Source: Xylella taiwanensis (lineage in GTDB: Bacteria > Pseudomonadota > Gammaproteobacteria > Xanthomonadales > Xanthomonadaceae). Taken from it: DNA of 32,000 nt. The notes beneath the pieces are model-generated. The model saw only the letters and a program-made list of their open reading frames with translations, made no database searches and had not been told where the DNA came from. Location: NCBI RefSeq assembly GCF_013177435.1, contig NZ_CP053627.1, positions 1,020,001-1,052,000 on the forward strand, read 5' to 3'. The translations under genes were made by a program, and so were the position numbers. Positions 1-32,000 of this stretch are shown one piece after another. Position 1 is the stretch's first letter. Each line of letters starts with the position of its first letter.

Positions 1-1235
1 TTCGCGAGCTGAGGCTTGCCCTTCAAGCGCTCGATCGCGTACTGGAACGATCTGACCTGCACTCCTGTCGCCTGGCGTGTGTCCAATGGCTCCGCGTGAA
101 GATCGGGTACGGTGTACGTCGTCGGGTCGTTCCCCGTACCCCATGCGGCTGTCAACGCTGCGCGACGGATCAGACAGGGCAGGCAATAGCCACATTGCTC
201 AATACTACGTCCTAGCCATCTGACCTTGGCGGGAGATGAGCACGACAACGCATCTGTTGCCAGCGTCTTCAAGAGATCTGGGTTGCGGCAGGCGGCGGCC
301 ATCTCGCCCTTCGTCTTGTCCCAGTAAGGGTTCCGAATCGTGCCGTTAATGCCGAGTGCGACGAGCAGGTCGTTCCACCTCGCTATGTAATACGGATGCG
401 TGGTGCGGGTGCTGTTTGATCCCAAGCGCAGCGGATCCAAAGGCACATTCAGCGCGATCAGCCCATTTTCGGGGACACGCAGGACGAAACGCTGCCCAAG
501 CCCGGTGCCCGCGAACACCCCGAGAGCGAAGCACAGGAACGACCTGCCGCGGGTGCTGTTCTCCTTGTCACCGTCTTCCACAAGGCCATCGGCAAAGGTC
601 ATGTTGACCCGCAGTCGTTCGAATGAGGTGTTGTAATGTTCTTGCAGGCTTTTGGACAATCTTTCCTGTGCCTGGCTTGTCGCGCCCTCGCCGCAGTGGC
701 TGACCAGTAGAGGCGTGGCGCCGTCCTCCAACAGATCAATGGCCCCAATCAAGCTGTCTAATCCCCCTGAGAACAGGCTGATGGAATCAAAGAGCGGAGC
801 GATCAAGTCCAGAGACGTTGCTTGGGCAAGCGTCGCGAACTGATCTGGACGTGCTCTGAACACGATCGTCCAGAGATCACCCGTCAGGAAGTCCAGCGAC
901 TGCTTCAGTAGCGCTGCTGCTGCATTCCAACGCACGGGATCACTGACTGGCACGACCAGCCGTATTTCGCGCGTCCACGCGTCCTGCGAGTGCTTGGTAC
1001 GAGAGATGCCTGTGTCTGCTGCGTGGATATGGGCCGCCAGGATCAGCAGGTCAATGCCGATCTCCGAGGGAAACACACCGAGGTTCTTCAAGCGAGTCAG
1101 CGCATGACCGATGCCATGCGCTAAGGATTTATCCTTGGAAACGAGTAGCACGTAGGTGCTGTGTTCGTCGACACCCGCCGTGACCTTGAAGTTGTCATCA
1201 GGACCGAAGTGGCCCGCCAAGAGGTGTCGCTTCAT
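1..1235 (-). CDS. qatC: QueC-like PP-loop ATPase, QatC-like (the N-terminal ~411 aa are present; the 3' end runs off the window)
   Basis: The ORF track omits it because the frame is open to the window edge. My manual minus-strand translation from the ATG at 1235-1233 reads MKRHLLAGHFGPDDNFKVTAGV...DSISLFSGGLDSLIGAIDLLEDG...RVPENGLIALNVPLDPL...IEQCGYCLPCLIRRAAL. The SGGLDS PP-loop (nt 753-770) and the C-terminal Cys cluster are QueC-family hallmarks. The start overlaps the upstream stop (ATGA at 1232-1235). Confidence 0.8.
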   Translation of the reverse strand, partial: MKRHLLAGHFGPDDNFKVTAGVDEHSTYVLLVSKDKSLAHGIGHALTRLKNLGVFPSEIGIDLLILAAHIHAADTGISRTKHSQDAWTREIRLVVPVSDPVRWNAAAALLKQSLDFLTGDLWTIVFRARPDQFATLAQATSLDLIAPLFDSISLFSGGLDSLIGAIDLLEDGATPLLVSHCGEGATSQAQERLSKSLQEHYNTSFERLRVNMTFADGLVEDGDKENSTRGRSFLCFALGVFAGTGLGQRFVLRVPENGLIALNVPLDPLRLGSNSTRTTHPYYIARWNDLLVALGINGTIRNPYWDKTKGEMAAACRNPDLLKTLATDALSCSSPAKVRWLGRSIEQCGYCLPCLIRRAALTAAWGTGNDPTTYTVPDLHAEPLDTRQATGVQVRSFQYAIERLKGKPQLA

Positions 1236-2092
1236 TGATCCGCCTCCAGATCGGCCAGGGTGTGCAAGATTGCAAATGCAGACGCGTACAGCGCATCGAC
1301 GAACCCTTGAATGCGCTCGGGCGTGAGATTCGGCGTTTCCGCACGGGCCCGCGTCAGCGCGTCGCTCACCCCACCCCGGATGAAGTCGCGCAACTGCTGT
1401 TCGACGCGGTGTGCAGCTTGCGTGTCCGCTGGCATGGTCACAGCCTTTGTCCCAATGTCGTTGTAGATGCGGGCTTCTATCGCGTGGGTGGCATACAGCT
1501 CGAAGACTGTCTGCATTTGATCCGGCGTGCAGGTGTCCAGATCGGTAAGCCCTTCACTTATCAGTTCGTCGATGGTTTCAAAGTACGCCTCGCGGGGGAT
1601 GCCTGCATCGACGGTGCCCGCGCCTGGGCAGACGTAGTCGGCCAGACCAATGAGGATGCCCGTGAGTGGGCGTCCGGCTAACGACTCCAGGTCCAGCGCT
1701 CGTAGCGCCTCGCGCACCCCCCTTGCTTGTGCATCGGCCAGAAAACCAAGCAACCGTGCCCCCGCTCCACGCGAGGCGCCCATACGTTGCGCCGCCTGGC
1801 GCGCGCCGCCGGCCGATGTTGCAACGTATGTTGAGACGGCGCGGCCCAGGTTGACACGGTCGCTGCCACCCGAAGCGGCAAATCGCGTGAAGCTGTTGCG
1901 CGCATCGGAGAAGCGTCGCGGGTCTGCCGTTGCGGGCATGGGTGGCCGGTTCGGCGGCATGACGTTGTCTGGTGCTGCGCCATTGCCAGGAGGGGCGGCA
2001 GGTGTACCTGGGCTATCGGGGGCATTCAGCCAGGACGGAACCAGCGGGGTTCCGCCGCGCGGGCCGCCGTACGCTGTCGAGGTTCCCATCAA
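1232..2092 (-). CDS. qatB: QatB-like protein (Pro/Gly-rich N-terminus, helical C-terminal half), function unknown
   Basis: A 286-aa ORF lies between the KAP NTPase and the QueC-like gene, with 4-nt ATGA overlaps at both ends (2089-2092 and 1232-1235). The N-terminus MMGTSTAYGGPRGGTPLVPSW followed by a Pro-rich linker fits what I recall of QatB. The call rests mainly on position. Confidence 0.6.
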   Translation of the reverse strand: MMGTSTAYGGPRGGTPLVPSWLNAPDSPGTPAAPPGNGAAPDNVMPPNRPPMPATADPRRFSDARNSFTRFAASGGSDRVNLGRAVSTYVATSAGGARQAAQRMGASRGAGARLLGFLADAQARGVREALRALDLESLAGRPLTGILIGLADYVCPGAGTVDAGIPREAYFETIDELISEGLTDLDTCTPDQMQTVFELYATHAIEARIYNDIGTKAVTMPADTQAAHRVEQQLRDFIRGGVSDALTRARAETPNLTPERIQGFVDALYASAFAILHTLADLEADQ

Positions 2093-4020
2093 CGTCCTTC
2101 CTTGTCATAGGTGAGCATCGCTGTGGCGGCGATACTGAGTGTCGACTTGGGAGCTTTGCTCCATGCTTCCAGCAGCTTCGTCAGGCGAGTGTTGCATGCC
2201 CTGTCCTTGAGGGCGCCTTCCCAACCACCGGCAGGCCAAGACCCGCATTGGCCATGTGGCAGTGCCTCCAGGAAATCCAGCAACCGGCTCTGGAGTCCCG
2301 GCTGCACCTCCACAAGGACGGCGAGACCATCAATGCCTGCAGGCTTGGCAGCGAAGGTGCCCGTGCTCATGATCTTGCTGCGCACGGCCTCGAACACCTT
2401 TTCGGCTTCGGGGGGCAGCAGCTGCTTCAACTCGGCTTTGTAGCTCTGGAGGGCTATTTTGCTGCCGAACAATTTTTCGACTATGCCAGCCAGGTGGCCG
2501 AGCACCGACACGGGACCGAAGTAGTCCTTCTTGTCCTTTGTGACGAACAAGTAGGGGCGCAGATCGAGTCCTGACAGCTTCGGGGAGAGATGCGCCCAGT
2601 CGCGCGCCGTCTCCGACGACTTCCACTCGTTCAACACGGTGTTGTCGGAGGCGGGCACCGCTGCGGCGACCTTTTGCCTCTTCGACTGACGATTCTTGCC
2701 GTTAGCCGACACCAGGCTTTTCTCCAGCGTTTCGAGGTCTTCACACCGCCCTTGTGGATGGACTGCCGCGACCGACGCGATCTGTTCGAACAACTTTGGG
2801 ATGAATCGTTCCGCGAGCATAAGCTTCGCGAGCACGGGGAGCGTGATGTCGTTTCCAAAACCGCGTGCAGTCGCCATGTGCGCGCGCAACAACAGCGTGT
2901 TGAGGAAGCGCTTGATCTGGCGCGGGTTGCCTTTTGTGCCGCTCGCCAGGATGGGTCCGATCTGGTCGCTGAGTGCCAGCGCATTGTTTGCCTTCTCGGC
3001 TTGCTGGCCGAGCGCCGTCTTGACCATAGCGGCATCCAGACCGCCACTGCTCCACGGTCGCTTCAACTGTTCCCGCGCGACGGCGATCAGCCTCCTATAG
3101 TTCTCGTCGTTCTCGCCGATGGCGGTACCAGCGAGCAACAACGTCACGTAGATCCGTGTCTCGGTTTCACCCAGGGCCGGGATGCGGAACGGAACTTGGA
3201 TGAGTTTCTCGAGGTAATGGCGGGCATAGTCTCGCGGTCCGGTGCTGTCGGGCAGATCGGGAAAGTGCTTGCGCACGGCATATTCGATCATGGCCTCATC
3301 AGCGGCGACGACGAACGCGGTTTGCGCGGTGAATACGAACAGCCGGATGGCTTCGAGTGTTTCAATGGCGGTGTCGGGCAGGCAGCGGTCGAGGTCGTCG
3401 ATCAGGACAACGAGCTGTTTGATGTCTGCATCTTTCAGGAGCTGGGCGAATGCCTTGCGGAAGGCCTCCACTTCCTCCGACACGTGCTTGGACTCGCCCG
3501 GTTTCAGCACGGCCTTTATATCGTCAATGACTGTCGAGAGCTTTTCTTTCGTGATGCGCTTGGTAGGGTCTGCTATGAGCACTTCGAGTGAGCCGACGAT
3601 GCCTCTGCTTTGCTCGGGCGTCGGCATGCCGGTGAATGCGGTCAGGACCAGGCTGCCGGCCCGTTTGGCGATCTTCAGCAAGTCGATGCGACGCAACACA
3701 TTCTTGGCGGCTACGGTCAGCTTGTTGAGCGCCGGGCGTTTCTCGATCAAGCCTGTCACGATCCCCTCGATCAAGGCGATCTTCGCATCCTCGAAGCCCT
3801 GGAAGCGCCACCCATTGAACTTGAGGCATAGGACAGCGTCCTGATCCGCGAAGCCAGCGTCGATCATTTCGAGCACGCTGGACTTTCCCGCACCCCAGTC
3901 GCCGTGCACGCCGATCGTTACCGGGTGGTTGGGCTGCGTGCCAAGCAACTTGATGATGGTGGTGGCAATGGCCTCGTTGTTCAGTAGATCAATGTTGGTT
4001 TCGTGATCGCTCAGGATCAT
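2089..4020 (-). CDS. qatA: KAP-family P-loop NTPase, QatA-like
   Basis: The ORF is 643 aa. Walker A is GVHGDWGAGKSSVLEM (nt 3877-3903) and the KAP-type Walker B is QLVVLIDDLDRCLPD. A strong RBS (GGGAGGAG) lies 5 nt upstream of the ATG at 4020. It is the first gene of a three-gene overlapping operon. Confidence 0.8.
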   Translation of the reverse strand: MILSDHETNIDLLNNEAIATTIIKLLGTQPNHPVTIGVHGDWGAGKSSVLEMIDAGFADQDAVLCLKFNGWRFQGFEDAKIALIEGIVTGLIEKRPALNKLTVAAKNVLRRIDLLKIAKRAGSLVLTAFTGMPTPEQSRGIVGSLEVLIADPTKRITKEKLSTVIDDIKAVLKPGESKHVSEEVEAFRKAFAQLLKDADIKQLVVLIDDLDRCLPDTAIETLEAIRLFVFTAQTAFVVAADEAMIEYAVRKHFPDLPDSTGPRDYARHYLEKLIQVPFRIPALGETETRIYVTLLLAGTAIGENDENYRRLIAVAREQLKRPWSSGGLDAAMVKTALGQQAEKANNALALSDQIGPILASGTKGNPRQIKRFLNTLLLRAHMATARGFGNDITLPVLAKLMLAERFIPKLFEQIASVAAVHPQGRCEDLETLEKSLVSANGKNRQSKRQKVAAAVPASDNTVLNEWKSSETARDWAHLSPKLSGLDLRPYLFVTKDKKDYFGPVSVLGHLAGIVEKLFGSKIALQSYKAELKQLLPPEAEKVFEAVRSKIMSTGTFAAKPAGIDGLAVLVEVQPGLQSRLLDFLEALPHGQCGSWPAGGWEGALKDRACNTRLTKLLEAWSKAPKSTLSIAATAMLTYDKEGR

Positions 4021-4804
4021 GCATCTCCTCCCTGTTCATCATGAAATGCAAGCCGTATCACTCTTTTTACGCAGTAGTGCGGCGGTGTGTGTTTCCACAC
4101 AGCGGCGCAGCCGGTCATCGTCCAGATGTTTTTAGCTCATCCTGGTTGCGAATACCGACGGACAACACGTCCAGGCATTGGCCGCGTGTCAGCCGCACTG
4201 CAACTTTCGTGAGAAGTGGGGCGGCGGCGTGCAATCCGAATGCGAGCCGCTGAAGCATCTCATCTAAGCCTTTGAGGACATCGGGCTGATCACGGGGGCG
4301 CTATCGAAGTGCAAAGCGGGACGCATGCCCCCAACGTTCACACCTGCATCGGCGAGGCCGAGAAAAGCTACCCAAAGGCGCGGCAGTGTAGGTGTGCGGA
4401 GTGCTGGACGGTGGTCAATGTTGGACGGCTGGAGATGGCCAAGGTTCGCAGTGAGTGATTATCGCTTGGCCGCTGTCATTCTTGGTCTCACCGGGGACGG
4501 TTGGCGCGATGTCGAGTCGATCGGTTGCTTATTCACTTGCCGCGCTATCGTTCAGGGCTGGCGATAAGGACGAGGATGTTTGCCGTTGCGTGTGGTCGCT
4601 GACAGCGATGGCCGCAGCGCCCATGCTCCATTCACTCAAGCGCTCAGGGAGGAGGAGCGCGATGCAAGGCGGATCGGATGATGAGGTGATCGCCAAGTAC
4701 TGTTGTGCCGATCTCACCTGTGCTGCGGCGTGGCTTGCCGAAGTCCACGGCGACGATCACCCGTCCGGGCTTGCTAAGATGGCTGCCGGGTTAATGCCGG
4801 GTTA

Positions 4805-5749
4805 ATGCCGGATAACGATGACACACTCCGCGTGGAGGCACTGACGGGTGAGATGAGCATGGACGAAAGCAAGGTACTGGTGAATGAATTGGTGGATGCA
4901 GTGCTTGACAGGACTGTGTCATTGGCTCATCTGTTGCGTCTGGCGCTGGTGGCCGCGTCGCGCTTGGAGCTTCCCGCACTGGCGGCATGGATCAAGGGGG
5001 AACTGAACGGTTATCCCTCGGATGAGGTTCCCGACTATCGGCGGGTATTGGCACCGTTTATCGCCAAGGATCCAGTCAAGGGCTTTGTCCCTCTCAATCT
5101 CCCGCCTGACATCAGCAAAGAGTTTGCTCAGCTATCTGTCATACAGTCGATTCATGAGCTGGGACAATTTGCCCAGCGGAAGACCGAAATTTATTTCGCT
5201 TTGAATCCTGAAATTGAGCGTAGTTTGATGGAGATCATGCGACTTTCGTCCGGAGGGATGGGGCGTCCGCTGTACTTATTATCGAACGAGAAGGTTCATG
5301 AAATACTCGAAAAGGTGCGCGACAAGGTGCTGCAATGGGTGCTTGATCTGGAGACTCAGGGCGTGCTTGGCAAGGGAAGGATATTCTCAGTGGAGGAAAA
5401 GCAGATCGTGAAAAACTATCGTTTTAACTTTGGAGACGTCAAAAACTCTAATGTTCAAATTGGGACGATCGGTTCCAATCAGACCCATATTCACACAGCG
5501 GATGACATGGCCGCGTTGTTATCGTTGATTGAGTGTCTGCGCACAGCGCTTGAGCAAGGTGCTGTCTCGGAAGAAATCCGCGGCGAGCTGCAAGCCTATC
5601 TAATGACTTTGCAAGAACAGGCTATTTCATCAAAACCGGAATGGCCCATTATCAAGAGGGCCGCGCAGAGTATGAAGGCTATGTTCGAGAACGCAGCCGG
5701 AAATGTGATTGCGGCACAAATCATGCCTTATCTGACCCCCTTTCAATGA
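4805..5749 (+). CDS. AbiTii-domain protein (putative single-gene abortive-infection type protein)
   Basis: The ORF is 314 aa. Its N-terminal region LAHLLRLALVAASRLELPALAAWIKGELNGYPSDEVPDYRRV matches the AbiTii N-terminal pattern as I recall it (helical LLR..A..L, then W...ELNGY...vP.YR). The body has visibly lower GC than its flanks. An alternative start is the ATG at 4853 (MSMDESK), preceded by GGTGAG. Confidence 0.6.
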   Translation: MPDNDDTLRVEALTGEMSMDESKVLVNELVDAVLDRTVSLAHLLRLALVAASRLELPALAAWIKGELNGYPSDEVPDYRRVLAPFIAKDPVKGFVPLNLPPDISKEFAQLSVIQSIHELGQFAQRKTEIYFALNPEIERSLMEIMRLSSGGMGRPLYLLSNEKVHEILEKVRDKVLQWVLDLETQGVLGKGRIFSVEEKQIVKNYRFNFGDVKNSNVQIGTIGSNQTHIHTADDMAALLSLIECLRTALEQGAVSEEIRGELQAYLMTLQEQAISSKPEWPIIKRAAQSMKAMFENAAGNVIAAQIMPYLTPFQ

Positions 5750-6072
5750 TGCCAACGGCGCTGCATGTTTGAGCCTCGCCGTAGGGCCTTGCTCGGCACC
5801 AATGCACGGCAGCGCTCATGGTGGCTCGGCGTGGGGGGCATGCATGCGCATGGTCTTTCTTATGGCATCAGGTGATCTGCCGGCCCACCATCCATCCAAT
5901 GACTGAGGAGGGTGCTACGTTCATCACGACATGGGTTTTGTTGCCGAGATGGGTGTTGACCGCTATCCCTCCATATCGCGATTGATTTTTTGCTTCCTGG
6001 TCTGGGATTGTCTGGCAGTGTTGAGGAAGCACATCATGTCTGGATGCAGGCACCGCTCATCGTGGATGCGGT

Positions 6073-8979
6073 CTAAAGGTGTACCACCTGTGCGACCATG
6101 ACATCTTCTCCTGGGGTTGGATAACGGTCGCCGGACACATCGTTGCCAGGCATGGAAGGCAGCAGCTTGGCTAAGAAGCGCCCCGTATGCGAGTGAGGAC
6201 ACGCCGCCACAGCTTCAGGGGTGCCGGCAATCAGTATTTCACCGCCGCGCCCGCCGCCTTCCGGGCCGAGATCGATGACCCAATCGGCAGTTTTGATCAC
6301 GTCCAGATTATGTTCGATCACGACCACTGTATTGCCTCCATCGCGCAGGGTGTGTAGCACGGCTAGGAGTGCTTCGATGTCGTAAAAATGCAGCCCAGTG
6401 GTTGGTTCGTCGAGGATATACAGGGTGCGGCCCGTGTCGCGCCGGGACAGTTCTTTGGACAATTTGACACGCTGCGCCTCACCGCCTGATAGCGTCGTCG
6501 CACTCTGGCCGAGTTTGATGTAACTCAAGCCGACGTCTACCAGTGTTTCCAGCTTGCGGGCGATCGCTGGTACGGCCTCGAACAGTTTCAGGGCATCTTC
6601 GACGGTCATTTCCAGCACGTCGTTGATGGTGTATCCCTTATATCGAATCTCGAGCGTCTCGCGGTTGTAACGTTTGCCATGACAGACATCGCATGGCACG
6701 TAGACATCCGGTAAGAAGTGCATTTCAACCTTGATCAGTCCGTCACCCTCACAGGCTTCACAGCGGCCGCCACGCACGTTGAAGCTGAAACGCCCTGGAG
6801 AATAACCGCGCGCACGTGCCTCCGGAACCTGAGCGAACAGCTCACGCAACGGAGTGAACAGGCCGGTGTAGGTGGCTGGGTTGGAGCGTGGCGTGCGTCC
6901 GATCGGTGATTGATCGATGTCCACCACTTTGTCGAACATCTCTAGACCGTCGACTGACTGATACGGCGCAATGGCATGAGAGGCGCCATTGATCTTGTTT
7001 GCGGCTAACGCAAACAGCGTGTCGTTGACCAGCGTCGATTTGCCGGAGCCGGACACGCCGGTAATGCAAGTGAATAGCCCCGCTGGGATGTCAAGATCAA
7101 CGCCTTTCAGGTTGTTACCAGAGGCGCCGCGAAGGTGCAGCATCATTTCCGGATTGGGGGTGCGGTGCTGTTGGGGAATTTCAATGCGGCGCTGCCCGGA
7201 TAAATATTGGCCGGTCAATGAGTGTGGCGCAGTCATAATCTGTTGCAACGTGCCTTGGGCGCAGATCTCACCGCCATGCACGCCGGCACCGGGACCAATG
7301 TCGAGGATGTGATCCGCTTGGCGGATCGCGTCCTCGTCGTGTTCGACGACGATCACGGTGTTACCGAGGTCGCGTAACCGGGTCAACGTACCGAGCAGGC
7401 GTTCGTTATCACGCTGGTGCAGCCCAATCGAAGGTTCGTCCAGCACGTACATGACGCCCACCAAGCCGGCACCAATTTGACTCGCCAAACGGATACGTTG
7501 TGCTTCACCACCGGAGAGTGTGTCGGCGTGACGCTCCAACGTCAGGTAGTCCAGGCCGACATCGACCAGAAAACCGAGGCGCTCTCCGATTTCTTTGACG
7601 ATCTTAGCGGCAATCTCACCGCGCCAGCCTGGTAGACGCAGCGTTTGGAAGAATACCAATGCTTCATTAATCGGCAGCACCACCAGCTCAGGGAGCGTCC
7701 GATCGGCAACGAACACGTTGCGTGCGGCACGGTTTAGACGTGTACCACCGCACTCCGGACAAGGCCGCGTGCTGATGTACTTGGCAAGTTCCTCACGTAC
7801 GGCAGGCGATTCTGTCTCACGATAACGGCGCTCCAGGTTCGGCACGATGCCTTCGAAGCGATGTTTACGTGTGGTACGGCCCCCGGCTTCCGTCAAGTAG
7901 GTGAAGCTGATCTGCTCATCACCGCTGCCGAACAGCATGATATGACGTACCTTTTCAGGCAGCGCTTGCCATGGTGCGTCCACGTCGAACGTATAGTGCT
8001 TGGCAAGTGCAGCGATCAGTTGGAAGTAATACGCGTTGCGGCGGTCCCAGCCGCGTACAGCGCCGGCCGACAGTGCAAGATCTGGATGAACGATGACCTT
8101 GGCCGGGTCGAAAAACTCGGTCACACCCAGACCGTTGCACGTGGGGCAAGCACCGATCGGCGCGTTGAAGGAGAATAACCGCGGCTCCAACTCCGGTAGC
8201 GAATAGTCACAGACTGGACAGGAGTACTTGGAGGAAAACAGCTGCGGTGTGGCTGTTGTCTCGTCTAGCGATTGGACGGAGGCCATCCCATTGCCGAGTT
8301 TCAATGCAGTTTCAAAGCTTTCGGCCAAACGTTGCTTGATGTCCTCACGTGGGCGGAAACGATCAATCACTGCTTCGATCGTATGCTTCTGACGCAGTGC
8401 CAATGTGGGTACTGCGTCGATCTCATATAGTTCCCCATTCACGCGCACGCGCACGAAGCCTTGCGCGCGCAGCTGCTCGAACACCTGGATGTGTTCACCC
8501 TTACGCTCACGTACCACGGGTGCCAACAGCATGTAGCGCTGCTCGGGATCCAAGGTCAATACGTGATCCACCATCTGACTGACTGTCTGCGCTTCCAGCG
8601 GGTAATGATGGTCCGGGCAGCGTGGTTGTCCGACACGTGCATACAGCAGTCGCAAATAATCGTAGATCTCGGTAATCGTACCGACGGTGGAGCGCGGGTT
8701 ATGCGAGGTTGACTTTTGTTCAATTGAAATCGCCGGGGACAGCCCTTCGATATGGTCCAGATCCGGTTTCTCCATCACACTGAGAAACTGCCGTGCATAG
8801 GCCGAAAGCGATTCGACATAGCGGCGCTGACCTTCGGCGTATATCGTGTCGAACGCCAACGATGATTTGCCAGAGCCGGACAGGCCGGTGATGACGATCA
8901 GGCTGTTGCGTGGTAGATCGAGATCCAGATTCTTAAGGTTATGTGTCCGCGCGCCGCGGATGCGGATGAGGTCCGTCAC
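6073..8979 (-). CDS. uvrA: excinuclease ABC subunit A (UvrA)
   Basis: The ORF is 968 aa and begins [67 protein letters not shown] second ABC module ([20 protein letters not shown] twice) and zinc-finger Cys pairs are present. Confidence 0.97.
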
Positions 8980-9315
8980 GATGGGGTATCCGGAATCAGG
9001 TCAGTGGCGGGGCACTGATGGATGATAGTTTAGGTCCGACAGCATGATTGATGATGCACTACAGAAATTTCCCACGCGTTTAGACACTCAATCATCAACT
9101 GCTTAGATTACCCACTTCAATCCAAATCGGGGGGAGGATGCAAAAATGCCAGTGTGCACTCTAGCTTCGCATTCACATCGCTATCTCCGCCGTTGGCTGC
9201 AAGACCGAAGCTTCTTTTATTTTCTTTGGAAAAACGCTAGCATTTGCGTCCTTCTGTCTGTCCAGATTCTGGCGGCAGCGACCACAATAACGACATTAAA
9301 AAGGAAGGTATGGTC

Positions 9316-9636
9316 ATGTACGCAGTACTGGTCACCGGCGGCAAGCAATATCGTGTGCTTCAGGGGGAGACGTTGCGGGTTGAAAAGCTCGATGTCGAAG
9401 CTGGGAGCGAGATCACTTTTGACAGTGTCCTGTTGATGGGTGGCAGCGATGGCATCCAAGTGGGTGAAGCGTTGCAAGGTGCCTCTGTCACCGCCAAGGT
9501 CGTGGCCCACGGCCGCGCTCGCAAAGTGAAAATCATCAAATTCCGTCGCCGCAAGCACCACATGAAGCATCAAGGGCACCGGCAGTACTACACAGAAATC
9601 CAAATCACCGGTATGACCGGGCCTGGCCAGCAGTAA
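9316..9636 (+). CDS. rplU: 50S ribosomal protein L21
   Basis: The protein reads [26 protein letters not shown] trimmed the start from the track ORF (9244) to the ATG at 9316, which sits 8 nt after the AAGGAAGG RBS. The product is 106 aa. Confidence 0.95.
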
Positions 9637-9660
9637 TCGATAATAAGGAGTGAGTTGTTC

Positions 9661-9918
9661 ATGGCACACAAAAAAGGTGTAGGTTCCTCGCGTAACGGCC
9701 GCGACTCTAACCCGAAATACCTCGGCGTCAAACTCTTCGGTGGGCAAGCCATCGAAGCTGGAAACATTATCGTTCGCCAGCGTGGTACCCAGTTTCATCC
9801 AGGTTGTGGTGTTGGTCTGGGGCGCGACCATACGTTATTCGCGTTAGTGGATGGCACGGTTCAATTTTCGACCAAAGGTCCGAAAAAACGCCGTACTGTC
9901 AGCGTCATTCAGGAGTGA
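9661..9918 (+). CDS. rpmA: 50S ribosomal protein L27
   Basis: The protein reads [24 protein letters not shown]. The track ORF starts at a TTG (9655), but the canonical ATG is at 9661, downstream of AAGGAG. The product is 85 aa. Confidence 0.95.
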
Positions 9919-9963
9919 ATTTCAATCTCGCATTGCTCGACACTGAGAACCCATCACGGCTAA

Positions 9964-11160
<1,197 letters not shown>

Positions 11161-11273
11161 AGCAGTGGCAGCTCCTTGGAACGATGCATTTCTTCATCCT
11201 TGAAACTAGCCGTACCCTGTTTTGCAGAGTGCGATGGCCAGTTCGACTCATCGTTCCGGACTGTGGTGCAGCA

Positions 11274-11543
11274 TCAAGCCGTCTTCAGCGCTTTGATGCG
11301 GGCTGTCAACCGACTCTTATGGCGGGCCGCTTTATTTTTATGAATCAATCCACGGGCGCTGAAACGGTCAAGGATGGGTTGGGCAACAGCGAAAGCAGTT
11401 TCGGCACCGACGATATCCCTAGTGTCGAGCGCCTTGATGACCTTCTTGACGGCAGTGCGCAACATAGAACGCTGCGCCGTGTTGCGTGTGTTACGCGCAA
11501 CGGTCTGCTTAGCGCGCTTCTTGGCGGACTTGATATTGGCCAC
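11274..11543 (-). CDS. rpsT: 30S ribosomal protein S20
   Basis: The protein reads (M)[21 protein letters not shown] trimmed the start to the GTG at 11543, which sits 7 nt after GGGAAG. The product is 89 aa. Confidence 0.93.
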
Positions 11544-11641
11544 GGCGGTACTTCCCTCGAAATCCATTGATGAAAAATTAAGCAGGGGATTATGATTTTC
11601 ATGAATATCTACGTCAAGCCTCTTGTCGACAGGAGCAAGCG

Positions 11642-13249
11642 ATGAGCAAGTCCCATATGTTTCGAGGGTTGCTGTCGTTCAGTAGCATGACCATGGTGTC
11701 ACGGGTGCTGGGCTTGGTGCGGGACCAGGTGATTTCGACCCAGTTCGGTGCCAATGCGATCACGGATGCCTTCATGGTGGCATTTCGTGTACCGAATTTT
11801 CTGCGTCGACTGTTTGCTGAGGGCTCATTCGCCACGGCCTTTGTCCCCGTATTCACCGAAGTGAAGGAGACCCGTCCGCACACTGAACTGCGCGCACTGA
11901 TGGCACGCGTGTCTGGCACGCTGGGGGGAGTGCTGTTGATCGTGACTGCATTGGGGCTGTTGTTGGCACCGCAGTTGGCTTGGCTATTCGGGAGTGGCGT
12001 CAATACCGATCCGGCGAAACAGGGATTGTTGACCGAATTATTTCGGTTGACCTTCCCATTTCTGTTGTTCGTTTCGCTGACTGCATTAGCAAGCGGCGCA
12101 CTGAACAGCTTCCAGCGTTTTGCAATGCCGGCGCTCACTCCGGTGATCCTTAATCTATGCATGATTAGCGGTGCGTTATGGCTGGCACCACGGCTGCAAG
12201 TGCCTATCTTGGCACTGGGGTGGGCGGTATTGGCGGCCGGTATCCTGCAATTGCTGTTCCAACTCCCGGCATTGCACAGTATCGATCTGCTGACGCTGCC
12301 ACGCTGGGGTTGGAGTCATCCGGATGTGCGCAAGATCCTCGGACTGATGGTACCCACACTGTTTGGTTCCTCGGTTGCTCAAATTAATTTGTTAATGGAT
12401 ACCTTCATTGCGGCGCGACTGAGTGACGGTTCGCAGACGTGGTTGTCACTGGCCGACCGCTTTCTGGAACTGCCACTGGGTGTGTTCGGTGTGGCATTAG
12501 GTACGGTCATCTTGCCGACGCTGGCGCGCCATCACGTCAAGACCGACAGCGCTAGTTTCTCCAATGCGCTGGATTGGGGGCTGCGCACCACGTTGCTGAT
12601 TGTCGTACCTGCGATGCTGGGACTCCTGCTGCTAGCCGAGCCATTAGTGGCGACGCTATTTCAATACCAGCACTTCACCGCGTTCGATGTGCGCATGACC
12701 GCCCTTTCAGTCTATGGATTGAGTTTTGGCTTGCCTGCCTTCGCATTGCTAAAAGTGGTGCTTCCGGCGTTTTACGCACGCCAAGACACGACCACCCCAG
12801 TGCGTGCTGGCATTGCGGCGCTGCTGGCCAATATGTTGCTGAATGTTGCCCTGTTGGCATTGCTGTATCAGTGGATGGTGCCAGCATCCCTGAAGGCACA
12901 GGGCGTGCTGGCCGCCTTGGGTCAACAGCCAGGATTGCATCTGGCCCTGGGCATCGCCAGCGCGTTATCCAGCTACCTGAATCTTGGGTTGCTCTGGTAT
13001 TGGCTCAGCCGAAGCAACATCTACAGCCGACGTCCAGGGTGGAGCGGATACCTGCTGCGTCTCACACTGGCATGTGCCGCAATGGTTGCAGTCCTGCTGG
13101 CACTGATGCACTGGCGCCCCGATTCCTCCAGCATGGACCAGTGGCAGAAGATCGGTTGGCTGGTGATTCTGGTCGGTGGGGGAGGGCTCACCTATGGGGT
13201 GACTCAAGTCGCACTAGGATGGCGTCCGCATCACCTGCGCCAAGGATAG
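11642..13249 (+). CDS. murJ: lipid II flippase MurJ (MviN)
   Basis: The ORF is 535 aa and polytopic. The N-terminus [54 protein letters not shown] is the MurJ signature region. Confidence 0.93.
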
Positions 13250-13404
13250 AAACGTGGAGTCCTCCATCCCTGGTCACCGCATACGCCAGCTGGCCGAAAT
13301 ACGTGGCGCTGCTCGGCCTTGGTGTAGCAGCCCAGTTATACTTTCCAATAGTGACGTATCACCACGCCCGGCCATCCCCGTATCCGGGCTTTTTGGATTG
13401 ATCA

Positions 13405-14352
13405 ATGGGTAGGGTGTTTAGAGATATCGAAGGTGGGAGGCTGTTCCCGCATGGAAGTGTCGTTTGCATCGGCGCTTTTGATGGTCTGCATCTGGGTCAT
13501 CAAGCGCTCGTCCGTCGTGCGTTTCAACATGCAACGGCCTTGGATGTCCCCACCGTGGCACTGAGCTTCGAACCGCTGCCACGCGAATTTTTCGCCCCTG
13601 CCGCCCCGCCCCCGCGTTTGACCTTGACACGCGCCAAGATCGAGGGGCTGCACCGTTTCGGTGCCGACAGCGTCGGCTTGCTGCGTTTCGACACCCGACT
13701 TGCAGCGATGCGTGCTCAAGCCTTCGTCGAGCATGTTCTGGTTGGGCGCTTGGGGGTACGCGAGGTTTTGATTGGGCCGCAGTTCCGTTTTGGGCATCAG
13801 CGCAGCGGTGATATCGCGCTGTTGCAGCAATTGGGCCTGAGGTACGGTTTCACAGCCACCGAGATTGCACCCTTACACCGGCATGGTGAGCGCGTCTCTG
13901 CAACCAGAATCCGCACACTGTTGGCCGCAGGCCATTTTGCCCACGTGGCTGAGCTGCTGGGCCGACCCTACATGATCGGCGGGCACGTTGTGCGTGGCCG
14001 GCAGATTGGCAGCACTCTGGGCTACCCGACGGCGAATATGCGTTTCCCGCATCCCCTCGCACTGGCCGGCATTTATGCGACCTGGGTGCATGGCATCTTC
14101 GAGCAGCCATGGCCTTCGGTCTCCAGCTTCGGGACCCGGCCCACCGTCGGCGGTGTGGAACCGCTGCTGGAGGTGCATCTGTTCGATTTCCAAGGCGATC
14201 TATATGGACGCCGTATCGACGTCGAATTTGTCGCAAAACTACGTGACGAAGCGACATTCCCTGATCTCCCGACAATGACCACACAGATACATCGCGACGC
14301 CCAAGAGGCGCGTCGCATTCTTTCCGAACATAGACTGCGAGCCACCGCGTGA
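13405..14352 (+). CDS. ribF: bifunctional riboflavin kinase / FMN adenylyltransferase
   Basis: The ORF is 315 aa and contains [18 protein letters not shown] (nucleotidyltransferase HxGH) and the C-terminal riboflavin kinase motifs GYPTANM and [14 protein letters not shown]. Its stop overlaps the ileS GTG start (GTGA at 14349-14352). Confidence 0.93.
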
Positions 14353-17180
14353 GCCAAGACTACAAAGCCACCCTCCATCTGCCCGCAACCGACTTCCCAA
14401 TGCGTGGCGACCTCCCCAAGCGTGAGCCGGCCATGCTGGAACGTTGGGAACGTGAGGGACTTTACACACAGCTGCGCGCCCGTACCAAGGGCCGCCCTCT
14501 GTTCGTCCTGCATGATGGCCCACCCTACGCCAATGGTCAGATCCACCTTGGCCATGCCGTCAACAAGATCCTCAAAGACATCATCATCAAGTCCAAGCAC
14601 CTGGATGGTTTCGACGCACCGTACATTCCGGGCTGGGATTGCCACGGCTTGCCCATCGAGATCGCCATCGAAAAGAAATACGGCAAGGTGGGTGTCACCT
14701 TGGATGCGGTGCAGTTCCGCCAAAAGTGCCGCGAGTATGCTGCCGAGCAGATCGAGTTGCAGCGTCGCGATTTCAAGCGCCTGGGCGTGATTGGTGACTG
14801 GGACGCCCCATACAAGACGCTTGACTTCCGCTTCGAAGCCAACGAGATCCGTGCGCTTGCCAAGATCGTCGATAAAGGCCACCTGGTCCGTGGTGTCAAG
14901 CCAGTGCATTGGTGCTTCGACTGCGGTTCGGCACTGGCCGAAGCGGAGATCGAATATGCCGACAAAACCTCTCCCATGGTGGATGTTGCCTATCCAGTGC
15001 TTGACCCCACGGCGTTTGCAGCGGTATTCAACGTCACGGTGCCGTCTGATGTTCAGCTCGCCGTGCCGATTTGGACCACCACACCGTGGACACTCCCTGC
15101 TTCGCTGGCCGTCTCTGTGGGACCAACACTGGACTACGTCTTGGTTGAAGGGCCGGCGCACTCCGGGCACCGCCGCTGGTTAGTGCTGGCCGAGGCACTG
15201 GCCGAGAAAGCACTGGCACGCTACGGCATCGGCGCAGTGGTGGTACATGGGCGCGCCAAGGGGGCCGCGCTCGATCTGCACATGTTGGCGCATCCATTTT
15301 ATGCCGAGCGCCAGATCCCGTTGCTGCTTGGTAACCATGTTTCGGCTGAAGACGGTACCGGCGCGGTACACACCGCGCCTGGTCACGGCCAGGAAGACTA
15401 CCAAGTCTCTCAGCAATACGGGTTACTGGGCCGGTATAGCAGCGCGCAACTCAACCCCGTCGACGACCGCGGCGTCTACTTGCCTTCGACCCCGCCACTT
15501 GGTGAGATCCCACTGGCCGGTCTGCATATCTGGAAGGCCAACTCTGTCATTGTCGAAGCGTTGCGTGCTCGCGGCGCGTTGCTTGCCGCCGGTGAAATGC
15601 GTCATAGCTACCCGCACTGCTGGCGCCACAAAACCCCCATCGCGTTCCGCGCCACACCGCAGTGGTTCATCTCTATGGAGCAGGCTGGCTTGCGTGCGGA
15701 TGCGCTGCAGGCCATCGCGCAGGTTGCTTGGTACCCCGGATGGGGGCAGGCACGCATCGCCGGTATGATCGCAAACCGTCCGGACTGGACCATCTCACGG
15801 CAACGCACCTGGGGCGTGCCGATTCCACTCTTTGTACACCGTGAGAGTGGAGAACCCCATCCGCGCAGTACCGCGTTGATGCGCCAAGTGGCGGAGCGCG
15901 TCGAGCAGCAAGGTGTGGACGTCTGGTACTCGCTGGATCAAGCGGAGTTGCTGGGTACCGAAACCGATCAATACGAGAAGATCACCGACATTCTCGACGT
16001 CTGGTTTGATTCTGGTATCACCCACGATGCCGTCCTCACCGAGGGCGGCCTGCCTAAACCTGCTGATCTGTATCTGGAGGGGGCCGACCAACACCGCGGT
16101 TGGTTCCAATCTTCGCTGCTGACCAGCGTGGCAATGGACAATGCTGCACCGTATAAACAATGCCTGACCCACGGTTTCACTGTGGACGAGCACGGCCGCA
16201 AGATGTCCAAATCGTTGGGCAATGGTATCGAGCCACAGGACATCATGAAGACCCTGGGCGCGGACATCCTGCGCTTGTGGATTGCCTCCGCTGACTACAG
16301 CAACGAGATGTCTCTCTCCCAGGAGATCCTCAAGCGCAACGCTGACGCCTATCGGCGTATCCGCAACACGGCCCGCTTCTTACTGGGCAACCTGCATGGC
16401 TTTGATCCCGCCGTACACCTGGTGGCCCTGAACGACATGGTGGCTTTAGATCGCTGGATCGTACATCGCGCCTTTGAGTTGCAAGAGACCATCAAGGCGG
16501 CTTACACGCGTTACGACTTCGCCGAGATCGTGCAGGCCGTGTTGAATTTCTGCAGCGTGGACCTGGGGTCGCTGTACCTGGACGTCACCAAAGATCGCTT
16601 GTACACCATGCGTGAAGACGCCCCTGGCCGGCGTTCTGCACAGACCGCGATGTTCCATGTCACTGAAGCCTTGGTGCGTTGGATCGCACCGATATTAAGT
16701 TTCACGGCTGACGAACTGTGGACCTATTTGCCGGGTGACCACGCGGACAATGTGCTTTTCGTCACCTGGTACGCAGGCTTGGCGCCATTGCCAGGCAACG
16801 CACCGCTGACGGTGACCGACTTCGATAAGTTACTGATGTTGCGCGACCAAGTCACCAAAGTGTTGGAACCGATGCGCGCCAACGGCGTGATCGGTGCTGC
16901 ATTGGAAGCAGAAATCACCGTCGCTGCTGATGCTGATAGCGCCGCACGCTGGCAATCGCTGACCGAGGAGCTGCGCTTTCTGTTCATCAGTGGTGATGTG
17001 ACCGTGACGGTGGCTAATACTGACGGCGTCTTTGTCAGTGCCCAGCCAACCACCAAAGCCAAATGCGCCCGCTGCTGGCATTATCGTGCCGATGTCGGTG
17101 CCGACCCAAGGCATCCGGAACTCTGCGGGCGTTGTGTCAGTAACGTCGAGGGTCCAGGTGAAGTGCGTCGTTGGTTCTGA
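14349..17180 (+). CDS. ileS: isoleucine--tRNA ligase
   Basis: The ORF is 943 aa, with the class I HIGH motif ([14 protein letters not shown]), KMSKS ([10 protein letters not shown]) and a C-terminal Zn-binding Cys cluster (CARCWHY...CGRC). Confidence 0.97.
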
Positions 17181-17498
17181 ATACCTGCCTGCGAGCGGCG
17201 TTGCGGCCCACATCTACCGCTGTACTCGGATGGACGTCGCAACGTGTGGAGATTGCGTGTACTCCCCGTGCTTTACTGAAACATAGACGCCACGTTCAAC
17301 AGAACATGAGACATTCTGCTCTGACAGCCTACAACGCCACAACGTTTCTCCTGAAAACGGGCCAGCGTGTGCCATCCGATACCGGATGAATGTCTGGCCA
17401 CAGAGTGCATCTCACCGTTTTTTCTTATCTTTCCTGTAGCGACCTTTTCAGCTGCTGAAAAAACCACCAAAGACTTAAAAGACCAGGCCGCCGATCAT

Positions 17499-18002
17499 AT
17501 GACCAAACCATCCCACTCCAACGCGCTGATCTGGTTACTGCTTTCGGTCGGCGTCATTGCTCTGGACCAATGCACCAAAGCTTGGGTCCTATCCAGCCTG
17601 CCCGAATACATCCCCGTGCCAGTGATTAATGGGTTCTGGAATTGGTACCGCAGCTACAATACCGGCGCAGCGTTCAGCTTACTTAGCGAAGCGGGTGGTT
17701 GGCAGCTGTGGTTCTTCGTGGCATTGGCTGTTGGCATCAGTGGCGTGCTGATGTTCTGGCTCTCACGTACTCCACGGCGCGAATGGCGCAGCGCATTGCC
17801 CTATGCGCTGATCATTGGAGGAGCCATTGGTAACGTGATTGACCGACTGATGCATGGTCACGTAGTCGATTTCATCCAATGGCACGTGGGTTCCTATTAC
17901 TGGCCTTCGTTTAACGTTGCAGATTCGGCCATTGTCGCTGGTGCCATCGGTATTGCCGTGTTTGGCCTACTGAACGGCAAGCACCACTCAAAAACAGGAT
18001 AA
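17499..18002 (+). CDS. lspA: lipoprotein signal peptidase II
   Basis: The protein reads [30 protein letters not shown]...NTGAAFS...[15 protein letters not shown]...FNVADSAI. I trimmed the start from the track ORF (17367) to the ATG at 17499. The product is 167 aa. Confidence 0.9.
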
Positions 18003-18060
18003 TTTCTGTCCGTACTCTGTTCCCCTGACAGAGTGCCTCACCGCCATATAGAAGCCCGCA

Positions 18061-19011
18061 ATGAAAGTCCTGCTTGCCAATCCTCGAGGTTTCTGCGCCG
18101 GCGTTGACCGCGCCATCGAAATCGTCAAACGCACCATCGAGATGCTGGGAACCCCCATCTACGTCCGTCACGAAGTCGTGCATAACCGTTTCGTCGTTGA
18201 TGATTTGAAGCAACGCGGTGCGGTGTTCGTTGAAGAACTGCATCAGGTCCCCGATGGAGCAACAGTGATTTTCAGCGCCCACGGCGTATCGCAGGCCGTG
18301 CGTCGCGAAGCGGCGCAGCGTGGACTGAAAGTGTTTGACGCCACCTGCCCGCTGGTGACCAAGGTGCATCTGGACGTGGCTCGCCACTGCCGCGCCGGAC
18401 GTGACATGGTACTCATCGGTCATGCTGGACACCCGGAGGTGGAGGGCACTATGGGGCAGTGGGACCAGGAGCGTGGTGCTGGCCATATCTATTTGGTTGA
18501 GAACATCGACGATGTCGCCATGCTGGATGTAACCCAACCGCACCACCTGGCCTATACCACCCAAACCACGCTGTCGGTGGACGACACGCGCAGCATCATC
18601 GAGGCGTTACGCAGGCGCTTCCCAACCATCCAAGGGCCGAAGAACGATGACATTTGCTATGCCACCCAGAACCGCCAGGATGCGGTGCGGAATCTGGCCC
18701 GAGCATGCGACTTGGTGCTGGTCGTCGGCTCGCCAAACAGCTCCAACTCCAACCGGCTGAGCGAATTGGCGCAACGCGAGGGCGTCGTGTCCTACCTGAT
18801 CGACAGTGCTGCTGAGATCGATCCCGCCTGGGTCATTGGTAAGCACCACATCGGTGTCACCGCGGGTGCCTCTGCACCGCAAGTGCTGGTCGATGGTGTG
18901 CTGGCACGGCTGTACGAACTAGGTGCAGAAAGTGTGTTGGAACAAAGCGGCACACCGGAATCGATGGTCTTCGCACTCCCCAAGGAACTGCGCCTGCAAC
19001 TGGTGGGTTGA
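18061..19011 (+). CDS. ispH: 4-hydroxy-3-methylbut-2-enyl diphosphate reductase
   Basis: The ORF is 316 aa and reads [22 protein letters not shown]...FSAHGVS...[10 protein letters not shown]...HPEVEGT...SSNSNRL. Confidence 0.95.
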
Positions 19012-19212
19012 GGGTGCGAAGCGCGCGTCGGCGTTGACCAGTCAGAACGCCCCGCCCTAAAATTCCCCGCTTAGGCCGCACTCGTTCACGGAGTGGTCAC
19101 CGTGTACTACTCGTGGCGGCGGAGGTGCAAGGCCTGCATCACCAGGCGTTCGGGCTGCCAGCGGTCCGATGGCTTTGCAGGACAGACACGGTTTAGACAT
19201 GTTTTGGTTTTC

Positions 19213-19288
19213 GCCGGTGTAGCTCAGTTGGTAGAGCAGCGCATTCGTAATGCGAAGGTCGTAGGTTCGACTCCTATCTCCGGCACCA
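19213..19288 (+). tRNA. thrW: tRNA-Thr (anticodon CGU)
   Basis: The sequence GCCGGTGTAGCTCAGTTGGTAGAGCAGCGCATTCGTAATGCGAAGGTCGTAGGTTCGACTCCTATCTCCGGCACCA folds as a cloverleaf by hand. The anticodon loop is TT-CGT-AA and the CCA is encoded. It is near-identical to the enterobacterial thrW sequence as I remember it. Confidence 0.9.
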
Positions 19289-19299
19289 TGATGTAGCGG

Positions 19300-19330
19300 A
19301 AGGCCGTCCACTTAAGGTGCGGCCTTTTGT
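19300..19330 (+). terminator. terminator-like hairpin after the tRNA
   Basis: AAGGCCG (19300-19306) pairs with CGGCCTT (19320-19326) and is followed by TTTTGTTTG. Confidence 0.5.
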
Positions 19331-19429
19331 TTGTCTCTCACTAACATAGTGCTGATCATTCCGATGCTACATGAAGTTGTTGAAGGGCTGCGTGGCATGC
19401 TGCAAGGTATAGAGTCTAAGTTAGACGCT

Positions 19430-19463
19430 CAATGCATCGTGTCGCCGGTGACACGATGCATTG
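19430..19463. other. perfect 14-bp stem hairpin in non-coding DNA downstream of the RT gene (candidate structured RNA element)
   Basis: CAATGCATCGTGTC (19430-19443), loop GCCGGT, GACACGATGCATTG (19450-19463). I checked all 14 pairs by hand. No T-run follows on either strand, so it is not a classical terminator. Confidence 0.4.
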
Positions 19464-19873
19464 CCACGATTGATGCAGTTTCTGCTTTGTCTCTGCCAGG
19501 GGGCATTGAGACACCAGTCGGCCCACCTTCCTTGACTGGCTTAACGACTATTTTCTCCCAGCTCCCAGTCTAGACTGCGTCGCAATTGACCTTTATGGCA
19601 GCGTACTGCGCAGTCCTCCACATCTATCGACTTGAGTCCGACCTAAGCGCCGTGAGTGAAGCTCGTCCAATTTCTATCAATGGCAGGACAGCACTTTCGC
19701 AAGTTGCTTGCCAATGCTGTTGTGGTCAACGTGGGATCGCTTGTCCAAGCTGTTCGAGCCAGGCGTTGAAAAAGTTGCTGCTGCGGAGCGAGCCAATCAC
19801 CAGCTTTTCGCACGGGTCGCCTATCACATGGGCGATCTTCTCTGCCACGCGCCAAGATAATCACGTTGATTGG

Positions 19874-20836
19874 TTAATGTCGTTTGCTGATTCTCGACGC
19901 ATCCGCACGATGTTGATCACGTTTTACATCATCAAGCAGTGCGAGGTGGCGCTTTAACCCGGCCACACTCGCGCGTAGCGTTAGATCATGCGGGTTTTGT
20001 TCTAGCTGCGCTTGAGCTTCCCGCATCTTACGGTGCTGCTTATTCGGAGCCCTACTGACTCCGTTTCGACAGGCGCGTCCTGTAATGAGCTTGGCGGCAT
20101 CGGCTCGGAAAACGCGCGTCTTTGAGTCCTTTAGTCTCAATCCTGAGCGGCGTATAAGGCGACCGACCCAGCGTGCGTCTGTATGGCCGAAGCCATTGCC
20201 GGTTATGGCCATGTCGTCAATATAGAGCGTGAAGACCCCGCCGCGTGACCGCACTCTGTCATTGATAGAGTCAAACAAATTGTGATATGCCCAAAAAGAC
20301 AAAAGTGGGCTGGCGGGACTTCCTGTGGCTAGGTGTCCATCGCAGCAAAGCAGATGCGCAAGTGTCTCTGACACATCAGGTGCACAGTTGAGCTTCTGTT
20401 CAAAGAATTGTGCGACGCGATGCAGTGTTACTGATTGATAGAACGAATCAATATCCATCGTGACGGTGGAGCCGTCAGCCTTGCAGTGTGCTGCAGAATT
20501 GCTCAAGTACGAGTAGCCAGGGCGCGCAGAGTGCAGATAATCGGGAAGCTCAATGCGAATAAGAAGGTCAAGTAAGCGCCTCTGAAAACCCTTTAGCCTA
20601 CGGGCAGGTGCTTCAATAAGACGATCCTTGCCAGGCTTCGATGTGTCGATGTATCTCGTGTAGTTGTCGGGCTGGCGAGTGAAGGTCTGTAGTTGCCCTG
20701 CTGTGCCGGCCCACCAAAGGATTTCAGCAAGTTTTGTATGACGCCGAATGCCATACAGGTGTGACGAAGCGATCCTGTACCGCTCAGTTCGCCTCTTTGT
20801 TGAGACGGGTTTGGTCGTCTGCTGATTCATTCTCAA
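19874..20836 (-). CDS. reverse transcriptase, retron-like (small stand-alone RT)
   Basis: The ORF is 320 aa. Its RT motifs are TMDIDSFYQSV (motif A), LATGSPASPLLS (motif B-like), FTLYIDDMAITG (YxDD, nt 20213-20224), LKDSKTRVF, and LITGRACRNG resembling the retron xVTG region, plus SNSAAH resembling retron NAxxH. There is no maturase, endonuclease or other fused domain. Confidence 0.8.
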   Translation of the reverse strand: MRMNQQTTKPVSTKRRTERYRIASSHLYGIRRHTKLAEILWWAGTAGQLQTFTRQPDNYTRYIDTSKPGKDRLIEAPARRLKGFQRRLLDLLIRIELPDYLHSARPGYSYLSNSAAHCKADGSTVTMDIDSFYQSVTLHRVAQFFEQKLNCAPDVSETLAHLLCCDGHLATGSPASPLLSFWAYHNLFDSINDRVRSRGGVFTLYIDDMAITGNGFGHTDARWVGRLIRRSGLRLKDSKTRVFRADAAKLITGRACRNGVSRAPNKQHRKMREAQAQLEQNPHDLTLRASVAGLKRHLALLDDVKRDQHRADASRISKRH

Positions 20837-21101
20837 TTGTCCATGAGAGGACGCTTAGTAGCTTCTCAGCACGGGCGCGTCTTGTTTCTGATTCACCTTC
20901 GAGTGCTTCCATGAAACTTAAAAACGTCGAAGCCGGAACATCAAAGACACTGGCATATTTGTTCAACACATTGAGGCTCACCTTCTTTTCGCCTCGTTCA
21001 AGCTCTGACAAATAAGACTTCGAGATTCCCAGCAAATCAGCGAGTTCGCCCTGCTTCATCCGATGAACCTCTCGGATGATCTTGAGGGCTCTATTCAACA
21101 T
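20784..21101 (-). CDS. XRE-family helix-turn-helix protein
   Basis: The ORF is 105 aa. LKIIREVHRMKQGELADLLGISKSYLSELERGEKKVSLNVLNKYASVF is a canonical HTH_3 pattern. A GGAGG RBS lies 5 nt upstream. Its 3' end overlaps the RT ORF by 53 nt. Confidence 0.85.
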   Translation of the reverse strand: MLNRALKIIREVHRMKQGELADLLGISKSYLSELERGEKKVSLNVLNKYASVFDVPASTFLSFMEALEGESETRRARAEKLLSVLSWTIENESADDQTRLNKEAN

Positions 21102-21132
21102 TTCGCCTCCGTATTACTTTCCTCAAGTGGGT

Positions 21133-21198
21133 AGTGTTGTTCTATGGGAGGGTGTTGGTTTTGTCGTATCATGCTTGGCTATCAGCGCAGTGTTGTTC
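21133..21198. promoter_or_regulatory. two direct repeats AGTGTTGTTC upstream of the HTH gene (candidate operator sites)
   Basis: Identical 10-mers lie at 21133-21142 and 21189-21198, spaced 56 bp apart in the 95-nt gap upstream of the HTH start. Their extended context agrees at 12 of 14 positions. Confidence 0.35.
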
Positions 21199-21313
21199 AA
21201 AAGAAACGATCAAGCAGTTTCCAGACAACCATGACCAATTGTATGAACCAAGGCTTCCTCAAGAATCGCTTGAGATAGCCAACCAACTTCTGACGCTTGT
21301 CGTGCTTCATCAT
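21197..21313 (-). CDS. hypothetical 38-aa basic/hydrophobic peptide upstream of HTH-RT (speculative)
   Basis: The peptide is MMKHDKRQKLVGYLKRFLRKPWFIQLVMVVWKLLDRFF. It is on the same strand as HTH-RT and is preceded by a purine-rich GAGATAAGAAG. It has no recognisable family and could be non-coding. Confidence 0.2.
   Translation of the reverse strand: MMKHDKRQKLVGYLKRFLRKPWFIQLVMVVWKLLDRFF

Positions 21314-32000: not shown

Follow-up and report, generated by a model that had tools for sequence, protein, structure and literature searches.

A Type VI retron in Xylella taiwanensis, probably crippled by loss of the 5′ part of its RNA

A short helix-turn-helix (HTH) gene overlapping a reverse transcriptase (RT) gene raises the question of how such a pair could act. 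The original prediction for this locus, made on a DNA stretch of 32,000 nucleotides (the window), described the two genes, saw no adjacent effector, did not locate a non-coding RNA and regarded the mechanism as open. At the level of the family, a mechanism has been described in two preprints, on Retron-Vpa2 of Vibrio parahaemolyticus (Zhang et al., bioRxiv 10.1101/2025.10.22.683967, published 2025) and on Retron-Sen3 of Salmonella enterica (Garcia-Rodriguez et al., bioRxiv 10.64898/2026.04.27.721009, published 2026), both Type VI systems. Our analysis indicates that the locus belongs to the Type VI retrons and has, on the minus strand, four components, namely a structured leader or hybrid RNA (hyRNA), a small protein (SP), the HTH protein and the RT, and that the X. 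taiwanensis copy is probably crippled. The system is of a known kind and this locus is a further member. Pairs of HTH and RT that seem to lack an effector are no mechanistic puzzle, the toxin being an unannotated micro-ORF inside the retron RNA.

The RT and HTH genes

As open reading frames, the RT (19874..20836, minus strand, 320 aa from a TTG) and the HTH (20784..21101, minus strand, 105 aa) overlap by 53 nt, as predicted. The true RT start is most likely the ATG at 20830, since the NCBI X. taiwanensis RNA-directed DNA polymerase has 318 aa (100% identical to the window RT) and homologous RTs begin MNQQT or MKQQT. The gene would then span 19874..20830 and overlap the HTH by 47 nt; the overlap in the homologous locus L047 is likewise 47 nt.

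The complete catalytic core claimed for the RT was confirmed. DIDSF, SPASP, NSAAH and ITG are present, as is YIDD, whose codons lie at 20224..20213 on the minus strand. In an alignment of 32 homologous sequences, Y203, D205, D206, T250 and G251 are invariant, and N111, S112 and H115 are conserved at 90% or above. Judged by these motifs (YxDD and the NAxxH/VTG regions), the enzyme should be catalytically competent. Of 106 highly conserved columns, 2 differ from the family consensus in the window RT (the homolog median is 3), pairwise dN/dS values are 0.05-0.14, and the lineage-specific changes comprise 8 nonsynonymous and 20 synonymous substitutions. At the sequence level the RT ORF is free of decay.

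The PADLOC retron models were run as had been proposed, and the best matches were all retron models. RT_VI ranked first for the RT (8.2e-68, 226.7 bits, model positions 2-271 of 279), with RT_X second at 119.3 bits, and the HTH matched HTH_VI (8.8e-27, 91.2 bits, about model positions 1-91 of 92), both matches being full length. Pfam recognised RVT_1 (2.8e-10) and HTH_3 (1e-12). These PADLOC profile scores place the RT in Type VI, a group within retron clade 3, which bears out the tentative class suggested earlier. Type VI HTH cluster 2_1 consists of Cro/C1-type proteins of 91-110 aa, encoded upstream of the RT or overlapping it (Mestre 2020). The HTH here, a Cro/C1-type protein of 105 aa with its 47-nt overlap, fits that description in size and position. 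It shares 84-90% identity with its counterparts in the closest loci and its gene has its own GGAGG Shine-Dalgarno sequence. By homology it would be either a repressor of reverse transcription, as in Vpa2, or an SP antitoxin, as in Sen3.

Other RT classes, most of them already doubted in the original prediction, were rejected. For a diversity-generating retroelement, no repeat pair longer than 30 nt was found in 19150-31000, and the PADLOC best matches, all retron models, count against this class as they do against an Abi or UG RT. For a group II intron, the NCBIfam model group_II_RT_mat scored 21.9 bits against a cutoff of 300, and the only Rfam match in 19000-22500 was a tRNA; Rfam has no family for the hyRNA.

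A small protein within a structured RNA

The HTH–RT pair recurs in relatives, and its conserved neighbour is SP (22 loci). In the window, an ORF at 21197..21313 on the minus strand encodes 38 aa, MMKHDKRQKLVGYLKRFLRKPWFIQLVMVVWKLLDRFF. The ORF directly precedes the HTH on the same strand, which gives the SP-HTH-RT arrangement of the family, and we regard it as the predicted toxic effector, an adjacent candidate toxin in the position of the Vpa2 and Sen3 SPs. The view that no effector is adjacent is thereby overturned: homologs of 43-48 aa sit ~80-100 nt upstream of the HTH in 22/22 related loci with enough upstream sequence. Searching with SP by tblastn gave matches down to 1.5e-18 in 16 loci, all on the same strand and upstream of the HTH. 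Across the homolog alignment start, stop and frame are retained, indels are in frame, and variation by codon position follows 3>1>2. Gene callers had predicted SP as a 45-aa ORF in three loci (L047, L049 and L050) and as a 44-aa ORF in two (L059 and L060). The database annotations of X. taiwanensis carry no SP call, and none of PADLOC, Pfam and NCBIfam has a model matching it. Four Type VI SP clusters have been described (cl2075, cl2760, cl3272 and cl3897); at 38 aa, with homologs of 43-48 aa, the SP here differs in length from the 75-79 aa reported for clusters 2075, 2760 and 3272.

SP is embedded in the non-coding RNA, which was found at 21137-21461 on the minus strand, 5′-truncated relative to 22/22 homologs. 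The full hyRNA of the relatives is a structured RNA of ~480 nt with support from covariation. Its consensus of 115 pairs is 91.8% paired in the 22 homologs, against 39-47% when slid; 40 pairs have compensatory changes (12-22 when slid) and the covariation score is 0.220 (0.05-0.07 when slid). None of 500 shuffles reached the observed values of pairing and covariation. A nhmmer profile of 17 homologs matched the window solely at model positions 143-486 (E=1.1e-85). This remaining 3′ two-thirds (21137..21461) contains the 3′ strand of a long hairpin, hairpin H_e, the repeat arm IR1, a riboregulator, the SP coding region and the repeat arm IR2. It keeps 67 of the 76 consensus pairs of the hyRNA 3′ part, and a single-sequence fold of the window RNA gives the same architecture.

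Hairpin H_e (21397..21431, minus strand, GGCGUCGG-CAAGGUC-CGACGCC) carries GCAAGG in its loop at 21417-21412. Its helix, helix 8 of the consensus, is 98.9% paired, with two adjacent pairs that show 8 compensatory changes each. We infer that H_e corresponds to the 23-nt 5′ stem-loop that is essential in the msDNA template of Vpa2. IR1 (21386..21396, minus strand, CUAUAGGAGGG) is the 5′ arm of a long-range inverted repeat. The 3′ arm, IR2 (21142..21152, minus strand, CCCUCCCAUAG), lies downstream of the SP stop and ends in a nearly invariant UAG. RNAalifold pairs the two arms, the corresponding helices 9 and 10 are 93-98% paired, and 9/9 pairs are intact in the window. The riboregulator occupies 21320..21380 on the minus strand. 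In it, helix 13 pairs 21356-21366 with 21320-21329 and sequesters ACACCGAGA, which is directly upstream of the SP start codon, and SP codons at 21289-21297 form base pairs with the strand 21372-21380. Compensatory changes are seen in 7/10 pairs of helix 13 and in 3/9 pairs of helix 11; both helices are intact in the window except for the terminal pair of helix 11. A second GCAAGG lies in the internal loop of the riboregulator, at 21354-21349, and the hexamer is present at both sites in 21/22 homologs, the exception being L005.

The SP ORF, the helices that sequester its ribosome-binding site, IR1/IR2 and the GCAAGG repeats are all present and covarying in the 22 homologs. In the alignment, inverted repeats flank an SP whose ribosome-binding site and start are buried in helices, as in Vpa2 and Sen3, and a short direct repeat is shared by the putative msd loop and the riboregulator loop. 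What emerges is a Type VI subclade that spans the Xanthomonadales, with a short SP (43-48 aa) and a well-covarying hyRNA.

The resemblance to Vpa2 extends to the order of structured RNA, SP, HTH and RT, to an SP lying inside the hybrid RNA with ribosome-binding site and start in helices, and to inverted repeats (a1/a2-like in Vpa2) that link the 3′ end with the 5′ arm. Both systems have a short direct repeat in two loops, a likeness of placement. The long hairpin and the hairpin of ~23 nt match the 63 + 23 nt msDNA of Vpa2, and SP is again small with a hydrophobic C-terminal part. In length the SPs differ, with 55 aa in Vpa2, 43-48 aa in the Xylella-related clade and 38 aa in the window; another difference from Vpa2 is that ~142 nt at the 5′ end of the RNA, and the promoter region, are missing from the window copy. 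Shared with Sen3 and cluster cl2075 are the SP-HTH-RT layout with an HTH that overlaps the RT, IR1/IR2 around the SP ORF, a ncRNA within ~280-290 nt upstream of SP, and a constraint from RNA structure on the SP coding region itself. The cl2075 SPs, however, are 75-79 aa long with an N-terminal extension, and the SP here is about half that. Sen3 is further marked by constitutive ssDNA and by post-translational control of SP through the HTH.

With the type II-A retron Ec86/Eco1 the locus shares an RT of the retron clade with NAxxH-like and VTG-like motifs, and a template RNA that is structured and has inverted repeats at its ends. The CACCCU..UUAG motif of the hyRNA presumably resembles the a1 repeat and branching G of Ec86. 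In canonical retrons such as Ec86/Eco1 the msDNA is the antitoxin of a separate enzymatic effector, whereas the effector here is a riboregulated micro-protein within the RNA and the msDNA is proposed as its activator. The a1/a2-like arms here, unlike those of Ec86/Eco1, flank a coding sequence.

In the scheme proposed for the family from experiments on Vpa2 and Sen3, one transcript would both serve as the reverse-transcription template and encode SP, with the ribosome-binding region and first codons of SP buried in helices, and RT, HTH and RNA would form a complex. The HTH would keep the system off. In Vpa2 it represses reverse transcription (bioRxiv 10.1101/2025.10.22.683967); in Sen3 it neutralises SP directly, and the HTH-SP module is independent of RT and ncRNA (bioRxiv 10.64898/2026.04.27.721009). 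The trigger would be phage recombination or anti-RecBCD functions. On the Vpa2 model, accumulating msDNA, carrying the complement of the loop repeat, would open the riboregulator; SP would then be made and the infected cell would stop growing. The part of the Vpa2 msDNA needed to switch on SP is its 5′ stem-loop (bioRxiv 10.1101/2025.10.22.683967), and the 5′ stem-loop of the Sen3 ncRNA is essential for defence (bioRxiv 10.64898/2026.04.27.721009).

Loss of the 5′ RNA domain

Homology to the hyRNA of the relatives ends at a junction at 21455..21461 (minus strand); by blastn, the similarity to 17 loci stops at 21447-21461. For hyRNA model positions 1-142, nhmmer found no match anywhere in the 32 kb window. 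The profile starts at model position 2-5 in 22/22 other loci with enough upstream DNA and at position 143 in 4/4 X. taiwanensis assemblies. With the covariance model the window scores 55.7 bits against 80-167 bits in the homologs, hairpins H_b and H_c being deleted. A search for the missing domain with this model across the window, filters off, returned the truncated match only. Absent are ~142 conserved nt, which form three hairpins and, in the long hairpin, the 5′ strand, as well as a promoter-like motif, ATAAAT (-10-like); in the homologs the conserved RNA begins 5-7 nt after this motif. The motif, the three hairpins and the 5′ strand were removed by a deletion of roughly 180 bp. The loss is derived, because all other loci with enough upstream DNA, including outgroups at 44-53% RT identity, are full length.

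No other non-coding part of the locus is as conserved in sequence as the lost domain, which 22/22 relatives retain with compensatory changes. We infer that the hairpins of this domain bind the RT as an msr-like element and that the msd corresponds to the long hairpin; the priming G and the RT-binding elements of Type VI hyRNAs are unpublished. By this assignment a complete msr-msd ncRNA would precede SP in the clade as a whole, and the window would hold an incomplete one. The original prediction had allowed that an additional effector, always carried by homologs, might have been deleted here, leaving a remnant. A component is indeed missing, the 5′ RNA domain, and the part of that idea which did not stand is that it would be a protein effector.

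What remains of the RNA is joined at the junction to a pseudogene lying upstream (21455..21676, minus strand), the remnant of a 133-aa gene with two in-frame stops (tblastn E=1.2e-10, 36% identity over 83 aa). The intact gene is found directly upstream of the hyRNA in the related locus L051 and further upstream in L002. The sequence on this 5′ side of the locus might also be read as a swapped or diverged msr-msd. This was rejected on the protein-level homology, stops included, to the gene that precedes the RNA in those two loci; the closest relatives (80-85% RT identity) moreover retain the canonical domain. A crude consensus scan of the minus strand over 19300-22300 gave no sigma70-like promoter (the same scan was uninformative in the homologs), and transcription may come from upstream of the locus.

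SP is altered as well. Relative to its homologs the window SP lacks 7 N-terminal residues and one internal residue, and it has Q at a site that is R or K in 22/22 homologs. The 7 N-terminal codons are gone together with one regulatory helix: helix 15, beside the SP start codon, was lost through the in-frame deletion.

Activity and genomic setting of the X. taiwanensis copy

From the RNA that is left, the X. taiwanensis copy is most likely unable to make normal msDNA and would be a silenced or crippled retron, the defect most likely lying in the triggering that depends on reverse transcription. SP should stay off because the riboregulator is intact. What counts against a crippled retron is the RT, whose ORF without decay makes a long-dead element unlikely. 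With the RT, HTH and SP ORFs still intact, either the deletion is recent or SP and HTH are a self-maintaining toxin-antitoxin pair. We think it unlikely that this natural deletion leaves a minimal functional retron, or that the RT has been retained because it serves an SP-HTH addiction module in some non-catalytic way.

In the first of these, the lost 5′ domain would be dispensable and a minimal hyRNA would suffice for a Type VI retron that still works. The IR1/IR2 duplex would be the site of priming and the G of UUAG, nearly invariant and directly 3′ of IR2, the branch point; H_e would come first in the template, and transcription would start upstream or at an internal promoter. In its favour, IR1/IR2 and the riboregulator are intact, as is H_e with its GCAAGG loop; purifying selection acts on the RT; and the element required to turn on SP in Vpa2 is the 5′ stem-loop of the msDNA. 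We nevertheless consider such a retron improbable, as what is missing is the most conserved non-coding part of the locus, retained with compensatory changes by every one of the 22 relatives. The long hairpin has lost its 5′ strand and the promoter-like motif is absent too, SP itself has unusual changes, and Sen3 depends for defence on the 5′ stem-loop of its ncRNA.

Alternatively, the SP-HTH toxin-antitoxin pair may be all that functions, as in Sen3, the RT being a passenger kept through translational coupling (the 47-nt overlap) or physical association with the HTH. This overlaps with the crippled retron that we prefer and does not exclude it. The Sen3 HTH-SP module works without RT and ncRNA, and the HTH gene here is intact with its own Shine-Dalgarno sequence, retention of the HTH being what addiction predicts. 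We still hold it to be quite improbable: the SP ribosome-binding site and first codons remain sequestered in conserved helices, and SP may not be made; the change from R/K to Q at an invariant basic site and the N-terminal deletion could equally mean an inactive toxin; and the SP of this clade (43-48 aa) is not of the 79-aa cl2075 type behind the toxin-antitoxin result. That the locus is just a two-gene HTH + RT retron lacking a dedicated effector, with the HTH acting as effector or msDNA-binding partner, is scarcely credible: only two ORFs longer than 100 aa are present, SP is uncalled in X. taiwanensis, and in the Mestre dataset an SP is annotated in only about 27% of HTH-type Type VI systems, but the SP ORF is conserved here and in every relative, and the published Type VI systems use SP as toxin.

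The X. taiwanensis copy is a natural deletion of the 5′ domain in which RT, HTH and riboregulator are intact. Set against a full-length relative such as the locus L001 of Luteimonas cellulosilyticus MIC 1.5, it could reveal which RNA parts serve priming, repression and triggering; were the minimal retron or the addiction pair to prove true, it would be a ready-made natural dissection of hyRNA function. For Xylella, a plant pathogen with few defence modules, the result suggests that one of these is probably inactive.

The island around the retron is decayed and holds TnpB and capsid fragments. Further upstream, a second remnant (21995..22189, minus strand) matches the C-terminal 67 aa of a 247-aa gene located before the 133-aa gene in L051 (tblastn E=2e-8, 42% identity), so that synteny is still visible in the decayed island. 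A tRNA-Thr(CGU) gene at 19213..19288 on the plus strand (ARAGORN; Rfam tRNA 67.6 bits) borders the island on the side of the housekeeping genes ileS-lspA-ispH. Neither an att-like repeat of the tRNA-Thr 3′ end nor other island-bounding repeats were found within the window, and viral contigs scanned with a conserved hyRNA motif gave 0 matches. Several P2-like phages (Burkholderia phage KS5 gp44/45, Yersinia phage vB_YenM_56.17 and Peduovirus P22H1) carry as cargo a retron-type RT of ~300 aa beside a transcriptional regulator. The window copy, too, lies in phage-derived sequence, namely prophage debris, but the phage RTs share only ~30% identity with the window RT. A Mokosh type II gene, also nearby, is intact.

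Assignment to the Type VI retrons

The retron-like reverse transcriptase (RT) matched the PADLOC model RT_VI over its full length with 226.7 bits (next model, 119.3 bits), and the neighbouring Cro/C1-type HTH protein matched HTH_VI, also over its full length, with 91.2 bits. This retron-model search bears out the class suggested in the original prediction, and we regard the locus as a Type VI retron with near certainty. Among the NCBIfam models, other retron RTs matched only below threshold and the group II RT scored 21.9 bits (cutoff 300). No TR/VR-like repeat was found near the RT, and tRNA was the only family matched in the Rfam search. DGR, group II and Abi/UG readings were therefore rejected. 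This kind of system is already known (Mestre 2020, PADLOC and two mechanistic preprints). RTs ~30% identical to the window's sit beside a transcriptional regulator in the P2-like phages Burkholderia KS5, Yersinia vB_YenM_56.17 and Peduovirus P22H1 (GU911303.1, OM046627.1, LR595870.1); these pairs probably represent further Type VI-like retrons that the phages carry as cargo.

Both ORFs are on the minus strand and have the lengths first claimed for them: RT at 19874..20836 (320 aa counted from TTG, Pfam RVT_1) and HTH at 20784..21101 (105 aa, HTH_3). Their 53-nt overlap stands for the TTG-started ORF. An NCBI X. taiwanensis protein of 318 aa is 100% identical to the RT and the relatives likewise begin MNQQT/MKQQT, so the RT probably starts at the ATG at 20830, which would give an overlap of 47 nt instead; a 47-nt overlap is also present in the homologous locus L047. 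The catalytic core and retron-like regions described previously are conserved across 32 aligned family members: YIDD (coding position 20224-20213) is invariant in Y, D and D, as is the VTG-like ITG in T and G, and NSAAH shows at least 90% conservation at each of N, S and H. The RT departs from the family consensus in 2 of 106 highly conserved columns (relatives' median 3). Pairwise dN/dS against the five closest relatives is 0.05-0.14, and changes on the Xylella lineage number 8 nonsynonymous to 20 synonymous (neutral expectation roughly 3:1). To judge from its sequence, the RT is not decaying. The HTH protein is full length and 84-90% identical to its closest relatives.

A small protein within a hybrid RNA

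In Type VI retrons, HTH is preceded by a small toxic protein (SP), which is embedded in a structured hybrid RNA (hyRNA) that also holds the reverse-transcription template (Retron-Vpa2 of Vibrio parahaemolyticus, bioRxiv 10.1101/2025.10.22.683967; Retron-Sen3 of Salmonella enterica, bioRxiv 10.64898/2026.04.27.721009). We fetched 61 loci; among the RT-relative loci, 22 were distinct, non-Xylella and had the full upstream region. Every locus with enough upstream DNA has a 43-48 aa ORF on the same strand, 80-100 nt upstream of HTH, with the consensus M-x(3-7)-RKHDKRQ-x-L-x3-LKR-x-LR-x2-WF-x-[RK]-[LF]V-x3-[VI]W-[KR]-x2-D[RH]. The relatives keep the start codon, the stop codon and the frame, indels are multiples of three, variation by codon position follows 3>1>2, and independent gene callers report the ORF in several metagenomic contigs. 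We are therefore highly confident that SP is a coding gene and, by homology, the predicted toxic effector. In the window it occupies 21313..21197 (minus strand; MMKHDKRQKLVGYLKRFLRKPWFIQLVMVVWKLLDRFF), and the original claim that no effector is adjacent does not hold. The window SP is shorter than in all relatives: seven residues after Met are missing, a conserved G-R among them, as is one residue of the hydrophobic segment, and Q stands where 22/22 relatives have R or K. SP appears to be the only coding part of the locus with an unusual look; RT and HTH do not share it. No model in PADLOC, Pfam or NCBIfam covers SP. Whereas SP clusters 2075/2760/3272 are 75-79 aa, the SP of this clade differs in length and may come from an unclustered or undescribed SP family.

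A conserved ~480-nt element, extending upstream of SP and around it, is common to the relatives; its architecture was taken from the RNAalifold consensus. After a 5′ leader (GUUCGC...) come hairpins H_a, H_b and H_c, then the long hairpin H_d (about 55-60 nt, its tip variable) and a 23-nt hairpin H_e (GGCGUCGG-CAAGG..-CGACGCC). IR1, the 5′ arm of a long-range inverted repeat (21386-21396, minus strand), lies between H_e and the helix 11 strand, which pairs with SP codons 10-12. Helix 13 buries ACACCGAGA just upstream of the SP start codon, a small helix 15 sits beside that codon and further helices lie within the ORF; IR2 (21142-21152, minus strand), 3′ of the SP stop, pairs with IR1. The loops of H_e and of the riboregulator each contain one GCAAGG. 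Across 23 sequences the 115 pairs were 91.8% paired against 39-47% with partners slid by 1-3 columns, a percentage inflated by construction, the structure being derived from the same sequences; the informative part is the compensatory changes, found in 40 pairs against 12-22 when slid. These counted 8+8 in H_e and 9 in H_b, and occurred in 7/10 pairs of helix 13. The covariation score was 0.220 against 0.05-0.07 when slid, and 0/500 shuffles reached the observed values. Rfam has no family for hyRNA. The ncRNA, previously described as unlocated, is thus found around SP, and the window retains 21461-21137 of it.

This layout matches Vpa2 and Sen3 in that the SP RBS and start are sequestered and inverted repeats lie either side of SP. 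The two copies of GCAAGG correspond to the 7-nt direct repeats of Vpa2, proposed to let msDNA open the riboregulator, and H_d plus H_e (about 60 + 23 nt) have the size and order of the 86-nt Vpa2 msDNA, a 63-nt core with an essential 23-nt 5′ stem-loop (bioRxiv 10.1101/2025.10.22.683967), onto which they may be mapped.

The 5′ truncation and its expected consequences

From the HTH start at 21101, the window is homologous at nucleotide level to all relatives as far as 21447-21461, where the homology breaks off. The full-element profile matches only at model positions 143-486 (21461-21137, E=1e-85), and the profile search found no match to positions 1-142 anywhere in the 32 kb. In 22/22 other loci with sufficient upstream sequence the element starts at model position 2-5; since these include outgroups with RTs only 44-53% identical, the lack of the 5′ part is derived. 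Position 143 is where the element begins in each of the four X. taiwanensis assemblies examined, so this is no assembly artefact, and there is little doubt that the window hyRNA is 5′-truncated. Relatives scored 80-167 bits against a covariance model built on the 5′ domain and H_e; Xylella reached 55.7 bits, with H_b and H_c deleted and H_a non-canonical in the alignment.

The junction is immediately preceded by a pseudogene (21676-21455, minus strand; two in-frame stops, E=1e-10) of a 133-aa gene. In the related metagenomic locus L051 this gene adjoins the RNA on its upstream side, and in another relative, L002, it is found further upstream; its protein carries repeated RW.DP.[FY]R motifs and is without a family assignment. 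Next, at 22189-21995 (minus strand), comes what is left of the gene that precedes it in L051 (247 aa). Compared with L051, the window lacks about 180 bp: the end of the 133-aa gene, an ATGAAYA...ATAAAT motif, the leader, H_a to H_c and the H_d 5′ strand. The A/T-rich motif, absent from the window, is conserved some 30 nt before GTTCGC in L003, L047, L051, L058 and 18 further loci. Its ATAAAT, 5-7 nt before the conserved RNA start, is probably a -10-like element; the motif is possibly an HTH operator. A simple scan of 19300-22300 gave no minus-strand promoter, which is weak evidence as the same scan is uninformative in relatives. The retained hyRNA keeps 67/76 consensus pairs and alone folds into the consensus architecture except for helix 15, the 3′ strand of which was taken by the in-frame SP deletion. 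New here are a Xanthomonadales subclade whose SP is short and whose hyRNA covaries, and an X. taiwanensis copy that is a natural 5′-domain deletion, of some value as a natural experiment.

The sequence-level requirements of the scheme published for Type VI retrons are present in this clade, and we adopt it with its biochemical steps inferred by homology. Phage recombination or anti-RecBCD functions would be the trigger, after which SP would arrest the infected cell. SP translation is derepressed by msDNA in Vpa2 (bioRxiv 10.1101/2025.10.22.683967); in Sen3, SP is neutralised post-translationally by HTH (bioRxiv 10.64898/2026.04.27.721009). The lost 5′ domain may be read as an msr-like RT-binding/priming domain plus half of the msd hairpin, and its loss with the promoter region would prevent normal transcription, normal msDNA synthesis, or both. 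Whereas Vpa2 becomes toxic when its non-coding part is removed entirely (bioRxiv 10.1101/2025.10.22.683967), the Xylella deletion may be tolerated because SP should stay silent under the riboregulator that was kept. That RT and HTH are intact suggests a recent deletion, or an SP-HTH pair maintained by addiction. We lean towards functional impairment of this copy, and consider the reading as a whole, a Type VI retron with SP, a 5′-truncated hyRNA and probable impairment, to be likely.

A minimal retron, still functional despite the lost domain, would fit the retention of IR1/IR2, H_e and both GCAAGG repeats; the strong conservation of that domain in relatives makes it unlikely. The template hairpin adjoins IR1 on the 5′ side; the G of UUAG immediately 3′ of IR2, which is nearly invariant, is therefore placed like the branching G relative to a1/a2 in canonical retrons, making it a candidate priming nucleotide for Type VI retrons. 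We take CACCCUCCCUUAG to resemble the a1 of the canonical retron Ec86 plus G, as a lead only; in the window and 20/22 homologs IR2 reads CACCCUCCC(U/A)UAG, presumably akin to the Ec86 a1 repeat and branching G (CACCCUUAG). That SP-HTH toxin-antitoxin activity is the sole remaining function is rather improbable, and overlaps with the impaired retron we prefer. An effector-less two-gene HTH + RT system, as first proposed, is contradicted by the conserved SP and scarcely credible.

Genomic surroundings

The retron lies in X. taiwanensis chromosomal DNA between ileS-lspA-ispH-tRNA-Thr and gene debris. Relatives' neighbourhoods vary by locus (SNF2 helicase, trypsin-like protease, HEPN/DUF5343, SRAP, resolvase, ribosomal protein genes) and contain no conserved partner beyond hyRNA-SP-HTH-RT; for the HTH-RT pairs, only hyRNA-SP is kept across loci. 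We note in one relative (L057) a 328-aa ORF lacking a Pfam match (3472-4458, plus strand), 15 nt after RT on the same strand and not conserved elsewhere. Short ORFs that overlap one another form a patchwork across 21.1-25.6 kb of the window, a sign of decayed prophage or IS DNA; a TnpB/Cas12f TNB-domain remnant is at 22871-23521 (minus strand) and two frameshifted Phage_capsid fragments are at 24012-24513 (plus strand). No att repeat of tRNA-Thr was found. An intact 1194-aa ORF for MkoC of Mokosh type II (helicase + PLD nuclease) lies 5 kb from the retron at 26061-29645 (minus strand; PADLOC, full length, 1347 bits) and is a second gene for defence. A 542-aa RTX/haemolysin-type calcium-binding repeat protein is encoded at 30316-31944 (minus strand; HemolysinCabind, 6.5e-44), with internal 54-nt-spaced DNA repeats at 30682-30936.
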